Part shown: positions 1 to 44,317 of the stretch, piece by piece
Layout of the letters: each line of letters starts with the position of its first letter
How positions within the stretch are numbered: the first letter of the stretch is position 1
Sequence record: PX907402.1
Source of the DNA: a phage
DNA length: 44,317 nt
Strand: one strand, 5' to 3'
The notes under the pieces: model-generated
Databases searched by the model: none
Told to the model about the DNA's origin: nothing
Seen by the model: only the letters and a program-made list of their open reading frames with translations
Program-made: the position numbers and the translations under genes

Positions 1-110
1 CACCCCTGTCCCGCTTTTAATTTATGCAATGTTGGTGGGTAAATATGCAGTTTTTATAGGTGCGGTATAGAACGGGACAAAACGGGACGTCCCGCCTGTC
101 CCGCTCCGTT
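1..110. repeat. Right half of composite element copy A: GTCCCGC/GCGGGAC iterons (including palindromic cgggacgtcccgcctgtcccgc) and AT-rich tract ttttaatttatgcaatg; continues from window end
   Basis: Direct reading; shares tgtcccgcctgtcccg, tgtcccgcttt and ttatgca blocks with 16376-16500. Confidence 0.6.
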
Positions 111-432
111 ATGCTGGGTTCTGCCGCGCCATTTCATCCAGCGCAACGCGCTCCATTAGCTTAATATCTTTAAACGCACGCTGCGCGTTTTCGATGCCGT
201 GCATCTTAAATAACCATTCCAGTACGCCGTAGTCGATGCCGTATGCGCCGCCGAATCCGGTGCGCCATTGCGTGGAGCAATCTGTGAAGACTGCGACTAC
301 CTTCGCGTTGTCGGGCCACAGCGCAACGGGCGGACACACGTCTTCAGGTGTCGCGCCCCATAAACTCGCGGCTAAATCTTCGGAGGGTGGCGGCGGGCCA
401 TAAAAGCGCCGCGCCGCCTCAATTAGTTTTTT
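109..432 (-). CDS. Tail assembly chaperone T-like segment, probably expressed only as a fusion to the upstream G-like ORF by -1 frameshift
   Basis: Frame is open from 432 to stop at 109 with no good start; overlaps end of ORF 423..785 at a slippery A AAA AAC; sits between major tail and tape measure genes in circular order. Confidence 0.55.
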   Translation of the reverse strand, partial: KKLIEAARRFYGPPPPSEDLAASLWGATPEDVCPPVALWPDNAKVVAVFTDCSTQWRTGFGGAYGIDYGVLEWLFKMHGIENAQRAFKDIKLMERVALDEMARQNPA

Positions 433-785
433 TCACGCAATCCCATCAGTTCGAGATAGTACGACGTATGGAACACGCCGAACGCGCGCGGGTAGTTGAC
501 CACCAGGCGGCGGACGTTCTCCGCGTTAAATTCGTCCGGCAAATTCCAGCCTTCAGCGACGTGCATGATGGCCTCGACCATAACGTTAAATCCTTCCGGG
601 TCATTGTCGTCATACTCCGACAATTTGCGCTCAGTGTCCTGCATGGTCTGCGAAAATTCGTCGATAGGGCGGTGGCGCACGGTAAACGTCATTTTGCCCG
701 GTTCGTTCTCACCAGGGCGCGGGATCTCAATCGGCAGCTTAAAGGTCGGTTTAGGGTCAAGTGTGAAGAGTGGTGATTTAGCCAT
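423..785 (-). CDS. Tail assembly chaperone (lambda G-like)
   Basis: ATG at 785 after GGAG; acidic ~120 aa protein directly downstream of major tail protein gene; ends REKN* on run of 7 A. Confidence 0.6.
   Translation of the reverse strand: MAKSPLFTLDPKPTFKLPIEIPRPGENEPGKMTFTVRHRPIDEFSQTMQDTERKLSEYDDNDPEGFNVMVEAIMHVAEGWNLPDEFNAENVRRLVVNYPRAFGVFHTSYYLELMGLREKN
426..432 (-). other. Putative -1 programmed ribosomal frameshift slippery heptamer A AAA AAC
   Basis: Minus-strand sequence cgt gAA AAA AAC taa at end of G-like ORF; -1 frame continues open for ~105 codons. Confidence 0.5.
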
Positions 786-801
786 TATATAATTCTCCAA
801 T

Positions 802-824
802 AAAAAAGGGGCCGTACTGGCCCC
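802..824 (-). terminator. Intrinsic terminator after major tail protein gene
   Basis: ggggcc-gtact-ggcccc hairpin followed by T6 on minus strand. Confidence 0.5.
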
Positions 825-854
825 ATATTAACACCCGCTATTTAAGCGACCAAA

Positions 855-1580
855 TTACGACAGCGCCTCGACCAAGTCCTTACGGTAAATAACCATATCG
901 GACTGCATAGTGAGGGTGGACTCCACCGTCTCCACGTTGTTTACTTCAGCCGACGGAATCTTGCGGAAAGACACCTTAGCCGGGTAAATGCGGATTTCAC
1001 CTTTGCCGCTTGCCGCTGCCGGGTTAGTGAACTTAATCACAGTGGTTTTCTGTGTGTCGTCCAGGTCTTCCAGAATCGGGCGGATCGGGTCTTCTTCGTC
1101 GTGGGTGAAAGTGTAGGTCTGGACCAACGGGTTTTTCGTGGTGTTCAGACTGATCGCGGTATTCACCTGCAACGGCTGGAAGGTGGTGGTCTGCTGGTCG
1201 CCACCCGACACGGCAACGTTAGTGATAAACGGGAAGTCGATAAAGCTCGACACCTTCACGACCTCACCCGGTGTGCCTACGCCGAAAGCACCGGTCGGGT
1301 ATTTGGTGGCGTCTTGAGTATCGAAGCGCGCCAGCGTCACGTCGTTCCCGGACACTTTACCCACGATGAACGCGCGGTTCAGCGCACGGACCCACGGGGT
1401 TTTAGTGAACATAACAACGTCGCCAACAACCAGACCGTGAGACTCCGCGCAGGTAATTACGCAACCTTTCGTAAGGTCGGAGATTGACGCCGCGGCGTTG
1501 GTAGCTGCCGTAACCGCGATGCCGCTGCCTAATACGGACCCGATCTGGACGCTGGACCCGTTGGGAAGTTGATAACCCAT
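855..1580 (-). CDS. Major tail (tube) protein
   Basis: 241 aa ORF upstream of chaperone pair, RBS aggag before ATG; position in synteny. Confidence 0.6.
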   Translation of the reverse strand: MGYQLPNGSSVQIGSVLGSGIAVTAATNAAASISDLTKGCVITCAESHGLVVGDVVMFTKTPWVRALNRAFIVGKVSGNDVTLARFDTQDATKYPTGAFGVGTPGEVVKVSSFIDFPFITNVAVSGGDQQTTTFQPLQVNTAISLNTTKNPLVQTYTFTHDEEDPIRPILEDLDDTQKTTVIKFTNPAAASGKGEIRIYPAKVSFRKIPSAEVNNVETVESTLTMQSDMVIYRKDLVEALS

Positions 1581-1640
1581 AATAAAGCTCCTGTTTAGAT
1601 ATACGGTTTAATGATACAGCACGCGCAGAATTGCGCCAAA

Positions 1641-2063
1641 TCAGGCGCAACAGGTGTAGGGTACTGTAACCACGATGCGGGCGCGATCAACATCCTCAAT
1701 CACCGAACTGGTGTATGGCGCGTCTTGAAGCTGGAACGCCGCGCCGGTAAGCCTTACGGCCTGCCACTTGTCAGACGTCGCGATGGCGTCCGCCAGTTCG
1801 CTCGCATACTGTGTGCCAGTGCCCGCAGGAAATACCACGGCAATCTGATACACGCCTGCATAGATCCGGCCCTTCTGCTGGAAGCCAACAAACTGGGTCG
1901 GGGCCGGAAGCAGATATGGTTCCAGGTAGACACCGCTGCCGTTTGCGTGGTCGCCGCTCACGTTCTCCCAGTTAACCTTTATCGGGCGCGCGCTAGTGCT
2001 CAGGCTAACCGATAGCTCTTCGACAACGCTGTTAAGCGCCTTGCGGATTAGAGTATTGCTCAT
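1641..2063 (-). CDS. Tail terminator / neck protein (putative)
   Basis: 140 aa ORF between head completion genes and major tail gene; ATG overlaps upstream stop (TAATG). Confidence 0.4.
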   Translation of the reverse strand: MSNTLIRKALNSVVEELSVSLSTSARPIKVNWENVSGDHANGSGVYLEPYLLPAPTQFVGFQQKGRIYAGVYQIAVVFPAGTGTQYASELADAIATSDKWQAVRLTGAAFQLQDAPYTSSVIEDVDRARIVVTVPYTCCA

Positions 2064-2656
2064 TATTTCACCTTCGAATTGATTTCTGCCGCTACGACGC
2101 GAACAATCCCCGCGGGCGCTTGTTTACTCCAGCCATACTCAAGTCGCTGCGCATACGGCACATTGTTAGTAAACCAGATCGACCCGTATTCACCGGAATC
2201 ATAATGCGCCAGCACTTCACGCCCCGCGGCTAATGTTGCCGTTCCGGCCTTGTCCACGCGGTCAATAGCGCCGACAGCCGGGCGGTCGAACGTAACCTGC
2301 CAGTTTCCCCGGAAGCGTCCTCCGGTGTAATTCTTCGCCGCCCAGCCACGCTGGCGGAACGTGACGTTGCCGTTTTTAGTTTTGAATGAGATGAGCACAC
2401 TGGCGTGCTTCTTCTGCCCACGCTTCAGTTTGCCGCCATTCTTGCGGCGCTGTGCGGCGTTCACCTTGTTCGCGTGCTGGAGGGCCATCGCATAAGCCTT
2501 GTTAATCTTCCACCGGCGAGGGTCGCCAACCGGGGAGATCTCGATCAGTCGTCCGAGTATTTGCATCCCGTACGCCCGTACCGCCTTGTCGTTGTTCTCC
2601 TTCGTCTTATCCACCCACGTAGCAATAGTGGCGGCGAATGAGTAGACTTCAGCCAC
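2063..2656 (-). CDS. Head-tail joining protein, HK97 gp10-like (putative)
   Basis: 197 aa; C-terminal ...FTNNVPYAQRLEYGWS... resembles HK97 gp10-family signature; synteny. Confidence 0.45.
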   Translation of the reverse strand: MAEVYSFAATIATWVDKTKENNDKAVRAYGMQILGRLIEISPVGDPRRWKINKAYAMALQHANKVNAAQRRKNGGKLKRGQKKHASVLISFKTKNGNVTFRQRGWAAKNYTGGRFRGNWQVTFDRPAVGAIDRVDKAGTATLAAGREVLAHYDSGEYGSIWFTNNVPYAQRLEYGWSKQAPAGIVRVVAAEINSKVK

Positions 2657-2657
2657 G

Positions 2658-3011
2658 TTAGCCCCTTAGCTGTAGTTGAAACAGCATGGTTGTGCCAGCC
2701 GGTTGCATGGGGTTTGGGTTGATGACCCTGTAGTCTGTATTGTTCAGGCTAATCAAATCCCCGACCTGCACCGGCTTTACTGCCTGACACAAAAACTTCA
2801 CATCTCCGGCAACGATACGCGTCCCGTCGATCTCGCTTGGCTTGTACTCCTCACGAAGTCCGATGACGTCAAACGAGGTCGGAGGGATGACCACTTCGTC
2901 GCCGTCTACGCGGTCGACTGTACCAGGACGCGTCACCGTAGCCGTCATGCCGAATTTTTTAATCAGCGGATTCACTTTCCGCTTTAATCCTGCGTAATTA
3001 AAGCCCGCCAT
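2658..3011 (-). CDS. Head-tail adaptor / head closure protein (putative)
   Basis: 117 aa ORF in connector gene block. Confidence 0.4.
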   Translation of the reverse strand: MAGFNYAGLKRKVNPLIKKFGMTATVTRPGTVDRVDGDEVVIPPTSFDVIGLREEYKPSEIDGTRIVAGDVKFLCQAVKPVQVGDLISLNNTDYRVINPNPMQPAGTTMLFQLQLRG

Positions 3012-3118
3012 CTTCTTCGCTCTCCTGTGACGGTGGTACTGGTTCTGGCTCCGGTTCTTGTTCTGGTTGCCGTTTAGCGTTGGCGGCGATTATCGCCGCG
3101 AGTAATGCAGGATTCATA

Positions 3119-3619
3119 TCACCCCCGGAATACGTCAAAATTACCCGCTGCGTTGCCGTCTGTGTCAATCCAGTGGCCCAGCAAGCCATCCCACCACGGG
3201 AACGAGACACCACTACCAATCGTCGCAGGGTCATATTCCATCGTGATCGGGCCAACAGTTTCGCGGATAGTCTCCTTACCACTGCCAACAGGAGAAATAT
3301 CAACATCGTCCGCCACCAACATTGCCAGCCGGTAAACGGCTTGCTCAACGGCAACAGGGATTGATGCGAAGTCTACAATCTGCCCAGCGGGAACTACTGC
3401 CAAATCTTCAGTAAGCGTGTTTTGCACCGGCTTCCCGTCCGATGGGTAGTTGATGCGGGGCCATGCGTCAATTCCTGTCGGGTCCGCCTGTTCGCCGATC
3501 CAGTTGAGGCCGTTAAGGAAGTCGTTAACGATGGTAATGTGTCGCGTTGCATCGCCTAGCGTAATTTCAACGCCTCGCGCAGCGGCATAATCGACAAAGG
3601 TTTGCGGGTCGCCATACAT
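3119..3619 (-). CDS. Head completion / connector protein (putative)
   Basis: ATG at 3619 preceded by AGGAG; directly downstream of major capsid terminator. Confidence 0.4.
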   Translation of the reverse strand: MYGDPQTFVDYAAARGVEITLGDATRHITIVNDFLNGLNWIGEQADPTGIDAWPRINYPSDGKPVQNTLTEDLAVVPAGQIVDFASIPVAVEQAVYRLAMLVADDVDISPVGSGKETIRETVGPITMEYDPATIGSGVSFPWWDGLLGHWIDTDGNAAGNFDVFRG

Positions 3620-3634
3620 TGTATTCACTCCTAT

Positions 3635-3658
3635 AAAAAAGGCGGGCATAAGCCCGCC
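3635..3658 (-). terminator. Intrinsic terminator after major capsid gene
   Basis: ggcgggc-ataa-gcccgcc hairpin followed by T-run on minus strand. Confidence 0.5.
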
Positions 3659-3677
3659 CATTTGGGATTTGCGCCCG

Positions 3678-4778
3678 TTAAGACGCGGTAGTCGCCGTCA
3701 GCGTAACCAGTACGCCAGCGGTTTCCTTGATGTGACGGGTAGGCACTGCCTGCGCAGCCTGGATTTTACGACGGCCTTTAGTATCGCCGTCACCAACCGC
3801 GCCAACATCCTGCACGGTTGCCGGTGCGTTGTCTACCTGGCCATGGTCCAGTTCCCAGTTATCCTTAGTGGTGATATCGTCCAGTTTGAACGAGCGTACA
3901 CCTTCGATCGGGGTGCGAGCGGACGCCTTCAGTCGATAGCCTTTAACAGCCACGTTAAAGTCGAACTCGCCCTGCCACCAGCGCTCAATGTTCTCGTTAC
4001 CGCCTTTTTCCTGCGCCAGCATATCAAGGCCGTTGGTGGTAACTGCAACCGCGCCAGGGACCAGGCCCAGCATTTTACCCGCGCCCATCGCGTCAGCCGC
4101 GGCATCGGAGATAATGAAACGGCGACCCAGGCCGTCGCCCATTACCTGCAGATCGCCGATCGCGAATACCTGCTCGGCAGATGGGAGCGCCTGGTATGCG
4201 ATGAAGTTTGCCCAGGTAACGCCGTCCATAAACCAGGATTTAATCAAAGACGCCTGATCGCCGAACTTGGAAGCTGCCAGCGGGAAGTCTGCCAGGGTCG
4301 GGAAGGTACGACCACCAACGCCGTCAACGCGCGCCGGTTGGGTGTATTTTGCCGCTTCGTTGCTTTCGATCGCTGCTTTACTTGCGCCAATACCAGCCTT
4401 CAGGTAATGCAGCATAATCGCTTGAGTAGCCTGTGCCGCAATCTCCGCCGCAACGCTGTTAACGTTGGTTTCAATCTTAGCCATCATGGCCTTAGTGATT
4501 GCTACCGGACCCACTTTCGCGGAAAGGTTAACCGAGTTGGTCAGCATACGCGCCAGCACTTTTGCTGTCGCCGGAGTACCGACGGGGGCATAGGCGTTAC
4601 GGTCGGTAACGAGGTTGGCGATCAAGCCTACGGACATTTTTTCTACAACGTCCTTCAGCACTTCACCCGTGCCGAGAACAACAGCGCCGTTAGCGGCAGC
4701 GTTGAACACGTTCAGGTTGTCGGGGATCATTTGCGTAACCGCGGTGACGAGTTTACGCTGGAACACTGTTAAAGACAT
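3678..4778 (-). CDS. Major capsid protein
   Basis: 366 aa ORF after scaffold gene, RBS aaagga, followed by terminator; size and synteny. Confidence 0.75.
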   Translation of the reverse strand: MSLTVFQRKLVTAVTQMIPDNLNVFNAAANGAVVLGTGEVLKDVVEKMSVGLIANLVTDRNAYAPVGTPATAKVLARMLTNSVNLSAKVGPVAITKAMMAKIETNVNSVAAEIAAQATQAIMLHYLKAGIGASKAAIESNEAAKYTQPARVDGVGGRTFPTLADFPLAASKFGDQASLIKSWFMDGVTWANFIAYQALPSAEQVFAIGDLQVMGDGLGRRFIISDAAADAMGAGKMLGLVPGAVAVTTNGLDMLAQEKGGNENIERWWQGEFDFNVAVKGYRLKASARTPIEGVRSFKLDDITTKDNWELDHGQVDNAPATVQDVGAVGDGDTKGRRKIQAAQAVPTRHIKETAGVLVTLTATTAS

Positions 4779-4875
4779 ATCGAAATCCTTTGAGTTGTGA
4801 GCATTCGCCCAGTACCGTTAATGTTACCTTAGATTTACGCGCTCGCAAAATCGCCCGCTTTCGCGGGCGATCTGC

Positions 4876-5580
4876 TTACTCGTCGTCGCCCATTTTAGCG
4901 ATGATATCCCCTGCCTGTTTCGTCAAGTCAGCGATACCGAAGCTGTGGCCCATAGTGATTTTCGACTTCACATCTTCGACAACCTGCGTCGGTTTGCTAG
5001 GAGCGCCGCCTGCTGGCGTGCCAGCCAGGACGGATGCAAAATCGGCGTTATTACGGAACTCTTTTTCCAGATCTTCCATAGTCAGCGCGGACGGTTTGCC
5101 ATCCTGCAAGACACGCACTTTCAAGCTGCCGTCTTCGCCGTCTTCCAGCGTCAGGCGGTCCATTACGTGGCGTTGCATGATGCCCGCATTCTTACCGAAT
5201 AGCTTCGATGCCAGGTCTTTGGCAGCGCTGCCGATGGTTAGATCGTGGATCTGCTTGCGGTAGGCTTCGATTTTTCCCGCTGTGTCTGCTTCGTGTTTCG
5301 CAAACTTATCTTTCCAGGACTTGTCGATCGCTTCGAGGTCGCCATTTTTGCGCGCGGCGGCTTCCTCTTTCTCTTTCGCAAGGCGCTCAGCTTCGGCGCG
5401 GCGTTCAGCTTCTGCTTTCTTCTCGCTCACCAGCTTCGCGTTGTTGTCTTTCAGACCCTTGATTTCCGCCTGTACTTCTTCTGCGGTCATGAAAGTTGAT
5501 TTATACCCGTCGCCATCGGCAACAAAAAGCGCCTTCATACCTTCCGGCAACGCGTCATATTCTGCTTTAGTAAGTTTCAT
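4876..5580 (-). CDS. Scaffolding protein
   Basis: ATG at 5580 after aggggga RBS; A/E/K-rich coiled-coil-like 234 aa protein immediately upstream of major capsid. Confidence 0.7.
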   Translation of the reverse strand: MKLTKAEYDALPEGMKALFVADGDGYKSTFMTAEEVQAEIKGLKDNNAKLVSEKKAEAERRAEAERLAKEKEEAAARKNGDLEAIDKSWKDKFAKHEADTAGKIEAYRKQIHDLTIGSAAKDLASKLFGKNAGIMQRHVMDRLTLEDGEDGSLKVRVLQDGKPSALTMEDLEKEFRNNADFASVLAGTPAGGAPSKPTQVVEDVKSKITMGHSFGIADLTKQAGDIIAKMGDDE

Positions 5581-5635
5581 GCTATCCCCCTGGGATTGTG
5601 GCAGAGCAGGCCACCCGCTCGACTTCACGCTTCTA

Positions 5636-5663
5636 ATATTATCAGCGATAAAAATAATCGCAA
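5636..5663 (-). promoter_or_regulatory. Candidate sigma70-like promoter for scaffold/capsid genes
   Basis: Minus strand TTGCGA-16 bp-TAATAT upstream of scaffold start. Confidence 0.3.
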
Positions 5664-5670
5664 AATTCGC

Positions 5671-5709
5671 TTGCAATCCTCGTATTGGTTGCACTATATT
5701 GGTTGCACT
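5671..5709 (+). promoter_or_regulatory. Candidate promoter for DnaN-like gene with two ATTGGTTGCAC direct repeats
   Basis: TTGCAA (5671-5676), 18 bp spacer, TATATT (5695-5700); motif copies at 5684-5694 and 5698-5708. Confidence 0.45.
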
Positions 5710-5729
5710 CCAACAACGAGGAAATGACA

Positions 5730-6242
5730 ATGATTAAAGTTAACTATGCTGATCTTAAAGCCGCTATGATGTGCGCCGCAACTAATGACGTGCGATACTA
5801 TCTGAACGGTGTATTTTTCGACGAGAAAGGATTCATTGTGGCCACCGACGGTCATCGCTTGTTCTGCGGGTCAGCGGTTGTTCCCGAAGGTGAAAGTAAA
5901 ATAGTAGCAATTAAAGGCCGCTTACCTACTAAATTCGAATACTGCAACATAGACGGCACATCCGCTGCGTTCTTTGATAGTAAAGACGTATTAATCGGTA
6001 CCATACCCGTAGAGATCGTAGACGGCCGATTCCCTGACTGGCGTAGATTTACGTCTTTTGACCGCGCTAAAGTGGAGGCTATAGGGTTTGCCGGGGCATA
6101 CCTGTCCGACGCCTGCAAAATTGCTAAATTGTTCGACCGTAAGTTTGATAGCTTAAAACTGGAATTTCAAGGAGTAGACAAGGCGACACGTGTGCTGTTC
6201 AAAGGCGGTGCCTTCCTTGTTATCATGCCGATGCGTTTGTAG
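5730..6242 (+). CDS. Truncated beta sliding clamp (DnaN) homologue, about 170 aa
   Basis: Contains DVRYYLNG, ATDGHRL, VDGRFPDWRR and C-terminal VIMPMRL, which I recall as hallmark segments of bacterial DnaN domain II and C-terminus; own promoter, RBS gagga, flanked by terminator; opposite strand to surrounding head genes. Confidence 0.7.
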   Translation: MIKVNYADLKAAMMCAATNDVRYYLNGVFFDEKGFIVATDGHRLFCGSAVVPEGESKIVAIKGRLPTKFEYCNIDGTSAAFFDSKDVLIGTIPVEIVDGRFPDWRRFTSFDRAKVEAIGFAGAYLSDACKIAKLFDRKFDSLKLEFQGVDKATRVLFKGGAFLVIMPMRL

Positions 6243-6246
6243 CTAA

Positions 6247-6283
6247 CAAAAAGGGGGCCATCACGGCCCTCGAATTATTTTTT
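6247..6283. terminator. Bidirectional intrinsic terminator
   Basis: gggcc-atcac-ggccc hairpin with A-run upstream and T-run downstream; overlaps stop of lipoprotein ORF. Confidence 0.5.
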
Positions 6284-6491
6284 GCAACTCCAGCACTTGC
6301 GCCCTTAGCTTAGCACCACACTCCATATTTTTAACATCAACCAGCAAGTCTTCGTCTGGATCTGCCGAGGCATTCTCAAATGTGCAAGGAGGTCTATAGA
6401 CCGACTCGGTTAGCGGCGTCGATGGCACGTTGCTTGATCCGCACGCGCTCATCATCAAAACGGCAATCAGTACGGTTAGGACGCGTAACAT
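6261..6491 (-). CDS. Outer-membrane lipoprotein, putative o-spanin (Rz1-like)
   Basis: Signal peptide with lipobox LMMSAC-G, 76 aa, ATG after aagagg RBS, embedded in alternate frame of overlapping TM/coiled-coil ORF. Confidence 0.45.
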   Translation of the reverse strand: MLRVLTVLIAVLMMSACGSSNVPSTPLTESVYRPPCTFENASADPDEDLLVDVKNMECGAKLRAQVLELQKIIRGP

Positions 6492-6702
6492 ATTTCACAA
6501 CCTCTTTCGTGATAGTCCTGTATTCCACATCGCGGGCCTGTTCTGCCTGCACCGACCCCTCGACGACCTTAGTTTGCTGCCGTTGGGCTTTCGCTTGCGC
6601 TTCTTGCGCCGCTCTCGCCTCAACGCCAGCGCGGTAGGAATCACCCAGCCAGAAGCCAACCGCCAGGCCGATAACCAACCCGATCGCTGCGTATTTAATC
6701 AC
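6394..6702 (-). CDS. Putative i-spanin (Rz-like); start uncertain (GTG 6702 or TTG 6732)
   Basis: N-terminal TM segment IKYAAIGLVIGLAVGFWLG followed by A/Q/E-rich coiled coil; overlaps lipoprotein ORF. Confidence 0.4.
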   Translation of the reverse strand: MIKYAAIGLVIGLAVGFWLGDSYRAGVEARAAQEAQAKAQRQQTKVVEGSVQAEQARDVEYRTITKEVVKYVTRPNRTDCRFDDERVRIKQRAIDAANRVGL

Positions 6703-7798
6703 GCCATAACCCCCGGTTTTTAAGCTGTGCAATAGTCATTAGCTCACCAGCATCGGTAAACATTTTCGGCACCTTCACGCCGCGCATAATCTGGTCCGCG
6801 CGCTGCACCCCGTATAATTCTTCCAGGATATGGCGCGGCTGGCGCTGCACCCATGAGAAGAAATCAGTTTGCGCGTCGACCTGCTCACTTAGCAATCGGC
6901 CCGCGTCAGCCTTCAGTGCCGGACGCTTACCACTGGGCCAATCTCCCATACCTTTGACTTTCCACGTCTCCGTCGAACGGCAGCAATAATGCAGCTTGCC
7001 CGGACCAGCGCCATATTGTGACCCAGCCACCATTTTCCCGCCGCGCTTTCCTTTGGTGTCGGGAGTAACATCAACCGGATAAAACAGGCGATCGCGTAGC
7101 TGGCACATGGGAGAAGTATGAGTGTCCAATGTAGATAACCATTGGCGACCTTCGAGAATATCGTCATTAGCTTTTACCATTAATTCTCGGGCTGTCGCCG
7201 CATAGTGGTTGACTGCGGACTTAACAACGCTCGAGATAGCTTGCGCACTACGACCACCTAGCGCGCGCCTCACGTCCGCGATAATTTCCATCGTTGGCTT
7301 GCCCTGGATGAATCCCGCTCGCACCTGGTTACCGATCTGCGTCCTGGTCCACTCAGAAAGTGAGTCAGGCCATTGCATCATAGTATTACCCTGGAACGGG
7401 TTTTTCATAGCCGTCGCTGCGATCTGCGCACCGGTCACTACGCCAACCACCTCGATCGCAGGTACGGCGACCACCGGCTGGATCGCTGCCGTTAATGTGT
7501 CGGTGAGATAATCAGCCTCCGTGTCGGCGAACTCCTGAAGGCTTTCAGCCAACGCCTTAAACTCGGTGCGCAATTCTGATTTAACGGTCTTGTCGATTTG
7601 CGTTAGCAGGGTGGAAAGTGCCCTGTTATTCATTGACGATTTGCCATCAAGCAACTCGGTCAGCTTTCCCAGTAATGTGGGCCGGAACTTCTCCCACATG
7701 GACAGCACCCGTCGCGCCTGGTCATTGCTCAGGCGCTGGGTGAAGATGTGACGGCGAATCATTCGATCCGCCATATATTGATTAATTGTCTTCGCCAT
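6695..7798 (-). CDS. Head morphogenesis protein (SPP1 gp7 / Mu F-like)
   Basis: 367 aa directly downstream of portal; segment WLSTLDTHTSPMCQLRDRLFY resembles family signature; synteny. Confidence 0.65.
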   Translation of the reverse strand: MAKTINQYMADRMIRRHIFTQRLSNDQARRVLSMWEKFRPTLLGKLTELLDGKSSMNNRALSTLLTQIDKTVKSELRTEFKALAESLQEFADTEADYLTDTLTAAIQPVVAVPAIEVVGVVTGAQIAATAMKNPFQGNTMMQWPDSLSEWTRTQIGNQVRAGFIQGKPTMEIIADVRRALGGRSAQAISSVVKSAVNHYAATARELMVKANDDILEGRQWLSTLDTHTSPMCQLRDRLFYPVDVTPDTKGKRGGKMVAGSQYGAGPGKLHYCCRSTETWKVKGMGDWPSGKRPALKADAGRLLSEQVDAQTDFFSWVQRQPRHILEELYGVQRADQIMRGVKVPKMFTDAGELMTIAQLKNRGLWRD

Positions 7799-9302
7799 TG
7801 TCCGCTACCTTGTCCGGGTCTTCTTCGGTAGATTCTACCGCATCCGGGGACATTTGAGGCAATGGATTCTGATTTCGCAATTCGTCTTCCACCTGCTCAA
7901 CGGTTTGCGAGTCATCAATGACGCCCTGGGCCATCATCCACTTGATAAAGTCCGCCAGACGGACCGTACCGGTCTGCACACCAGCCATCATTGCGGTCAT
8001 AAGCTGTGCGTCAACCGTGATTTCGGTGTAGAACTTATTCAGCGTTACGCGTTGATCTGCGGTGTCGCCCGTGAACAGCTTGACGATTTGCAGCGCACGG
8101 TTGAAAGCCTTCTCGACGTTACCGGCAATCAGTGACAGGATACTGTTATCAGTCTGCGCATCGTAGGCCGCTTCAGTTGCCGTCTTAGGTGCGGTCCCCT
8201 TCTCGACCAGGGCCGCGCCCAGTTTAGCCATTTGCAACTCGCGTCGCTCACACAGCGCAACCGACAGGTTTCTCTCCTCCGCCTGAAGCAGTTTAGCGTC
8301 CATGTTCTGGCCCAGGATAACGCCCTTAGTTGCCCCGAGCGCGATGCCACCCTTCAGGTTTTTATCCGCCCATGATTGGGTCAGACCGGTCGCAATGAGT
8401 GTAGGTTGGCCCACAATGTGCGCAATCTCGGCGACGTCTGCTTCGGCGTTGTAGTGCTTAATGTTGATGGATGCAATATCCGCCAGCGGTGCGGCGTCCG
8501 GCGTCGCGTTGTTGTCCACAGCACCACACCAGCAAAATGGCAGTTGAGTAAGCGCATTACCGGCGGCATCCACCAGCGGCACTAGGTCGGTGCGGGTGAA
8601 GCCACGCGGCAAGTCCATTTGCACTTCGGACGTGTCCGCGTTGTAAAACCAGCGGCGGGCGTGTGCCGCACCGTTAATCATGCGAAGCTCGGTCCAGATC
8701 GTAACTTCGTGGTTTGCGAAGTCGTCCGGGTCTTCGGTGCTGATTTCGTCCGTTTCCTTCAGCACAATTAGTGTGTCGACGCCGTGGGTCTGCCGCCAGT
8801 TGATGATCTGTTCTGCCGTGTACAGGCGGATAAGCGGGCGGTGTGACGCCATCTCGGCGGCGGTCTGCGGCACTACATTACCCCGTTCATCAAAATGCGC
8901 CTGGCGGTCATAGTCCACCATAAAGCCTGCGCGGCCCGATTGCAGCACTTCCGACATAGCGCCGCGCAGTAGTTGCGCCAGTGGCATCCCGCTGCCGTCT
9001 ACGTCATCAATCAGGTCAGCCATTGCCCCGGAAAGGTCCAGACTCACCGGTTTGGCGAAGGCCACGCCTAAAAGGGCATTCAGTGTGCGGGCGGTGGCGT
9101 TCAGGAAGACAGCACGTTGCTTGTACGCCTTATACCGCGCCCGTGCTTTCGGGTCAGTATTGTCGCCACTGGCGGGATGAGGCAGGTACAAGGGGCCGCA
9201 CGCCTTCACTGCGCGCTCCCCTGCTACGCAGTCACGGATCATTTTCCACTCTGGCGCTATGCGCGCATAGAGCGGGTGCTGGTTGTCAACGTTAACGGTC
9301 AT
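7782..9302 (-). CDS. Portal protein
   Basis: 506 aa ORF immediately downstream of large terminase; acidic C-terminus. Confidence 0.8.
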   Translation of the reverse strand: MTVNVDNQHPLYARIAPEWKMIRDCVAGERAVKACGPLYLPHPASGDNTDPKARARYKAYKQRAVFLNATARTLNALLGVAFAKPVSLDLSGAMADLIDDVDGSGMPLAQLLRGAMSEVLQSGRAGFMVDYDRQAHFDERGNVVPQTAAEMASHRPLIRLYTAEQIINWRQTHGVDTLIVLKETDEISTEDPDDFANHEVTIWTELRMINGAAHARRWFYNADTSEVQMDLPRGFTRTDLVPLVDAAGNALTQLPFCWCGAVDNNATPDAAPLADIASINIKHYNAEADVAEIAHIVGQPTLIATGLTQSWADKNLKGGIALGATKGVILGQNMDAKLLQAEERNLSVALCERRELQMAKLGAALVEKGTAPKTATEAAYDAQTDNSILSLIAGNVEKAFNRALQIVKLFTGDTADQRVTLNKFYTEITVDAQLMTAMMAGVQTGTVRLADFIKWMMAQGVIDDSQTVEQVEDELRNQNPLPQMSPDAVESTEEDPDKVADNGEDN

Positions 9303-9313
9303 GGTCGGTTTCC

Positions 9314-10699
9314 TTAGTAGAAATCTACGGTAGGAACAACGGCGATTGGACGAATCACAGGGAACAAGTGCGCAATAGGGTAGCCCGCGGCATCGTTCAT
9401 GTGGTCCACACCGGCGGTTTTATCCGGCTCGCCTTTCTTCAGGTCGTAAACCTGCTGTTCCAGACATTTCGCTAGTGTAGGGCATTTATCCAGGTTGACA
9501 AAATACTGGCGCACGCCCTTCGAGTTGCACATCATCGTATTCATCGCGATCAATCGGTCTTTCACAGGCGGGTTAACACTGCCATACTCCACCTCGAAGC
9601 CAGCGTCTTCCAGTTGTGCGATATCGGACGACGACGCGTTGACCGTCTTGCGTGATCTGCCGCTGCTATCAGGGTAAACGACAACACGACCGGCAGCACA
9701 ATGATCGGGGTAGCGCTCCTCGATCGCCTCAATCATAGCCGGGGTGTCAAACAGGTCCACAAATTCATCCACCGCGTGAATCTCGTCGCGGAACTCCTTG
9801 TTCTCGGTGACTCGCTGCCGTCTGACGTACACAACCGCCGCCATCTTCGTGACGTTAAAGTCCATACCGATAATCAGCGTGTCGTCCGGCTTCACTTCTT
9901 CGGTGCTGGCGTTCTCCTCGCGGTTGAACATCTTGTACACCGCGCCCGACGTAAGGTTAACAAACAGGCCGTTCAGGTACGCGTCGATCAGGTTAGCCGG
10001 GTACTGACTGCGCAGCGTGTCGATAAAGTCTGCCGGTAAATGGTGGTTGTCCGTGGTCTTCGCCCGGATCAGGCGCTTCTGGCTATCCTTCTCCACCTCG
10101 AAAATTTGGTACATCGCCCGGTAGCCTTCAGGCGTTGACACGATGACGAACTGGCGGACGAAGCCAGCACGCAGACGACCGAGCAATTTGTGATATGCCG
10201 CCAGCGCGACGTCTTGCTTCGTAGTGTCAAACTCGTCGGCAACAATCCACGCGGCGTTGATACCGATCAGGCGGGTATAGTTCTCCATTGACTCACAGAT
10301 AACGCGAGTCCATTTGCCTTTCACCAGCACGTTGTAAATCTTGTCCTGCTTATTGAACTTCCACCGGAAGCCAGCCTCGTCGAATGCCTTCTCCAGTTCC
10401 GGATACATGATTTTAACCAGGAGTGGAATAGTCGGTTCGGTCACGATGCCGTCATAACCAGGGTTAAGTGTCAGAAGCTGGATGACCTTACGTGCGGCAA
10501 CCCATGACTTGCCACCGCCGAAGCCGGAACACAGGCCGAGGATTTTAGTCTTCGTGTCGCGCAGTAGTTCAACCTGGTGCGGCAAGCAATCAGGCTGGTA
10601 AAGGCGGACGGCCTGCGCAACGCGTGTCGGGCGTGGTGGTCGGTTGCGCTTTGCGATCGTGCGCTCCAGTGCGCGGTGTTCTGCCGCATAGTTACGCAT
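9314..10699 (-). CDS. Terminase large subunit
   Basis: Walker A-like GFGGGKSW and Walker B-like IVADEFD; 461 aa; upstream of portal. Confidence 0.85.
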   Translation of the reverse strand: MRNYAAEHRALERTIAKRNRPPRPTRVAQAVRLYQPDCLPHQVELLRDTKTKILGLCSGFGGGKSWVAARKVIQLLTLNPGYDGIVTEPTIPLLVKIMYPELEKAFDEAGFRWKFNKQDKIYNVLVKGKWTRVICESMENYTRLIGINAAWIVADEFDTTKQDVALAAYHKLLGRLRAGFVRQFVIVSTPEGYRAMYQIFEVEKDSQKRLIRAKTTDNHHLPADFIDTLRSQYPANLIDAYLNGLFVNLTSGAVYKMFNREENASTEEVKPDDTLIIGMDFNVTKMAAVVYVRRQRVTENKEFRDEIHAVDEFVDLFDTPAMIEAIEERYPDHCAAGRVVVYPDSSGRSRKTVNASSSDIAQLEDAGFEVEYGSVNPPVKDRLIAMNTMMCNSKGVRQYFVNLDKCPTLAKCLEQQVYDLKKGEPDKTAGVDHMNDAAGYPIAHLFPVIRPIAVVPTVDFY

Positions 10700-11250
10700 T
10701 ATTCACCCTGGCCTTTGCCGGAAGGTTCGACAACTACGTCGCCGTTATCATCTTCGTCGTCATCCAGCGGTACATCGTCGCGGACGCCGTGGTTTGCTTT
10801 AAGCAGGAATGTGGCGAAGCCCGCAGCGATGGTTACGCCGCCAGCTTCCATCAGGAAAGTTTTCTGCAGTTCCATAGCGTCAGCCATCGCCTCGGCGAAC
10901 TCCTCATGCGCACGCGCCCAGCGATACAGGCAAGCTACGCCCACGCCGATTTCAGCGGCAAATCTGCCGAAGGTTGGCATTTTGTTGCGGGGGATTACTT
11001 GCGCAGCGCCTTTATCGGAGTAGTTGACCTGCCAGGCGTCGGCGTCGGCAAAATAGCGGCGAAGCTGGTCGCAGTAGACGGATCGGTAGTCAGTAGGTCG
11101 CCCACATTTGCCGCCTTTACGGCGCTTTCCGTACTCGATTTCAGGTCCTAGATTGGTATGTTCTGTTTGCTCGCCTGGTTTACGGCGCGGGGTTACTGCC
11201 ACTCGTCCGTCCAGTTTGGCGCGTCGGCCCTTAACTTTGATTTCTGCCAT
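10699..11250 (-). CDS. Terminase small subunit (putative)
   Basis: Basic N-terminus, acidic C-terminus, stop overlaps TerL start; start chosen at ATG 11250. Confidence 0.5.
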   Translation of the reverse strand: MAEIKVKGRRAKLDGRVAVTPRRKPGEQTEHTNLGPEIEYGKRRKGGKCGRPTDYRSVYCDQLRRYFADADAWQVNYSDKGAAQVIPRNKMPTFGRFAAEIGVGVACLYRWARAHEEFAEAMADAMELQKTFLMEAGGVTIAAGFATFLLKANHGVRDDVPLDDDEDDNGDVVVEPSGKGQGE

Positions 11251-11367
11251 GATATAAGCCCTTTTGTTCATATGCGCCGACCATCGGCGACATAGGAGAC
11301 GGCCCTGCCATCTAATGGGGATTATAACAGGCACAAAAAAGCCCACCAAATCGGCAGGCTGGGAGGC

Positions 11368-11580
11368 TTAAACGGCGCGCCCGTAGTATCGGGTTAACAT
11401 GCTTTGTACTTCGCTTATCGCGCCTTCTGTGTAGCGTATTTGCGACAGTATTTCGATCCTCTCATCCATCGACATTCCGACTGCCGCTGCCGTTCGTTCG
11501 AATCGGCGCAAGCCTTCGAGTTGTTTGCGTAGTTCTTTCAGGCGGGTGGCCTGCGTGCTCATGAATACTTGTCTGATCAT
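11368..11580 (-). CDS. Hypothetical protein
   Basis: 70 aa ORF, ATGA overlap with upstream gene. Confidence 0.4.
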   Translation of the reverse strand: MIRQVFMSTQATRLKELRKQLEGLRRFERTAAAVGMSMDERIEILSQIRYTEGAISEVQSMLTRYYGRAV

Positions 11581-12719
11581 TTCAACATTTCCGGGCTAAT
11601 GGTTAAGCGCGCTACTTCGCCGTAGTTGGCGCTGTAGGTAATGACGTTGGCACTGCGACCTGACATCCAACCGCCACGACTGGCGTAGGCGTCTTTCGCC
11701 GCGAGCGTCCGGTGCTGTTCAACAATCATGTTGCGAGACTCGACAATCTTCTGGTGGTGCAAGTGGCCTACGTGCGCGTAGCTGTATTCGCTAGACCCGA
11801 ACGCCTGTCTGAATTTAGCGATCATAACCTGCTCGATAGCATCGAATCGCGCTTTGTGCCCGTGGTGGAAGAATAGCGTGGTCTTTCCGTGCTGCACCAT
11901 TTTGTAAACGTCCGGGGACGTATCCACATCGACGCGCGGCTCGTTCTCATACAGGGTATTGAACATCTCAGCAAGCCAAATCATACCCGATTCGTCATGA
12001 TTACCCTGGACGATTAGCAGTTTGACTTTGTGGTGTTTTTGCAACGCCAAGTCTACCACGTTGCGCACCATGCGAATCATATAGCGGACCAACTTCTGGT
12101 ATCGTGTGTCGGCGTCCAGTACGTGACCGCTTGCTGGTGTGACGGCATCAAGGCTATCAAAGTGCGCCATATCGCCGAGGATATTGATCACGGCAGTGCC
12201 TGCGTCTGGAGCGCGTGCGAAGGCTTCGACAAACCAGCGGTAGAACAGGTCTTCGGCGATCGCCATATCCCAGTCTTCGCCAGTCTCCTCCCCCCATGCC
12301 AGCATACCCAGGTGGAAGTCGGACACCGTGTACAGGTTGAGCAAGTCGAGCGCCTGGATCGGTACTGGCGGGGCGCTTACCGGTGCTGCCGGTGTGATTT
12401 CGCTGTTCAAACCCTCGACAACAGCGCGCATAGCTTCGAGTTGGCGCTCCTTGTCCTGCTCAGTGATAACCCACGACATGACCTCTTCGCCATTGCCGCG
12501 CACCAGGGCCGATACGCGCTTAACCCCAAAGCCATCGGCAACGCGCTTGCGGATTACGGCATCGTTGCCGTGTCCAATGCCTTTTTTCGATAGGCGGGCT
12601 TTCCGCATATAAACATTGCGTAGGGCAATCCCGTATTTCTTCGCAATATCTTTAACCGTAGTCCCTGCCTGAATTTCTGCGATCAATTGCTCATCGGTAA
12701 TTTTAGTTTGCGGGTGCAT
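11577..12719 (-). CDS. Calcineurin-like metallophosphoesterase with N-terminal HTH domain
   Basis: Motifs DFHLG, GDMAHF, GNHD, GHLHH typical of the metallophosphatase fold; N-terminal TVKDIAKKYGIALRNVYMRKARL HTH-like. Confidence 0.65.
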   Translation of the reverse strand: MHPQTKITDEQLIAEIQAGTTVKDIAKKYGIALRNVYMRKARLSKKGIGHGNDAVIRKRVADGFGVKRVSALVRGNGEEVMSWVITEQDKERQLEAMRAVVEGLNSEITPAAPVSAPPVPIQALDLLNLYTVSDFHLGMLAWGEETGEDWDMAIAEDLFYRWFVEAFARAPDAGTAVINILGDMAHFDSLDAVTPASGHVLDADTRYQKLVRYMIRMVRNVVDLALQKHHKVKLLIVQGNHDESGMIWLAEMFNTLYENEPRVDVDTSPDVYKMVQHGKTTLFFHHGHKARFDAIEQVMIAKFRQAFGSSEYSYAHVGHLHHQKIVESRNMIVEQHRTLAAKDAYASRGGWMSGRSANVITYSANYGEVARLTISPEMLK

Positions 12720-12784
12720 GTTTAATTAATTCCTGATTAGTGGACCGTGGACAATATATCACGGGACTTATCGAGGCGGGCAAT

Positions 12785-12808
12785 AAAAAGCCCGGTATTA
12801 TCCGGGCT
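12785..12808 (-). terminator. Intrinsic terminator after lysis cassette
   Basis: gcccgg-tattatc-ccgggc hairpin followed by T-run on minus strand. Confidence 0.5.
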
Positions 12809-12815
12809 TGATTGT

Positions 12816-12983
12816 TTACGCTGCGGGACCAGATTCCTCCTGCGGTGGCGGGCTAGGCAGCTTCGCGTCAAAGACGCCTGCATGGCTGATAGTGTCCGCG
12901 ATGATAGCGCGTGCGCCAGGGTCTTCGGTTTTAGCCAGCGCTGCGAGCGCATCAGCGTTATGATCAAGAATGCTTTTTAACAT
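12816..12983 (-). CDS. Small hypothetical protein (55 aa), below ORF-track cutoff
   Basis: ATG at 12983 after gaggaa RBS, stop at 12816 followed by terminator. Confidence 0.35.
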   Translation of the reverse strand: MLKSILDHNADALAALAKTEDPGARAIIADTISHAGVFDAKLPSPPPQEESGPAA

Positions 12984-12998
12984 ACTGTGTTCCTCGTA

Positions 12999-13490
12999 TT
13001 ATGCTGCGTTACGCCCGATTTTCTCGGCAACGTCCCACTGCTTACCATCAAACAACGCCTGTCTGCCGATTGCACGGCGCACCAGACCCTTAAGCACTTC
13101 GCCACCTTGCTTGCGGAACTGCGGCAGAGTAGCACGGACCTTCGCCCAGTCGCCCAGGCGGACCGCGTCATCGAAATCATTCGCGACGTCATCCGGTACG
13201 ATCGGACCCGGACCGGCGTTGATTACCAGGTCCACCAGCGCGTCGAATTGCGCCTGGTTAATGCTCGGATGTGCGTATTTGTTCACCCAGTCCTCAGCAT
13301 ACGCCACATCGCGCTTGAGCAGTTCCAGCGCTTCAGCACGGGTAATGCTTCGAGGCGGGTTAGTTCCGGTGTGACCATAGCCCCAGGTGTACAGGCCGCG
13401 GGCCTGCTCTTTCTTGGTCGCGAAATACGGCACCGGGCTGAAAGCCTCCCATGCTGCCGTAAATCGTAGACCGTTATCACTGAATCGCAT
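12999..13490 (-). CDS. Endolysin, lysozyme (GH24-like)
   Basis: N-terminal EAFSPVPYFATKKEQARGLYTWGYGHTG matches phage lysozyme catalytic region; adjacent to holin genes. Confidence 0.8.
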   Translation of the reverse strand: MRFSDNGLRFTAAWEAFSPVPYFATKKEQARGLYTWGYGHTGTNPPRSITRAEALELLKRDVAYAEDWVNKYAHPSINQAQFDALVDLVINAGPGPIVPDDVANDFDDAVRLGDWAKVRATLPQFRKQGGEVLKGLVRRAIGRQALFDGKQWDVAEKIGRNAA

Positions 13491-13722
13491 GTTTTACCCC
13501 ATTCAAAACAGCATTACGCAGGGTGCGCAATGCAAACAGCCAGATTAACGCGGTCCAGGTGGCATCAGAGACGTCTCCAGTTTGCAACAGCCCGATAATA
13601 CAGATCATTGCCGTTAGCAGATATAACACCCGACCGAAGAAGCCATCCTGAACGGACGGCGCATACACGTTAAACAGGGACGAAGCCCCTATGATAACAA
13701 ACAACAGGACGGAGATAATCAT
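13477..13722 (-). CDS. Holin or antiholin (81 aa membrane protein)
   Basis: ATG 13722 after aggggg RBS, two to three hydrophobic segments, overlaps endolysin start. Confidence 0.5.
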   Translation of the reverse strand: MIISVLLFVIIGASSLFNVYAPSVQDGFFGRVLYLLTAMICIIGLLQTGDVSDATWTALIWLFALRTLRNAVLNGVKHAIQ

Positions 13723-14009
13723 TTTGCACCCCCTGGAAGTCGGAACGACGCAATAGTCTCCCGGATCCGGTCCGCTATTGGCATCCAGAAGATGGCAGTT
13801 GCGAAGCCCAAACCGGCGACAGTGCGCTCGCCAGACAAACCAGACCACTCGGCAATAGCTGGCGCACCAAATATGGCACACAGGAAGCCAACTACGACAT
13901 ATAAAACGAAGTTCAACGGCCCTTTCGTTGCCTCGCCATGAATGCGTGCGCCTACGAAGCCACCAGCAAGACACGCAAGGGCGAATAACCACTCGTTTAG
14001 CTTATCCAT
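13719..14009 (-). CDS. Holin-like membrane protein (96 aa, about three TM segments)
   Basis: Hydrophobic segments; ATGA overlap with downstream holin gene. Confidence 0.5.
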   Translation of the reverse strand: MDKLNEWLFALACLAGGFVGARIHGEATKGPLNFVLYVVVGFLCAIFGAPAIAEWSGLSGERTVAGLGFATAIFWMPIADRIRETIASFRLPGGAK

Positions 14010-14043
14010 AAAAAAGTCCCAGTAAGTTTTAGCTCACTGGGAC
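14010..14043 (-). terminator. Intrinsic terminator immediately upstream of lysis cassette
   Basis: gtcccagt-12 nt loop-actgggac hairpin followed by T6 on minus strand. Confidence 0.4.
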
Positions 14044-14061
14044 TATATCACGCTTGCATAA

Positions 14062-14361
14062 TTAATCGAAAATGGACCACTTGCCGACGCCTTTCCACTC
14101 CCATCCACTAGACCGGACGGCTTCGAATGTGCGCCCGCCTATCATATCCCGATACCACAGCCACCACATGCGCAACATGGTCGGGTGCTCCGTGATTCCA
14201 CGGCGCTTGTATATCTGGAATGTCATCCGGGTAATGCTGGCAGCTTCCACCGCAGGCCATACCAGGAATACCCATATTGCGCCCAGCACTCCCGTAACCA
14301 GGCATAACATGCTGGCCATACCAAACCAATAAATCACATCATGAATCATAATCTGCTCCAT
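14062..14361 (-). CDS. Hypothetical membrane protein
   Basis: 99 aa ORF with hydrophobic N-terminal segment. Confidence 0.4.
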   Translation of the reverse strand: MEQIMIHDVIYWFGMASMLCLVTGVLGAIWVFLVWPAVEAASITRMTFQIYKRRGITEHPTMLRMWWLWYRDMIGGRTFEAVRSSGWEWKGVGKWSIFD

Positions 14362-14425
14362 AGGTATTTAACCAGACTAATAACCGACGCCAACAGCACC
14401 AGGGCCGCCAGACTACCGCAACATA

Positions 14426-14572
14426 CTACCCAGAAGACGTATAGCATCGAATTGCCCCTTCCGGTTTGCCAATATGGCGCGCCCATGCACGCGCCACGAA
14501 GTAATTGCGAAATACCCGACCGCCTATCTCAAAGCGGTTGTGTTGAAGCATATCACGGATCGTCGCACTCAT
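14426..14572 (-). CDS. Small hypothetical ORF (48 aa)
   Basis: ATGA overlap with stop of upstream gene; weak. Confidence 0.2.
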   Translation of the reverse strand: MSATIRDMLQHNRFEIGGRVFRNYFVARAWARHIGKPEGAIRCYTSSG

Positions 14573-15201
14573 TTCAGAATCACCGAGCGCGGGTCGATGG
14601 CCTTCATGCTGCCGTCACGTTCGACCCGGATGAATCCAACGCCGTATTCCTGCGCATGGCGCTGTGCATTCGTCACGGCATCAAAGCGATTGACTGTCTC
14701 TCGCGTGGCCTGGCGGATCGGCTCCATCACTTTGCTCGCGTCGTAGGAGGCATACGCGGGCTGCGACTTGCGGAACTCGACGCGCGTCTTCTGTGCAACC
14801 TCACGCGTTACGCGGTTAACGGCGTCCGCTATGGCGTTCGCTTGCTCATGCGGCTGGCGGCCACGGAGGCTGTATTTGCGCCCAACTCGTTCAAAGTGGA
14901 TTAGCCCAAAGTACGTCATTCCCCTAATCATGTTGCCCGATACGCCACCCTTTCGGGTCTTCATACGCAAGGCGTGCTGTCCGACATACTCCACGACCCA
15001 CAATTGCCCGTCGCGAATGTCACGCAGCACATCGCCGCGCTCAATATCGTGTGTGAGTACGTCGAAGTTTTCCGGCAGCTTGTCTTTCTTCGCCCACCAC
15101 ACCCTATTGCCTGCCGCGTTTTGTAAGCGGACGTAGGAATCCAGGGTCTGGATCGGCTTCAGGATGCGGCCATCGTGCTTACGGCGGAATAGTAATTTCA
15201 T
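14569..15201 (-). CDS. Hypothetical protein
   Basis: 210 aa ORF, ATGA overlap with upstream small ORF. Confidence 0.5.
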   Translation of the reverse strand: MKLLFRRKHDGRILKPIQTLDSYVRLQNAAGNRVWWAKKDKLPENFDVLTHDIERGDVLRDIRDGQLWVVEYVGQHALRMKTRKGGVSGNMIRGMTYFGLIHFERVGRKYSLRGRQPHEQANAIADAVNRVTREVAQKTRVEFRKSQPAYASYDASKVMEPIRQATRETVNRFDAVTNAQRHAQEYGVGFIRVERDGSMKAIDPRSVILK

Positions 15202-15350
15202 TGTTCTGTCTCCTCGATCTCGTAAACAGTTTTCGTATCACCATCGCACACCGTAGCGATGCCGTCCATTTCATAGTCCGCTATGCAAGATAACAGGTCT
15301 ACTAATTGCTGCGAATACCCTGCCATTAGCGTTATTTGCATTGGCGTCAT
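15198..15350 (-). CDS. Small hypothetical protein (50 aa)
   Basis: ATG overlaps stop of upstream gene and its stop overlaps ATG of downstream gene (translational coupling pattern); RBS ggagactgagc. Confidence 0.35.
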   Translation of the reverse strand: MTPMQITLMAGYSQQLVDLLSCIADYEMDGIATVCDGDTKTVYEIEETEQ

Positions 15351-15616
15351 TTGCTCAGTCTCCAGTGTTTGCCTACCCGCTCAACGGCGGGCTTCCGGCG
15401 TAATGTAATACGGATCCCCATTGGTTGCAAGGACGTCCGCACCCTGAAATCGTGTTGTGCCGCGAACTGGTGCAAGTAGCGGGTCTGCGTCAGTGGCTTC
15501 ACGTCATCGCGATAGCACCAGAATACAGAATCGCCCTCAACCGCATTCTCAGCCCATATTCGTATGCAATGCAGTGGAATATGCCACGAAAGCTGTTTCG
15601 CTCGTCTGCGGCTCAT
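15347..15616 (-). CDS. Hypothetical protein
   Basis: 89 aa ORF in early minus-strand cluster. Confidence 0.45.
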   Translation of the reverse strand: MSRRRAKQLSWHIPLHCIRIWAENAVEGDSVFWCYRDDVKPLTQTRYLHQFAAQHDFRVRTSLQPMGIRITLRRKPAVERVGKHWRLSK

Positions 15617-15625
15617 TTTGGCCCC

Positions 15626-15931
15626 TTATTTCGCAAGCTGGGCGAATAGTTCGCGCTGGGCTTTAATCCGGGCAACGTTTGTCACTGCCGTCTCGCCGAT
15701 CCCGAAGCGATACGCCAGGCGTTCACGGGCAAATGCCATCGCATATTCGCAGATTGCCACGCGCAGCGGTTCCAGTTCGTCCAGGCTGGCAAACATATCG
15801 TCGAACGCGTTCATGATTCCCTGCTGGGCCAGGATGACAACCTGGCGCGCGTCGTCTGCGTTGCCGTTTGTGTGTTTTGCTTCGTACAGCTTCGCCACAG
15901 CCATTGTGTAATTCCAGATAATCGCTTTCAT
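15626..15931 (-). CDS. Hypothetical protein
   Basis: 101 aa ORF, ATGA overlap with upstream small gene. Confidence 0.5.
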   Translation of the reverse strand: MKAIIWNYTMAVAKLYEAKHTNGNADDARQVVILAQQGIMNAFDDMFASLDELEPLRVAICEYAMAFARERLAYRFGIGETAVTNVARIKAQRELFAQLAK

Positions 15932-16107
15932 AGTTCCGTAACCCTCTCAACCAGTTTATACCCTAAACGATAGCTGTCGCCCCAAAGTAGCAGGCCCATA
16001 AATTCATCGATGCTAAACGCTCGCTTGCACACAGTGCGAAGCGCCCCGTTGTGGACTACCGTATCGCCGATCTTGATTTCGCGCTTATTAACCATTTCGG
16101 TTTTCAT
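15928..16107 (-). CDS. Small hypothetical protein (59 aa), first gene of minus-strand unit
   Basis: ATG 16107 after aggaggg RBS, ~20 nt downstream of candidate promoter. Confidence 0.45.
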   Translation of the reverse strand: MKTEMVNKREIKIGDTVVHNGALRTVCKRAFSIDEFMGLLLWGDSYRLGYKLVERVTEL

Positions 16108-16134
16108 GTTCCGCCCTCCTGTTGGTGCGCAACC

Positions 16135-16168
16135 AATATATCAAGGTGCCGGGGTGAATGCAACCAAT
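16135..16168 (-). promoter_or_regulatory. Candidate sigma70-like promoter with ATTGGTTGCAT motif
   Basis: Minus strand TTGCAT (16158-16163), 17 bp spacer, TATATT (16135-16140), then ggttgcgc. Confidence 0.45.
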
Positions 16169-16322
16169 ATTAATCACGCGCATGAAAAAGTTGATCGCTA
16201 TCTGCTGTAACTGCAAACCGCATTTTTCACTTCACATAACACAACTCGCATTGGTTGCCTAGTTCATCAACGACCGCGATTCACATCATGCTGCCGTACA
16301 TTATGCAATCCCGGATTTTATG

Positions 16323-16374
16323 CAGTCTCAGACGAGGGGGGCCACTGACCCCCGTCTAGTCTGAAAGACTGGGG
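16323..16374. repeat. Composite element copy B: conserved GC-rich hairpin
   Basis: 51 of 52 nt identical to 44248-44299; imperfect stem gacgaggggg/cccccgtc plus agtct-gaa-agact. Confidence 0.7.
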
Positions 16375-16375
16375 T

Positions 16376-16500
16376 TTGTCCCGCCTGTCCCGCTCCTCGC
16401 CAGGCCGCGTCATCCGGGGCGGGACAGGGGTGCTGTCCCGCTTTGTCCCGCTCCTTGTTTGTCCCGCTTTTTGTCCCGTTTGTTTTATGCAGTTTTATTG
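16376..16500. repeat. Composite element copy B: GTCCCGC iteron array followed by AT-rich tract
   Basis: At least six TGTCCCGC-like repeats at 10-16 bp spacing plus one inverted GCGGGACA; then ttttatgcagttttattgcataac. Confidence 0.65.
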
Positions 16501-16527
16501 CATAACTATTCATAATAATCACGCCAC

Positions 16528-16635
16528 ACGGCAACCAATGCGACCAGATAAAAACACTCAAAATGGCAACCAATGCGCGCACAAATTAATCGTTTAGCGA
16601 TATGTGGATTCCCATATCGGCAACCAATGCGCGCA
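16528..16635. repeat. Three direct repeats GGCAACCAATGCG(C/A) at about 52 bp spacing
   Basis: Direct reading between primase stop and iteron array. Confidence 0.55.
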
Positions 16636-16639
16636 GAAT

Positions 16640-18904
16640 TTAATCTTTTAAGTCGTCATCGGTTGCAGAAAGCGTGATGGGTATATTCGTTTTTATGACG
16701 ATATTCGACGACCCATAGATGGCTCCGGTGTGCGGATCGGTATAAAAACCGAGTACGCCGCGCTCGACCATATCGTCGATTGCCTTCGTCGATGTGCCAC
16801 CTTTTGCCAATCCTGCCTGGCGGACAATTGCCGATTTACTGAATCCGGTATGGTCCGGGTTATCTTCCATCAGTTTTTCCAGGGCCGCGTAAAGTACCTT
16901 TTCTTTTTCGGTGCGCGGTCCGGCGGTGTTCTCTTCCTTAACTGCGGCTTTTCCTGCGGCCTTCGCCTGTTCTATAGCGAACGGTGCCAGGGCGACCGGT
17001 ACGAGGTACAGAGTCTCGTCGCGTGGCGTGGAGGCAATTGGCTTGACGTCCCAACCGGCAACCACATCGCCGAAGTCCGGCCCGGTGCTGGTGGACTGGT
17101 GGGCTTCGAACGCTTCGGACTTGCGGAGATCCACCTTAACCTTGCACTTGAGCAGGACGAAGCCGCGCGGCGCTTGCTTAATGCCGTTACGTGCCTTCTC
17201 ATGATACAGGTTCAATTGTCCGGGCTGGTTGTCGTCCGGTTGCTCCAGGAAGAACGCGGAATCGACAGCACCATGCAGCGCGCCGGACCCGCGGGGGGAT
17301 CTGCTGCCGTTTGCACCTTTCGCCGGGTGGTGAATGACGCCCGCACTGCCGCCGGTATTTTCCGCGATGGCCTTCAGCGCTTTGACCACTTCACCCATAT
17401 CGCTGGCGTTGTTCTCGTCGAACGGTTTAGCATCGGCGGACCGCAACGCAACAGTCTGGTTGAGTGAGTCGAACGCCACCAGGCCAACCGGTTCGCCGTT
17501 AGCGGTGCGGTTGATGAAGCTGATAACTTCGCGCAAGCCTGATTTGCTGGTGATATCCCAGCCGCGTGACTGCAGATCGATAATGTGCAGCTTGTCGAGG
17601 TCGTGCTCGTATTTGATCTGCAATGCTTCTTTGCGCTGGTTAGAGGCTTCACCACCTTCCGCATCGAAATAGAAGCAATGAGACTGGACGACCTTCGCAC
17701 CGCCGAACGGAATACCGGCGGCAACCGCGCCCATCTGCCCCAGCACATAGAAAGACTTACCAATGTTCGACTCGCCCGCCATATACCAGGTCGATTTGAA
17801 GTTAATCAACCCCTCGATAATCGGGTCGTGCTTACTGAACAGCGCAACCGGCTCGTTATCCAGATCCGCATCGGTGCACACGCCGTATTCTTCGCCGTCG
17901 CCAACCGCATCAACAATATGTTCATATAAGGATTCGACTTCTTCGTCGTCCAGCCCCGGAAGGATGGCGGCGATTTGCTTACGGGACATATTGTGTGGCT
18001 CGACGTTCAGGTGGTCCGGGATCCCGATAAGACGTAGCGCCAGGTGCTGGTGCCTATTCAGTTCCGAGCAACACTCGTTGCCTGTGTGCATACACTTGAA
18101 ACGGATCTCGCCATCCTTGACCATGATAGCCGTCGACCCTTCGCCGCTGTGCAGATGTTCGTTCGGGCACGGCACTTCATAACCACGACCGGACGACAGC
18201 GGTTCGAATCCTGCCTGGAAGCACCAATCCAGAATACCGTCCGCCACGCCGTCATCGCCCTGGGTTAGTTCGCGGCGTACTTCCTCTTTCTCCACTCCCA
18301 GCTTATCAGCCAGGCGAAGCAGACGACGGACGCGGGCACGTTTGCCGTAGTGACACTTAACAACCGATTGCTGGTGTGGCAGGTACATAAGGCGGTTTGT
18401 GTCTTTCGTGCAATCATCGAAGTCCACATCTGACAGGCCCAGTTGGTGTAATAGTGCATACTGTACGCGGCCCAGGTCTTCCGCCGGTACAGGATTATCG
18501 GTGAGCACCAGGAAACGAGCGCAACGCGTGCCGCCTTTCAGCGGGTGGCGGTCGCCGGTTGTGGTGTGGAATACATGTTCCAGTCCCGCGTCGATGAATG
18601 CCTTACGGCAGCGGCGTAAGGTGCGGGTGTCGGTACGGTCAATATCGAAGAACAGGATCGAGCGGTCCACCGCACTGGTCTTACGACGCAATCCGTCACA
18701 GGTATACGCCACGATGCCATCGGCCTTACGCTTGCGGCGCGCATACTCGGCTTTATCTTCCGTCCTGTTGATATGCACCGAGGATATTTCTTTCGCATCA
18801 TTGATAAATTCGAAGAACTCTTCGGTAGTCATCTGGAAGTTTTCCGCCCTGGCTTTTTCGCCTTTTTTAGCGGGTCGTGTTACAGCGAATTTAATTAAGC
18901 TCAT
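16640..18904 (-). CDS. Primase-helicase (prim-pol-like N-terminus, Cys-rich finger, RecA/DnaB-like ATPase)
   Basis: ILFFDIDRTD acidic motif, CPNEHLH...CMHTGNEC cysteine cluster, Walker A GESNIGKS and Walker B LVAFDSL. Confidence 0.75.
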   Translation of the reverse strand: MSLIKFAVTRPAKKGEKARAENFQMTTEEFFEFINDAKEISSVHINRTEDKAEYARRKRKADGIVAYTCDGLRRKTSAVDRSILFFDIDRTDTRTLRRCRKAFIDAGLEHVFHTTTGDRHPLKGGTRCARFLVLTDNPVPAEDLGRVQYALLHQLGLSDVDFDDCTKDTNRLMYLPHQQSVVKCHYGKRARVRRLLRLADKLGVEKEEVRRELTQGDDGVADGILDWCFQAGFEPLSSGRGYEVPCPNEHLHSGEGSTAIMVKDGEIRFKCMHTGNECCSELNRHQHLALRLIGIPDHLNVEPHNMSRKQIAAILPGLDDEEVESLYEHIVDAVGDGEEYGVCTDADLDNEPVALFSKHDPIIEGLINFKSTWYMAGESNIGKSFYVLGQMGAVAAGIPFGGAKVVQSHCFYFDAEGGEASNQRKEALQIKYEHDLDKLHIIDLQSRGWDITSKSGLREVISFINRTANGEPVGLVAFDSLNQTVALRSADAKPFDENNASDMGEVVKALKAIAENTGGSAGVIHHPAKGANGSRSPRGSGALHGAVDSAFFLEQPDDNQPGQLNLYHEKARNGIKQAPRGFVLLKCKVKVDLRKSEAFEAHQSTSTGPDFGDVVAGWDVKPIASTPRDETLYLVPVALAPFAIEQAKAAGKAAVKEENTAGPRTEKEKVLYAALEKLMEDNPDHTGFSKSAIVRQAGLAKGGTSTKAIDDMVERGVLGFYTDPHTGAIYGSSNIVIKTNIPITLSATDDDLKD

Positions 18905-18914
18905 TGCCGTTGCC

Positions 18915-19244
18915 TTACTTTGAAGTTTTATTATTGCGTACCCAGGAGCGCACTGTGCTCTGATTAATTCCGGTCAACTCGGCGATCATTGCCCAGGATT
19001 TGCCCTCGGCGCGCAAACGGATAACCTGTTTTTTGTATTCTTCCATTTCTTCATTGTGTTTTTGCAGCTTGCTTGCTGCCGTGCCGTTGAGCAATTCCAG
19101 CTTCGCGGTAAGCTCCTTCTCAGCACGCGATAATCTGGACACTTCAAATAACACAGCCCCCACGGCATCGGTGTATGCCCATGACCGGCTTGTCTCACTG
19201 CAAACAGTCTTCGTTAACATTTCGATTGCGTCGTTTACATTCAT
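18915..19244 (-). CDS. HTH-domain DNA-binding protein (putative transcriptional regulator)
   Basis: C-terminal KSWAMIAELTGINQSTVRSWV helix-turn-helix-like segment; 109 aa. Confidence 0.45.
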   Translation of the reverse strand: MNVNDAIEMLTKTVCSETSRSWAYTDAVGAVLFEVSRLSRAEKELTAKLELLNGTAASKLQKHNEEMEEYKKQVIRLRAEGKSWAMIAELTGINQSTVRSWVRNNKTSK

Positions 19245-19375
19245 TGCTCTGCCCTCAGTTGGTTAATGACCAACGAAACTACACCCAAAACTGCACGGTG
19301 TCAAATCCTTTGGATATTGAAACGGGCGCGCACGCGTGTAATAATAATTCTCGTCTCATTGTCTCTTATTGGTTA

Positions 19376-19409
19376 GCGCCGTCGCATTTTGCCTCGGCGC
19401 TTTTTTTTT
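19376..19409 (+). terminator. Hairpin plus T9 tract (terminator or UP-like A/T element)
   Basis: gcgccg-13 nt loop-cggcgc followed by nine T. Confidence 0.35.
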
Positions 19410-19420
19410 GAAATTAGTTG

Positions 19421-19450
19421 TTGACACCCATCCTGCAACCAATCTATTAT
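19421..19450 (+). promoter_or_regulatory. Strong candidate early promoter
   Basis: TTGACA (19421-19426), 18 bp spacer containing TGCAACCAAT, TATTAT (19445-19450). Confidence 0.55.
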
Positions 19451-19646
19451 TCACCCCGTCGACAGGATGCAGGACGCAAACTGGAGAGGGGCAACGCAGG
19501 GGCCGGATCGAAGTGTCAGGATTCCCAACCGTGATTATATAACCAGGTCCACTACCCGAACGGGAGAACGCGTAACCTGGCAATATGTTAAGGCCACCGA
19601 CGAAGTTAACTGCCGACACCTAAACTTAACCAATCGGAGATATACC

Positions 19647-20075
19647 ATGTTTGAGCAAATCGTAAACCTGATCACTCGCGGCGTAGTAGCACTGGAAACC
19701 ATTGCAAAGCATTATGAAACCGTTGGCGCTGCCGTTGGTAAGCAGGAAGACAAGAAGCCGTCTAAGGCCAAAAAAGAAGTTGTCGAAGATGACGACGACG
19801 ATGCCGAAGACGAAAAACCGGCTAAGGATAAAAAAGCACCGGCGAAAGGCAAAGGTAAGAAAGATGCCGATCCGCTGGCGGAGATGCGCGACGAAATCAA
19901 ACAGTATGCCGCGATTATCGCCGGTGGTGATGACGACGATGCTAACGACGAATTCGACGACCTGCTGGAATCGTTCGAGATCAAATCAATCGCTAAGCTG
20001 GAAGATGACGACGTCGAAGACTTCCACAAAGAGCTAAAAGAAATCGTCGAAACCTATTTCGAACTGGAAGATTAA
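19647..20075 (+). CDS. Highly acidic protein with lysine-rich patch (first early gene)
   Basis: ATG after ggaga RBS; D/E runs (DDDDDAEDE, GGDDDDANDEFDD, EDDDVED). Confidence 0.5.
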   Translation: MFEQIVNLITRGVVALETIAKHYETVGAAVGKQEDKKPSKAKKEVVEDDDDDAEDEKPAKDKKAPAKGKGKKDADPLAEMRDEIKQYAAIIAGGDDDDANDEFDDLLESFEIKSIAKLEDDDVEDFHKELKEIVETYFELED

Positions 20076-20123
20076 TATTATCCGGCCCGCTAATCTGCGG
20101 GCCTATTTTTAGAGGACGAGACA

Positions 20124-20375
20124 ATGGCACGCTTCACGCTAATCGAGGCGGTGGACTCCCGCGACCAGCGCCCGTACTATTGGCTATTCGAACGCATCGG
20201 CAGCTTTCAGTCACGCGTTGCCGTAATAGATAAACGCCGTAACACGCCCGCGCAAATTAAGCGCACCACCTTTACTAACCCCGACTTTTATATTTGGGCG
20301 GATTCCAATCTGGAATATGTTCGCTTCGCAGTTGCATCCGAAGCAAAAACAATTGACCGCTGGGAGACAAAATAA
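20124..20375 (+). CDS. Hypothetical protein
   Basis: 83 aa ORF with gagga RBS. Confidence 0.5.
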   Translation: MARFTLIEAVDSRDQRPYYWLFERIGSFQSRVAVIDKRRNTPAQIKRTTFTNPDFYIWADSNLEYVRFAVASEAKTIDRWETK

Positions 20376-20564
20376 ATGGCTATATTCTTTGTTTTATTTC
20401 GTTGCCGTATTACCGGCGACGAGCAACCAGAAATTGTTATGAATCAAAACTGGAATTGCTGCTGGATGCAAGCTCGAGGACTGGCGGCTACCATGAACAA
20501 TGCCGCGAAGCGGGCCAATGTTGAACACGATTATTACATTGCTCAATTTTCAAGGGTGGAATAA
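20376..20564 (+). CDS. Hypothetical protein
   Basis: 62 aa ORF, gggaga RBS. Confidence 0.3.
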   Translation: MAIFFVLFRCRITGDEQPEIVMNQNWNCCWMQARGLAATMNNAAKRANVEHDYYIAQFSRVE

Positions 20565-21994
20565 TGGCGATTAAACCAAAACGTAAAACGCAATCCGGCA
20601 GCAACACGGAACACTCATTACTCGGCCCATCCGGTGCTAAAAAATGGATGGGTTGCCCCGCCGCCCTGGTGGTGGAAAAAGATATCCCGAACGAATCCGG
20701 GCAGGCCGCGATTAACGGTACGAGTATGCACACCGTATCGGAAGTCGTGCTCAACCGCATTATCGCCGGGGAGAAGATGATAACCGCTAAGACGTACAAA
20801 GGGTGTTACGTCGAGAACGAAGGTAAGGGGCCAGTGAAGGCACACCCGAAAGCGCCGAAAGGCGGCGTGCTGGTCAACGACGACATGGTGAAACAGTGCG
20901 ACGCGTACATCGACCACTGGCGACCGCTCCTAGAAGTGGCGGAGTTTGTTCAGCTTGAGATGCGCGCCGATCTCACCCGCGTCCTACACTCTGGCTTCGA
21001 GATCGACGGCAACCGGGTTAAGACGTTCGGCACTGCGGATATGGTCATGGTCATGAAGAAGACCGACGGCACGTACATGCTGATTGTTGGCGACCTGAAG
21101 ACGGGGCGGCATAAGGTCGAGGCGAAAGAAAACAAACAGCTTATGCTGTATGCGCTCGGCCTGCTGCGCAAGCTGCAATCCATGTACGACATCACGACCG
21201 TGCGCCTGGTCATCTTCCAGCCGTATTGCGGCGGGGCGTCGGAGTGGGATATTTCGGTAGAAGCCCTGGAGATATTCGCGAAGTTTGCGTCCAAGCGTGC
21301 TATCGCCGCCCTGGAAGCGTACGCCCGCGGCAAAAAGGGACTCACCCGTGCCGACTTCCGACCGAGCGTTGATGCGTGTCAGTGGTGCAGATTTGCGGAT
21401 CAGTGTAGCGCCCGCGCTAAGGCTGCAATCGACACGATGACCCCACCAACGGCAACAGACGAAGACCTGGGCGACGACGTGAGTATTGCGACAGAGGAAG
21501 AATGCGCTAATCACGATCGCAATATGGCCCGCGAAGCCCGCAAAGCGGCACGACGTGCGAAGCGTGGCAAGAAAGAAGCGGCCCCCGGCGCTATGACTGC
21601 CGCGGAACTGCGCAAGGCGTATGAAGGTTTAGACGCAATGCGCCAGCACATCAAGGCTATCGAGTCCGCGGTATTCAAGGCGGTTATGGCGGGCGATGGC
21701 GAATCGCTGGGCCTCAAAATGGTTGCCGGTAAGGAAGGGATCCGCAAGTGGGCGGACGAAAGCGAAGTGATTGAAATCTTCACGAAGGCCCGGATCAAGC
21801 GCGATGTTATGTACAAAGAAACATTACTCAGCCCTACTGATGCCGAGAAGGTATTGAAGGACGAGAAGCCGAAAGTGTGGGCAAAGTTGTGTGATAAAAT
21901 CACGCGCGCACCAGCTAAACCGGTATTAGCACCCATCGACGACCCGCGCCCCGCGTGGTCTGTAGCTACTGACGAGGACTTAAGCAATGAATAA
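20564..21994 (+). CDS. PD-(D/E)XK nuclease, RecB/Cas4-like with Cys cluster
   Basis: GTADMVMV...IVGDLKTG...QLMLYALG motif order typical of RecB-family nucleases; one N-terminal Cys and C-terminal CQWCRFADQC. Confidence 0.5.
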   Translation: MAIKPKRKTQSGSNTEHSLLGPSGAKKWMGCPAALVVEKDIPNESGQAAINGTSMHTVSEVVLNRIIAGEKMITAKTYKGCYVENEGKGPVKAHPKAPKGGVLVNDDMVKQCDAYIDHWRPLLEVAEFVQLEMRADLTRVLHSGFEIDGNRVKTFGTADMVMVMKKTDGTYMLIVGDLKTGRHKVEAKENKQLMLYALGLLRKLQSMYDITTVRLVIFQPYCGGASEWDISVEALEIFAKFASKRAIAALEAYARGKKGLTRADFRPSVDACQWCRFADQCSARAKAAIDTMTPPTATDEDLGDDVSIATEEECANHDRNMAREARKAARRAKRGKKEAAPGAMTAAELRKAYEGLDAMRQHIKAIESAVFKAVMAGDGESLGLKMVAGKEGIRKWADESEVIEIFTKARIKRDVMYKETLLSPTDAEKVLKDEKPKVWAKLCDKITRAPAKPVLAPIDDPRPAWSVATDEDLSNE

Positions 21995-22229
21995 AGTATT
22001 CGCAATCTTATTGATGTTTGTTATCGGCGCGCTGGGCTTTATCCTGCATTGTGTGCAAGGCGTGTTAATGGTGGCGTGGATGATTCGACATCCGACCAGC
22101 TGGTTGGATGACGGCTATAGCGAAGCTGCCGTCGATTGGGTGGAGAAGAACATCAACCGCCCGCCGTTAAGCTGGATCGAGAACGCTACCAACTACGTTA
22201 CCAGAAATCTTTTTAATGAAAATGCTTGA
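21987..22229 (+). CDS. Hypothetical small membrane protein
   Basis: 80 aa, hydrophobic N-terminal helix. Confidence 0.45.
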   Translation: MNKVFAILLMFVIGALGFILHCVQGVLMVAWMIRHPTSWLDDGYSEAAVDWVEKNINRPPLSWIENATNYVTRNLFNENA

Positions 22230-22264
22230 CCGCTCAGGCGCAACCAAGTAAATTGGCAACCAAG
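22226..22264 (+). promoter_or_regulatory. Candidate promoter with GCAACCAAG motifs flanking -10
   Basis: TTGACC, 17 bp spacer ending gcgcaaccaag, TAAATT, then ggcaaccaag. Confidence 0.4.
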
Positions 22265-22319
22265 CCGAACGGGGTGGCTTCCAATAACCCCGATACATGT
22301 GAAAATGAGGAATTGGAAA

Positions 22320-23099
22320 ATGGCTAAAGTCAACCTGAAAAATGTGCGCGTATGCTTCCTGAAAATTTGGGAACGTGATACCCCTAAACAGGATGGGCAA
22401 AAACCGGCATACCGTGCCGTGATTCTTCTGGATAAAGAAGATCCGCAGGTGGACAAAGTGGAAGCGGCAGCACGCGCAGTGCTCACCGACAAGCTGAAAT
22501 CCGAGAAGAATGCCGATAAGTGGATGGACCGCCACTACGCCCAGGATTCTAAGGAATGTGCAGTTCGCGACGGCGACGAGCGCGATGAAGTAACCGAAGA
22601 ATTCGAAGGCATGTTGTATATCAACGCCAAATCGTTCAAGCAGCCTATCATTCAAACGTCACTCGGCGAGAAGCAGACTGAACAAGGTCTGACCATCGAC
22701 GGCGACGAGATTGAAGGCCAGGAGATCTACTCCGGTTGTTATTGCAACGTGTCCCTTGATATTTGGGCATGGAACAATACCAACGGCAAGGGTCTCGGTG
22801 CTGGCTTGCTGGGTCTGCGATTCCGTGAAGACGGCGAAGCCTTCGGAGGTGGCGGGTCTTCTTGCTCCGATGAAGACCTGGACAACGACGACGAAGACGA
22901 AGCACCGCGCAAGTCCAAAAAGTCAAAACGTCGTGATGACGATGATGATGACAAGCCGCGCAAGTCCAAGAAATCCAAGCGCCGCGATGACGACGACGAT
23001 GAGGAAGATGAAAAACCTCGCAAACGTCGTAAGCCACGCGATGACGAAGATGAGGACGACGACGAAGACGAAGCGCCACGTAAACGTCGCCGCCGTTAA
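22320..23099 (+). CDS. Putative ssDNA-binding protein (DUF2815-like) with alternating acidic/basic repeat tail
   Basis: N-terminal MAKVNLKNVRVCF and GCYCNVSLDIWAWNNTNGKGLGAGLLGLRF resemble the phage SSB-like family as I recall it; C-terminus of DDDD/KSKKSKRR repeats. Confidence 0.45.
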   Translation: MAKVNLKNVRVCFLKIWERDTPKQDGQKPAYRAVILLDKEDPQVDKVEAAARAVLTDKLKSEKNADKWMDRHYAQDSKECAVRDGDERDEVTEEFEGMLYINAKSFKQPIIQTSLGEKQTEQGLTIDGDEIEGQEIYSGCYCNVSLDIWAWNNTNGKGLGAGLLGLRFREDGEAFGGGGSSCSDEDLDNDDEDEAPRKSKKSKRRDDDDDDKPRKSKKSKRRDDDDDEEDEKPRKRRKPRDDEDEDDDEDEAPRKRRRR

Positions 23100-23118
23100 G
23101 GGCAAAGCCCACTATTCA

Positions 23119-23141
23119 AGCCCGCTTAATGCGGGCTTTTT
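23119..23141 (+). terminator. Intrinsic terminator
   Basis: agcccgc-ttaat-gcgggct followed by TTTTT. Confidence 0.55.
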
Positions 23142-23157
23142 AATAGGACAATGAAAA

Positions 23158-23328
23158 ATGCGTATTAAAGCCAGCGAAGTAAAAGTCGGAATGCAAGTAT
23201 GGTCCAAGCTACTGGGGGAATATTTCACAGTTGCCGAGATTCGCAACAACGGCGAAGAGATCGCCCTGTCAGACGGCATCTTCTCCATGATCGGCAGCGC
23301 TGACGCCGTAGTGAGGATAAAGCAATGA
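23158..23328 (+). CDS. Small hypothetical protein (56 aa)
   Basis: ORF ending in ATGA overlap with DNA polymerase start. Confidence 0.3.
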   Translation: MRIKASEVKVGMQVWSKLLGEYFTVAEIRNNGEEIALSDGIFSMIGSADAVVRIKQ

Positions 23329-25616
23329 AAGACTTCGAACGTCTGTTTCTCGACACCGAGACATTTAGCGGGGTGGACCTGAAGAAAGTAGGGGCGTACG
23401 CCTACGCAGAGCACCCAACCACCGAGATTATGATTTGCACCTACGCCATCGACGAAGGCCGCGTGCAGACATGGGATGCCACTGAATCCCCAACAATGCC
23501 GCGTGAACTGCGCAAGGCGCTCCGTCAGGTATCCCGCAAGAAAGCAAAAATCGTGATGGCTAACGGCCTCCTGTTTGACCGCTTGGTCATCCGCGAGAAG
23601 TGGGGTATTGACCTGCCGGTAGACCAGATCGAAGATACCATGATTATGGCCTTTCGCCACGCGCTGCCCGGTAGCCTCGATATGCAGTGCCAGGTGCTGG
23701 GCGTTGACGCAGAGCACGCGAAAGATAAGGCAGGCAAGGCGCTGATTAAACGATTCTGTAAGCCGACCCCTAAGACTTACAAAATCCGCCGCTACACTCG
23801 CGAGACTCACCCAGAAGAGTGGGCCAAATTTCTGCGCTATGCCGCGCTGGATATTATCGCAATGCGTGAAGTCTACTGGCGCATACCGGACTGGGGCAAT
23901 ACTCCGAAGGAAGATGAAATCCTGCTTATCGACCAGTTGATTAACGACCGCGGCTTCTATGTGGACGTTGACCTGGCGAACGCCGCGATCAAAGCGGTGC
24001 AGGCGCATAAGGAAGAATTGAAGGAAGAAGCCTGGGAGCGATTTGGTGGTAAACTTACAGGCAATGACTTCCTGCCAATCCTGCGTGATATCGCCCCGGC
24101 GTTCACAATCCACAACGCGCAGAAATCCACACTTAACGACCTGCTTGAAGACCCGGACTTCCCCGACGAAGGCAAAGCGCTTATCGAAATGCGCCTCGGA
24201 GCGTCATCAACGGCATCGACTAAGTACAATCCGCTCGTTAACGGCCTATCCGCCGATGGTCGCCGCCGTGGGTGTCTTCAGTATGGCGGCGCAAAGCGCA
24301 CGCTACGCTGGGCTGGTAAAGGCTTCCAGCCTCAAAACCTGGCACGCGGCGAGTATAGCGACGACCACGAAGGGAAGATTAAGCGCCGCGAAGGCGAGAG
24401 CGACGTCTCGTTTTGGGTGCGGTCGCACATGCTCACCAACGGCATCAAATCCCTGTTACGCGGGACAGCGCACTGGGCGTATGACATATCGAAGCTAACC
24501 GCCTCGACCGTTCGCGGGTGCATTATTCCGGCGAAGGGTAAGAAGTTTGTCGTAGCGGACTACTCCAACGTGGAAGGGCGCGGCCTTGCCTGGATCGCTG
24601 GCGAGAAAACCGCGCTAATGGTGTTTAAGGCCGGGCGCGATATCTATTGCGAGACTGCCGGTAAGATGTTCGGCCTTGACCCGGATTACATCAAAGCCAA
24701 CCGCAAAGACTTGCGACAGATCGGTAAGGCGTGTGAGTTGGGACTGGGCTATGGCGGCGGCGTCGCGGCGTTCTTGCAGTTCGCTAAAAACCTGGGACTC
24801 GACCTTTACACTATGGCGGACGTGATGAAAGGCACGTTCCCGGATCACATTTGGGCGGCGGCGAAGCGCGGTTATGAGTACGCCCGCATTAACGAAGCGA
24901 AACGCCCACCGAAGCCGGGCAAGAAGGACGAGCGCCCGACTTACATACTGCCGAAAAACGTATGGCTTACTTGTGACGCGATCAAACGTATGTGGCGTGA
25001 GGCGCACCCGAAGACGGTAGCCTTTTGGGCCGAGCTTGAGGACGCGGTGTTGTGTGCAATCCGCAATCCGGGCAAAGCATACTGGGCTGGTGCGAACGTT
25101 CGCCCGGACGGTAGAAAAGCGCTCAAGATTGTCCGTACGAAGGCGAAGCACGACCCAACCTTTGACGAGGAGCGCGACGACCCGAACGCCGCGGGGTGGT
25201 GGTTGAAAATTGAGTTGCCGTCGGGGCGCATCATGAGCTACCCCGGCATAGCGCTGTCTGTCACTACCGAGATTGACGAAGACACCGGCAAGAAGCGCAC
25301 CAGCACACGCATTAAATATCAGGGCGAGAATCAGACGACGCGCCAGTGGGGATTCCAGTATACCTACGGCGGCAAACTGACGGAGAACATCGTACAGGCG
25401 TTGTGCCGCGATATTCTCGCATGGTCCATGCCTGGCGTTGAAGCTGCGGGGTATAAAATCGTCCTGTCGGTGCATGATGAATTGATCACAGAAGTGCCGG
25501 ACACCGACGACTACACGACAGAGGAGCTTTGCGCGCTGATGTGCGACCTGCCTATTTGGGCGAAAGGCTTCCCACTTGCCGCCGAAGGCGATTGTATGTA
25601 TCGCTACCGCAAGTAG
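23325..25616 (+). CDS. DNA polymerase, family A (T7-like, with 3'-5' exonuclease domain)
   Basis: LFLDTETFSG exo motif; RQIGKACELGLGYGGG (motif B-like) and VLSVHDELITEV (motif C). Confidence 0.9.
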   Translation: MKDFERLFLDTETFSGVDLKKVGAYAYAEHPTTEIMICTYAIDEGRVQTWDATESPTMPRELRKALRQVSRKKAKIVMANGLLFDRLVIREKWGIDLPVDQIEDTMIMAFRHALPGSLDMQCQVLGVDAEHAKDKAGKALIKRFCKPTPKTYKIRRYTRETHPEEWAKFLRYAALDIIAMREVYWRIPDWGNTPKEDEILLIDQLINDRGFYVDVDLANAAIKAVQAHKEELKEEAWERFGGKLTGNDFLPILRDIAPAFTIHNAQKSTLNDLLEDPDFPDEGKALIEMRLGASSTASTKYNPLVNGLSADGRRRGCLQYGGAKRTLRWAGKGFQPQNLARGEYSDDHEGKIKRREGESDVSFWVRSHMLTNGIKSLLRGTAHWAYDISKLTASTVRGCIIPAKGKKFVVADYSNVEGRGLAWIAGEKTALMVFKAGRDIYCETAGKMFGLDPDYIKANRKDLRQIGKACELGLGYGGGVAAFLQFAKNLGLDLYTMADVMKGTFPDHIWAAAKRGYEYARINEAKRPPKPGKKDERPTYILPKNVWLTCDAIKRMWREAHPKTVAFWAELEDAVLCAIRNPGKAYWAGANVRPDGRKALKIVRTKAKHDPTFDEERDDPNAAGWWLKIELPSGRIMSYPGIALSVTTEIDEDTGKKRTSTRIKYQGENQTTRQWGFQYTYGGKLTENIVQALCRDILAWSMPGVEAAGYKIVLSVHDELITEVPDTDDYTTEELCALMCDLPIWAKGFPLAAEGDCMYRYRK

Positions 25617-25682
25617 CGGAAATGTTGCTTTTAGCGGAAACGTCAGGCAATATTGTCTGGCGTTTTCTTTTTCGGGGGGTAT

Positions 25683-26285
25683 ATGAAACATTGTGGGCGT
25701 TGTAATACGGATAAAGATGAGTCCGCTTTCAACAAGGGGCAGTCGTGGTGCGCCAAATGCATGGCGGCGTATAAGAAAGAGAGACGAGATAAGGAAAGAG
25801 GAGCGCCGCCGCGCGAAGTATGGCGAGAGTATACCGGGGAGATCGTAACGTGCCGTCAGTGCGGGGAACGCAAGCCGCTTACGCCGGAAAACTTCCGGCC
25901 CGGAAACCGGGCAAGCCAGTCACACATTCGTAAAGAATGCCGGTCGTGCGCTAATAAGTCCCGCCGTGAGTACAACCACCGGACACCAGAGATCCGAGCT
26001 TACTATAAGCTATTTCAGTACCGTAAGGCGGACGAAAGGAAGGGGCTAAACACCGACCTAACCACCGAGGACATGCTACGCCTTTCCTCTCAGCCATGCG
26101 CATACTGCGGATTCACTGGCGACAATGGCGCGGACCGACTCGACAACGCAGTAGGCCATACGAAAGATAACTGCGTGCCGTGCTGCGTAGAGTGCAACAT
26201 AGCCCGCGGGGACCGGTTTACCCCGGACGAAATGAAGAAGTTTATCGGACCTGCCATCGCTGCCGTAAGGAAAAGCCGACAATGA
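25683..26285 (+). CDS. HNH endonuclease with N-terminal zinc-ribbon repeats
   Basis: C-terminal CAYCGF...DRLDNAVGHTKDNCVPCCVECNIARGD HNH motif; N-terminal repeated CxxC...CxxC modules. Confidence 0.7.
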   Translation: MKHCGRCNTDKDESAFNKGQSWCAKCMAAYKKERRDKERGAPPREVWREYTGEIVTCRQCGERKPLTPENFRPGNRASQSHIRKECRSCANKSRREYNHRTPEIRAYYKLFQYRKADERKGLNTDLTTEDMLRLSSQPCAYCGFTGDNGADRLDNAVGHTKDNCVPCCVECNIARGDRFTPDEMKKFIGPAIAAVRKSRQ

Positions 26286-26560
26286 CACCAGAAGGCAAGA
26301 TTCAAAGCCACCTGATGAGACGGGTGAAAGATGTTGGCGGATTCTGCCGAAAACTGGCATGGGAGGGGCGCGCAGGTGCGCCAGACCTGATTATTATCAT
26401 CAACGGCAAAATAGTGTTCGTCGAAGTGAAGCGCCCCGGAGGAAAACCGAAGCCGCACCAGGTACGTGAACATGAGCGAATGGCCCGCCGCGGTGCTGAC
26501 GTTCGCGTTATCGACAACATATCCGACTGCGATTTATTGGTTGCTGAATTGGTCGCATAG
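26282..26560 (+). CDS. VRR-NUC domain nuclease
   Basis: GAPDLIIIINGKIVFVEVKRPGGKPKPHQ matches VRR-NUC core (PD...EVK). Confidence 0.65.
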   Translation: MTPEGKIQSHLMRRVKDVGGFCRKLAWEGRAGAPDLIIIINGKIVFVEVKRPGGKPKPHQVREHERMARRGADVRVIDNISDCDLLVAELVA

Positions 26561-26600
26561 CGGTATAGTGTGCCGGTTAGCCATATCGAGGATTTTAGAG

Positions 26601-26774
26601 ATGATTGAAGAAAAACGATGTAGTAATTGCGGCTGTGTAAAGCCGCTATCCCAGTTCCACAAATACACCGGTAAGACTGCGCGCAGTCCAGACGGGTATC
26701 GGGCAGAGTGCAAATCGTGCCGCAATAAGAAAGAGCGCGAACGGCAGCGCCGCTACCGTGCAGAACAAAAATAA
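26601..26774 (+). CDS. Small zinc-ribbon protein, paralogous to HNH N-terminal module
   Basis: CSNCGCVKPLSQF...CKSCRNKKERERQRR mirrors CRQCGERKPLTPENF...CRSCANKSRREY in 25683..26285. Confidence 0.4.
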   Translation: MIEEKRCSNCGCVKPLSQFHKYTGKTARSPDGYRAECKSCRNKKERERQRRYRAEQK

Positions 26775-26781
26775 TTAATAC

Positions 26782-26804
26782 GGCGGGCTTGTCCCGCCAT
26801 TTTT
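26782..26804 (+). terminator. Intrinsic terminator
   Basis: ggcggg-cttgt-cccgcc followed by TTTTT; contains a TTGTCCCGCC iteron-like sequence. Confidence 0.5.
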
Positions 26805-26811
26805 GGGAGAC

Positions 26812-27036
26812 ATGACGATGAAAGAACATTACCGACTCACCAAGCTGGGCGAATGTAAACCGGGCGATCGCGTATGGTTTATCGCGGGCATGAATGATCC
26901 GCTGCCGTTGACGGTGTGCTGGCAAAAATTTAAGAGCTTCCGGGCTACCGGTGTGCACATCGGACACGCCACCAACTACGACGCTACAAAAAGGAACTGG
27001 AACAGTGAAACCGAAGTCTGGAAAAAGGCGGAATAA
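26812..27036 (+). CDS. Hypothetical protein
   Basis: 74 aa ORF after terminator. Confidence 0.4.
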   Translation: MTMKEHYRLTKLGECKPGDRVWFIAGMNDPLPLTVCWQKFKSFRATGVHIGHATNYDATKRNWNSETEVWKKAE

Positions 27037-27040
27037 AGAA

Positions 27041-28465
27041 ATGGCACGATTCCGACGCCGCGAATATCAGAAGTTGATAACCGCGTTCATCCTCAAGCAT
27101 AAGCGATGTAATATATGGGCGACAATGGGATCCGGTAAAACCGGCGCGACAATGTGGGCGCTGAATAAAATGTTCCAGACTGGCATCCTGTCGAACCAGG
27201 AGGACCGCGTACTGGTGCTGGCCCCGCTGCGCGTTGCATCCGGCACCTGGCCCCCGGAACAGGAGAAATGGCGGTTCTCATCCCTGCTGGTTGTAGACGG
27301 CACCGGGCCGGAGAAGGACCGTATTGCAGCGCTTGAGAGCGACGCTAACGTGGTTTGTGTTAACTACGATGTGGTTGAGTGGCTGGTCGACTATTACGGC
27401 GATGCGTGGCCCTTTACGGTCGTTGTTGCCGATGAATCCACTAAGCTGAAAGGCTACCGAAGCAAGCAGGGAAGTAAGCGCGCACGCGCACTGGCAGCGA
27501 TTGCACATAAACACGTCAAGCGCTGGATTAACCTGACCGGCACACCAGCGCCAAACGGCTTGAAAGACCTGTGGGGGCAGACGTGGTTTGTCGACGGTGG
27601 CGAACGACTCGGCAGTAGTTATAAGGCATTCACCGATCGCTGGTTCATTAGCAAGCCTGTTAAGCCTGGCAGCTTCACGATGCAGCACGCCCCGCTAAAG
27701 AACTCCGAGAAAGAGATACAACAACGTCTGTCTGATGTGTCCCTAACCGTTGACGCGGCTGAATACTTCGGATGCGACAAGCCAATCTATACGCCGGTTG
27801 TTGTGGACCTGCCGAAGAAAGCCCGCAAGATTTATGACCAGTTTGAAAGCGAGCTATTTGCCGAACTGGAAAGCGGAACAGTGGAAGCGGCGAACGCGGC
27901 ATCGAAGACAATTAAGTGCCTTCAGCTTGCATCCGGGGCCGTGTATAAGGTGGACGAAGACGGCGAACGGACCGACGAGTGGGTGAAAATTCACGACGCG
28001 AAGCTGGACGCGCTGGAAAGTATCGTGGAGGAGTTGAACGGCGCGCCGTTGCTCGTCGCGTATCAGTATAAACATGACCTGGCTCGTCTTAAGAAGAAAT
28101 TTCCGCACGGCGTTGCGTTGGGTAAAGGTAAGCAGGGCAATAAGGATATGGAAGCGTGGAACAGGGGCGAGATCCCCATCATGTTTGCGCACCCGGCATC
28201 GGCAGGCCACGGCCTTAACTTGCAGGACGGCGGTCATCACCTGGCAATCTTCTCCGATACATGGAACTTTGAGCATTTTTCGCAGATCGTTGAACGTATC
28301 GGGCCGGTTCGCCAGATGCAGGCCGGACACCCTCGACCGGTATTCGTCTACATTATCCAGGCGCGCGGCACACTGGATGAACTGGTCGCCGAACGTCGCG
28401 ACAGCAAGCGGGATATCCAGGACGACTTGATGGAATACATGAAAGCTAAAAAGGCGCGCAAATGA
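27041..28465 (+). CDS. SNF2/DEAD-like superfamily 2 helicase
   Basis: Motif I ATMGSGKT, motif II VVADESTK, motif III NLTGTP. Confidence 0.8.
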   Translation: MARFRRREYQKLITAFILKHKRCNIWATMGSGKTGATMWALNKMFQTGILSNQEDRVLVLAPLRVASGTWPPEQEKWRFSSLLVVDGTGPEKDRIAALESDANVVCVNYDVVEWLVDYYGDAWPFTVVVADESTKLKGYRSKQGSKRARALAAIAHKHVKRWINLTGTPAPNGLKDLWGQTWFVDGGERLGSSYKAFTDRWFISKPVKPGSFTMQHAPLKNSEKEIQQRLSDVSLTVDAAEYFGCDKPIYTPVVVDLPKKARKIYDQFESELFAELESGTVEAANAASKTIKCLQLASGAVYKVDEDGERTDEWVKIHDAKLDALESIVEELNGAPLLVAYQYKHDLARLKKKFPHGVALGKGKQGNKDMEAWNRGEIPIMFAHPASAGHGLNLQDGGHHLAIFSDTWNFEHFSQIVERIGPVRQMQAGHPRPVFVYIIQARGTLDELVAERRDSKRDIQDDLMEYMKAKKARK

Positions 28466-29157
28466 TTATCTGGTCATTATTTGACGGCAGCGGCTTGATG
28501 ATTGAGCGTGCTGCCGAGATGGGGCATAAGTGTTATTGCTTCAACTACTCCGAAGCCGATCACGGATCATACCTTGACTACCGGATTTATGGTCGCGGAA
28601 TACGCTATCGCAATGAGTTTATCGATCTGGACTTTGTAGATCGCGCGATGAATGGCGATTTCGGTACGCCAGATATCATCTACGCATTCCCGCCGTGTAC
28701 TGATCTGGCGGTGAGCGGTGCGCCAGCTTTCCCGCGCAAACGCGCCCGCGACCCGGCCTTCCAGCTTAAGGCGGTGCGCACCGCGAAGATCGCAGCTTAC
28801 CTGGGTGACTTCTTCGAAGTGCCATATATGATTGAGAATCCGCGCAGTGTGCTTTCCACCCAGTGGCGCAAGCCAGACCACTCGTTCGACCCGTGGGAGT
28901 ATGGGGGATATCTGCCGGAGGATGACGTACACCCGCTCTTCCCGGAATACATCAACGCCCGCGATTCATATCCGAAGCTGACTTGCTTATGGACCGGCAA
29001 CGGCTTCCGTATGCCAGAGAAGAAACCTGTTTTCGTTGAAAAAGGGTACTCGAAGCAGTATAGTCGCCTCGGAGGCAAATCAGCCCGCACAAAATTAATC
29101 CGGTCGCTCACCCCGCGCGGCTTCGCGATAGCGGTCAATGAGGAAAATTTAAAATGA
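28462..29157 (+). CDS. DNA cytosine-C5 methyltransferase-like protein (short, 231 aa)
   Basis: Motif I-like LFDGSG, motif IV-like FPPCTDLAVSGA (Pro-Cys), motif VI-like ENPRSVL. Confidence 0.55.
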   Translation: MIIWSLFDGSGLMIERAAEMGHKCYCFNYSEADHGSYLDYRIYGRGIRYRNEFIDLDFVDRAMNGDFGTPDIIYAFPPCTDLAVSGAPAFPRKRARDPAFQLKAVRTAKIAAYLGDFFEVPYMIENPRSVLSTQWRKPDHSFDPWEYGGYLPEDDVHPLFPEYINARDSYPKLTCLWTGNGFRMPEKKPVFVEKGYSKQYSRLGGKSARTKLIRSLTPRGFAIAVNEENLK

Positions 29158-29477
29158 ATACTACATTCGAAGCCATTGATTTTTCGGTTGCAATGACTAA
29201 CCAGTTATTCTCCTACGACAGCAAAACCGGCGTCATTCGTCTGAAGTCCACCGGCTGCAAAATTGGCAACCTTAACACTGCCGATGGCGGCACGCGCATC
29301 GAATGCAACGGCAAGACGCTGTCTGGCGCACGCGTGGCGTGGATTATTGAGACGGGCCATACAATCCCTCCAGGCTTCGCCGTTGTGTGCCGCCAGCGCA
29401 CTCCAGGGCACTACGGCAACCGCATGAGCAACCTGTATCTGGTAGACGTTGCGCGCGACCCGAACTTTTATGCGTAA
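29154..29477 (+). CDS. Hypothetical protein, possible degenerate HNH/AP2-like DNA-binding domain
   Basis: 107 aa; weak resemblance only. Confidence 0.3.
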   Translation: MNTTFEAIDFSVAMTNQLFSYDSKTGVIRLKSTGCKIGNLNTADGGTRIECNGKTLSGARVAWIIETGHTIPPGFAVVCRQRTPGHYGNRMSNLYLVDVARDPNFYA

Positions 29478-29511
29478 ATTGGTTGCATAATCATATTGGT
29501 TGCATTATATT
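29478..29511 (+). promoter_or_regulatory. Candidate promoter with two ATTGGTTGCAT direct repeats
   Basis: Motif copies 29478-29488 and 29495-29505; TTGCAT (29483-29488), 17 bp spacer, TATATT (29506-29511). Confidence 0.5.
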
Positions 29512-29559
29512 GAGGGTGTCCGGTTTGGACGCCCTTTTTTAATACCTGGAGACACCACG

Positions 29560-30018
29560 ATGAAAATTTTACAAGAAGAGAAAAATTACTGGGCCGCGCA
29601 ATGCCTCGAAGCCCGCGAACAGGCCGAACGTGCGAACGCGGTGGCGGACACCAACCAGGCGCTATATGAAGGCGAGAAGAAAGTGCTCCAGGAGCTAGAG
29701 GAGCGCTTCGAACTGCTTTTCGAATTGATGGGGATTATGCAGCGCACCGGATACACAACCAGCGTTGCACTAAACCGCATCACCGCCGAAGGTCTGCGCG
29801 AGCATTGCAAACGGGCCGAGGAATACGTGCGCCCGAAGGGAAGCCAGTCTTCGATCCCGCGGAAAGGACTGGTGCATATAGCGTGGCGTGCAAACGGAAG
29901 CTACTATTCCGATAGCCGACCGCTCAGTAGGGAGGAGATGTCCCGAGTCCAACGTGTGCTGTCTAGCGGCAAGAAAACCGCCCTGTATGCGATAGATCCA
30001 GACTATGACGGAGAATGA
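29560..30018 (+). CDS. Hypothetical protein
   Basis: 152 aa ORF downstream of promoter. Confidence 0.5.
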   Translation: MKILQEEKNYWAAQCLEAREQAERANAVADTNQALYEGEKKVLQELEERFELLFELMGIMQRTGYTTSVALNRITAEGLREHCKRAEEYVRPKGSQSSIPRKGLVHIAWRANGSYYSDSRPLSREEMSRVQRVLSSGKKTALYAIDPDYDGE

Positions 30019-30490
30019 GCAAAAAGATAGCTGGCGCACGCCGCCAGCTTTATTTAAACCGCTTCGTCGGAAGTACCGATTCCGTTACGATATGGCGGCA
30101 AGCGATGCAAACCACCTGCTCCCGCGTTACTTCACGGCGGAACACAGCGCGCTTGATGTGGACTGGGCAGAGTTGAAAGGGTGGAAGTGGTGCAATCCGC
30201 CGTATTCCGATCCGCTGCCGTGGGTAGAGTGCGCAGCGCACGGACGCCGGACTGTCATGCTACTGAATCAGGACACGTCGACGAAGTGGGCGAAGCTGGC
30301 CCGGAAGACTGCAAACCTGATAATTCTTCTGGACTGGCGGATTAGATTCATTCACGCCGTCACCGGCGAAGTCGGGCCGAGCAATAACAAGTGCCAGCAA
30401 TTGATAATCTTTGACGAAGCGCCACCCATCGGCAGCGCACAAATTGAAATAATGAGCGAAGGAGAACTCCTTGAATATCTTAATCGTTGA
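30005..30490 (+). CDS. DNA N6-adenine methyltransferase (phage Dam-like)
   Basis: WRTPPALF...DMAASDANHLLPRYFT...WCNPPYS (NPPY catalytic motif). Confidence 0.7.
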   Translation: MTENEQKDSWRTPPALFKPLRRKYRFRYDMAASDANHLLPRYFTAEHSALDVDWAELKGWKWCNPPYSDPLPWVECAAHGRRTVMLLNQDTSTKWAKLARKTANLIILLDWRIRFIHAVTGEVGPSNNKCQQLIIFDEAPPIGSAQIEIMSEGELLEYLNR

Positions 30491-30695
30491 CCGCAGTATG
30501 CGCGTCGTGGACGAAATTGTTAAACGCTACCAAATTAACCCGAGGGAGAACAAAGTACGGCGGGTCAGCCGCCCGGAGCAATTGCTCGGCCTGGACCTTA
30601 CCGGCTGGCTTGTAATGACGGCCCGCTATCATCTTGTGTGTGACACGTTTTCCGCCCGTATTGTTCGTACGAATCTTATCGAGGAGTTGAAATGA
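30471..30695 (+). CDS. Hypothetical protein (start uncertain: TTG 30471 or ATG 30498)
   Basis: Small ORF with gaaggag RBS before TTG. Confidence 0.3.
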   Translation: MNILIVDRSMRVVDEIVKRYQINPRENKVRRVSRPEQLLGLDLTGWLVMTARYHLVCDTFSARIVRTNLIEELK

Positions 30696-31162
30696 AACTA
30701 CTGATTTGTGATCTGGATGGCGTTATTAACGGTTCAAGCGACGCGCGTGCCGACCTGGTGCCGGGGATAAAAACGAAATCAACCTTTTGGGCAAAGTGGC
30801 ACAAAGCGCACGTCCGCGAAGACCTGAACATGGATATGCTGCCGCTGCTGCGCATGTACAAAGAGCAAGGCTTCGAGATAGCGTATCTGACAAACCGGCA
30901 GCGCGAATGTTGGGACACCACCGCCGAGCAACTGAAGGTCTTCCCTGTAGGTCGGTTGTTTATGCGCCACATGTTGGACGACACCCCACCGCCTGAGTTT
31001 AAGGCGTGCGCCGTGTTCAAAATGGTCTGCTACGCGGACGTGTCTGAACTTGTCATCATTGAGGACTGCCCGAAGAACATCGCGGCAATTCGTCGGGCGT
31101 GCAGCGATCTGGTCCCGAAAATTTACGCAATTAACGTTGCAAAATTCACTTGCAACCAATAG
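30692..31162 (+). CDS. HAD-superfamily phosphatase / nucleotidase-like
   Basis: N-terminal LICDLDGVI (DxDG motif I); later YLTNR and IIEDC. Confidence 0.55.
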   Translation: MKLLICDLDGVINGSSDARADLVPGIKTKSTFWAKWHKAHVREDLNMDMLPLLRMYKEQGFEIAYLTNRQRECWDTTAEQLKVFPVGRLFMRHMLDDTPPPEFKACAVFKMVCYADVSELVIIEDCPKNIAAIRRACSDLVPKIYAINVAKFTCNQ

Positions 31163-31179
31163 GTTGGTTGCATTATATT
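31150..31179 (+). promoter_or_regulatory. Candidate promoter containing perfect palindrome TGCAACCAAT-AGG-TTGGTTGCA
   Basis: TTGCAA (31150-31155), 18 bp spacer, TATATT (31174-31179). Confidence 0.5.
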
Positions 31180-31221
31180 TAACTCGTCGGGGCAATACGG
31201 CCCCGCTAAAGGAAAAACATC

Positions 31222-31776
31222 ATGAAAGCATACGAATACTGCAAAAACGCCGCCACCACTATGGAACAGCGCGGGAAAGAGAATGGCTATGACAACGCGA
31301 AAGAAGAACGCAGTGCTAAGCAGATCGCTGCCGTGTTTAACGCTCTTACCGGTCGCGACCTAACCGAGCAAGAAGCCTGGACCTTCCTGATTTGCCTGAA
31401 GCTGGTGCGCCAGCACCGTAAGCACCAGGAAGACAATATCGTCGACCTGGTAGCGTATGCCGCATTGCTGGGCGAGTCTTACATGACCGTGCATGACGAG
31501 ATTCAGGTCGATACAACGGCAGAACAGTTTGAAAGCCTCAAAGGTCTGTCCGTGCGTCTTGATGGCGAGATTAATGCGTATAACAGTGCGATGCGCGTTG
31601 CCGAGGAGACTGTGGCCTCGTTCGGCAAGACGGTGAAGGCCCACGATTTTGGGGTTGTAGCGCAAGACGTCCAGCCTATGGTCGTGCTCACCGGCGAAGA
31701 CGGATCGAAAATCTGCATGACGCAGGAAGATTTCCGTAACATGGAAAAAACACTGGTGACTGGCGCACTTAAATAA
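31222..31776 (+). CDS. Hypothetical protein
   Basis: 184 aa ORF; RBS aaaggaaaaa. Confidence 0.5.
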   Translation: MKAYEYCKNAATTMEQRGKENGYDNAKEERSAKQIAAVFNALTGRDLTEQEAWTFLICLKLVRQHRKHQEDNIVDLVAYAALLGESYMTVHDEIQVDTTAEQFESLKGLSVRLDGEINAYNSAMRVAEETVASFGKTVKAHDFGVVAQDVQPMVVLTGEDGSKICMTQEDFRNMEKTLVTGALK

Positions 31777-31818
31777 TTCTAATAGCGGGCTTCGGCCCGC
31801 ATCAATGAGGGCCACACA

Positions 31819-32394
31819 ATGTACGGCGAATATGAAATAACAGGTAAACAATTCCACCTGGCGGCAATGATCGCAAGCATAGAGTTTGACCAGTGGCGGT
31901 ATAAGTCCGACGCGTGCAAGCAAAGCAGACTCGTCGGTGTGCTGGGCGAAATGTTTGCAGGCATGTACCTCGAAGGGCAGGCGGGCGGGCGTAGCTGTAT
32001 CCCGCAAGGTTTGCTAATGCGTACCGGCCTGTTTAGCGCCAACACCATTGACCGCGGCGATATTATCATGGTCGGCAAACGCAAGGTGAAGTCCGGGCCA
32101 GACTTCCGTGAGCATGTGATCGATGCCGTATGGACATATGAGGTTAAGGCCACAAGCGGCATACGTCGCGGGCTGGTCGATGCACGTTGCGCTCGCGAGT
32201 ATCTCACTCGTCGCGTTGCCGGTGTTATCCTGGTGGGCGTAGATTTCGGGCAGCATAGCGCGCACGGCGTTATTGAAGATATCGCGGAACCGTACGTGAT
32301 TGTGAATGACTGGCCTATTGTTGAAGTAGACGGCAAGGAATATTACGAAAGTCCGCTGGTGCGGCGCAAAATGGATTGGGAAAACTCAAACTAA
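31819..32394 (+). CDS. Hypothetical protein
   Basis: 191 aa ORF; possible D...E-V-K nuclease-like motif, unconfirmed. Confidence 0.45.
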   Translation: MYGEYEITGKQFHLAAMIASIEFDQWRYKSDACKQSRLVGVLGEMFAGMYLEGQAGGRSCIPQGLLMRTGLFSANTIDRGDIIMVGKRKVKSGPDFREHVIDAVWTYEVKATSGIRRGLVDARCAREYLTRRVAGVILVGVDFGQHSAHGVIEDIAEPYVIVNDWPIVEVDGKEYYESPLVRRKMDWENSN

Positions 32395-32414
32395 AAAAGG
32401 GGCCATACGGCCCC
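32393..32414. terminator. Bidirectional terminator between convergent plus and minus units
   Basis: ggggcc-atac-ggcccc with A-run upstream and T-rich downstream. Confidence 0.55.
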
Positions 32415-32420
32415 TTCTCG

Positions 32421-34019
32421 TTATGATTTAGCCTGTGCCGCTACTGCAGCTTTCAGTTCCTCCAGTTCTTTCTGCATATCATCCATCTTATCCATCAGTG
32501 CTAGTATGGCTTCGTGATGTAGCGCGGCGGACACCCCCGCTGTGTCGACGCTCATTACATCTTCAACAACTGTATCATCTTCAAGTGTGACAGGGTTTTT
32601 GTTTACCACTCTAACAGCATCTGGAAAATACTTTTGCACTTCCTGTGCTACAAAACCAAAACCTTTAAGTGGGTTATTTTTGAAGCGCATAGTCCATGAT
32701 ACGCCTCGAATAGAGCGCATCTTAGTTAGCGGGTCCGCTATTCTAACTATATTTTTTTTTACTCTGATGTCGGATGTGTTGACCCAGTTTGCGGCGCTTG
32801 CGGTGCCGTTGTTATTGAATACATAGTCACAATTCATACCCTGACCGCTGTAAACTGACAGTTGGCATGCCGCCATATCCTGACCGGAACCACGTATACC
32901 ACCGATACGCCACGCGCCATCGAACCATCCGCCTTCTAAATAGTTCGCCCAACCTGACGCCGGCGTGTCTGCCGGGTTCCACATCCAGATGTGGTTTCGG
33001 GGAATACCGTCCGGTATTCCAAAAAAGCGTCCGATGTTGCCGAACACATCGAGAGGCCGAACGACAGGCCATAAGTCCGCAACCTTGTTTACGCCAGTAC
33101 CACCAGACTCGACTGCAAGAGGCGTGCTGAAGGTTTGCGCCTGGGACCATGTGTTTGCGCCGTTTAGTGTCGGCACGTTATCCCCAGACGTGCCGACATT
33201 TAGCGTCGCCGCGGACCCCAAGCCTAAGTTACCCCGCGCTGCCGTTGTGTCGGCAACGTCGCTAAGGTTGTTGCCCTTTGCCAGAAATCTAGACGGGTCG
33301 ATCTCATTCTTGAATTGTTCGGCTTCGTTCCGGTATCCCTGCGCGGCAGTGCTGGCGGCTTGCGCGGCAGTGCTGGCGGCTTGCGCGGCAGTGCTGGCGA
33401 CGTTGGCCTCGTCCCTCATAGCGCCGGTGTCAGTCTTGATCTGGTTCGTCTGGTCCTTGATGGTCTGCGTATCCGTCTTAATCTGGTTGGTGGCGTCGCG
33501 AATACTAGCCGTCTCGGTCTTGAAGCCTTCGGCCTCATTGCGAAACCCTTGCGCGGCTGCTTCCGATGCGGCGGTTTGTTGTTGCAGGTTGCGCATTTCA
33601 ACTGGGTCAACTTGCTTCATCAATTGCGACAGGTAACCCCAGGACATACCCTGCATAACTTGCCCGTTCGGTAGCGTTACCGTGATTTCTTCTTCGTCTC
33701 CGAAGATTGCGCGCCAGTTGTTTTCGTCCGCGATCATCAAGCGCAACGCTTTCTGCGCTTGGACGGTTACGCCCATCGTTGCCAGTGACATGGTATCGCG
33801 CTTAACGCCATCCCACGCAAGGCCGGTTGCCGTTGGGCCGTCGAACGGCAGAACCAGAGTGAGCGACGTGTCGCTTTCAACGGACGCGATTGCCACGGTG
33901 TAGGGGACTTGTCCTACAACCAGCGTTAAGAAGTCGCCTGCGTTAAACGCGGTAAACGTCGTGCCGACCCCGACAACCGCCTTGCTGTTATTCGTTACGG
34001 ATAGAGTACCCGCTGCCAT
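32421..34019 (-). CDS. Tail fibre protein with C-terminal intramolecular chaperone (peptidase S74-like) domain
   Basis: C-terminal SDIRVKKNIVRIADP...VDTAGVSAALHHEAILALMDKMDDMQKELEELK resembles the auto-cleaving chaperone of phage fibres/endosialidases; internal (STAAQAA)x3 repeat. Confidence 0.75.
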   Translation of the reverse strand: MAAGTLSVTNNSKAVVGVGTTFTAFNAGDFLTLVVGQVPYTVAIASVESDTSLTLVLPFDGPTATGLAWDGVKRDTMSLATMGVTVQAQKALRLMIADENNWRAIFGDEEEITVTLPNGQVMQGMSWGYLSQLMKQVDPVEMRNLQQQTAASEAAAQGFRNEAEGFKTETASIRDATNQIKTDTQTIKDQTNQIKTDTGAMRDEANVASTAAQAASTAAQAASTAAQGYRNEAEQFKNEIDPSRFLAKGNNLSDVADTTAARGNLGLGSAATLNVGTSGDNVPTLNGANTWSQAQTFSTPLAVESGGTGVNKVADLWPVVRPLDVFGNIGRFFGIPDGIPRNHIWMWNPADTPASGWANYLEGGWFDGAWRIGGIRGSGQDMAACQLSVYSGQGMNCDYVFNNNGTASAANWVNTSDIRVKKNIVRIADPLTKMRSIRGVSWTMRFKNNPLKGFGFVAQEVQKYFPDAVRVVNKNPVTLEDDTVVEDVMSVDTAGVSAALHHEAILALMDKMDDMQKELEELKAAVAAQAKS

Positions 34020-34034
34020 AGCTAAATCCTCATA

Positions 34035-34068
34035 ATTGGTTGCATTCTTGATCGAGCGGTGTAATACT
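34035..34068 (+). promoter_or_regulatory. Candidate promoter for lipoprotein moron
   Basis: ATTGGTTGCAT with TTGCAT (34040-34045), ~17 bp spacer, AATACT. Confidence 0.4.
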
Positions 34069-34098
34069 TAAACTCAACCAAATTTAGGAGATGATACC

Positions 34099-34317
34099 AT
34101 GAAAACTTTAATTATGATTTGTGCGGTTCTTTTGTCCGGTTGTGCCAACATGCCGTCTAAAATCTGCGACGCAACATACATGAATAGTGGTATGGAGTAT
34201 TCCGTCCCTGTGTTTGGGGTTGCGGACGTTAGCGGTCATAAAATGCTCAAGGCCGGGTATCCGTTCAACTTCCAGTATGTGTCGATAGACCACTTCAAAA
34301 GCACCACCTGCGAATAA
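34099..34317 (+). CDS. Lipoprotein, possible Cor-like superinfection exclusion protein
   Basis: Signal peptide with lipobox LLSG-C, 72 aa, RBS aggag, own promoter and terminator, opposite strand to tail genes. Confidence 0.55.
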   Translation: MKTLIMICAVLLSGCANMPSKICDATYMNSGMEYSVPVFGVADVSGHKMLKAGYPFNFQYVSIDHFKSTTCE

Positions 34318-34336
34318 GCCCCGAAAGGGGCTTTTT
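34318..34336 (+). terminator. Intrinsic terminator
   Basis: gcccc-gaaa-ggggc followed by TTTTT. Confidence 0.55.
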
Positions 34337-35006
34337 ATATCCCGTCCACGTTAATTGCGGTCAGCGCAACTCCGGTGTTTTGATACCCAGCGATGCTACC
34401 GGACCCAGCCTGCGTAGCGACTGCGTTAATGCGAGTGCCGCTTCCGTTGTCGTAAGCCCCGGCCCCTGCCGAGATCTGGATAATCTGCGGCTGCCCTTGT
34501 ACAAAGATCTGGATCAGAGTGGCGCCCATTAACATAGGTGATACCGCGTACTTACCCGGCAGCGTCTGGTCTATGTTTATCCCTCCGTTATTGCCGAAGC
34601 TGCCAACTGTGACTAAATCGGTGAGTACCTTGCTCTCGTTGGTGAGTATGCACGTCCCGCTGGCGTCCCAAATCGCGAAGCCCCATTTTGGCAGCGGTTG
34701 CGGGAATCGCGCGAATACGTACGCCGTGACGGTAAAATGCGGGTTATTCTGACCCTGAATACTTCCGCTAAATATAATCCGGTTACCTGATCGTGACGCC
34801 GCCAGGACGCAACGGTTATTGGACCGCATGAACACCATCGCCGGATAGTTCGCGGGGATATCCACGCCACCGCTTGCTGTTTTATAATCAGCACCGGCGT
34901 CCACTGAATTTGCCGACACCTTAGCGTAGAGGACGAACGGCGTTGAGTTTGGCGTGACGAATGGGTTGCCGTTGTTGTTATCGATTAACGCGCCGAAGTT
35001 TGCCAT
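34335..35006 (-). CDS. Tail-associated protein (hypothetical)
   Basis: 223 aa ORF between J-like gene and tail fibre. Confidence 0.45.
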   Translation of the reverse strand: MANFGALIDNNNGNPFVTPNSTPFVLYAKVSANSVDAGADYKTASGGVDIPANYPAMVFMRSNNRCVLAASRSGNRIIFSGSIQGQNNPHFTVTAYVFARFPQPLPKWGFAIWDASGTCILTNESKVLTDLVTVGSFGNNGGINIDQTLPGKYAVSPMLMGATLIQIFVQGQPQIIQISAGAGAYDNGSGTRINAVATQAGSGSIAGYQNTGVALTAINVDGI

Positions 35007-35008
35007 TT

Positions 35009-35312
35009 TTACGCTTTCTCCACAAAAACTACTACTTCACATTCTGACGCCGGGTAGTTTCCAATACCTACGCTGTTTGCGGCAGATACTGTTATCGTGT
35101 TCCCGCTGGCACGGATCGCCCTGCCGACCGTAGTGCCGCCTGCGTCCAGCGTAACCGCAAAACCTACTTTCATACCCGACGGAATATCGAACGACCACGC
35201 CCCCGTTGTTTGACCTTGTGTCAGTTTAATAATTCCGGCAACCGAAACGGGCTTGATCCCGTAGTTGTTTGGTCGCCCTTGCGCGTCCCATGTTGCTACA
35301 CCGAAAGCCATG
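35009..35312 (-). CDS. Hypothetical tail-region protein
   Basis: ATG 35312 after gggagg RBS. Confidence 0.4.
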
Positions 35313-35325
35313 CAATACCTCCCTA

Positions 35326-35344
35326 AGAAAGGGGCCGAAGCCCC
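35326..35344 (-). terminator. Intrinsic terminator after J-like gene
   Basis: ggggc-cgaa-gcccc followed by TTTCTT on minus strand. Confidence 0.4.
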
Positions 35345-35348
35345 TGTG

Positions 35349-38300
35349 CTACCAATAACCCGTGATTTCACCAATCTGCACGCGAAGCACGCCGTTTCCG
35401 TCCCTGACGCTGATTTGCGTGTTTGTCTGTTTCATCGCGCCGCCGTTGCCGGTTCCCAGGTTGATAAACGTTCCGTCTTTCCCTAAGCGCCAACCACGCG
35501 AGTAGCCGTCATAGTTATTCGATTGCAACGTGTCCGTAATCTGCGCGAAGTTGATAGTCGCGTCTTTGATGCGTGCCGTGTCAATATACACCGCGCCGCC
35601 GTCTACAATAAACGCGGACGAAAGCGACCCGTTAGATGGGTGCATGATGTAGAACTGGTCCGCCTTGAACGCGATGCGGGATTTAACCGCGCCACCTTCC
35701 GCAACAACTGAAAGCTGCATACCGGCGTCATAGTACGTCCCGTTATACGTCACGCCAGCCTTAAGGCTGTAAGTCGCGCTACCACCCGCGTGGTTAAACG
35801 AAGACGTCATCTTCTGCTCGATAGCTGCGGATTGCTGACCGAACTGCGCCGCGACCTGGGTCTTATACTCCGCCAGTGCGCCCGCTACGTCCGCCGTTGC
35901 CGTTTGTACCTGTTGGATGGCTGCTTCCTGTTCCGAAAACTTAGCGGCAACCGTTTGCTGGTACTGGGCGAACGCTTGTTCCTGCGTACTCTGCGCGGTC
36001 TGCAACGTGTGGATTGCCGCTTCCGCATCGTCAAGGCGAGTACCGATCAACGTTTCCAGTTGCGCTACCGCCTGGTGGGCATCTGCCGCCACGTTATACG
36101 CGACCGAGATTTCTGCATAAATCCCCTTGTACTCGGCGCGGGCGTTAAACAATTGCTGTGCGTCGGTGAGCATAGCCTCATAAATGCCTTGCGGCATGGT
36201 GTCGATCGCTTCCTGGAAGCGTTTACCGTCCTCAGAAGTCAAGAACTCGTCGTCCAGCCCCTTCATATACTCGTCAACATTGTCACTCACCTGCCCTTCA
36301 AACGGGGCAGACCAGTCCGACAGGTTGCCGATTTTATCCGCTACACGGGCGCGCAACTGCTGATAGATGCCGAACTCCAGCGACGTTTGCGCATACTCAG
36401 ACCCCGGGTATGGGACGTTGGTTAGGAATTTCCATTCCGTTTCACCCGTCTTGCGAACTTCAAGCTCGGTGTACGAAATATCCGTCGCGGCGTTGTTGTG
36501 GTTCCACTTCCACAAAATTTGGTGAAGGCCCGAAATCGCGTTGGTGATGATAGGCGCGTTAAGACCGCCGAGACGACCTTCCACCGGCGTGATAGCGGAC
36601 GACACCCACGGGGATGAAATCTCGCCCATACCGATCGCGCGGACGCGTGCCTGATAGTTACCGGAGAACACGTTAGGGATGTGCGCGCCGTTCGATGCCG
36701 TGCGGGGGATGTTTACCCAGTCGTTTCCCCACTGTACCGCCATATTCTGCAAGCTGGTACGTCGCCACTGGATCTCATAAACAACGGCATCCTTCACCGG
36801 CGGGAACACAATATCCACGTTGGTGATTAGCTGGCCTTGCGATGAAATCTGCGACGGGGTAATGGTCACGGACTCCGGACCCTTCATTACGCCGTCAGGA
36901 ACTTGCGTAAAGATGCCTGGGTCAAGGCGAGCGCCATTATCGACGGCATCATATTTGCTATCGTTGTACTCGATCCCGCGCACTGAAAAAGTGCTGGTAG
37001 AGTCGTCATATTCTAGGTCGGTGATGCGGAACTTCTGCAACTGGATATCGTCGCCATCAACGCAAAACGGCTGGTCTGGAATAGGGTCGGCGTCCAGTTC
37101 GGTTTTTAGCGTAACCTTGTTGCCGTTGACGCTGGCGATCTCGCGAGTCTCCACATTACCGCTATCGGTGCGTACCAGGAATTTATCACCTGGGCGGAAC
37201 GTGATTTCGCTGTCCGTGTTAAGCACGGTACGCGTGCCAGGGTCCGACAACAGGCGACCGCCGCGTGTCTCGAAGCCGCCAGAAATGTTTGTATCGGCGA
37301 TCGCGACTACGCTACCCGGAATAAAGAAAAGTCCCTCCATGCCAACCTTAAAGCTAACTTGCTGGTCAAGCTGGTTGGAGATTAGCGCCCAGTGCCCACG
37401 TCGTTGCGCTTCTGACTCACGCGTACAGCCGATCGCCGTTATATCCAGACGGTTAATCTTATGGCGGCGTACCAGTTCGACACGCTGTCCCGTAGCAATG
37501 GCATCTTCATAGTGGTTCTTCGGGTTGCCGTATGCTACCGCGAATGTGGAATACCGAGTTTTCTGGCTCCCTGACGCGTAGTCGAATCGACCATCAATGA
37601 CCGAGGCGTTGGTGATAGTGTGCGATACCGCTGCGACCGGCTGATCGCTTACAATATTCAACATCTGGTTGCCCCACCAGGTCATACCGGCAAAGATGGC
37701 GGCTAAATCCTTAAGCACGGTCCAGGCGTCGGTCTGCGACTGGATGTACATATCATTCTTAAATCGGATTTCCTGCCCGCCGTTGCCGTCGCTGACCAGT
37801 TGATCGCAGCGCTTCGCAATCTGGTAGAGCGCATATCTGTTTAGCATTTGCGGCTTGATCCGGCGACCGAGGCCGAAGCGCTCAGTAATACAAATATCAT
37901 ACCAGTGCCACGCAGGGTTATCCGTCCATGCGCGTTTAAACGTCCCGTCCCAGTCGCCCGAATAGGTATGGTTGATCGGGTCGTAGTTGTTCGGAACCAG
38001 CACTTTGCGGCCTTTGCACTTAATGGAAACGCGCGGGATGTTCTGGAACGCTTTAGCGTCGAACTCCACGAATAACAGCGCGGTTAGCGGGTAGCGCAGG
38101 CGGGCGTCGATAATCTCAGTAATTGATTGTACCTGAATATCGTTCACCACTTTCGCCGATGTGGAATCTGCCGTTGTGCGGTGAACTTCCACGCGCCAGC
38201 CGGTATTCACGTTCGGCGGTAACTCGATGCGGTGGTCGCGCTCGTACAGCGACATTGTTTTACCAACGGCAGCGAAGGTAAACTCACGCGGATCAGCGTT

Positions 38301-38768
38301 GTCCGTATACACAACGATTTTGTAGTCGATGCGCCCGCCCACCAGGTCGCCGTTGTCTTCGTTGGTGTACAGGGCCGGAATGCCGATTCGAATGCGCACG
38401 GCGTCAAGACTGGTGTCGTTAATCTGGCGCACCCACGGCGTGCCGTTTTCCAGTTTTACGCCTACGGATTGCTCACTTTCCACCGCTGAAAATCCGTGGA
38501 TCACGTCCTGGTGCTGTGTGCCTGGGCGGAACTCCACGCGCGCGCCGGGGAAGTTTTCCGACAGGTCGGCGTTCTGGATCGGAGTGCCGTCCAGATATAC
38601 ACGCTGCCGTAATTCGCTGTCGCTGGTAATACTTTCGAATTCCCCTTCCCCTAGCGCAAGCAAGATGCGAATTTTAGCCAGGGAATGCAGGCTATCCGGC
38701 GTTTCCTGCGGGGTGTGCTGTTTGCCGCCGCCGCCTTTATGCCCAGTGACGTCGTAGATAATCGTCAT
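35349..38768 (-). CDS. Tail tip / host specificity protein (lambda J-like)
   Basis: 1139 aa ORF directly after I-like gene; synteny and size. Confidence 0.8.
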   Translation of the reverse strand: MTIIYDVTGHKGGGGKQHTPQETPDSLHSLAKIRILLALGEGEFESITSDSELRQRVYLDGTPIQNADLSENFPGARVEFRPGTQHQDVIHGFSAVESEQSVGVKLENGTPWVRQINDTSLDAVRIRIGIPALYTNEDNGDLVGGRIDYKIVVYTDNADPREFTFAAVGKTMSLYERDHRIELPPNVNTGWRVEVHRTTADSTSAKVVNDIQVQSITEIIDARLRYPLTALLFVEFDAKAFQNIPRVSIKCKGRKVLVPNNYDPINHTYSGDWDGTFKRAWTDNPAWHWYDICITERFGLGRRIKPQMLNRYALYQIAKRCDQLVSDGNGGQEIRFKNDMYIQSQTDAWTVLKDLAAIFAGMTWWGNQMLNIVSDQPVAAVSHTITNASVIDGRFDYASGSQKTRYSTFAVAYGNPKNHYEDAIATGQRVELVRRHKINRLDITAIGCTRESEAQRRGHWALISNQLDQQVSFKVGMEGLFFIPGSVVAIADTNISGGFETRGGRLLSDPGTRTVLNTDSEITFRPGDKFLVRTDSGNVETREIASVNGNKVTLKTELDADPIPDQPFCVDGDDIQLQKFRITDLEYDDSTSTFSVRGIEYNDSKYDAVDNGARLDPGIFTQVPDGVMKGPESVTITPSQISSQGQLITNVDIVFPPVKDAVVYEIQWRRTSLQNMAVQWGNDWVNIPRTASNGAHIPNVFSGNYQARVRAIGMGEISSPWVSSAITPVEGRLGGLNAPIITNAISGLHQILWKWNHNNAATDISYTELEVRKTGETEWKFLTNVPYPGSEYAQTSLEFGIYQQLRARVADKIGNLSDWSAPFEGQVSDNVDEYMKGLDDEFLTSEDGKRFQEAIDTMPQGIYEAMLTDAQQLFNARAEYKGIYAEISVAYNVAADAHQAVAQLETLIGTRLDDAEAAIHTLQTAQSTQEQAFAQYQQTVAAKFSEQEAAIQQVQTATADVAGALAEYKTQVAAQFGQQSAAIEQKMTSSFNHAGGSATYSLKAGVTYNGTYYDAGMQLSVVAEGGAVKSRIAFKADQFYIMHPSNGSLSSAFIVDGGAVYIDTARIKDATINFAQITDTLQSNNYDGYSRGWRLGKDGTFINLGTGNGGAMKQTNTQISVRDGNGVLRVQIGEITGYW

Positions 38769-39382
38769 TCGTTCAAGTCCTCGGTTACGATTCCGGCTGA
38801 AATAATAGCGCCGCCGATCTCACGCTCGCCCCATAATACACCAAGCGCCGTACCTTGCGCGGTCGTGTTTACCGGGCCGCCGAACGCATACGACGCTTTG
38901 TTATCCACGTCCTGCCGTGTCTGCAATCCTTTCGGTTGTGGCGACAGCAATTGCATAACGCCGCCCAGCGCCATCGACATCCCGAACGAAAACGTCGCTG
39001 CGCCGATAGAGGCCGCGGTCGCCGCTGAAGCTCCAAAAGCGGCAGTCGCAAGCCCGCCGGTATAGAACGACGCCACCACGATTGCTACACCCGCCAGCAA
39101 TTGGCCCAGTCCGCTTTTTGCACCAGTTATAACCGGCGCGATGGTCACTACGCGATTGCCGTGGAACTCTCCTAGCTCATCGTAGCCGGTCAGAGTGTGA
39201 TTGCCCTTGCGCACTTTGAACATCATGTTGTCCAGGTGGGCCGACATTAGAAAGTCCTGTAAGCCGGGTAACTTCACGCACAGGCCGGTGATACCCTCGC
39301 CCGGTGTGAAGCAGTCCAGCTTATGCACTTTACCAAAACGACGTCCTAAGACGCCGTACAATTTAAATGTGGTCATTGCCAT
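38765..39382 (-). CDS. Tail assembly protein (lambda I-like)
   Basis: 205 aa with Gly/Ala-rich hydrophobic C-terminal half; synteny. Confidence 0.65.
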   Translation of the reverse strand: MAMTTFKLYGVLGRRFGKVHKLDCFTPGEGITGLCVKLPGLQDFLMSAHLDNMMFKVRKGNHTLTGYDELGEFHGNRVVTIAPVITGAKSGLGQLLAGVAIVVASFYTGGLATAAFGASAATAASIGAATFSFGMSMALGGVMQLLSPQPKGLQTRQDVDNKASYAFGGPVNTTAQGTALGVLWGEREIGGAIISAGIVTEDLNE

Positions 39383-40113
39383 TCTGTGATATTCCCCGGT
39401 AGGTCTTTATGACGTACCCATTTAACCACATTGTCGCGGAAAAATCCTGCCCGGAAGGGTATCACGCTCGACAGGCTGCCGTAGATATGGTGTAGTAGTT
39501 GGTTGCCAGGAAGGTAGATTCCGGCATGGTTAGGCACTGGCGCGCTAATCTGCATGATGACCATCGCCCCAGGCGTATTCTCCTCGCATTCCCTGAAGCC
39601 TGCACCGTACCAGTTATCCATGTACAGGTTCTCCCCGGTCTCCCACCAGTTGTACGGCACGCGGAAGTCTGGCAAATTTACTCCCTGCTTTTTGTGCCAG
39701 TCCATAACGAGGCCATAACAATCCGTAATTCCGAGAACAAATCGGCGACCCACCAGCGGCGGGTCTTCCGGGTCGATCTCGATAAAGTCGCCATATTCGT
39801 TAGTGATGGTCCAGACGACGCCGCTGCCGTTGCATCCGTTAACGTCGCCCAACGACGGGGTTAACTCGCGCTGACCTGGGTGCGAGTGGACTACGCGCAC
39901 TACGTCACCCATATCCTCGGCATCCATCCAGGCCATATCGCTAATCGTGAAAGCGTCTTTGCGTGAGCGCACGCCGGTAGGGTCTTCAAACACGTTAAGG
40001 CACGGGACGAATACTTGCTTACGGCCCACCATGACGACAAGGCCGCAGGCTTCTTCCGGCAGACATGCCGCGACATGTGCGGCGATATCGCTTTTAACCT
40101 TTTTCGTCAGCAT
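39373..40113 (-). CDS. Tail assembly protein (lambda K-like, JAB/MPN plus NlpC/P60-like)
   Basis: VVHSHP motif and Cys/His segments; synteny. Confidence 0.7.
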   Translation of the reverse strand: MLTKKVKSDIAAHVAACLPEEACGLVVMVGRKQVFVPCLNVFEDPTGVRSRKDAFTISDMAWMDAEDMGDVVRVVHSHPGQRELTPSLGDVNGCNGSGVVWTITNEYGDFIEIDPEDPPLVGRRFVLGITDCYGLVMDWHKKQGVNLPDFRVPYNWWETGENLYMDNWYGAGFRECEENTPGAMVIMQISAPVPNHAGIYLPGNQLLHHIYGSLSSVIPFRAGFFRDNVVKWVRHKDLPGNITEWQ

Positions 40114-40115
40114 GG

Positions 40116-40904
40116 CTACCCCTTAATTAATTTGGACCCAGGAAAACCGCCGAAGTCCAGCACAGCCGCTTTTGGGTCCGCAAGACCTTGACCAAAACGA
40201 AGATAGCAGTCCGACAAGCATCCGCCGCAGCGGTCCATATTCATTGCGATGACTTCGTTTCCGCGCTCATCGTAATATTTGATACCGGGCTTCGCAAGGT
40301 TCCACGTGCAGCCGTCCCCGCTGGCGTACTTCCCATTTAACGCCCATTCGCACATGTTCATGATCTGGCGGCGTGGAACTACTTGCCCCTCCATATCCGC
40401 GGGTGAGGATAATGCGAAGGTTATTTGCTTGCCAGGATTGCGCCCGACCTGTGAGTCGATGTAATACTCCTGGACACGTTTTTGCGTCGGGTCTGGATCC
40501 GACCCGTTATCCAGGAACTTAGCGAACGTGTCGATTATTTCAACCTTCGCGCCCAGTAGCTGGTCGTGATTCAGCGACAACCGGGTGATTATGCCGCCAA
40601 TATCGACAATAGTTAGCTGCGGTTCTGCTGCCGTTGATGTGGAGAAGTTAAGGCCGGAAAGATCGAAGGGCCAAAATTCGAACTCCTGCCCGCCGAAGAA
40701 GATGGATTTAGGTTTTAGCTTGTCCTCGTCACCGCCTGCGGCGGCAATATCCTCGGCAGTGTGCGGAATAAAGCAATAGTGAAAATAGTGATGACCCGCG
40801 CCGATCGCGCCGTCGCCTGGTTCCACGTCCTGCGCGTCAATGTGAATCAGGCGAACGCGACCCGATGGGTCAAAGCGCGTCGCCTCGCGATAAAGTTTAT
40901 TCAT
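40116..40904 (-). CDS. Minor tail protein (lambda L-like)
   Basis: C-terminal Cys cluster DRCGGCLSDCYLRFG; synteny. Confidence 0.7.
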   Translation of the reverse strand: MNKLYREATRFDPSGRVRLIHIDAQDVEPGDGAIGAGHHYFHYCFIPHTAEDIAAAGGDEDKLKPKSIFFGGQEFEFWPFDLSGLNFSTSTAAEPQLTIVDIGGIITRLSLNHDQLLGAKVEIIDTFAKFLDNGSDPDPTQKRVQEYYIDSQVGRNPGKQITFALSSPADMEGQVVPRRQIMNMCEWALNGKYASGDGCTWNLAKPGIKYYDERGNEVIAMNMDRCGGCLSDCYLRFGQGLADPKAAVLDFGGFPGSKLIKG

Positions 40905-41500
40905 CTTACAAATCCGATAGCAGTCTTAAGGGTGGCGGATACCGTTGCCGTGTAGTGCCCGTTGTCAGTGTACGACAAGCTCGAACGCTCGACCACGAAT
41001 AAACCTGTTTCGCCATCCGGTGCTGTGACGACAAACGGTTTTACGAAGTGCCCACGGAGGAAGTTGTAAACCAGCTTAGGGTTACACCACTTGTCGGTAG
41101 TAAGTCCGACGAATTGCACGGGGAACTGTTTCGTTTCGGCGTTCGGGCCGTCCGCGATGTTCTGTCCGTAGCCATTACCGAATTGCAATTCCTCCGACCG
41201 GAAAGCCAACTGCACGTCTCCGCCGCCTTGCAATTGCATGTGCCAGTAATAGGGCCATTCGTTTGACCGCGGGTCGTGCGCTTCGATTAACTCATAAGCC
41301 GCACCGGCTTTTGTCGGGCCTGCCCAGTTATCCGCCAGGGTGATGACGGTGTTAGAGTTGAATGCCGCAATTTTGCCGGTGTAGTCGTTGCCGTCGATGC
41401 GGGCGAATACGAGGACCTTCCCGACCTCGCTCAAGAACGCCGTCCCCGCGCCCGTGACGGTCTTACTTCCGTTCGTTAGTGTGATTGTACCTTGTGCCAT
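40901..41500 (-). CDS. Minor tail protein in lambda M position, N-terminus paralogous to tail fibre
   Basis: MAQGTITLTNGSKTVTGAGTAF vs tail fibre MAAGTLSVTNNSKAVVGVGTTF. Confidence 0.5.
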   Translation of the reverse strand: MAQGTITLTNGSKTVTGAGTAFLSEVGKVLVFARIDGNDYTGKIAAFNSNTVITLADNWAGPTKAGAAYELIEAHDPRSNEWPYYWHMQLQGGGDVQLAFRSEELQFGNGYGQNIADGPNAETKQFPVQFVGLTTDKWCNPKLVYNFLRGHFVKPFVVTAPDGETGLFVVERSSLSYTDNGHYTATVSATLKTAIGFVR

Positions 41501-41501
41501 A

Positions 41502-41529
41502 GAAAAGCCCCCACGATGGATGTGGGGGC
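41502..41529 (-). terminator. Hairpin with T-rich tail after tape measure gene
   Basis: gcccccac-gatggat-gtgggggc followed by TTTTCT on minus strand. Confidence 0.35.
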
Positions 41530-41536
41530 CATTTTA

Positions 41537-44179
41537 TCATCGTTTGTAAAGTACACCACCCGGTTTCGTCGCCTTCACGATCTCGGACTTCACCGCCTCG
41601 GTGATTTGCTTGCCGAACGCCTGCGCGGTACGGGGGTCCGGCCCGCTGACACTGGTATCCGTTTTACCGGTCCCCGTGTAAACGTTAGTCGTCACGACCA
41701 TACCACCGCCTGCGCCAGACGCAGCAACGCCCAGTTTACCGTCAGGCCCGCGCTTCAGTGGCATGATGGCCTCGGGGCCAGCCTCGCCCATCAATCCCGC
41801 GCCCTTAGCGAACGCCTGGACGCCATAACTGAAAAAGGTAGGCTGGCTTACCACTTTCCCCGAATAGGCCGCGAGATTGCCTCCTGCGTACGCTCCGCCG
41901 TCCGCATTCTTAGTCAGGCCCGAGAAGATAGCGCCGAACAATCCGTTTTTGCCGCCGTCACCACCGAAAGCGCTAACGATAGACTTGAAAGCCTGCGAGG
42001 TAGCCAGCTTGATTAACTCGCTCAGGATGGACTTAACCATATCCTTTGCGTTCAGCTTGCCCGTCTCGAAAAACTCGTTCATCGTGTCTTGCATAGCGCT
42101 GAACGTGAATTTTGTGAGCGACGTCATCTGCGTATATCCGTTACCCATATCATCCACACTATCCTTAAGCCCGCGGCTGAAGCCATCCCATAGCGAGGCG
42201 TTAGCACCGGTCTGTGCTTCCTGCACTTCACGCAGCTTAGACACCGCCTTGTCTATATCGGTATCGTTAGCGCCAACCCGCTTCAGGCGGTCAATTAGCT
42301 GCAATTCTTCACGCAGGTTTGCCGCTTCGCGAGTGGAAAGCGCATAGCCCGCGGCGGTGGCTTTTAGTTCGGCGTTCTGGTTCTTAACGAAGGCATCGAT
42401 CTGCGCGTGCGCCTTAACCTGCTTCTCTTTCGCGTCCAGTAGTTTGGCTTCTTCGACGATCTGCTCGCGCACTTCCTTCACGCGTCCGAATTCGACCATC
42501 TGCTGCTTCTCTGCTGCCGTTAGCGCCCTTTGTTTGCTCGCGGCGATTAACTGCTCATTGTCGGCAATCAGCTTGTTTAAGGCCGCTTGAGCGCGTTGCG
42601 TGCGGGTCTGCGTAGACGCGTTGGCTTCGATCTGCTTGCCGGATTCTCGAAGCTGGGCCAGTTCGCTCCGTGCGACTTCCAGCATTTTCATACCGGCATC
42701 CACGCGAACAGCCGCGGCCTTCTTCGGGGCGGGGTCTTTGTAGCGCTCGTTTACCTGCTTCACCGCCTCCGCAAGCTCTTTCTCGTCAATAACGCCGCGC
42801 TTATTCAGCAAATTGAGGCGGGCGATCTCGTCTGCACGCTTTTTCGCGTTGGTTGCGTACTCCTTCTCGAACGCAGCGCGGTCGCGGGCGGTGCGGTTAG
42901 CCTCCTCGTTCGCCTTTGCGGATTCGTCTGCGGCGCGGGCGTTGTCTCGCTCCGCACGGTTACGCAGGGTGAGCGACGCCACCACTTTTTCCTGGGCGAC
43001 CAGTTCGCTGTAAAGCATGTTAATACGCGCTTTCTGCGCTTCGGTCATAACTCCACCGGCAGCGTTTACCGCTTTCATCTCGGCATAGTAAGCCGTGGTC
43101 ATGCGCTGCAATGATTCACGCGCTTTCATCTCGGACTCATTCGAGGACTGCGCGCGGCCCACATCCAGGATGGCATCCCACATCGATTTAGCTGCCGATG
43201 TGACGACGTTCATCGACCGCTCAAGCGTGCCCATGTTTGACTTGATCTCATTGGTCATGCTGGTGAACGACGCAGCGGCGGTTTTGTTAGCCAACGCAAC
43301 TGCGTCTGTCTCACGACCCGCATCAACCAGCGACTGCACCTGCTGGATCTGCGCTTCGTTTACGACGTGATACTTATCCGCCAGTGCGCGCAAGCCGCCC
43401 ACGGGGTCAGTGGAGAGCTTCGCCACCGCCGCCACCACATCCTCGATCGGCTGGCTGGACACCTTCGCAAAGTCATTAACTACCTTAGCCAATGCGCCGA
43501 AGTCACCACCCGCTTTCACCCCCGCCGCCGCCAGCGCCTGGATTGTGTCACGCGTCTTGCGAAATGACCCGCCCATGCGCTCGGCGTTCTCGGACAGCAC
43601 CAGGATCTGGTTAGCGGTGAGGCCAGAGATATTACCAGACAGCGCCAGCGTCTTATTAAGCGCTGCGACCTGGTTCTCTGCTCGGGACGTAATTGCCACC
43701 CCTACGCCGAGCGTTGCCGTTAATGCAGCGATGCCGATCCCTAACGGGCCGAGTGTGCCAACGACATAACGCAGCGTGTTTCCCAGTCCGCCAAACGCCC
43801 CAGTAAGCTGCGGTAACTGCTGAAGCATAACGCGGTGCACCGGCATACCCATCTCAAGCGTAACCGCGATATCCTGTAACTGGAATGCGGCGTTCCGCGA
43901 TGCGAATCCCAGGTTTTTGGTCGACATGCCTAATCGGCTGGCGAGTCGCTCCTGTTTCGTCATGCCGTCGGCGGCGCGCTGCGATTCAGTCGCTAACTTT
44001 TCCATTCCGCCAGCAGCGTCGCCAGTAACCTTTTTCGACTTGCCAAGTGTGTCGTTTAATTTTTTTACTTTCTGTTCTGTGTTCTCGGATTTCTGCGCAA
44101 ATGTGTCCAGCACAGTATTAGCCGTTTTAATTTGCGCGACGTCCGCCTTGAGCGTGATGCCCGCTGCTTGATCTGCCAT
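41537..44179 (-). CDS. Tail tape measure protein
   Basis: 880 aa, A/K/E-rich coiled-coil, Gly-rich C-terminal segment; between chaperones and tail tip genes. Confidence 0.85.
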   Translation of the reverse strand: MADQAAGITLKADVAQIKTANTVLDTFAQKSENTEQKVKKLNDTLGKSKKVTGDAAGGMEKLATESQRAADGMTKQERLASRLGMSTKNLGFASRNAAFQLQDIAVTLEMGMPVHRVMLQQLPQLTGAFGGLGNTLRYVVGTLGPLGIGIAALTATLGVGVAITSRAENQVAALNKTLALSGNISGLTANQILVLSENAERMGGSFRKTRDTIQALAAAGVKAGGDFGALAKVVNDFAKVSSQPIEDVVAAVAKLSTDPVGGLRALADKYHVVNEAQIQQVQSLVDAGRETDAVALANKTAAASFTSMTNEIKSNMGTLERSMNVVTSAAKSMWDAILDVGRAQSSNESEMKARESLQRMTTAYYAEMKAVNAAGGVMTEAQKARINMLYSELVAQEKVVASLTLRNRAERDNARAADESAKANEEANRTARDRAAFEKEYATNAKKRADEIARLNLLNKRGVIDEKELAEAVKQVNERYKDPAPKKAAAVRVDAGMKMLEVARSELAQLRESGKQIEANASTQTRTQRAQAALNKLIADNEQLIAASKQRALTAAEKQQMVEFGRVKEVREQIVEEAKLLDAKEKQVKAHAQIDAFVKNQNAELKATAAGYALSTREAANLREELQLIDRLKRVGANDTDIDKAVSKLREVQEAQTGANASLWDGFSRGLKDSVDDMGNGYTQMTSLTKFTFSAMQDTMNEFFETGKLNAKDMVKSILSELIKLATSQAFKSIVSAFGGDGGKNGLFGAIFSGLTKNADGGAYAGGNLAAYSGKVVSQPTFFSYGVQAFAKGAGLMGEAGPEAIMPLKRGPDGKLGVAASGAGGGMVVTTNVYTGTGKTDTSVSGPDPRTAQAFGKQITEAVKSEIVKATKPGGVLYKR

Positions 44180-44247
44180 TATGCAGTCCCCCTTTTTATG
44201 CAGTTGCCGTCGGTCATTGTATCAGCGAATTTAAAACAAACCTTATT

Positions 44248-44299
44248 CAGTCTCAGACGAGGGGGGCCATTGACCCCCGTCTAGTCTGAAAGACTGGGG
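44248..44299. repeat. Composite element copy A: conserved GC-rich hairpin
   Basis: 51 of 52 nt identical to 16323-16374. Confidence 0.7.
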
Positions 44300-44317
44300 A
44301 TTGTCCCGCCTGTCCCG
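44300..44317. repeat. Start of copy A iteron array (ttgtcccgcctgtcccg), continues at window start
   Basis: Identical to 16376-16393. Confidence 0.6.

What the first reader, a model, noticed from the sequence alone, without database searches (positions are those of the whole stretch)
16310..16640. Composite iteron/hairpin/AT-rich region downstream of the primase-helicase gene: candidate origin or control hub
About 530 bp of non-coding DNA holds three phased direct repeats GGCAACCAATGCG(C/A) at ~52 bp spacing, an AT-rich tract, at least six TGTCCCGC iterons at 10-16 bp spacing plus an inverted GCGGGACA copy, and a conserved GC-rich hairpin (16323-16374). Phased iterons beside an AT-rich stretch next to the initiator/primase gene is the classic layout of a replication origin. 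The same region feeds the minus-strand promoter at 16135-16168.
Basis: partly seen in the sequence, partly recalled or inferred. Interest (0 to 1): 0.6.

Follow-up and report, generated by a model that had tools for sequence, protein, structure and literature searches.

The report
Likely phage replication origin, plus operators
The non-coding stretch after the primase-helicase gene of this Dhillonvirus phage is real and conserved. It is most likely the phage's replication origin with binding sites for a separate gene regulator around it, but nobody has tested this experimentally.

Summary
The window is a near-complete, circularly permuted Dhillonvirus (SO-1/HK578-like) genome. The 532-bp gap at 16108-16639 is real and well conserved in 15 relatives, and GenBank's SO-1 record already marks it as repeat "region B".

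It is not one iteron array. It holds four kinds of motif:
- **TGTCCCGC/CGGGACA repeats.** These occur almost only here and in a second copy, "region A", at the window ends.
- **A conserved AT-rich 13-mer**, GAATAGTTATGCA/TTATGCA.
- **A roughly 50-nt imperfect hairpin.** Its stems are fixed and its loop varies.
- **GCAACCAAT.** This is a 15-copy motif spread over the genome next to gene starts, so it looks like an operator or promoter element, not an origin iteron.

Relatives whose helicases are 37-49% identical keep the same layout after the gene, but each lineage has its own iteron. The adjacent protein models as AEP primase + zinc motif + RepA-like helicase + C-terminal winged helix.

Best reading (about 0.55): an initiator-linked origin flanked by regulator sites. 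It works like P4, RSF1010, pRN1 or SaPI origins but is a member of none of them. There is no experimental support.

Side finding: the octamer ACGGCARC occurs 56 times and is strand-biased.

The parts
16108..16639 (.). Whole intergenic region, equivalent to 'region B' of the Sodalis phage SO-1 GenBank record
   Evidence: ORF map. The SO-1 annotation lists repeat_region B between the helicase/primase gene and gp49. An alignment of 15 Dhillonvirus genomes has 78% mean column identity, with invariant motif blocks and frame-breaking indels. The two long ORFs inside it (16328-16582 minus, 16376-16597 plus) match no PHROG family.
16377..16479 (+). Lineage-specific iteron array. TGTCCCGC (CGGGACA on the gene-sense strand) at 16377, 16386, 16434, 16444 and 16460; TGTCCCGT at 16472; inverted copy at 16419-16426
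   Evidence: In SO-1, 17 of 20 CGGGACA sites lie in regions A and B. The CGGGACA cores are invariant in 15 relatives.
16323..16371 (.). Conserved imperfect hairpin: outer stem CAGTCT/AGACTG, inner stem AGACG-GGGGG/CCCCC-GTCT
   Evidence: Folds. In 32 copies from 16 genomes the stems are fixed and the loop varies. Four other lineages have an equivalent extended hairpin built from unrelated sequence. There is no T-run after it on either strand and no Rfam match.
16485..16511 (.). AT-rich dyad TTATGCAGT / ATTGCATAA, containing the conserved 13-mer GAATAGTTATGCA (minus strand, 16499-16511). It lies inside the AT-rich tract 16470-16529
   Evidence: The 13-mer is invariant in 14 of 15 Dhillonvirus genomes. 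It is present once or twice, 21 bp apart, in distant relatives L023, L025, L028, FSL SP-031 and AH01.
16301..16326 (+). Two direct TTATGCA(A/G)T copies 17 bp apart, on the other flank of the hairpin
   Evidence: They are less conserved than the 13-mer: many relatives have GAATAAAA or TTGCAAAAT at these places.
16290..16297 (-). ACGGCAGC, one copy of the genome-wide strand-biased octamer, at a position kept in distant relatives
   Evidence: Invariant in 15 relatives. (AC)ACGGCA(G/A)C follows the last TTATGCA in L023, L025, L028, SP-031 and AH01.
16530..16631 (+). Three GGCAACCAATGCG copies (16530, 16565, 16619) just after the helicase stop codon. They are members of the dispersed GCAACCAAT family
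   Evidence: Copy number is 1-3 among relatives because of a 54-bp tandem unit. Their orientation is reversed in L275.
16247..16259 (-). Inverted GGCAACCAATGCG copy
   Evidence: Invariant core.
16129..16168 (-). Promoter-like site for the downstream minus-strand genes: -35 TTGCAT at 16163-16158, 17-nt spacer, -10 TATATT at 16140-16135. Both hexamers overlap GCAACCAAT copies (16129-16137 and 16160-16168)
   Evidence: Read from the sequence; the consensus scan did not list it. Hexamers and motifs are conserved. The same TTGCAT-N17-TATATT built on this motif recurs at 29478-29510.
44180..44317 (.). Region A, left part (the window is opened inside it): TTATGCAGT at 44179 and 44196, ACGGCAAC (minus strand) at 44203, hairpin at 44248-44296, TGTCCCGC at 44302 and 44311
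   Evidence: 76 of 79 core bases identical to region B. SO-1 annotates region A between tail chaperone gp16 and the tape-measure gene. Every Dhillonvirus contig in IMG/VR carries two copies.
1..108 (.). Region A, right part: TGTCCCGC at 7 and 97, degenerate or inverted copies at 72, 82 and 88, TTATGCAAT at 22. It ends at the stop codon of the tail chaperone frameshift product (109)
16640..18904 (-). 754-aa replication protein. Residues about 1-205 are an AEP-type primase, a Cys/His zinc motif lies at 246-287, a RepA-like AAA_25 helicase at 357-531, and a winged helix at about 660-740 (nt 16685-16927)
   Evidence: Pfam AAA_25, E = 2.5e-19. PHROG replicative helicase-primase. N-terminal model has pLDDT 85 and its best fold match is the cyanophage S-2L PrimPol AEP domain (E = 1.7e-5, probability 1.0). 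The C-terminal model has pLDDT 80-90 in the winged-helix part, and its best matches are all winged-helix proteins at weak E-values of 0.06-0.4. Invariant C246, H252, C271, H273, C279, H285 and H287.

Best explanation
The core of the gap (about 16290-16512) is a cis-acting replication element. It is most likely the origin used by the primase-helicase encoded just upstream.

Inferred steps (none is shown):
1. The C-terminal winged helix of the 754-aa protein binds the CGGGACA/TGTCCCGC repeats.
2. The adjacent AT-rich GAATAGTTATGCA/TTATGCA segment melts.
3. The conserved imperfect palindrome forms a hairpin in single-stranded DNA and helps to load the RepA-like helicase or to position the AEP primase.
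4. Priming starts nearby, possibly at the conserved ACGGCAGC.

Around this core lie GCAACCAAT sites. Three follow the helicase stop codon, one is at 16247 and two overlap the promoter at 16135-16163. They belong to a separate genome-wide set of operator or promoter elements, bound by a regulator that I could not identify. That regulator controls the downstream genes and may couple transcription to the origin.

Region A, between the tail chaperone and tape-measure genes, is a second copy of the core. It could be a second origin or a replication enhancer of the kind P4 has in crr.
For: Shown by tool results:
- The CGGGACA repeats are confined to regions A and B: 9 of 11 exact copies in the window and 17 of 20 in SO-1.
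- The same order of elements follows the homologous gene in relatives whose helicases are 37-49% identical to the window's: helicase stop, AT-rich 13-mer, short repeats in both orientations, hairpin, TTATGCA, ACGGCARC, promoter. Each lineage has its own repeat: TCCGACA (L023), CGGACAA (AH01), AGGGATAA (L025), GGGGATGAA (L028), GGGGAGA (FSL SP-031), ACTCGCAA (L276) and GGGGATCA (L277).
- L275, with a 69%-identical helicase, keeps both CGGGACA and the same recognition-helix start, GGT(S/N)T. The start of that helix differs in every lineage that has a different repeat.
- The C-terminal 155 residues diverge more than the protein as a whole: 33-40% against 44-49% identity.
- Domain folds are AEP primase, RepA-like helicase and winged helix.
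- Hairpin stems are invariant and the loop varies in 32 copies. Five lineages keep the hairpin architecture with unrelated sequences.
- The hairpin is not an intrinsic terminator, matches no Rfam family, and the two long ORFs in the core match no PHROG family.

Published precedents:
- In pRN1 a stem-loop 3' of the AEP-helicase-winged-helix rep gene is required for replication and is proposed as the origin. The same paper describes P4 alpha binding its ori repeats through a winged helix, and RSF1010 with RepC iterons, RepA helicase and ssi stem-loops primed by RepB' (PMC4234260).
- SaPI and P4 initiators combine helicase and primase activities (PMC7145576).
Against: - There is no experimental evidence for this phage group. 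Six literature searches found nothing on origins in Dhillonvirus or Guernseyvirinae.
- The winged-helix fold matches are weak (E = 0.06-0.4), and a fold does not show what the domain binds.
- Iteron spacing is irregular: 9, 10, 12, 16 and 48 bp.
- GC skew follows gene direction and gives no origin signal.
- The strand-biased octamer does not change strand at region B.
- A second copy in the middle of the tail operon is an odd place for an origin.
- Relatives L019, L021, L024 and L026 have a terminator and convergent genes after the helicase instead.
- In L027 the only repeat after the helicase is GCAACCAAC. The split between 'iteron' and 'operator' motifs may therefore not hold everywhere.
- The whole genome has no DnaA box. 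This is not fatal for an origin that has its own initiator.
Confidence: 0.55

Rival explanations
1. The region is only a transcription control hub. On this view the TGTCCCGC repeats bind a phage transcription factor, such as a middle or late activator or repressor. The hairpin acts in RNA as a processing, stabilising or attenuating site. Regions A and B set expression of the lysis genes and the tape-measure/tail genes, and replication starts elsewhere or without a fixed origin.
For: - Both regions lie inside one long co-directional transcription unit, just upstream of gene blocks.
- The gap contains a promoter-like site and six copies of a motif that otherwise sits next to gene starts.
- The gene just upstream of the helicase gene encodes a 109-aa HTH protein with a sigma-70 region-4-like fold.
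- Region A sits where tail-protein stoichiometry could be tuned.
Against: - The repeats occur only at two loci, not at the many promoters.
- The hairpin has no terminator tail and no Rfam match.
- In L023 the strand antisense to transcription folds much better (-31.9 against -21.4 kcal/mol). That fits DNA rather than mRNA.
- The module stays linked to the primase-helicase gene across subfamilies even though the small HTH gene next to it is replaced: a 109-aa sigma-r4-like protein in Dhillonvirus and an XRE/HTH_3 type in the others.
- Cornellvirus FSL SP-031 has no region A: its GGGGAGA repeats occur only after the helicase gene. In AH01 I saw the repeats only there too, but did not count its CGGACAA repeat across the genome.
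Confidence: 0.22
2. The region is a packaging (pac) or other DNA-handling site, for example a target for terminase small-subunit binding, recombination or genome condensation. Repeat arrays next to AT-rich DNA are also typical of pac sites such as that of P1.
For: - Short repeats occur in both orientations beside AT-rich DNA.
- These phages package by the headful mechanism, and their pac site is unmapped (PMC9022532).
- The window's sequence was opened inside region A.
Against: - There are two copies 16 kb apart, and both are far from the terminase genes (about 10.7-11.3 kb in the window).
- The conserved linkage is to the primase-helicase gene, not to terS.
- The break in region A is most simply an assembly break at a repeat.
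- Other GenBank records of the genus start at terS or at arbitrary points.
Confidence: 0.08
3. The region is a non-functional or selfish repeat, a MITE-like insertion or recombination scar that was copied to two places and tolerated.
For: - Two near-identical cores lie within different flanks.
- Region A varies in size and content among relatives: SO-1 has 384 bp, and L268 carries an inserted reverse-strand gene.
Against: - The architecture persists at the same place across subfamilies while the sequences turn over.
- The motif cores and hairpin stems are invariant while the loop and spacers vary.
- There are no terminal inverted repeats or target-site duplications around the core.
Confidence: 0.05

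Closest known systems
Satellite phage P4: alpha protein with ori and crr
   Same: One protein combines primase, helicase and a C-terminal winged helix that binds short repeats at the origin (PMC4234260). From my own recollection, not checked here: P4 also needs a second cis site with the same repeats, crr, some kilobases away. Here too there is a primase-helicase-winged-helix fusion and two repeat clusters, regions A and B.
   Different: P4's primase is of the Toprim type (PMC4234260). From my own recollection its helicase is superfamily 3. Here the primase has an AEP fold and the helicase is RepA-like AAA_25. There is no sequence match to any solved structure. Binding of the repeats is not shown.
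Plasmid RSF1010 oriV with RepC, RepA and RepB'
   Same: Iterons next to AT-rich DNA, a RepA-type helicase, and stem-loops (ssiA and ssiB) that a dedicated primase recognises in single-stranded DNA (PMC4234260). The phage region has the same three kinds of DNA element, and its helicase belongs to a RepA-like family.
   Different: RSF1010 uses three separate proteins and two ssi hairpins, which I recall lie on opposite strands. Here everything is fused in one protein, there is one imperfect palindrome per region, and the two regions have the same orientation.
Archaeal plasmid pRN1: ORF904 and its downstream stem-loop origin
   Same: AEP primase-polymerase + helicase + C-terminal winged helix. 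In pRN1 a stem-loop immediately 3' of the rep gene is required for replication and is proposed as the origin. The authors note the same arrangement in some phages (PMC4234260).
   Different: ORF904 has a superfamily 3 helicase and a 100-nt stem-loop without iterons. Here the helicase is RepA-like, the hairpin is about 50 nt and it is flanked by iterons.
Staphylococcal pathogenicity island (SaPI) pri-rep-ori modules
   Same: The initiators have helicase activity and are accompanied by primases (PMC7145576). From my own recollection, not checked here: the SaPI origin lies just 3' of rep, consists of island-specific short repeats flanking AT-rich DNA, and specificity co-varies with the Rep C-terminus.
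   Different: A different host group and different protein families. In SaPIs the primase and helicase are separate proteins. No conserved hairpin or second copy is known to me.
Repeat regions A and B annotated in Sodalis phage SO-1 (GenBank GQ502199)
   Same: These are the same two loci. The depositors described them as direct, inverted and palindromic repeats with mutual similarity and a 'possible ...' function.
   Different: The motif classes, their genome-wide distribution, the conservation outside the genus and the protein domains are worked out here.

Membership tests
P4 alpha-type origin system | Toprim (bacterial-type) primase domain | tested here: not met
   The N-terminal model's best match is an AEP PrimPol domain (S-2L, E = 1.7e-5), followed by Prim-PolC, the LigD polymerase domain and HSV primase. 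No Toprim family in Pfam.
P4 alpha-type origin system | Superfamily 3 (D5-like) helicase domain | tested here: not met
   The only Pfam hit is AAA_25, the RepA-like RecA fold, at residues 357-531.
P4 alpha-type origin system | C-terminal winged helix that binds the origin repeats | tested here: inconclusive
   A winged-helix fold is predicted (pLDDT 80-90), and all top matches are winged-helix proteins at E = 0.06-0.4. Binding cannot be tested with these tools.
P4 alpha-type origin system | The same repeats at the origin and at a second, distant cis site (crr) | tested here: met
   TGTCCCGC clusters occur at 16377-16479 and at 44302-44317 joined to 1-104. This is met at sequence level only.
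RSF1010-type oriV | RepA-family hexameric helicase | tested here: met
   AAA_25, E = 2.5e-19. Sources name homologues 'helicase RepA family protein'.
RSF1010-type oriV | A separate iteron-binding initiator (RepC) and a separate primase (RepB') | tested here: not met
   Primase, helicase and winged helix are in a single 754-aa ORF.
RSF1010-type oriV | Two ssi hairpins on opposite strands next to the iterons and AT-rich DNA | tested here: not met
   There is one imperfect palindrome per region, and regions A and B have the same orientation.
pRN1 ORF904-type replicon | AEP primase-polymerase domain | tested here: met
   Fold match to the S-2L PrimPol AEP domain with probability 1.0. Invariant D87/D89 and near-invariant H120.
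pRN1 ORF904-type replicon | Superfamily 3 helicase | tested here: not met
   The helicase is AAA_25, RepA-like.
pRN1 ORF904-type replicon | Stem-loop immediately 3' of the rep gene that serves as the origin | tested here: inconclusive
   A conserved hairpin lies about 270 nt after the stop codon, with an equivalent in four other lineages. Its function is not testable here.
Intrinsic (Rho-independent) terminator | GC-rich stem-loop followed by a T/U run | tested here: not met
   The scan lists no terminator at 16323-16371 on either strand. Neither the sequence nor the distant homologues have a T-run.
DnaA-dependent origin | DnaA boxes (TTWTNCACA) | tested here: not met
   0 matches in the whole window against 2.5 expected.
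Known structured RNA (Rfam) | A match to a curated covariance model | tested here: not met
   The only hit is a chance-level miRNA match: 22 bits against a gathering score of 74.

The most novel reading that the evidence does not exclude
The conserved ACGGCAGC in the origin core may be the first of 56 genome-wide ACGGCARC sites that the phage's AEP primase-helicase uses as sequence-specific primer start sites. Alternatively they may act as another polarity signal, like Chi. The sites average one per 0.8 kb, and 80% lie on one strand. On this reading the origin fires a mainly one-directional fork. The octamer would mark the lagging-strand template in Dhillonvirus and in at least two Guernseyvirinae phages (a Cornellvirus and Pantoea phage AH01).
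Probability: 0.2. Interest if true: 0.8.

Novelty: new variant of a known kind. Interest (0 to 1): 0.5.

Why it matters
Dhillonvirus and Guernseyvirinae phages are common E. coli and Salmonella phages, are used in therapy collections and are little studied. Nobody has located their origin of replication.

This analysis gives a defined candidate origin, a candidate initiator domain and a natural series of swapped specificities. Eight lineages were examined and each has its own repeat. The idea can therefore be tested directly by binding assays, domain swaps and origin-test plasmids.

It would also be an example of an AEP primase fused to a RepA-type helicase and a winged helix, acting on an origin that combines iterons with a hairpin. 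That arrangement joins features otherwise split between P4, RSF1010 and pRN1.

For annotators it separates two motif classes that look alike by eye: origin repeats and regulator sites.

Tried and rejected
- **Intrinsic terminator.** Rejected for the hairpin: there is no T-run on either strand, in this phage or in the distant relatives.
- **Known RNA family.** None matched.
- **DnaA-dependent origin.** There is no DnaA box anywhere in the genome.
- **GC skew as an origin locator.** Not informative, because it simply follows gene direction.
- **Hidden protein-coding gene in the gap.** The 84-aa and 73-aa ORFs have no PHROG match, and relatives carry frame-breaking indels.
- **Sequence search of the helicase against solved structures.** No hit.
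- **Database scan for TGAATAGTTATGCA.** Too unspecific: 120 or more chance hits.
- **Search for a second copy of L025's hairpin.** Found only the known copy.
- **Tape-measure-based search for region A in distant relatives.** It returned unrelated phages. The major-tail-protein search worked better.
- **Linking the 109-aa HTH protein to GCAACCAAT through L027.** This failed. L027 has the related motif GCAACCAAC but no homologue of that protein in the 3 kb upstream of its helicase gene. The binder of GCAACCAAT stays unknown.
- **Literature.** Six literature searches, plus term searches inside three of the papers, found nothing on origins or these repeats in Dhillonvirus or Guernseyvirinae.
Full report
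**What the window is.**
- The 801 bases around the finding match 239 phage records at 60-95% identity. Almost all are Escherichia or Shigella phages of the genus Dhillonvirus, such as SO-1, HK578 and JL1.
- The window's length (44.3 kb) and gene order match those genomes.
- The genus packages by the headful mechanism and its assemblies close into circles (PMC9022532).
- The window was opened inside a repeat. Its last 138 and first 108 bases together form a second copy of part of the region under study.

**The observation.**
- The primase-helicase gene (16640-18904) and the next gene (15928-16107) are both on the minus strand and are separated by 532 bp.
- The TGTCCCGC cluster is far beyond chance. 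There are 11 exact copies in the window against 2.1 expected, and 9 of them lie in this region or its duplicate. Seven copies, allowing one mismatch, fall within 103 bp.
- Three details need correcting. The GGCAACCAATGCG copies are 35 and 54 bp apart, not about 52. Iteron spacing is irregular (9-48 bp). The element extends left of 16310, down to the promoter at 16135-16163.

**The gap holds four motif classes, not one.**

1. *CGGGACA (TGTCCCGC on the plus strand).* It is practically restricted to two loci. In SO-1, 17 of 20 copies lie in the annotated regions A and B.
2. *TTATGCA(A/G)T.* It occurs 8 times against 0.64 expected, and 7 of the 8 are in the two regions. One copy is part of the 13-mer GAATAGTTATGCA in the AT-rich tract, where GC falls to 33%.
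3. *A roughly 50-nt imperfect hairpin at 16323-16371.*
4. *GCAACCAAT.* It occurs 15 times in the window against 0.5 expected, spread over nine loci.

**GCAACCAAT looks like a regulator site.**
- In SO-1 nearly every copy lies 10-150 nt upstream of a gene start, in either orientation.
- At 31152 two copies form a palindrome.
- At 16135-16163 and 29478-29510 the motif supplies the hexamers of a TTGCAT-N17-TATATT promoter-like site.
- This is the pattern of an operator or promoter element for a DNA-binding regulator, not of origin iterons.
- The three copies after the helicase stop codon vary from one to three among 15 relatives because a 54-bp unit is tandemly duplicated. In L275 they point the other way.

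**Conservation within the genus.**
- An alignment of 15 region-B sequences has 78% mean column identity. The invariant blocks are CGCATTGGTTGCC, TGAATAGTTATGCA, six CGGGACA cores, both hairpin arms, ACGGCAGC, GGCAACCAATGC and the promoter.
- One- and two-base indels rule out a conserved reading frame, and the two long ORFs inside the gap (84 and 73 aa) match no PHROG family.
- A search for 19 bases of the hairpin found exactly two copies in almost every Dhillonvirus contig of IMG/VR. Across 32 copies the arms are constant while the 7-nt loop varies.
- The SO-1 GenBank record of 2009 already marks the two loci as repeat regions A and B with a "possible ..." function.

**Conservation outside the genus.** This is the most informative result.
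- Homologues of the protein at 37-49% identity occur in Guernseyvirinae (Cornellvirus FSL SP-031, Pantoea phage AH01) and in uncultivated phages.
- In seven such lineages the DNA after the gene has the same order of elements: one or two GAATAGTTATGCA units, short repeats in direct and inverted orientation, an extended hairpin, TTATGCA, (AC)ACGGCA(G/A)C, and then a promoter and the next gene.
- The short repeat differs in each lineage:
  - TCCGACA in L023
  - CGGACAA in AH01
  - AGGGATAA in L025
  - GGGGATGAA in L028
  - GGGGAGA in FSL SP-031
  - ACTCGCAA in L276
  - GGGGATCA in L277
- In FSL SP-031 the repeat occurs nine times, and only there in the genome.
- The hairpins share no sequence between lineages yet fold into the same extended shape. 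In L023 the strand antisense to transcription is much more stable (-31.9 against -21.4 kcal/mol). That fits a structure formed in DNA rather than in the mRNA.
- Not every relative has the module. L019, L021, L024 and L026 have a terminator and convergent genes instead. L027 has GCAACCAAC repeats and TTATGCA but no GGGACA-like repeat.
- Region A is specific to Dhillonvirus. FSL SP-031 has a single cluster. A more distant siphovirus (L272) has no gap between the tail chaperone and tape-measure genes.

**The protein.**
- Pfam finds only a RepA-like AAA_25 domain at residues 357-531. PHROGs calls the protein a replicative helicase-primase.
- A model of residues 1-345 (pLDDT 85) best matches the AEP domain of cyanophage S-2L PrimPol (E = 1.7e-5, probability 1.0), followed by other AEP enzymes.
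- An invariant Cys/His cluster at 246-287 looks like a zinc motif.
- A model of the last 155 residues has pLDDT 80-90 over residues about 660-740, with helix-helix-helix-strand-strand topology. All its top matches are winged-helix DNA-binding proteins, including plasmid Rep initiators, but the E-values are weak at 0.06-0.4.
- This C-terminal part diverges more than the rest: 33-40% against 44-49% identity.
- The residues at the start of the predicted recognition helix differ in each lineage with a different repeat. They are kept (GGT-S/N-T) in L275, which has the same CGGGACA repeat. This is consistent with co-evolution of domain and repeat, but the sample is small.

**Mechanism.** The following steps are inferred, not shown.
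1. The winged helix binds the CGGGACA repeats.
2. The AT-rich 13-mer segment opens.
3. The palindrome forms a hairpin and serves for helicase loading or primase positioning.
4. Synthesis starts nearby.

Each element has a published counterpart:
- P4 alpha binds its origin repeats through a winged helix.
- RSF1010 uses RepC-bound iterons, the RepA helicase and ssi stem-loops primed by RepB'.
- In pRN1 a stem-loop 3' of the gene for an AEP-helicase-winged-helix protein is required for replication and is proposed as the origin (all from PMC4234260).
- SaPI and P4 initiators combine helicase and primase activities (PMC7145576).

The system here works like these but belongs to none of them. The primase is AEP rather than Toprim, the helicase is RepA-like rather than superfamily 3, and the functions are fused rather than split among three proteins.

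**Rivals.**
- *Purely transcriptional role for the repeats and hairpin.* This cannot be excluded. Both regions lie in a long co-directional transcription unit, and the gap contains a promoter-like site and regulator sites. Against it: the repeats occur only at two loci, the hairpin is not a terminator and matches no RNA family, and the module follows the primase-helicase gene even where the neighbouring small HTH gene is replaced.
- *Packaging site.* Unlikely, given two copies far from the terminase genes.
- *Neutral selfish repeat.* This does not fit the pattern of fixed cores with variable loops and spacers.

**Weaknesses.**
- There is no experiment.
- The fold evidence for DNA binding is weak.
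- Repeat spacing is irregular.
- GC skew gives no origin signal.
- A second copy inside the tail operon is unexplained.
- The L027 lineage blurs the division between iterons and operators.

**Side observation.**
- ACGGCAGC occurs 30 times in the window against 2.0 expected, with 25 copies on the minus strand. With ACGGCAAC the family has 56 sites, 45 of them on the minus strand, and it tops the list of over-represented 8-mers.
- It is also the top 8-mer in FSL SP-031 (33 sites) and in AH01 (59 sites).
- Sites on the sense strand fall in all three codon frames (15, 19 and 5).
- Between the window and SO-1 the motif positions differ at 1.9% against 6.9% in the flanks. The signal therefore acts on the DNA or RNA sequence itself.
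- The strand bias is strong in the long helicase-lysis-structural block (36 to 6) and absent in the opposite block.
- One copy sits at a conserved place in the origin core. It could be a primer start site or a Chi-like polarity signal. I could not decide between these.

**Verdict.** The element is a new variant of a known kind of initiator-linked origin. It is already flagged as a repeat region in one GenBank record and has not been tested.

Noticed in passing
whole window; e.g. 1504, 1935, 5125, 16290, 17303, 33238, 42513 (minus strand): The octamer family ACGGCARC has 56 sites, 45 of them on the minus strand. ACGGCAGC alone has 30 sites against 2.0 expected. It is the most over-represented 8-mer here and also in Salmonella phage FSL SP-031 and Pantoea phage AH01. 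Sites fall in all three codon frames and change 3.6 times more slowly than their flanks between the window and SO-1. The strand bias is strong only in the helicase-lysis-structural gene block.
   Followed up: partly
window 5684, 5698, 15420, 19435, 26536, 29478, 29495, 31152, 34035 (plus six copies in 16129-16628): GCAACCAAT occurs 15 times in the window against 0.5 expected, mostly 10-150 nt upstream of gene starts and in both orientations. At 31152-31171 two copies form a palindrome, and at 29478-29510 the motif forms a TTGCAT-N17-TATATT promoter-like site. It is probably the operator of an unidentified phage regulator.
   Followed up: partly
window 1-108 and 44180-44317: The sequence was opened inside repeat region A, so the window's two ends join into one 246-bp intergenic element between the tail chaperone and tape-measure genes. 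The break is probably an assembly break at a repeat.
   Followed up: yes
window 16565-16639; alignment A3 columns 1-80: A 54-bp unit at the 3' end of the helicase gene, containing one GGCAACCAATGCG copy, is tandemly duplicated in some Dhillonvirus genomes and not in others. The result is one to three copies.
   Followed up: yes
whole window: The E. coli Chi sequence GCTGGTGG occurs six times, five of them on the minus strand. This is the same polarity as the ACGGCARC family.
   Followed up: no
whole window: There is not one DnaA box (TTWTNCACA) on either strand of the 44-kb genome, against 2.5 expected.
   Followed up: no
window 16088-16216 (minus) and 16183-16239 (plus): A 42-aa ORF overlapping the promoter matches PHROG 23498 (unknown function, 37 aa), which is probably an annotation artefact of conserved DNA. 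An 18-codon plus-strand ORF (MKKLIAICCNCKPHFSLHI) lies in a very conserved stretch, but its residues vary among relatives.
   Followed up: partly
window 423-800 and 109-436 (minus): The tail assembly chaperone pair shows a run of seven A (GAAAAAAAC on the minus strand, about 430-438) at the junction of the two frames. This is the usual G/GT frameshift arrangement, and it ends exactly where region A begins.
   Followed up: no
L268 4460-5290; L271 4440-5338: In two more distant relatives the gap between the tail chaperone and tape-measure genes also holds a reverse-strand inserted gene. In L271, which is the same contig as L027, it ends with a cluster of GCAACCAAC/GCAACCAAT motifs rather than GGGACA repeats.
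   Followed up: partly
window 18915-19244 (minus): The 109-aa protein encoded just upstream of the primase-helicase gene has a C-terminal HTH resembling sigma-70 region 4 (E = 7e-7). GenBank records annotate it variously as 'transposase' or 'nuclease inhibitor gamma'. No homologue was found upstream of the helicase gene in the ten distant relatives L019-L028. In the Guernseyvirinae genomes FSL SP-031 and AH01, and in contigs L276 and L277, an XRE/HTH_3-type regulator occupies the same position.
   Followed up: partly

What the first reader, a model, noticed from the sequence alone, without database searches (positions are those of the whole stretch)
25683..30490. Dense nuclease/helicase/methylase block: HNH, VRR-NUC, Zn-ribbon, SNF2-like helicase, short C5-MTase-like enzyme, Dam-like MTase
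Six consecutive plus-strand genes encode DNA-cutting, DNA-remodelling and DNA-modifying functions. The C5-MTase-like protein (28462..29157) has motif I, Pro-Cys motif IV (with Thr in place of the usual Gln) and an ENV-like motif VI, but at 231 aa appears to lack a target-recognition domain. It may need a partner or act on a non-canonical substrate. Together with the Dam-like enzyme this suggests a genome-modification strategy for restriction evasion.
Basis: partly seen in the sequence, partly recalled or inferred. Interest (0 to 1): 0.45.

Follow-up and report, generated by a model that had tools for sequence, protein, structure and literature searches.

The report
Dhillonvirus replication module with orphan methyltransferases
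This is the ordinary, already sequenced and annotated DNA replication, repair and methylation gene block of a common E. coli phage (genus Dhillonvirus), and its unusually short cytosine methyltransferase belongs to a phage family in which one member has been reported to methylate DNA without any other phage protein.

Summary
The window is a near-complete Dhillonvirus (HK578/SO-1/SECphi18-like coliphage) genome. Region 25683-30490 is 92-95% identical to more than 140 deposited phage genomes, where the same genes are annotated. In order: a patchy HNH/EndoVII-like zinc-finger nuclease, VRR-NUC, a 57-aa zinc ribbon, a 74-aa unknown, an SNF2 helicase, the 231-aa C5-MTase-like protein, a 107-aa HNH-like remnant, a 152-aa unknown and a PF05869 Dam-like MTase.

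The partner and odd-substrate ideas are therefore not supported. Restriction evasion remains plausible but untested. The recognition sequence and the DNA-recognition mode of this short family are still unmapped.

Verdict: already known, low interest.

The parts
25683..26285 (+). 200-aa zinc-finger HNH/endonuclease-VII-like nuclease: two N-terminal CxxC ribbons plus a C-terminal CxYCG...DRLDN...CxxCN motif. It is an accessory, patchy gene.
   Evidence: phrog_1035 'endonuclease VII' E 4e-42. No Pfam hit. Weak PDB matches to an HNH protein and to R.PacI. Family invariants lack a His. Found at >=90% identity in only about 28 phage records. Absent from Dhillonvirus KarlBarth.
26282..26560 (+). 92-aa VRR-NUC (PD-(D/E)xK) structure-specific nuclease or resolvase-like protein. 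Its start overlaps the HNH stop.
   Evidence: PF08774 scores 25.6 bits against a cut-off of 23.8. phrog_93 E 1e-30 and phrog_5702 'Holliday junction resolvase'.
26601..26774 (+). 57-aa zinc-ribbon protein, a paralogue of the internal ribbon of the HNH protein.
   Evidence: phrog_5558 E 6.5e-17. 41% identical to residues ~55-100 of the HNH protein. No Pfam support for the 'Lar' name.
26812..27036 (+). 74-aa protein of unknown function, conserved in Dhillonviruses.
   Evidence: phrog_9291 E 2e-47. Annotated as hypothetical in SECphi18, SM_S22 and KarlBarth.
27041..28465 (+). 474-aa SNF2-family ATPase/helicase.
   Evidence: PF00176 scores 41.9 bits against a cut-off of 24.9. phrog_62 E 2.5e-156.
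28462..29157 (+). 231-aa short Dcm-like DNA C5-cytosine methyltransferase (phrog_757 family). ATGA overlaps link it to both neighbouring genes.
29154..29477 (+). 107-aa HNH-like or homing-endonuclease-like remnant. No catalytic motif is recognisable.
   Evidence: Partial match to phrog_99 'HNH endonuclease', E 5e-15. 'Putative homing endonuclease' in the BASEL annotation. No Pfam or PDB support.
29560..30018 (+). 152-aa protein of unknown function. Databases label it 'DNA ligase', probably wrongly.
   Evidence: phrog_10530 E 1e-90. No Pfam hit, and no NCBIfam hit beyond noise. 'Hypothetical protein' in the BASEL and Henu5_1 annotations.
30005..30490 (+). 161-aa phage Dam-family N6-adenine DNA methyltransferase with an N64-P-P-Y67 motif.
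   Evidence: PF05869 E 1e-35, 123 bits. TIGR01712 scores 85.7 bits, below its 97.05 cut-off. 30% identical to the T1-like KarlJaspers Dam. 37% identical to Stx-phage Dam homologues.
30471..30695 (+). Ksap1, 74 aa, the experimentally defined trigger of Klebsiella Avs2. It lies just outside the finding and in the same transcription direction.
   Evidence: Position and size match the SECphi18 gene between the methyltransferase and the phosphatase, as described in PMC11564622.

Best explanation
The interval is the conserved DNA replication, recombination and modification module of a Dhillonvirus siphophage. It lies downstream of the phage DNA polymerase I gene.

VRR-NUC and the SNF2 ATPase are inferred to process branched replication or recombination intermediates. 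The HNH/EndoVII-like gene is an optional, probably mobile, nuclease gene.

The two methyltransferases are orphan enzymes, meaning they have no cognate restriction enzyme. The 161-aa protein is a phage Dam-family N6-adenine MTase.

The 231-aa protein is a stand-alone, SAM-dependent DNA C5-cytosine MTase of the short phage 'Dcm' family. Cys79 in PPCT is the inferred nucleophile, Glu125 in ENP the inferred acid that protonates N3, and FDGSG the SAM loop. A small, family-invariant insert (about 140-180, including Y170, K172, T174 and W177) is inferred to replace a large target-recognition domain. This is as in DNMT3A/B, its closest structural matches.

Both enzymes are inferred to methylate replicating phage DNA. 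The same activity is a liability, because methylation of retron msDNA by the homologous K42 Dcm triggers retron Ec86/Eco1.

Shown here: homology, motifs, fold and distribution. Shown in the literature for a 54%-identical homologue: 5mC formation in vivo without other phage proteins, and retron triggering. Inferred: activity of this particular protein, its recognition site (CCWGG was assumed by the authors and not mapped), and its biological role.
For: **Genome identity and annotation**
- The block is 92-95% identical to Sodalis phage SO-1, SECphi18 and 143 other records.
- Annotated records give the same gene order.

**Other genes of the block**
- Family assignments: PF08774, PF00176 and PF05869 all above their gathering scores; PHROG matches.

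**The 231-aa protein**
- phrog_757 E 2e-82.
- More than 2880 homologues in the 90% clusters.
- 1993 clusters at 50% identity with E<=1e-3; most of the 150 best listed are 200-260 aa and match end to end.
- In 73 diverse members, C79, E125, P127, P144, Y170, W177 and P185 are invariant. The 140-180 insert (mean top-residue frequency 0.59) is as conserved as the catalytic motif regions (0.60-0.64).
- AF2 model: pLDDT 90.2, pTM 0.89.
- Foldseek against PDB: the top 50 hits are all DNMT3A/3B/3C (E from 2e-6).
- BLASTP to KarlJaspers bas06_0055: 54% identity over 232 residues, E 2e-86. C79, E125 and K172 align with the mutated C82, E128 and K175.
- Wang et al. report that escapers of retron Ec86 map to dcm. 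Dcm expressed alone is toxic only with the retron and raises msDNA 5mC by LC-MS. The quadruple mutant is inactive. 34 of 35 Ec86-sensitive Drexlerviridae, Siphoviridae and Demerecviridae phages encode Dcm.

**Orphan status and sites**
- KarlBarth keeps both MTases but lacks the HNH gene.
- GATC (164) and CCWGG (145) are not depleted in the genome. Either site would therefore offer many targets.
Against: - There is no Pfam or NCBIfam hit for the 231-aa protein even at E<=10. A profile search against PDB gives only M.HaeIII at E 0.4.
- K176 of K42 Dcm is Leu173 here.
- The motif II position is Asn28 rather than the Asp seen in 93% of the wider family, although K42 Dcm also has Asn there.
- No activity data exist for a Dhillonvirus enzyme.
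- The CCWGG specificity in the preprint is assumed, not mapped. Their host MG1655 is dcm+ by my own knowledge of the strain, yet it tolerated the retron. This leaves open that the phage enzyme targets a different cytosine or context.
- Dhillonviruses are not notably restriction-resistant, so a protective role is unproven.
- The roles of VRR-NUC and SNF2 are inferred from family membership only.
Confidence: 0.8

Rival explanations
1. The short C5-MTase-like protein is an incomplete catalytic core. It would need a separate specificity partner, for example the translationally coupled SNF2 helicase or the 107-aa HNH-like protein. Alternatively it would act on a non-canonical substrate such as ssDNA, nucleotides or RNA.
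For: - It has no separate TRD lobe and is only 231 aa.
- ATGA overlaps link it to both neighbouring genes.
- A helicase gene lies within about 2 kb of the MTase in every phage group inspected.
- BFVD contains proteins of more than 1000 aa that combine this fold with a helicase domain.
Against: - The 54%-identical K42 Dcm works alone in E. coli on the double-stranded stem of msDNA.
- The neighbouring helicases belong to four unrelated families: SNF2, DUF3987, PIF1 and UvsW.
- The downstream ORFs are unrelated.
- The family is a stable, end-to-end unit of about 230 aa across 1993 sequence clusters.
- DNA MTases score higher than DNMT2.
Confidence: 0.08
2. The enzyme transfers a group other than methyl to C5, for example carboxymethyl from Cx-SAM. 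That would make hypermodified cytosine.
Against: - LC-MS found 5-methylcytosine for the K42 homologue.
- None of the genes annotated in the block or its flanks suggests a Cx-SAM synthase (CmoA-like) or another hypermodification enzyme, though no specific search was run.
- Dhillonviruses do not show the RM resistance typical of hypermodified phages.
Confidence: 0.03
3. The block is a restriction-modification or anti-restriction island. This is what RefSeq names such as 'restriction endonuclease' and 'Lar-like restriction alleviation protein' suggest. The nucleases would be paired with the methyltransferases.
For: - Database product names say so.
- Nucleases and MTases lie side by side.
Against: - The HNH gene is absent from KarlBarth while both MTases remain, and it is present in only about 28 records.
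- VRR-NUC matches resolvase-type profiles.
- Pfam does not support the 'Lar' name for the Zn ribbon.
- The block sits between the DNA polymerase and PNK genes in a replication module.
- No PADLOC or defence-family search was run, so this rests on context only.
Confidence: 0.05

Closest known systems
Phage KarlJaspers/K42 'Dcm' (bas06_0055, 236 aa), the trigger of retron Ec86/Eco1 (Wang et al., bioRxiv 10.1101/2023.08.16.553469)
   Same: - 54% identity over the full length, and the same ~230-aa architecture.
- Same PPC, ENP and YxK residues, with C79, E125 and K172 aligning to C82, E128 and K175.
- Same PHROG family.
- Same orphan status inside a replication module.
   Different: - Different phage lineage (Dhillonvirus versus Drexlerviridae).
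- Leu173 in place of K176.
- Directly overlaps an SNF2 helicase gene instead of lying near a DUF3987 helicase.
- Activity and retron triggering have not been tested for this protein.
DNMT3A/DNMT3B catalytic domains (closest solved structures)
   Different: - Only 14-16% identity.
- About 55 residues shorter.
- PPCT/ENP instead of the PCN/ENV that I recall for DNMT3 (from memory, not checked here).
- No evidence here for the DNMT3-type dimer or tetramer that compensates for the small TRD.
- Not a member of that eukaryotic family.
E. coli Dcm / M.EcoRII and other canonical bacterial C5-MTases (PF00145, e.g. M.HhaI, M.HaeIII)
   Different: - No PF00145 hit.
- No large TRD between motifs VIII and IX.
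- 231 aa, compared with 324-328 for M.HaeIII and M.HhaI.
- Shared CCWGG specificity with Dcm is assumed in the literature, not shown.
Phage Dam family PF05869 (T1-like and Stx-phage Dam enzymes)
   Same: The 161-aa protein matches PF05869 at 123 bits and carries NPPY. It is 30-37% identical to T1-like and Stx-phage Dam homologues.
   Different: - Shorter than the T1-like enzyme (161 aa against 233 aa).
- Below the TIGR01712 equivalog cut-off.
- GATC specificity not tested.

Membership tests
DNA C5-cytosine methyltransferase superfamily (PF00145-type) | Motif I F-x-G-x-G (SAM loop) | tested here: met
   F7-D-G9-S-G11. F7, G9 and G11 are invariant in 28 close homologues. G11 is 81% conserved in 73 diverse members.
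DNA C5-cytosine methyltransferase superfamily (PF00145-type) | Motif IV Pro-Cys with the catalytic cysteine | tested here: met
   P77-P78-C79-T80. C79 is invariant in 73 diverse members.
DNA C5-cytosine methyltransferase superfamily (PF00145-type) | Motif VI E-N-V with the catalytic glutamate | tested here: met
   E125-N126-P127. E125 and P127 are invariant and N126 is 97% conserved.
DNA C5-cytosine methyltransferase superfamily (PF00145-type) | Sequence match to the Pfam model above its gathering score | tested here: not met
   No Pfam hit even at E<=10. Only 3 of the 120 listed homologues carry a precomputed PF00145 hit.
DNA C5-cytosine methyltransferase superfamily (PF00145-type) | C5-MTase fold: best structural neighbours are C5-MTases | tested here: met
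DNA C5-cytosine methyltransferase superfamily (PF00145-type) | Separate target-recognition domain between motifs VIII and IX | tested here: not met
DNA C5-cytosine methyltransferase superfamily (PF00145-type) | SAM-dependent formation of 5-methylcytosine in DNA | not testable with these tools
   Reported by LC-MS for the 54%-identical K42 Dcm. Not tested for this protein.
Short phage Dcm family (phrog_757; K42/KarlJaspers Dcm) | Full-length homology to the characterised member | tested here: met
   54% identity, E 2e-86, residues 2-231 against 5-236. phrog_757 E 2e-82.
Short phage Dcm family (phrog_757; K42/KarlJaspers Dcm) | Residues whose combined mutation kills K42 Dcm (C82, E128, K175, K176) | tested here: inconclusive
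   C79, E125 and K172 are conserved. K176 corresponds to Leu173 here.
Short phage Dcm family (phrog_757; K42/KarlJaspers Dcm) | Triggers retron Ec86/Eco1 by methylating msDNA | not testable with these tools
   Literature only, for K42.
Phage Dam family (PF05869 / TIGR01712) | Pfam model above its gathering score | tested here: met
   123.3 bits against 28.1.
Phage Dam family (PF05869 / TIGR01712) | NCBIfam equivalog cut-off | tested here: not met
   85.7 bits against a cut-off of 97.05.
Phage Dam family (PF05869 / TIGR01712) | (D/N)PPY catalytic motif | tested here: met
   N64-P65-P66-Y67, read from the translation. It aligns with the NPPY of the KarlJaspers Dam.
Phage Dam family (PF05869 / TIGR01712) | GATC-specific N6-adenine methylation | not testable with these tools
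   No activity data. GATC occurs 164 times in the genome.
HNH (beta-beta-alpha-Me) nucleases | Profile match to an HNH family | tested here: inconclusive
   PHROG endonuclease VII/HNH profiles match, E 4e-42 to 5e-5. No Pfam HNH hit. PDB matches to an HNH protein and to PacI are only at E 0.25-3.3.
HNH (beta-beta-alpha-Me) nucleases | Conserved general-base histidine | tested here: not met
   The family invariants are C139, C142, G143, G149, D151, R152, D154, N163, C168, C171 and N172. None is a histidine.
VRR-NUC (PF08774) | Pfam model above its gathering score | tested here: met
   25.6 bits against 23.8.
SNF2 family ATPases (PF00176) | SNF2-related domain above its gathering score | tested here: met
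   41.9 bits against 24.9. Helicase_C is below its cut-off, 17.3 against 23.5.
Restriction-modification system | Nuclease and methyltransferase inherited together as a cognate pair | tested here: not met
   KarlBarth has both MTases but no HNH gene. The HNH gene is in about 28 records at >=90% identity. The MTase is in about 150 at that level and in 1512 overall.

The most novel reading that the evidence does not exclude
The short phage 'Dcm' family may recognise DNA differently from canonical C5-MTases. It may use only its invariant 40-residue insert, possibly as a DNMT3-like dimer. It may also have a specificity different from host Dcm, for example the outer cytosine of CCWGG or a shorter motif. 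That would explain how retron Eco1 can tell phage methylation from host Dcm methylation in dcm+ cells. It would also make this the smallest natural sequence-specific DNA C5-MTase architecture. My evidence does not exclude this, because the site has never been mapped and no structure exists.
Probability: 0.3. Interest if true: 0.45.

Novelty: already known. Interest (0 to 1): 0.2.

Why it matters
As a discovery it matters little. The gene block is present and annotated in well over a hundred deposited Dhillonvirus genomes, and the short methyltransferase family already has a characterised member.

Three practical points follow.
- Database names in this block ('restriction endonuclease', 'DNA ligase', 'Lar-like', 'kilA anti-repressor', 'chromatin remodeling complex ATPase') are unreliable.
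- The phage carries three genes of classes tied to host immune sensors. Its Dcm-like gene is homologous to the retron Eco1 trigger. Phage Dam enzymes are reported to trigger other retrons. Ksap1 triggers KpAvs2. This is relevant when choosing or engineering such phages.
- The recognition site and the minimal DNA-recognition mode of a 231-aa C5-MTase remain a small open biochemical question.

Tried and rejected
1. **Conserved helicase-MTase pair (a DNMT5- or DISARM-like coupling).** A helicase gene lies near the short MTase in all six phage groups inspected. However, the helicases are unrelated by BLASTP and belong to different families: SNF2, DUF3987, PIF1 and UvsW. The linkage therefore reflects the replication-module setting, not a partner.
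2. **The 107-aa downstream ORF as a specificity subunit.** It has no similarity to the ORF downstream of K42 dcm and no PDB or Pfam signal.
3. **N-terminal extensions in longer family members (P0240, P0255, P0265 and others) as fused partners.** None has a Pfam domain. They may be mis-called starts.
4. **Sequence-only links to solved structures.** phmmer found only an irrelevant kinase. The profile found only M.HaeIII at E 0.4.
5. **Hia5-type non-specific adenine MTases as relatives of the Dam-like protein.** The paper places Hia5 with Dam/DpnM/T4Dam-type enzymes and mentions neither Pfam nor phage Dam enzymes such as those of HP1 or T1. I dropped this lead.
6. **Site avoidance as a clue to function.** GATC and CCWGG are neither depleted nor enriched beyond their Markov expectation.
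7. **Structured RNAs.** No Rfam family matches in the window.
8. **Literature on 5mC in Dhillonvirus.** No paper was found.


Full report
**What the window is.** Megablast of 25683-30490 against deposited phage genomes finds 164 records. Of these, 143 cover at least 80% of the query, nearly all at 90-95% identity. They include Sodalis phage SO-1, Escherichia phages SECphi18, Gluttony and JLBYU60, and other members of the genus Dhillonvirus. Escherichia phage Henu5_1 (44,212 bp) encodes a 231-aa protein identical to the one here. The 44.3-kb window is therefore essentially a whole Dhillonvirus genome. The finding lies in its plus-strand early/middle region, directly after the DNA polymerase I gene at 23325-25616.

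**Check of the observation.** ORF listing and three independently annotated relatives give nine genes in the interval.
- 25683-26285: HNH/EndoVII-like.
- 26282-26560: VRR-NUC.
- 26601-26774: zinc ribbon.
- 26812-27036: unknown, phrog_9291.
- 27041-28465: SNF2 helicase.
- 28462-29157: the 231-aa protein.
- 29154-29477: 107-aa HNH-like.
- 29560-30018: 152-aa unknown.
- 30005-30490: Dam-like.

Pfam supports three of these above their gathering scores: VRR-NUC (25.6 against 23.8 bits), SNF2 (41.9 against 24.9) and Dam PF05869 (123 against 28). PHROG profiles support all nine.

The 'HNH' is atypical. It has no Pfam hit and only weak PDB matches, to an HNH protein and to R.PacI. In an alignment with five distant homologues, the invariant residues are C139, C142, G143, G149, D151, R152, D154, N163, C168, C171 and N172. 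None of them is a histidine.

That gene is also optional. At 90% identity or more it occurs in about 28 phage records, against about 150 for the MTase. It is absent from Dhillonvirus KarlBarth. In Raoultella phage Ro1, a homologue sits between a DNA methyltransferase gene and the primase/helicase gene. This is the pattern expected of a mobile, homing-type nuclease gene.

Terminator-like hairpins on the plus strand lie at 25636-25667, 26782-26798 and 29512-29536. They would split the block into three units, but they are consensus matches only. The 231-aa gene overlaps both neighbours by ATGA.

**The 231-aa protein.** Standard libraries do not see the protein. Pfam and NCBIfam return nothing, even at E<=10. 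A profile built from 28 homologues finds only M.HaeIII in the PDB, at E 0.4 across motifs I-IV.

It is nonetheless a member of a large and uniform family.
- phrog_757 matches at E 2e-82.
- There are more than 2880 homologues in the 90% clusters.
- There are 1993 clusters at 50% identity with E<=1e-3. Most of the 150 best listed are 200-260 aa and match end to end.
- 1512 phage records hold it, from Dhillonvirus, Drexlerviridae and Vequintavirinae and from phages of Klebsiella, Salmonella, Vibrio and Pectobacterium.

What stands in its place is a compact insert. In 73 diverse members (32-55% identity), residues 140-180 are as conserved (mean top-residue frequency 0.59) as the motif IV and motif VI-VIII regions (0.60 and 0.64). 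P144, Y170, W177 and P185 are invariant, and D168, K172 and T174 nearly so.

**Link to experiment.** A literature search led to Wang et al. (bioRxiv 10.1101/2023.08.16.553469, cited elsewhere as 'DNA methylation activates retron Ec86 filaments for antiphage defense'). They isolated escapers of retron Ec86 in phage K42, a strain of KarlJaspers (Bas06). All escapers disrupted a 711-bp 'dcm' gene. Expressing Dcm alone was toxic only when the retron was present, and it raised C5-methylcytosine in purified msDNA by LC-MS. A C82A/E128A/K175A/K176A mutant was inactive. [quoted passage not shown]

I fetched KarlJaspers. Its 711-bp gene, bas06_0055, encodes a 236-aa protein that is 54% identical to the window protein over the full length (E 2e-86). 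C79, E125 and K172 align with C82, E128 and K175, and Leu173 stands in place of K176. The BASEL curators already annotate the orthologue in Dhillonvirus KarlBarth as a 'Dcm-like C5 cytosine methyltransferase', and the 161-aa gene as a 'Dam-like N6-adenine methyltransferase'.

**Is there a partner?** A helicase gene lies near the short MTase in every phage group I inspected. However, the helicases are unrelated to one another: SNF2 here, DUF3987 in Drexlerviridae and Pectobacterium phage Amona, PIF1 in HMD-6 and UvsW-like in Vibrio phage SUMAE. The ORF downstream of K42 dcm is unrelated to the 107-aa ORF here. Taken with the in vivo activity of K42 Dcm when expressed alone, this argues against an obligatory partner.

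**What remains open.** The preprint assumes the enzyme has E. coli Dcm's CCWGG specificity. It shows only that mutating the CCTGG in the msDNA stem abolishes defence. The modified position was not mapped. Their host MG1655 is dcm+ by my own knowledge of the strain, and it tolerated the retron. The site specificity of this family is therefore unproven.

GATC (164 sites) and CCWGG (145 sites) are present at about the expected frequency in this genome, so either enzyme would have many targets. By inference from general knowledge, the modification pattern must be compatible with McrBC and Mrr, because these phages are routinely isolated on K-12 (hosts listed). That would fit a Dcm-like context.

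A role in restriction evasion is plausible but unsupported. In the BASEL survey, Dhillonvirus phages lack the type I/II RM resistance shown by Queuovirinae, and no simple link between MTase genes and restriction resistance was found in the related Drexlerviridae.

**The Dam-like protein.** It matches PF05869 strongly but falls below the TIGR01712 equivalog cut-off. It carries N64-P-P-Y67. It is 30% identical to the T1-like KarlJaspers Dam and about 37% identical to Stx-phage Dam homologues. Its specificity was not testable here.

**Verdict.** Its partner and odd-substrate speculation is not supported, and its restriction-evasion claim is untested. The block is an ordinary, widely sequenced Dhillonvirus replication, recombination and methylation module, and the short methyltransferase belongs to an already characterised phage Dcm family. 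It is already known and of low interest. The one residual question is the recognition site and DNA-recognition mode of this minimal C5-MTase.

Noticed in passing
window 30471-30695 (+): A 74-aa ORF overlapping the Dam stop codon. By position and size it corresponds to SECphi18 Ksap1, the small protein that directly binds and activates the Klebsiella Avs2 defence protein (PMC11564622).
   Followed up: partly
window 29560-30018 (+): This 152-aa ORF is named 'DNA ligase' by phrog_10530 and in some RefSeq and GenBank records. It has no Pfam or NCBIfam support and is far too small for a ligase. The name is probably a propagated misannotation, and BASEL annotators call it hypothetical.
   Followed up: partly
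window 25683-26285 (+); L008 29534-29725; L013 250-816: The HNH/EndoVII-like gene is patchy among Dhillonviruses. KarlBarth has an unrelated 63-aa ORF in its place. In Raoultella phage Ro1 a homologue is wedged between a DNA methyltransferase gene and the primase/helicase gene. This suggests a mobile homing-type gene. Its family has an invariant D-R-x-D motif and no conserved histidine.
   Followed up: partly
window 26601-26774 (+) versus 25683-26285: The 57-aa zinc-ribbon protein is 41% identical to the internal ribbon (residues ~55-100) of the HNH protein, so it is a stand-alone paralogue of that domain. Pfam does not back its PHROG name, 'Lar-like restriction alleviation protein'.
   Followed up: partly
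window 29154-29477 (+): This 107-aa ORF is translationally coupled to the MTase gene. It matches only part of an HNH-endonuclease PHROG profile and looks like a degenerate homing-endonuclease remnant with no recognisable catalytic residues.
   Followed up: partly
window 25636-25667, 26782-26798, 29512-29536 (+): Three terminator-like hairpins, each followed by a T run, lie between gene groups. They would divide the block into three transcription units (HNH to Zn ribbon; the 74-aa ORF to the 107-aa ORF; the 152-aa ORF onward). These are consensus matches only.
   Followed up: no
whole window: CTAG is strongly under-represented: 22 observed, about 170 expected from base composition and 53 from a Markov model. 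GGCC is at about 0.7 of expectation. GAATTC occurs 4 times against about 8-9 expected. GATC and CCWGG are not depleted.
   Followed up: no
GenBank MG065648 and related records (hits): Dozens of records labelled 'Campylobacter phage' with host C. jejuni carry this block at about 92% identity to coliphage Dhillonviruses. They also match T1-like and rV5-like coliphage genes. The host labels look wrong.
   Followed up: no
BFVD A0A6J5SE15_1 and A0A6J5NPY6_2; P0240, P0255, P0265: Some uncultured-phage proteins of 400-1400 aa contain the short-MTase fold, and one carries a helicase/UvrB annotation. The extensions of the 400-450-aa members have no Pfam domain.
   Followed up: partly
window 28462-29157, residue 28: At the end of strand 2, the usual position of the motif II acidic residue that binds the SAM ribose, the enterobacterial-phage clade has Asn. 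This includes the active K42 Dcm. In the wider family, 93% of members have Asp there.
   Followed up: no

What the first reader, a model, noticed from the sequence alone, without database searches (positions are those of the whole stretch)
34035..34336. Lipoprotein moron between tail fibre and tail genes (candidate Cor-like superinfection exclusion)
A 72-aa lipoprotein (lipobox LLSG-C) is encoded on the plus strand with its own ATTGGTTGCAT-type promoter, strong RBS and terminator, inserted between minus-strand tail genes. That location and size match Cor-type outer-membrane lipoproteins that block receptor use by related phages, but sequence identity to Cor was not verified.
Basis: inference. 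Interest (0 to 1): 0.45.

Follow-up and report, generated by a model that had tools for sequence, protein, structure and literature searches.

The report
Cor exclusion lipoprotein gene of a Dhillonvirus
This is an ordinary, already-annotated Cor-family lipoprotein gene of a virulent E. coli phage, which most likely jams the FhuA receptor from the periplasmic side so that infected cells and their debris no longer bind phages that use FhuA.

Summary

One correction: this is not a free-standing moron. It is the exclusion half of a 1.4-kb receptor-specificity cassette (34113..35512). In HK578 that cassette is replaced by an LptD-type unit (rtp44-like RBP plus Rtp45-like lipoprotein) behind the identical promoter, 5'UTR and first five codons.

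Two minor observations look new. The cassette junction lies inside the signal-peptide codons. The cor promoter belongs to a phage-wide TTGGTTGC motif class (20 copies against about 1.4 expected). Verdict: already known, low interest.

The parts
34035..34068 (+). cor promoter. The ATTGGTTGCAT motif supplies the -35 (TTGCAT, 34040-45). A 17-nt spacer follows, then TG (34060-61) and the -10 AATACT (34063-68).
   Evidence: Read from the sequence. Not called by the generic scan because the -35 matches only 3 of 6. All elements are invariant in 7 Dhillonviruses and in HK578. It belongs to a motif class with 20 copies against 1.35 expected.
34086..34090 (+). Shine-Dalgarno AGGAG, 8 nt upstream of the ATG.
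34099..34317 (+). cor: a 72-aa Cor-family prolipoprotein. Signal peptide is residues 1-14, the lipidated Cys is C15, and the mature domain is 58 aa with conserved C23 and C71.
34316..34341 (+). Intrinsic terminator of cor: AAGCCCC-GAAA-GGGGCTT followed by TTTATAT. On the minus strand the hairpin has no U-tract.
34335..35006 (-). 223-aa 'membrane associated protein' (phrog_425), an RBP-locus gene. It is 98.7% identical to that of phage bob, which is reported to depend on FhuA.
35009..35311 (-). 100-aa 'outer membrane protein' (phrog_557), an RBP-locus gene. The true start is ATG 35311 with a GGGAGG SD, not the 121-aa TTG ORF.
35349..38768 (-). J-like central tail fibre. Its last ~55 codons (35349-35512) belong to the variable cassette.
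34113..35512 (.). Receptor-specificity cassette that differs from HK578: cor from codon 6 onward, both RBP-locus genes and the J C-terminus.
32421..34019 (-). Lateral tail fibre gene, divergent from cor across a 79-bp intergenic region. Its N-terminal part is backbone.

Best explanation
The gene encodes a Cor-family superinfection-exclusion lipoprotein of a virulent, FhuA-targeting Dhillonvirus.

Inferred mechanism: the prolipoprotein is exported, lipidated on C15 and cleaved by signal peptidase II. [quoted passage not shown] There its ~58-residue all-beta domain, clamped by a C23-C71 disulphide, binds the periplasmic face and plug of FhuA. As shown for T5 Llp, this would force extracellular loops, including EL8, to fold inward. 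The phage's own receptor-binding protein and those of other FhuA phages could then no longer dock. That would protect the infected cell from superinfection and protect progeny from being wasted on cell debris.

The gene is transcribed from its own sigma-70-type promoter, antisense to the surrounding tail operon, and stops at its own terminator.

Shown here: gene structure, family membership, Llp-like predicted fold, purifying selection, cassette linkage to a FhuA-type RBP locus. Inferred: localisation, disulphide, FhuA binding, exclusion phenotype, timing of expression.
For: Family membership:
- NF047972 'phage exclusion lipoprotein Cor' equivalog, 62.5 bits against a cut-off of 31.
- PHROG 1119, E 2.3e-27, full length.
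- 49% identity to T1 Cor and 40-42% to N15, HK022 and ES18 Cor.
- 353 family members found by profile search, many named Cor by NCBI.

Conserved features: C15, C23, A52, G53 and C71 are invariant in 85 sequences. C23 and C71 are mature residues 9 and 57, matching the Llp Cys11-Cys58 disulphide said to be shared with Cor (PMC9586334).

Receptor:
- The 223-aa neighbour is 98.7% identical to that of bob, which is reported to depend on FhuA (PMC10373560).
- JLBYU37 carries a Cor 83% identical to this one. JLBYU37, JLBYU60 and Teewinot depend on FhuA loop L8, which is one of the loops Llp folds inward.
- The Cor cassette co-occurs with FhuA use in BASEL Drexlerviridae and Dhillonvirus phages (PMC13164509).

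Selection and expression signals: dN/dS is 0.05-0.25, and the promoter, SD and terminator are conserved.

Parallel allele: HK578 carries an Rtp45-type lipoprotein in the same slot. Rtp45 is a structurally proven periplasmic exclusion lipoprotein for LptD (PMC12685063).
Against: - No experiment exists for this protein or, as far as I found, for any Dhillonvirus Cor.
- The molecular mechanism of Cor itself is still described as unresolved (bioRxiv 10.64898/2026.03.26.714494). The Llp analogy rests on fold similarity and about 24% identity.
- The Foldseek E-value (0.089) and the HMM E-values against Llp (0.2 and 0.047) are individually weak.
- Cor-like proteins also occur in phages that use BtuB, so the family does not dictate FhuA by itself.
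- Timing of expression is unknown. In HK578 the same promoter would also drive the putative RBP gene, so 'early' cannot be assumed.
Confidence: 0.85

Rival explanations
1. It is a Cor-family lipoprotein that inactivates a different outer-membrane receptor, such as BtuB or another TonB-dependent transporter, rather than FhuA.
For: Cor-like proteins are reported in BtuB-using Tempevirinae and Markadamsvirinae (PMC13164509). One Dhillonvirus, PTXU06, is reported to depend on BtuB.
Against: The linked RBP-locus gene is 98.7% identical to that of bob, which is reported to depend on FhuA. Dhillonviruses with 83-94% identical Cor (JLBYU37, Envy, bob) depend on FhuA. In BASEL, all phages carrying the full three-gene cassette use FhuA.
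Confidence: 0.07
2. It is a lysis protein, an o-spanin or Rz1-like outer-membrane lipoprotein, rather than an exclusion factor.
For: It is a small phage outer-membrane lipoprotein. There is a weak PHROG hit to an Rz-like spanin (E 0.15), confined to the signal peptide at residues 3-21.
Against: The gene is not in or near the lysis cassette. In the HK578 map, holin and endolysin lie about 20 kb away and a spanin is annotated elsewhere. The full-length match is to Cor. There is no proline-rich periplasmic domain and no overlapping or adjacent i-spanin partner.
Confidence: 0.02
3. It is an accessory or assembly factor for the receptor-binding complex encoded by the two neighbouring genes, and not primarily an exclusion factor.
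For: Cor is tightly linked to phrog_557 and phrog_425 across unrelated phages. The function of those two proteins is unproven, and one paper even suggests they act in exclusion.
Against: Cor homologues of phi80, N15, HK022 and mEp167 exclude FhuA phages when expressed from prophages or plasmids, according to the literature cited. The Llp-like fold and the lipobox put it in the host envelope, not the virion. Cor is transcribed on the opposite strand from a non-structural type of promoter.
Confidence: 0.04
4. It is a chance ORF or a decaying remnant that is not expressed.
For: The promoter matches only 7 of 12 consensus positions and was missed by the consensus scan.
Against: dN/dS is 0.05-0.25. 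The gene is kept full-length in 246 phage records. The SD, the extended -10 and the terminator are conserved, with one compensatory change in the terminator stem.
Confidence: 0.01

Closest known systems
Cor of phages T1, phi80, N15, HK022 and mEp167 (NCBIfam NF047972 / PHROG 1119)
   Same: - Same family by curated HMM.
- Same size.
- Same lipobox.
- Same conserved Cys pair and the A-G-Y-P-F motif.
- Same genomic position after J and the two RBP-locus genes.
- Same linkage to FhuA-using phages.
- In T1 and ES18, the same antisense orientation.
   Different: Identity to the characterised members is only 40-49%. N15, HK022 and Midgardsormr38 have cor on the same strand as the tail genes. Here it sits in a virulent phage behind a Dhillonvirus-specific TTGGTTGC-type promoter that T1 cor lacks.
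Llp of phage T5 (PDB 8A60, 7QJF)
   Different: Sequence identity is about 24%, and the HMM E-values are only 0.05-0.2. The RBP partners are unrelated: pb5 in T5, phrog_425 and phrog_557 proteins here.
Rtp45 of phage Rtp, and the HK578 gp24 / Oekolampad SE lipoprotein
   Same: It occupies the identical slot in Dhillonvirus genomes, behind the same promoter, 5'UTR and first five codons. It has the same logic: a periplasmic lipoprotein that deforms the phage's own receptor.
   Different: Beyond codon 5 the mature sequence does not align with Cor. It targets LptDE, not FhuA. It is co-transcribed with its RBP gene.

Membership tests
Cor superinfection-exclusion lipoprotein (NF047972 / PHROG 1119) | Scores above the curated cut-off of the family's equivalog HMM over the full length | tested here: met
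   62.5 bits against a cut-off of 31, residues 2-72 on profile positions 2-77 of 78. PHROG 1119 E 2.3e-27, residues 1-72.
Cor superinfection-exclusion lipoprotein (NF047972 / PHROG 1119) | Lipoprotein signal peptide with a lipobox Cys, and no inner-membrane retention signal | tested here: met
   The lipobox is L-S-G-C15. C15 is invariant in 85 homologues. Residue +2 is Ala. Actual lipidation was not tested.
Cor superinfection-exclusion lipoprotein (NF047972 / PHROG 1119) | Conserved Cys pair near the two ends of the mature domain, plus the AGYPF core motif | tested here: met
   C23, C71, A52 and G53 are invariant. P55 and F56 are at least 90% conserved.
Cor superinfection-exclusion lipoprotein (NF047972 / PHROG 1119) | Genomic position downstream of the J-like gene together with the phrog_557 and phrog_425 genes | tested here: met
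   The order J, phrog_557, phrog_425, cor, tail fibre is the same as in T1, N15, ES18, SSL-2009a, aaroes and Midgardsormr38.
Cor superinfection-exclusion lipoprotein (NF047972 / PHROG 1119) | Excludes FhuA-dependent phages and inactivates FhuA functions when expressed | not testable with these tools
   Needs plating, adsorption and ferrichrome uptake assays. The only support is indirect: the RBP locus is 98.7% identical to that of bob, reported as FhuA-dependent.
Llp-type FhuA-jamming lipoproteins (T5 Llp fold) | Llp-like three-dimensional fold | tested here: met
Llp-type FhuA-jamming lipoproteins (T5 Llp fold) | Significant sequence similarity to Llp | tested here: inconclusive
   Llp is the top PDB hit, but at E 0.2 for the single sequence and 0.047 for the profile, and only over the N-terminal 40 residues.
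Llp-type FhuA-jamming lipoproteins (T5 Llp fold) | Binds the periplasmic face and plug of FhuA and folds EL7/EL8 inward | not testable with these tools
   No complex prediction or experiment was available here. An AF3 model for KanT1 Cor with FhuA is reported at ipTM 0.84 (PMC13164509).
Moron (independent transcription unit added between genes that are adjacent in relatives) | Own promoter and terminator flanking a single gene | tested here: met
Moron (independent transcription unit added between genes that are adjacent in relatives) | Relatives lack the unit, so the flanking genes are directly adjacent (a simple insertion) | tested here: not met
   HK578 lacks cor but has another lipoprotein gene behind the same promoter. 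The difference is a 1.4-kb cassette replacement that includes the RBP genes and the J C-terminus, not an insertion.
Spanin (Rz1-like o-spanin) | Significant match to a spanin family, and location in the lysis cassette with an i-spanin partner | tested here: not met
   The only match is E 0.15 over the signal peptide. The locus contains tail and RBP genes.

The most novel reading that the evidence does not exclude
The most novel reading not excluded concerns the conserved TTGGTTGC-type promoter, the 5'UTR and the first five codons (MKTLI). These may act as a fixed expression socket and homology arm. The other arm would lie in J, about 55 codons from its end. Through these arms Dhillonviruses would exchange whole receptor cassettes (RBP plus matching exclusion lipoprotein) by recombination inside the signal-peptide codons. 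The TTGGTTGC motif, found in tandem or inverted pairs at about 7 promoters, may be the operator of an unidentified phage regulator that times exclusion-gene expression together with the DNA-metabolism genes.
Probability: 0.3. Interest if true: 0.4.

Novelty: already known. Interest (0 to 1): 0.15.

Why it matters
For this gene, little is at stake. It confirms that Cor is the cognate exclusion factor in the FhuA-type receptor cassette of a Dhillonvirus, and RefSeq relatives and recent papers already say so.

Practical value:
- The cassette lets the phage's terminal receptor (FhuA) be predicted from sequence.
- It flags that cells infected by this phage should become refractory to other FhuA phages such as T1, T5 and phi80, which is relevant when designing phage cocktails.
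- The mapped cassette boundaries (34113 and 35512) and the conserved promoter socket could guide engineered receptor swaps in Dhillonviruses.

Tried and rejected
- Pfam has no Cor model. The only hit was a spurious DcuA_DcuB match at E 0.18.
- PADLOC gave no hit.
I kept it on the grounds of conservation and motif recurrence, not consensus match.
- A single-sequence search of the 5.8-billion-protein index found only 5 close relatives. An alignment query was needed to reach the family.
- I considered that cor orientation tracks lifestyle: antisense in virulent T1 and Dhillonvirus, same strand in temperate N15 and HK022. Rejected, because temperate ES18 has the antisense arrangement.
- I considered that the TTGGTTGC promoter class marks 'early' genes, since it drives the resolvase, ligase and endonuclease genes. 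I did not adopt this, because in HK578 the same promoter precedes the putative RBP gene.
- A literature search for the motif string returned only unrelated primer sequences.
- The antisense 61-aa ORF (34108..34293) is rejected as a gene. Its open frame shrinks to 45 codons in relatives, and the selection signal lies in the + frame.

Full report
**What is there**

The window is a complete genome of about 44 kb from a Dhillonvirus-like coliphage. Region 33000-36000 is 91-94% identical at the nucleotide level to Escherichia phages Henu5_1, B2, Kente, SECphi18 and others.

At 34099..34317 on the + strand lies a 72-codon ORF, MKTLIMICAVLLSGCANMPSK....
- It has a typical lipoprotein signal peptide, with K2, a hydrophobic core and the lipobox L-S-G-C15. 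Residue +2 is Ala. By the established E. coli sorting rule (Asp at +2 retains a lipoprotein in the inner membrane) this predicts outer-membrane sorting.
- AGGAG sits 8 nt upstream of the ATG.
- A GC-rich hairpin followed by a T-run lies at 34316-34341. It was called by the terminator scan and folds at -13 kcal/mol.
- The genes on both sides are on the minus strand: the lateral tail fibre (32421..34019, phrog_1980) and, on the other side, a 223-aa phrog_425 gene, a phrog_557 gene and the J-like central fibre.
- The phrog_557 gene is really 35009..35311, 100 aa. It has a GGGAGG SD and an ATG after a hairpin that follows J. The 121-aa TTG ORF in the mechanical list is not the gene.

**Is the gene real?**

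Among seven Dhillonvirus copies, dN/dS is 0.05-0.25 while dS reaches 0.2-1.1. The antisense open frame is not maintained.

In the same seven phages the -35 motif, the TG-n-AATACT element, the SD and the start codon are invariant, and the substitutions fall in the spacer. The terminator stem is conserved while its loop varies (GAAA, GGAA, TTTC), and JLBYU37 carries a compensatory G-C to U-A change in one stem pair.

The generic promoter scan did not call this promoter, because the -35 matches only 3 of 6 positions. Its status therefore rests on conservation and recurrence, not on consensus match.

**What the protein is**

- Pfam has no model for it.
- PHROG 1119, 'Cor superinfection exclusion protein', matches residues 1-72 at E 2.3e-27.
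- The curated NCBIfam equivalog NF047972, 'phage exclusion lipoprotein Cor', scores 62.5 bits against a cut-off of 31.
- tblastn against 50,697 phage records finds 246 records. They include T1 Cor (49% identity, E 4e-14), HK022 Cor (42%), ES18 gp32 (42%) and N15 gene 24 (40%). Many Dhillonvirus records at 79-96% identity are already annotated as Cor or as a super-infection exclusion protein.
- A profile search finds 353 family members, many named 'phage exclusion lipoprotein Cor' in enterobacterial genomes.
- In an 85-sequence alignment, C15, C23, A52, G53 and C71 are invariant. G31, P55, F56, V61 and F66 are at least 90% conserved.

**Fold and mechanism**

An AlphaFold2 model built on that alignment has mean pLDDT 85.7, about 94 over the mature all-beta domain.

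| Search against the PDB | Top hit | Score |
|---|---|---|
| Foldseek | 8a60_B | E 0.089, probability 1.00 |
| phmmer and hmmsearch | 8a60_B | E 0.2 and 0.047 |

The published Llp work shows the following (PMC9586334):
- Llp is periplasmic.
- It binds a non-native state of the FhuA plug.
- It makes loops EL7 and EL8 fold inward over the RBP binding site.
- It carries a Cys11-Cys58 disulphide, which the authors say is shared with Cor.

Here the invariant C23 and C71 are mature residues 9 and 57. A 2026 preprint and a 2026 paper reach the same 'Cor and Llp are one family' conclusion from predicted structures, and one reports an AF3 Cor:FhuA model with ipTM 0.84. The same preprint states that the molecular mechanism of Cor itself has not been determined experimentally.

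**Which receptor?**

- The 223-aa neighbour is 98.7% identical to that of phage bob. Bob and Envy are reported to depend on FhuA (PMC10373560).
- JLBYU37, JLBYU60 and Teewinot strictly require FhuA loop L8 (PMC10373560). JLBYU37 Cor is 83% identical to this one.
- JLBYU37, JLBYU60, Teewinot and KarlBarth carry a second allele of the 223-aa gene, only 52% identical. JLBYU37 and KarlBarth still have 83-92% identical Cor, so two RBP alleles share one Cor type.
- The KanT1 paper reports that the three-gene cor cassette is present in all ten BASEL Drexlerviridae and Dhillonvirus phages that use FhuA.

L8 dependence of the relatives fits an Llp-like mechanism that buries EL8. That link is my inference.

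**Synteny and the 'moron' label**

The module J, phrog_557, phrog_425, cor, tail fibre is shared by T1, aaroes, SSL-2009a, ES18, N15 and Midgardsormr38.

| cor orientation | Phages |
|---|---|
| Antisense to the tail genes | T1, aaroes, ES18, all Dhillonviruses examined |
| Same strand as the tail genes | N15, HK022, Midgardsormr38, SSU5 |

Orientation therefore does not track lifestyle.

HK578, the type Dhillonvirus, has no integrase or repressor and lacks Cor. In the same slot it carries an rtp44-like gene and a 76-aa Rtp45-like lipoprotein gene. Rtp45 is a structurally characterised periplasmic exclusion lipoprotein for LptDE (PMC12685063).

HK578 and the window are about 90% identical from the tail-fibre N-terminus through the promoter, 5'UTR, SD and the first five codons (MKTLI) of the lipoprotein gene. 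Similarity then stops abruptly. BLAST places the non-homologous block at window 34113-35512. It ends about 55 codons before the J stop.

So cor is not a gene inserted between neighbours that were once adjacent. It is the exclusion half of a replaceable receptor-specificity cassette, and its promoter is part of the backbone.

**The promoter class**

The 8-mer TTGGTTGC occurs 20 times in the window against about 1.35 expected. TTGGTTGCA occurs 10 times against 0.34, and the exact 10-mer occurs 5 times. HK578 has 19 copies against 1.75 expected, and none of 100 shuffles reached that number. T1 cor lacks the motif upstream.

Most copies are intergenic, in tandem or inverted pairs. They overlap -35/spacer/-10 arrangements 58-64 nt upstream of start codons at about seven sites. 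The downstream genes include a RusA-like resolvase, an endonuclease VII/Lar-like protein, a DNA ligase and small unknowns.

This supports the claim that cor has its own promoter. It also suggests co-regulation with non-structural genes, possibly through an unidentified regulator. However, in HK578 the same promoter precedes the putative RBP gene, so I do not claim early timing.

**Verdict**

The gene is a new sequence variant (best match 95.8%) of a well-known and already annotated family. The function and mechanism remain inferred for this protein. The cassette junction inside the signal-peptide codons and the TTGGTTGC promoter/operator class are small observations I did not find described in the literature. 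Novelty: already known. Interest: low.

Noticed in passing
window 5685, 5699, 16136, 16167, 16538, 16573, 16627, 19442, 22247, 22263, 26537, 29479, 29496, 31159, 31164, 34036 (and others): The motif TTGGTTGC(A) is about 15-fold over-represented: 20 copies against 1.35 expected here, and 19 against 1.75 in HK578. Copies sit in tandem or inverted pairs overlapping sigma-70-like promoters 58-64 nt upstream of non-structural genes and cor. This looks like the operator or UP-type element of an unidentified Dhillonvirus regulator. I did not find it described in the literature search.
   Followed up: partly
window 34113..35512 vs L015 (HK578) 20169..21536: The FhuA-type and LptD-type receptor cassettes are exchanged between precise junctions. 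One is after codon 5 of the exclusion-lipoprotein gene, and the other is about 55 codons before the end of J. The promoter, 5'UTR and the MKTLI codons are shared backbone.
   Followed up: yes
window 34335..35006 (223-aa phrog_425 gene): Homologues at 34-36% identity occur in 111 Klebsiella phage records (~49-50 kb), whereas Cor was detected in only 2 Klebsiella records. There the RBP-locus gene seems to travel without a recognisable Cor.
   Followed up: no
window 34335..35006 compared with L011/L012 (KarlBarth, JLBYU37): Two alleles of the 223-aa RBP-locus protein, only 52% identical, exist among Cor-carrying Dhillonviruses, while Cor stays 83-92% identical in JLBYU37 and KarlBarth. That is mosaicism inside the cassette. 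Tested members of both allele groups are reported as FhuA-dependent.
   Followed up: partly
window 35009..35374: The mechanical 121-aa TTG ORF overlaps the end of J. The real phrog_557 gene starts at ATG 35311 (100 aa). It is preceded by a hairpin (35323-35338, aggggcttcggcccct) plus a T-rich stretch between J and the RBP locus. T1 has an annotated terminator at the equivalent place.
   Followed up: partly
window 32465..33572: The central and C-terminal part of the lateral tail fibre gene has no nucleotide similarity to HK578, while both flanks are about 90% identical. This is a second, independent host-range swap region next to the cor cassette.
   Followed up: no
L001 (T1) 2474..3000: T1 cor is preceded by a 527-bp AT-rich intergenic region shared divergently with the recE-like gene. 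It contains repeated GTTACAC/GTAACAC motifs, which look like a different, T1-specific promoter/operator class.
   Followed up: no

What the first reader, a model, noticed from the sequence alone, without database searches (positions are those of the whole stretch)
44238..44317. Second copy of the hairpin-plus-iteron element spans the window junction between the GT chaperone and tape measure genes
44248-44299 matches 16323-16374 at 51 of 52 positions, and is followed by the same ttgtcccgcctgtcccg iterons continuing into positions 1-110 (more GTCCCGC/GCGGGAC repeats and an AT-rich ttttaatttatgcaatg tract). The genes either side (T-like segment ending at 109, tape measure starting at 44179) are consecutive members of one tail operon, so the window is a circular permutation with its join inside this element. 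A ~250 bp structured spacer between T and the tape measure gene is unusual. It could mark the packaged genome termini (cos/pac-like), a second iteron site, or a cis-acting RNA element (processing or antitermination) shared with the start of the minus-strand unit.
Basis: seen in the sequence. Interest (0 to 1): 0.6.

Follow-up and report, generated by a model that had tools for sequence, protein, structure and literature searches.

The report
Second origin-like iteron site in tail operon
The repeat is real: it is the second copy of an iteron-plus-hairpin module that looks like a DNA replication origin, sitting inside the tail genes of an HK578/SO-1-like coliphage, but the window's "join" through it is an assembly break that has lost about 145 bases, not a genome end.

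Summary
44248-44299 equals 16323-16374 at 51/52; the shared block runs 71 bp at 69/71, and GTCCCG iterons cluster at both sites.

The window is a Dhillonvirus genome. The two sites are "region A" (T/tape-measure gap) and "region B" (just 3' of the helicase-primase gene), already marked as related repeat regions in the SO-1 GenBank record. All 159 matching phage records hold the element, nearly all twice.

The join is not seamless. Every relative examined has 140-150 bp more exactly where the window ends meet. Published data call these phages circularly permuted (headful), so a cos or pac reading is not supported.

The best reading is an iteron-type replication origin module present twice:
- Dense TGTCCCGC arrays in 20 of 21 otherwise unrelated phage and prophage loci abut the 3' end of an AAA_25 (RepA-like) helicase gene. 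None of 109 chance hits does.
- The window's helicase-primase ends in a winged-helix domain.
- Close relatives change the iteron but keep the hairpin through compensatory changes.
- Eiauvirus keeps the same two-site layout.

The closest analogues are SPP1 oriL/oriR and P4 ori/crr. Origin function is inferred, not shown. A transcription or RNA role for the hairpin is not excluded.

The parts
44180..44317 (.). Region A, tape-measure-proximal part as assembled (non-coding gap between the tape measure start codon and the window end)
   Evidence: Homologous to SO-1 'region A' repeat_region.
1..108 (.). Region A, T-proximal part. About 140-150 bp of region A is missing between 44317 and 1.
44248..44299 (.). 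Hairpin copy A: long imperfect hairpin of about 18 bp (outer CAGTCT/AGACTG, middle CAGAC/GTCTG, inner GGGGG/CCCCC) with a variable loop
   Evidence: DNA fold z -4.3 and -3.7; RNA fold z -4.9.
44301..44317 (+). Two direct iterons, TTGTCCCGCCTGTCCCG. This is the end of the 71-bp block shared with region B.
7..14 (+). Iteron TGTCCCGC. With the preceding CACCCC it is half of the quasi-palindrome CGGGACAGCACCCCTGTCCCGC, which the window start cuts.
15..66 (.). AT-rich tract with TTATGCA (22-28) and TATGCAG (44-50); candidate DNA unwinding element
   Evidence: AT-rich tracts next to iterons are conserved in the A and B alignments.
73..103 (.). Iteron cluster CGGGACAAAACGGGACGTCCCGCCTGTCCCG, including the palindrome CGGGACGTCCCG. 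In mRNA sense it is followed by TTTTG. HK578 annotators called the equivalent a rho-independent terminator.
44216..44224 (-). TGATACAAT, an extended -10-like motif about 30 nt upstream of the tape measure ribosome-binding site, invariant in all region A copies
   Evidence: Read by eye; the consensus scan did not call it, and there is no -35.
16108..16639 (.). Region B: the whole non-coding gap between the helicase-primase stop codon and the next minus-strand gene
   Evidence: Homologous to SO-1 'region B' repeat_region.
16323..16374 (.). Hairpin copy B
16377..16479 (.). Region B iterons: two direct copies, an inverted pair (CGGGACAGGGGTGCTGTCCCG), then four direct copies spaced 10, 16 and 12 bp
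16485..16505 (.). Palindrome TTATGCA-N7-TGCATAA at the start of an AT-rich tract. Its 7-bp centre is flipped in some relatives.
16640..18904 (-). Helicase-primase (754 aa), AAA_25/RepA-like core at residues 357-531. Candidate initiator that reads the iterons.
16670..16912 (-). C-terminal winged-helix domain of the helicase-primase (about residues 665-745), followed by the acidic tail DDDLKD
   Evidence: pLDDT 74-88; weak hits to MarR, histone H1, ORC and ScpB winged helices.
18915..19244 (-). 109-aa HTH protein (HTH_23 / Sigma70_r4_2). Its HTH is invariant across relatives with different iterons, so it is unlikely to read the iterons.
109..339 (-). T-like (DUF1799) segment of the tail assembly chaperone
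41537..44179 (-). Tape measure protein gene

Best explanation
The element at the window junction is 'region A', the second copy of a roughly 200-bp cis module whose first copy ('region B') lies directly 3' of the phage helicase-primase gene.

The module consists of:
- a conserved long hairpin;
- direct and inverted TGTCCCGC iterons;
- an AT-rich tract carrying TTATGCA palindromes.

I read it as an iteron-type replication origin module. The proposed mechanism, all of it inferred, runs as follows. The helicase-primase binds the iterons through its C-terminal winged helix and oligomerises. The adjacent AT-rich tract melts. The hairpin extrudes and serves as a loading or priming signal, like the ssi hairpins of RSF1010 or the stem-loop origins of pRN1 and BPP-1. 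Region B would be the origin next to the initiator gene.

Region A, placed 16 kb away inside the late tail operon, would then be one of three things: a second origin, a required enhancer site (as P4 crr is), or an initiator-bound fork barrier that helps the switch to concatemer synthesis (as proposed for SPP1 oriR).

What is shown: the repeat, its conservation, its exclusive link to AAA_25 helicase genes, the winged-helix fold, and the hairpin covariation. What is inferred: binding, melting, priming and any origin firing.

The window ends lying inside region A are an assembly break. About 145 bp is missing there.
For: 1. Two copies per genome in nearly all of the 159 GenBank Dhillonvirus records that match, 327 places in all. 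A and B share about 82-83% identity over 178-197 bp in PNS1 and SO-1.
2. Iterons, hairpin stems and TTATGCA are invariant across 32 A and B copies, while spacers and the hairpin loop vary.
3. The exact 17-mer GTCCCGCTTTGTCCCGC finds dense arrays in unrelated IMG/VR contigs. In 10 of the 13 checked, an AAA_25 helicase gene lies next to the array, mostly ending within about 320 bp of it. In bacterial genomes 9 of 11 arrays have such a gene against 0 of 109 isolated chance hits, Fisher P = 5e-12.
4. In all-against-all clustering of array neighbourhoods, the helicase is the only protein family shared: 20 of 21 loci. The N-terminal primase domains differ among them.
5. The ORF on the far side of each array is co-directional in 11 loci and convergent in 6. 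The constant partner is therefore the helicase 3' end, not a downstream promoter.
6. The helicase-primase C-terminus models as a winged helix.
7. Relatives with 67-70% identical helicase switch the iteron (GCGGGACA, GTGGCA, GTGCCA, GGTGCC) while keeping position, an AT-rich tract and the hairpin. Residues at the start of winged-helix helix 3 sort by iteron type.
8. The hairpin inner stem changes by compensation: GGGGG/CCCCC, GGGTG/CACCC, GGGAG/CTCCC, GGGGTG/CACCCC. All five lineages fold with z between -3.3 and -4.9.
9. Edwardsiella phage eiAU, a different genus, has the same two large gaps sharing its own repeats and a homologous hairpin just upstream of its tape measure gene.
10. Precedents exist. 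SPP1 has oriL in its initiator gene and oriR interrupting the late genes, both made of repeats plus an AT-rich tract (PMC6316719). pRN1 and BPP-1 have stem-loop origins just 3' of a primase-helicase-winged-helix gene; P4 alpha binds origin repeats through a winged helix; RSF1010 uses iterons plus ssi hairpins (PMC4234260).
Against: - There is no experimental evidence of origin activity or protein binding for any Dhillonvirus. Searches found none.
- GC skew follows transcription direction and gives no origin signal.
- The winged helix of the window protein shows no detectable sequence similarity to the C-terminal domain of the unrelated helicases that sit next to the same iteron (hhalign probability 0.3%).
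- The fit between winged-helix residues and iteron type rests on 7 sequences in 4 related groups.
- A related Salmonella phage (GRNsp27, helicase 44% identical) has repeats 3' of its helicase gene but no T/tape-measure spacer. The second site is therefore not general.
- Region B lies at the early/late boundary and region A carries a terminator-like palindrome and a -10-like motif, so a transcriptional role is also plausible.
Confidence: 0.55

Rival explanations
1. Transcription control region of the late operon. The iterons bind a phage regulator. The palindromic iteron pair after T terminates or attenuates transcription so that the tape measure and distal tail genes are made at lower levels. 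A promoter in the spacer re-initiates, and the hairpin acts in the transcript.
For: Region B sits between the early helicase-primase gene and the lysis and structural genes on the same strand, and region A sits inside that 28-kb unit. The HK578 record annotates a rho-independent terminator 15 nt after the T-like ORF, which is the CGGGACGTCCCG+TTTTG palindrome. TGATACAAT is invariant about 30 nt before the tape measure ribosome-binding site. Operator-like GCAACCAAT boxes flank region B.
Against: The consensus scan finds no sigma-70 promoter in either region. The main hairpin has no U-tract on either strand. The same iteron arrays track the 3' end of helicase genes in unrelated phages whatever the orientation of the next gene. 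No regulator is shared among those loci. The one HTH protein nearby does not co-vary with the iterons. This reading can coexist with origin function.
Confidence: 0.2
2. The conserved hairpin is a cis-acting RNA element in the late mRNA, such as an RNase III-type processing site or a 5'/3' stabiliser. It is present once at the start of the late genes and once before the tape measure gene.
For: The hairpin has about 18 bp with internal loops and folds with z -3.3 to -4.9 as RNA in five lineages. Stems are conserved with compensatory changes while the loop is hypervariable. Both copies lie on the transcribed strand upstream of genes.
Against: No Rfam family matches at gathering level, and only chance-level microRNA hits appear at relaxed threshold. 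The structure is equally good as DNA on both strands, so covariation does not separate RNA from DNA. In Dhillonviruses the hairpin always travels with the iterons. eiAU has it only in region A.
Confidence: 0.15
3. The element marks the packaged genome ends (cos or pac site), and the window starts at a physical terminus.
For: The window ends fall inside the element. The eiAU record also starts in its T/tape-measure gap.
Against: PhageTerm on Dhillonviruses gave headful packaging or circular permutation (PMC9022532; 4 of 5 phages in PMC8407724). The element is present twice per genome. About 145 bp present in all relatives examined is missing exactly at the join. Contigs of relatives also break in region B. 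The terminase genes are about 11 kb away.
Confidence: 0.03
4. A duplicated selfish or recombinogenic repeat with no function of its own in the tail operon, or a site for site-specific recombination between the two direct copies.
For: There are two direct copies 16 kb apart. The architecture is nested inverted repeats. The centre of a small palindrome flips between genomes.
Against: The position and motif content of region A are conserved in all 159 matching records and, with different sequence, in Eiauvirus. Motifs are conserved while spacers drift. No recombinase is associated. The nearby protein annotated 'transposase/resolvase' is only an HTH.
Confidence: 0.04

Closest known systems
Bacillus phage SPP1 oriL / oriR (bound by gp38)
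   Same: A roughly 44-kb headful-packaging siphovirus with two origin sequences of like organisation (direct repeats plus an AT-rich unwinding element). One is at the initiator gene and the other is in a non-coding segment interrupting the late structural genes, about 13 kb apart on the circle. The second site is proposed to stall forks and trigger the switch to concatemer synthesis (PMC6316719).
   Different: The proteins are unrelated. SPP1 has a separate origin-binding protein, loader and DnaB-type helicase, whereas here there is one helicase-primase with a winged helix. oriL lies inside gene 38, not 3' of it. No long conserved hairpin is described for SPP1. Binding and origin activity are shown for SPP1 and not here.
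Satellite phage P4 ori / crr with the alpha protein
   Same: One multifunctional primase-helicase with a C-terminal winged-helix domain binds short repeats at the origin (PMC4234260). From my own knowledge, not checked here: P4 also needs a second, distant repeat cluster (crr) in cis.
   Different: P4 alpha has a Toprim primase and an SF3 helicase. The window protein has an AAA_25 (RepA/RecA-like) core and no Pfam-detectable primase domain. The iteron sequence differs. Foldseek did not single out the P4 domain.
IncQ plasmid RSF1010 oriV
   Same: Iterons, an AT-rich region and hairpins (ssiA, ssiB) that become single-stranded and are recognised by the primase. The RepA helicase belongs to the family that defines AAA_25 (PMC4234260; Pfam hit).
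   Different: RSF1010 uses three separate proteins, with RepC reading the iterons, and two short hairpins on opposite strands. Here there is one long hairpin per module and no RepC homologue was found or sought.
pRN1 and Bordetella phage BPP-1/BIP-1 stem-loop origins
   Same: The origin lies directly 3' of the gene for a primase-helicase-winged-helix replication protein and is a long stem-loop whose integrity is needed for replication (PMC4234260).
   Different: Those origins are reported to lack iterons, and their helicase is SF3. Here the iterons dominate and the module is duplicated.
SO-1 GenBank annotation 'region A' and 'region B' (GQ502199)
   Same: This is the same two loci. They are annotated in 2009 as repeat regions of direct, inverted and palindromic repeats with mutual similarity.
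   Different: It is only an annotation note, which the tool truncates after 'possible ...'. No paper found here analyses it, and the link to helicase genes in other phages is not part of it.

Membership tests
Iteron-type replication origin | Cluster of short direct repeats (iterons), often with inverted copies | tested here: met
   7 GTCCCG in about 125 bp at the junction and 7 in 101 bp in region B, P about 1e-11 to 1e-12; spacing 9-16 bp.
Iteron-type replication origin | Adjacent AT-rich DNA unwinding element | tested here: met
   AT-rich tracts at 15-66 and 16480-16525 next to the iterons in a 54% GC genome, conserved in relatives. Actual unwinding was not tested.
Iteron-type replication origin | Genetic linkage to the initiator gene | tested here: met
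   Region B abuts the helicase-primase stop codon. The same iteron arrays abut AAA_25 helicase genes in 20 of 21 unrelated loci, against 0 of 109 chance hits.
Iteron-type replication origin | Initiator binds the iterons; the site supports initiation | not testable with these tools
   Needs EMSA or footprinting, plasmid replication assays or marker-frequency sequencing.
Dual-origin layout (SPP1 oriL/oriR; P4 ori/crr) | Two distant sites with the same repeats, one at the initiator gene and one elsewhere | tested here: met
   A and B are 16.3 kb apart, 69/71 identical in the window and 82-83% over 178-197 bp in PNS1 and SO-1. The same layout occurs in eiAU.
Dual-origin layout (SPP1 oriL/oriR; P4 ori/crr) | Homology of the initiator to gp38 or P4 alpha | tested here: not met
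   Pfam finds only AAA_25. PHROGs places the protein in 'replicative helicase-primase' phrog_3228. Foldseek on the winged helix gives only generic winged-helix hits. The system works alike but is not a member.
cos / pac packaging site | Coincides with physical DNA ends; single site, usually near terS | tested here: not met
   Two copies; terS is 11 kb away; published PhageTerm results give permuted or headful genomes; the join lacks about 145 bp. Raw reads were not available.
Intrinsic (rho-independent) terminator | GC-rich hairpin followed directly by a U-tract | tested here: not met
   The 52-nt hairpin has no T-run on either strand. Separately, the small palindrome CGGGACGTCCCG+TTTTG after T does fit loosely and is annotated as a terminator in HK578.
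Known structured RNA families (Rfam 15, all 4227 families) | Match to a curated covariance model | tested here: not met
   No hit at gathering score in the whole window. Only sub-threshold microRNA-like hits to the inverted repeats appear in a full-length region A.
IncQ-type oriV | Two ssi hairpins on opposite strands, and a RepC-type iteron binder | tested here: inconclusive
   There is one long hairpin plus one small palindrome per module. A RepA-type helicase core is present. RepC was not searched for.

The most novel reading that the evidence does not exclude
The unit made of an AAA_25 helicase(-primase) gene followed by TGTCCCGC iterons and a GC-rich hairpin is a widespread origin module that the literature searched here does not describe. 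It is shared by phages and prophages of several proteobacterial classes and by uncultured viruses. Dhillonviruses and Eiauviruses have planted a second copy between the tail chaperone and tape measure genes. There the initiator-bound DNA both acts in replication (second origin or fork barrier for the switch to concatemers) and attenuates transcription into the distal tail genes, coupling replication state to tail-gene dosage.
Probability: 0.15. Interest if true: 0.75.

Novelty: new variant of a known kind. Interest (0 to 1): 0.5.

Why it matters
Dhillonviruses are common coliphages used in phage collections and biocontrol, and I found no published description of where their DNA replication starts. 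If the two modules are origins, several things follow:
- The group gains a testable replication model with SPP1-like logic, built from unrelated parts.
- A simple sequence signature (iterons 3' of an AAA_25 helicase gene) becomes available for finding origins in many phages and prophages.
- The natural iteron switches among close relatives offer a way to study how initiator specificity evolves.

There is also a practical point. The nested repeats break assemblies. This window, presented as a complete circle, very probably lacks about 145 bp.

Tried and rejected
- Rfam scans of the whole window and of a full-length region A gave nothing meaningful; there are no tRNA or tmRNA genes.
- The sigma-70 and terminator consensus scans of both regions found nothing above shuffled expectation.
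- GC skew as an origin indicator only mirrors the coding strand.
- A literature search for the iteron string returned only primer sequences. Searches for Dhillonvirus termini, transcription or origins returned genome announcements only.
- A plasmid database search with the iteron core found no relevant plasmid.
- The C-terminal 190 aa alone found no homologues in the word-indexed protein search. The full-length protein was needed.
- hhalign between the window's winged helix and the C-terminal domain of the other iteron-linked helicases showed no similarity.
- I first suspected that GenBank records ending about 90 bp after the region B hairpin were assembly breaks. PEC9 showed the sequence is continuous there, so that is a chosen start point and is not evidence.
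- The HTH protein as iteron reader was rejected: its HTH is invariant while the iterons change.
- A MAFFT alignment of hairpins from distant lineages was not structure-aware enough for formal pair counting. Covariation was therefore read from individual folds.

Full report
**What the window is.** The window is a Dhillonvirus (HK578/SO-1-like coliphage) genome. A 218-bp query across the finding matches 159 GenBank phage records at 80-99% identity, nearly all with two matching places per record. On the minus strand the gene order is:
- HTH protein (18915-19244);
- helicase-primase (16640-18904);
- a 532-bp gap;
- small genes, lysis genes, terS (10699-11349) and terL;
- head and tail genes, then G (423-800) and T (109-339);
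- the gap under study;
- tape measure (41537-44179) and the distal tail genes.

This order rests.

**The observation.**
- 44248-44299 equals 16323-16374 at 51/52. The shared block is 71 bp at 69/71 and includes two iterons.
- The hairpin pattern occurs exactly twice, against none in shuffles.
- GTCCCG is not enriched overall (30 against 26.9 expected). Seven copies sit in about 125 bp at the junction and seven in 101 bp of region B, each with P about 1e-11 to 1e-12.
- TTATGCA is enriched (14 against 5.7), and half the copies lie in these two regions.
- The hairpin is a long imperfect structure of about 18 bp. It folds well as DNA on either strand (z -3.1 to -4.3) and as RNA (z -4.9).

**The join is an artefact.** In YD-2008.s, PNS1, SO-1 and twelve other relatives the T/tape-measure gap is about 385 bp. 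The window lacks 140-150 bp of it, and the gap in the alignment falls exactly between base 44317 and base 1.
- When the two window ends are joined and searched, all 40 best records match in two pieces spanning 415-427 bp for a 278-bp query. None holds the short form.
- The missing block is the part of region A most like region B. Full-length region A is a nest of inverted repeats, with arms of 49, 32 and 24 nt.
- Three of six metagenomic contigs of relatives stop inside region B.
- Published PhageTerm analyses report headful packaging or circular permutation for this genus (PMC9022532; PMC8407724).

The window ends therefore mark an assembly break, not a physical terminus. The real genome is probably about 145 bp longer.

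**Prior knowledge.** The SO-1 GenBank record (2009) already marks both loci as repeat regions 'A' and 'B' with mutual similarity; the tool truncates its note. HK578 annotators marked a rho-independent terminator 15 nt after the T-like ORF, which is the palindromic iteron pair. I found no paper that analyses either region.

**Anatomy of the module.** Aligning 15 A and 17 B copies gives a shared core of about 215 bp, made of these parts in order:
- TTAT(G/T)CAGTCT;
- the hairpin;
- two iterons;
- a variable GC-rich spacer that differs between the A and B types;
- an inverted iteron pair;
- four direct iterons;
- TTTATGCA and an AT-rich tract.

Iterons, stems and TTATGCA are invariant. Spacers and the hairpin loop vary. 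A and B are 82-83% identical over 178-197 bp within PNS1 and SO-1. Region A then adds a second iteron and AT-rich cluster towards T.

**Link to a helicase family.** The exact 17-mer GTCCCGCTTTGTCCCGC was scanned in IMG/VR and in one genome per bacterial and archaeal species.
- Besides Dhillonviruses, about 20 unrelated viral contigs carry dense arrays, often as inverted iterons around a GC-rich hairpin. In 10 of the 13 checked, an AAA_25 helicase gene lies next to the array, mostly ending within about 320 bp of it.
- In the genome scan, 9 of 11 arrays have such a gene. None of 109 isolated (chance) hits does, Fisher P = 5e-12.
- Clustering all neighbouring ORFs shows the helicase is the only shared family, in 20 of 21 loci.
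- The N-terminal primase parts differ: Toprim with a zinc ribbon, Prim-Pol with PriCT_2, or none.
- The ORF on the far side of the array is co-directional in 11 loci and convergent in 6. These are crude ORF calls. They suggest the constant partner is the helicase 3' end rather than a downstream promoter.

**Who reads the iterons.** The last 90 or so residues of the window's helicase-primase model as a winged helix (pLDDT 74-88). Foldseek returns only winged-helix proteins, at weak E-values.

Relatives with 67-70% identical helicase keep the layout but change the iteron:
- GCGGGACA in L204;
- GTGGCA in L205 and L206;
- GTGCCA in L207;
- GGTGCC in L208 and L209.

It more likely binds the invariant GCAACCAA boxes. 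Residues at the start of winged-helix helix 3 sort by iteron type: GGT(S/N)T, GGSST, GGST(S/T). This is suggestive only, resting on seven sequences in four related groups. Against a simple picture, the window's winged helix shows no sequence similarity to the conserved C-terminal domain (motif RKAFxRA) of the unrelated helicases that use the same iteron.

**The hairpin.** Across lineages the three-stem architecture persists while the inner stem changes by compensation:
- GGGGG/CCCCC in Dhillonviruses;
- GGGTG/CACCC in L206;
- GGGAG/CTCCC in L207;
- GGGGTG/CACCCC in eiAU.

L207 also changes the middle stem from CAGAC/GTCTG to GAGAC/GTCTC. This argues for selection on pairing but cannot tell DNA from RNA.

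**A second genus.** Edwardsiella phage eiAU has a 900-bp gap 3' of its helicase-primase gene and a gap of about 1.1 kb between T and its tape measure gene. The two gaps share a 52-bp block at 88% identity, TCGCCCCG repeats, TTATGCA motifs and GCAACCAAC boxes. The homologous hairpin lies just before the tape measure gene. A more distant Salmonella phage, GRNsp27, has other repeats 3' of its helicase gene but no T/tape-measure spacer.

**Interpretation.** The best-supported reading is an iteron-type origin module present twice. It has close functional precedents:
- SPP1 oriL/oriR, where the second site interrupts the late genes and is proposed to act as a fork barrier (PMC6316719).
- P4 alpha binding origin repeats through a winged helix, RSF1010 iterons with ssi hairpins, and the pRN1 and BPP-1 stem-loop origins 3' of the replication gene (PMC4234260).

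Binding, melting, priming and firing are all inferred. A transcriptional role remains possible and could coexist, based on the terminator-like palindrome after T and the invariant TGATACAAT before the tape measure gene. So does an RNA role for the hairpin. The termini reading is not supported.

**Verdict.** The feature is real and conserved and was already noticed in one GenBank annotation, but its function has not been characterised. I rate it a new variant of a known kind (a dual iteron origin), with interest 0.5. The wider helicase-iteron association raises its value.

Noticed in passing
window 16129, 16160, 16250(-), 16531, 16566, 16620, 19435, 22240, 22256, 31152/31171, 29478-29503(-), 5684-5706(-), 15420(-), 26536(-), 34035(-): GCAACCAA(T) boxes recur in intergenic DNA. 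They often lie in the spacer or next to the -10 of sigma-70-like promoters, for example 19435 (TTGACA-N18-TATTAT) and 22240 (TTGACC-N17-TAAATT). They look like operators of a phage regulator. eiAU and all relatives with altered iterons keep them. The 109-aa HTH protein (18915-19244), whose HTH is invariant, is a candidate binder.
   Followed up: partly
window 16485-16505; relatives: The palindrome TTATGCA-N7-TGCATAA has its 7-bp centre in either orientation (GTTTTAT or ATAAAAC) in different Dhillonviruses. The pattern does not follow overall similarity, so the flip is recurrent. This hints that the palindrome extrudes or recombines in vivo.
   Followed up: partly
L036, L041, L047, L049, L050, L055, L059, L064, L067, L074, L076 (IMG/VR); L086, L094, L126, L128, L132, L133, L156, L181, L195 (bacterial genomes and MAGs): Dense TGTCCCGC/GCGGGACA iteron arrays, often as inverted iterons around a GC-rich hairpin, lie at the 3' end of AAA_25 helicase(-primase) genes in unrelated viruses and in Alpha-, Beta- and Gammaproteobacteria assemblies. 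These helicases share a C-terminal motif W-R-x-x-F-Y ... R-K-A-F-x-R-A.
   Followed up: partly
L204-L209 (region B of relatives with 67-70% identical helicase): The iteron sequence switches between close relatives (GCGGGACA, GTGGCA, GTGCCA, GGTGCC) while layout and hairpin are kept. A TGATTTATAAGGAG motif appears in the central spacer of several of them and in eiAU.
   Followed up: partly
window 16566-16639 and PNS1 (L033) region B: The unit GGCAACCAATGCGCGCA...TTTAGCGATATGGGAATTCCCATATC, of about 55 bp, lies between the helicase stop codon and the core. Its copy number varies among genomes: none or one in many, two in the window, three in PNS1. It was not scored by Tandem Repeats Finder.
   Followed up: no
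window 16643-16669 (protein C-terminus ...SATDDDLKD): The helicase-primase and its relatives end in an acidic tail (DDDLKD, DEDLEN and similar). From my own knowledge, this recalls the acidic C-terminal tails by which T7 gp4 and SSB contact the polymerase. A motif PRDETLYLVPVALAPF precedes the winged helix and is invariant across genera.
   Followed up: no
L035 (eiAU, KF772233) 42121-43015 and 1-221: The eiAU record also starts and ends inside its T/tape-measure gap, within a cluster of GCAACCAAC boxes. That gap holds a reverse-strand ORF, P858_54 (42365-42718).
   Followed up: no
L205, L208, L209: Metagenomic contigs of relatives stop 110-264 bp after the helicase stop codon, inside region B. 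Short-read assemblers commonly break at this repeat.
   Followed up: partly
L204 12590-12615: A (CACACG)n microsatellite lies inside region B of one relative.
   Followed up: no
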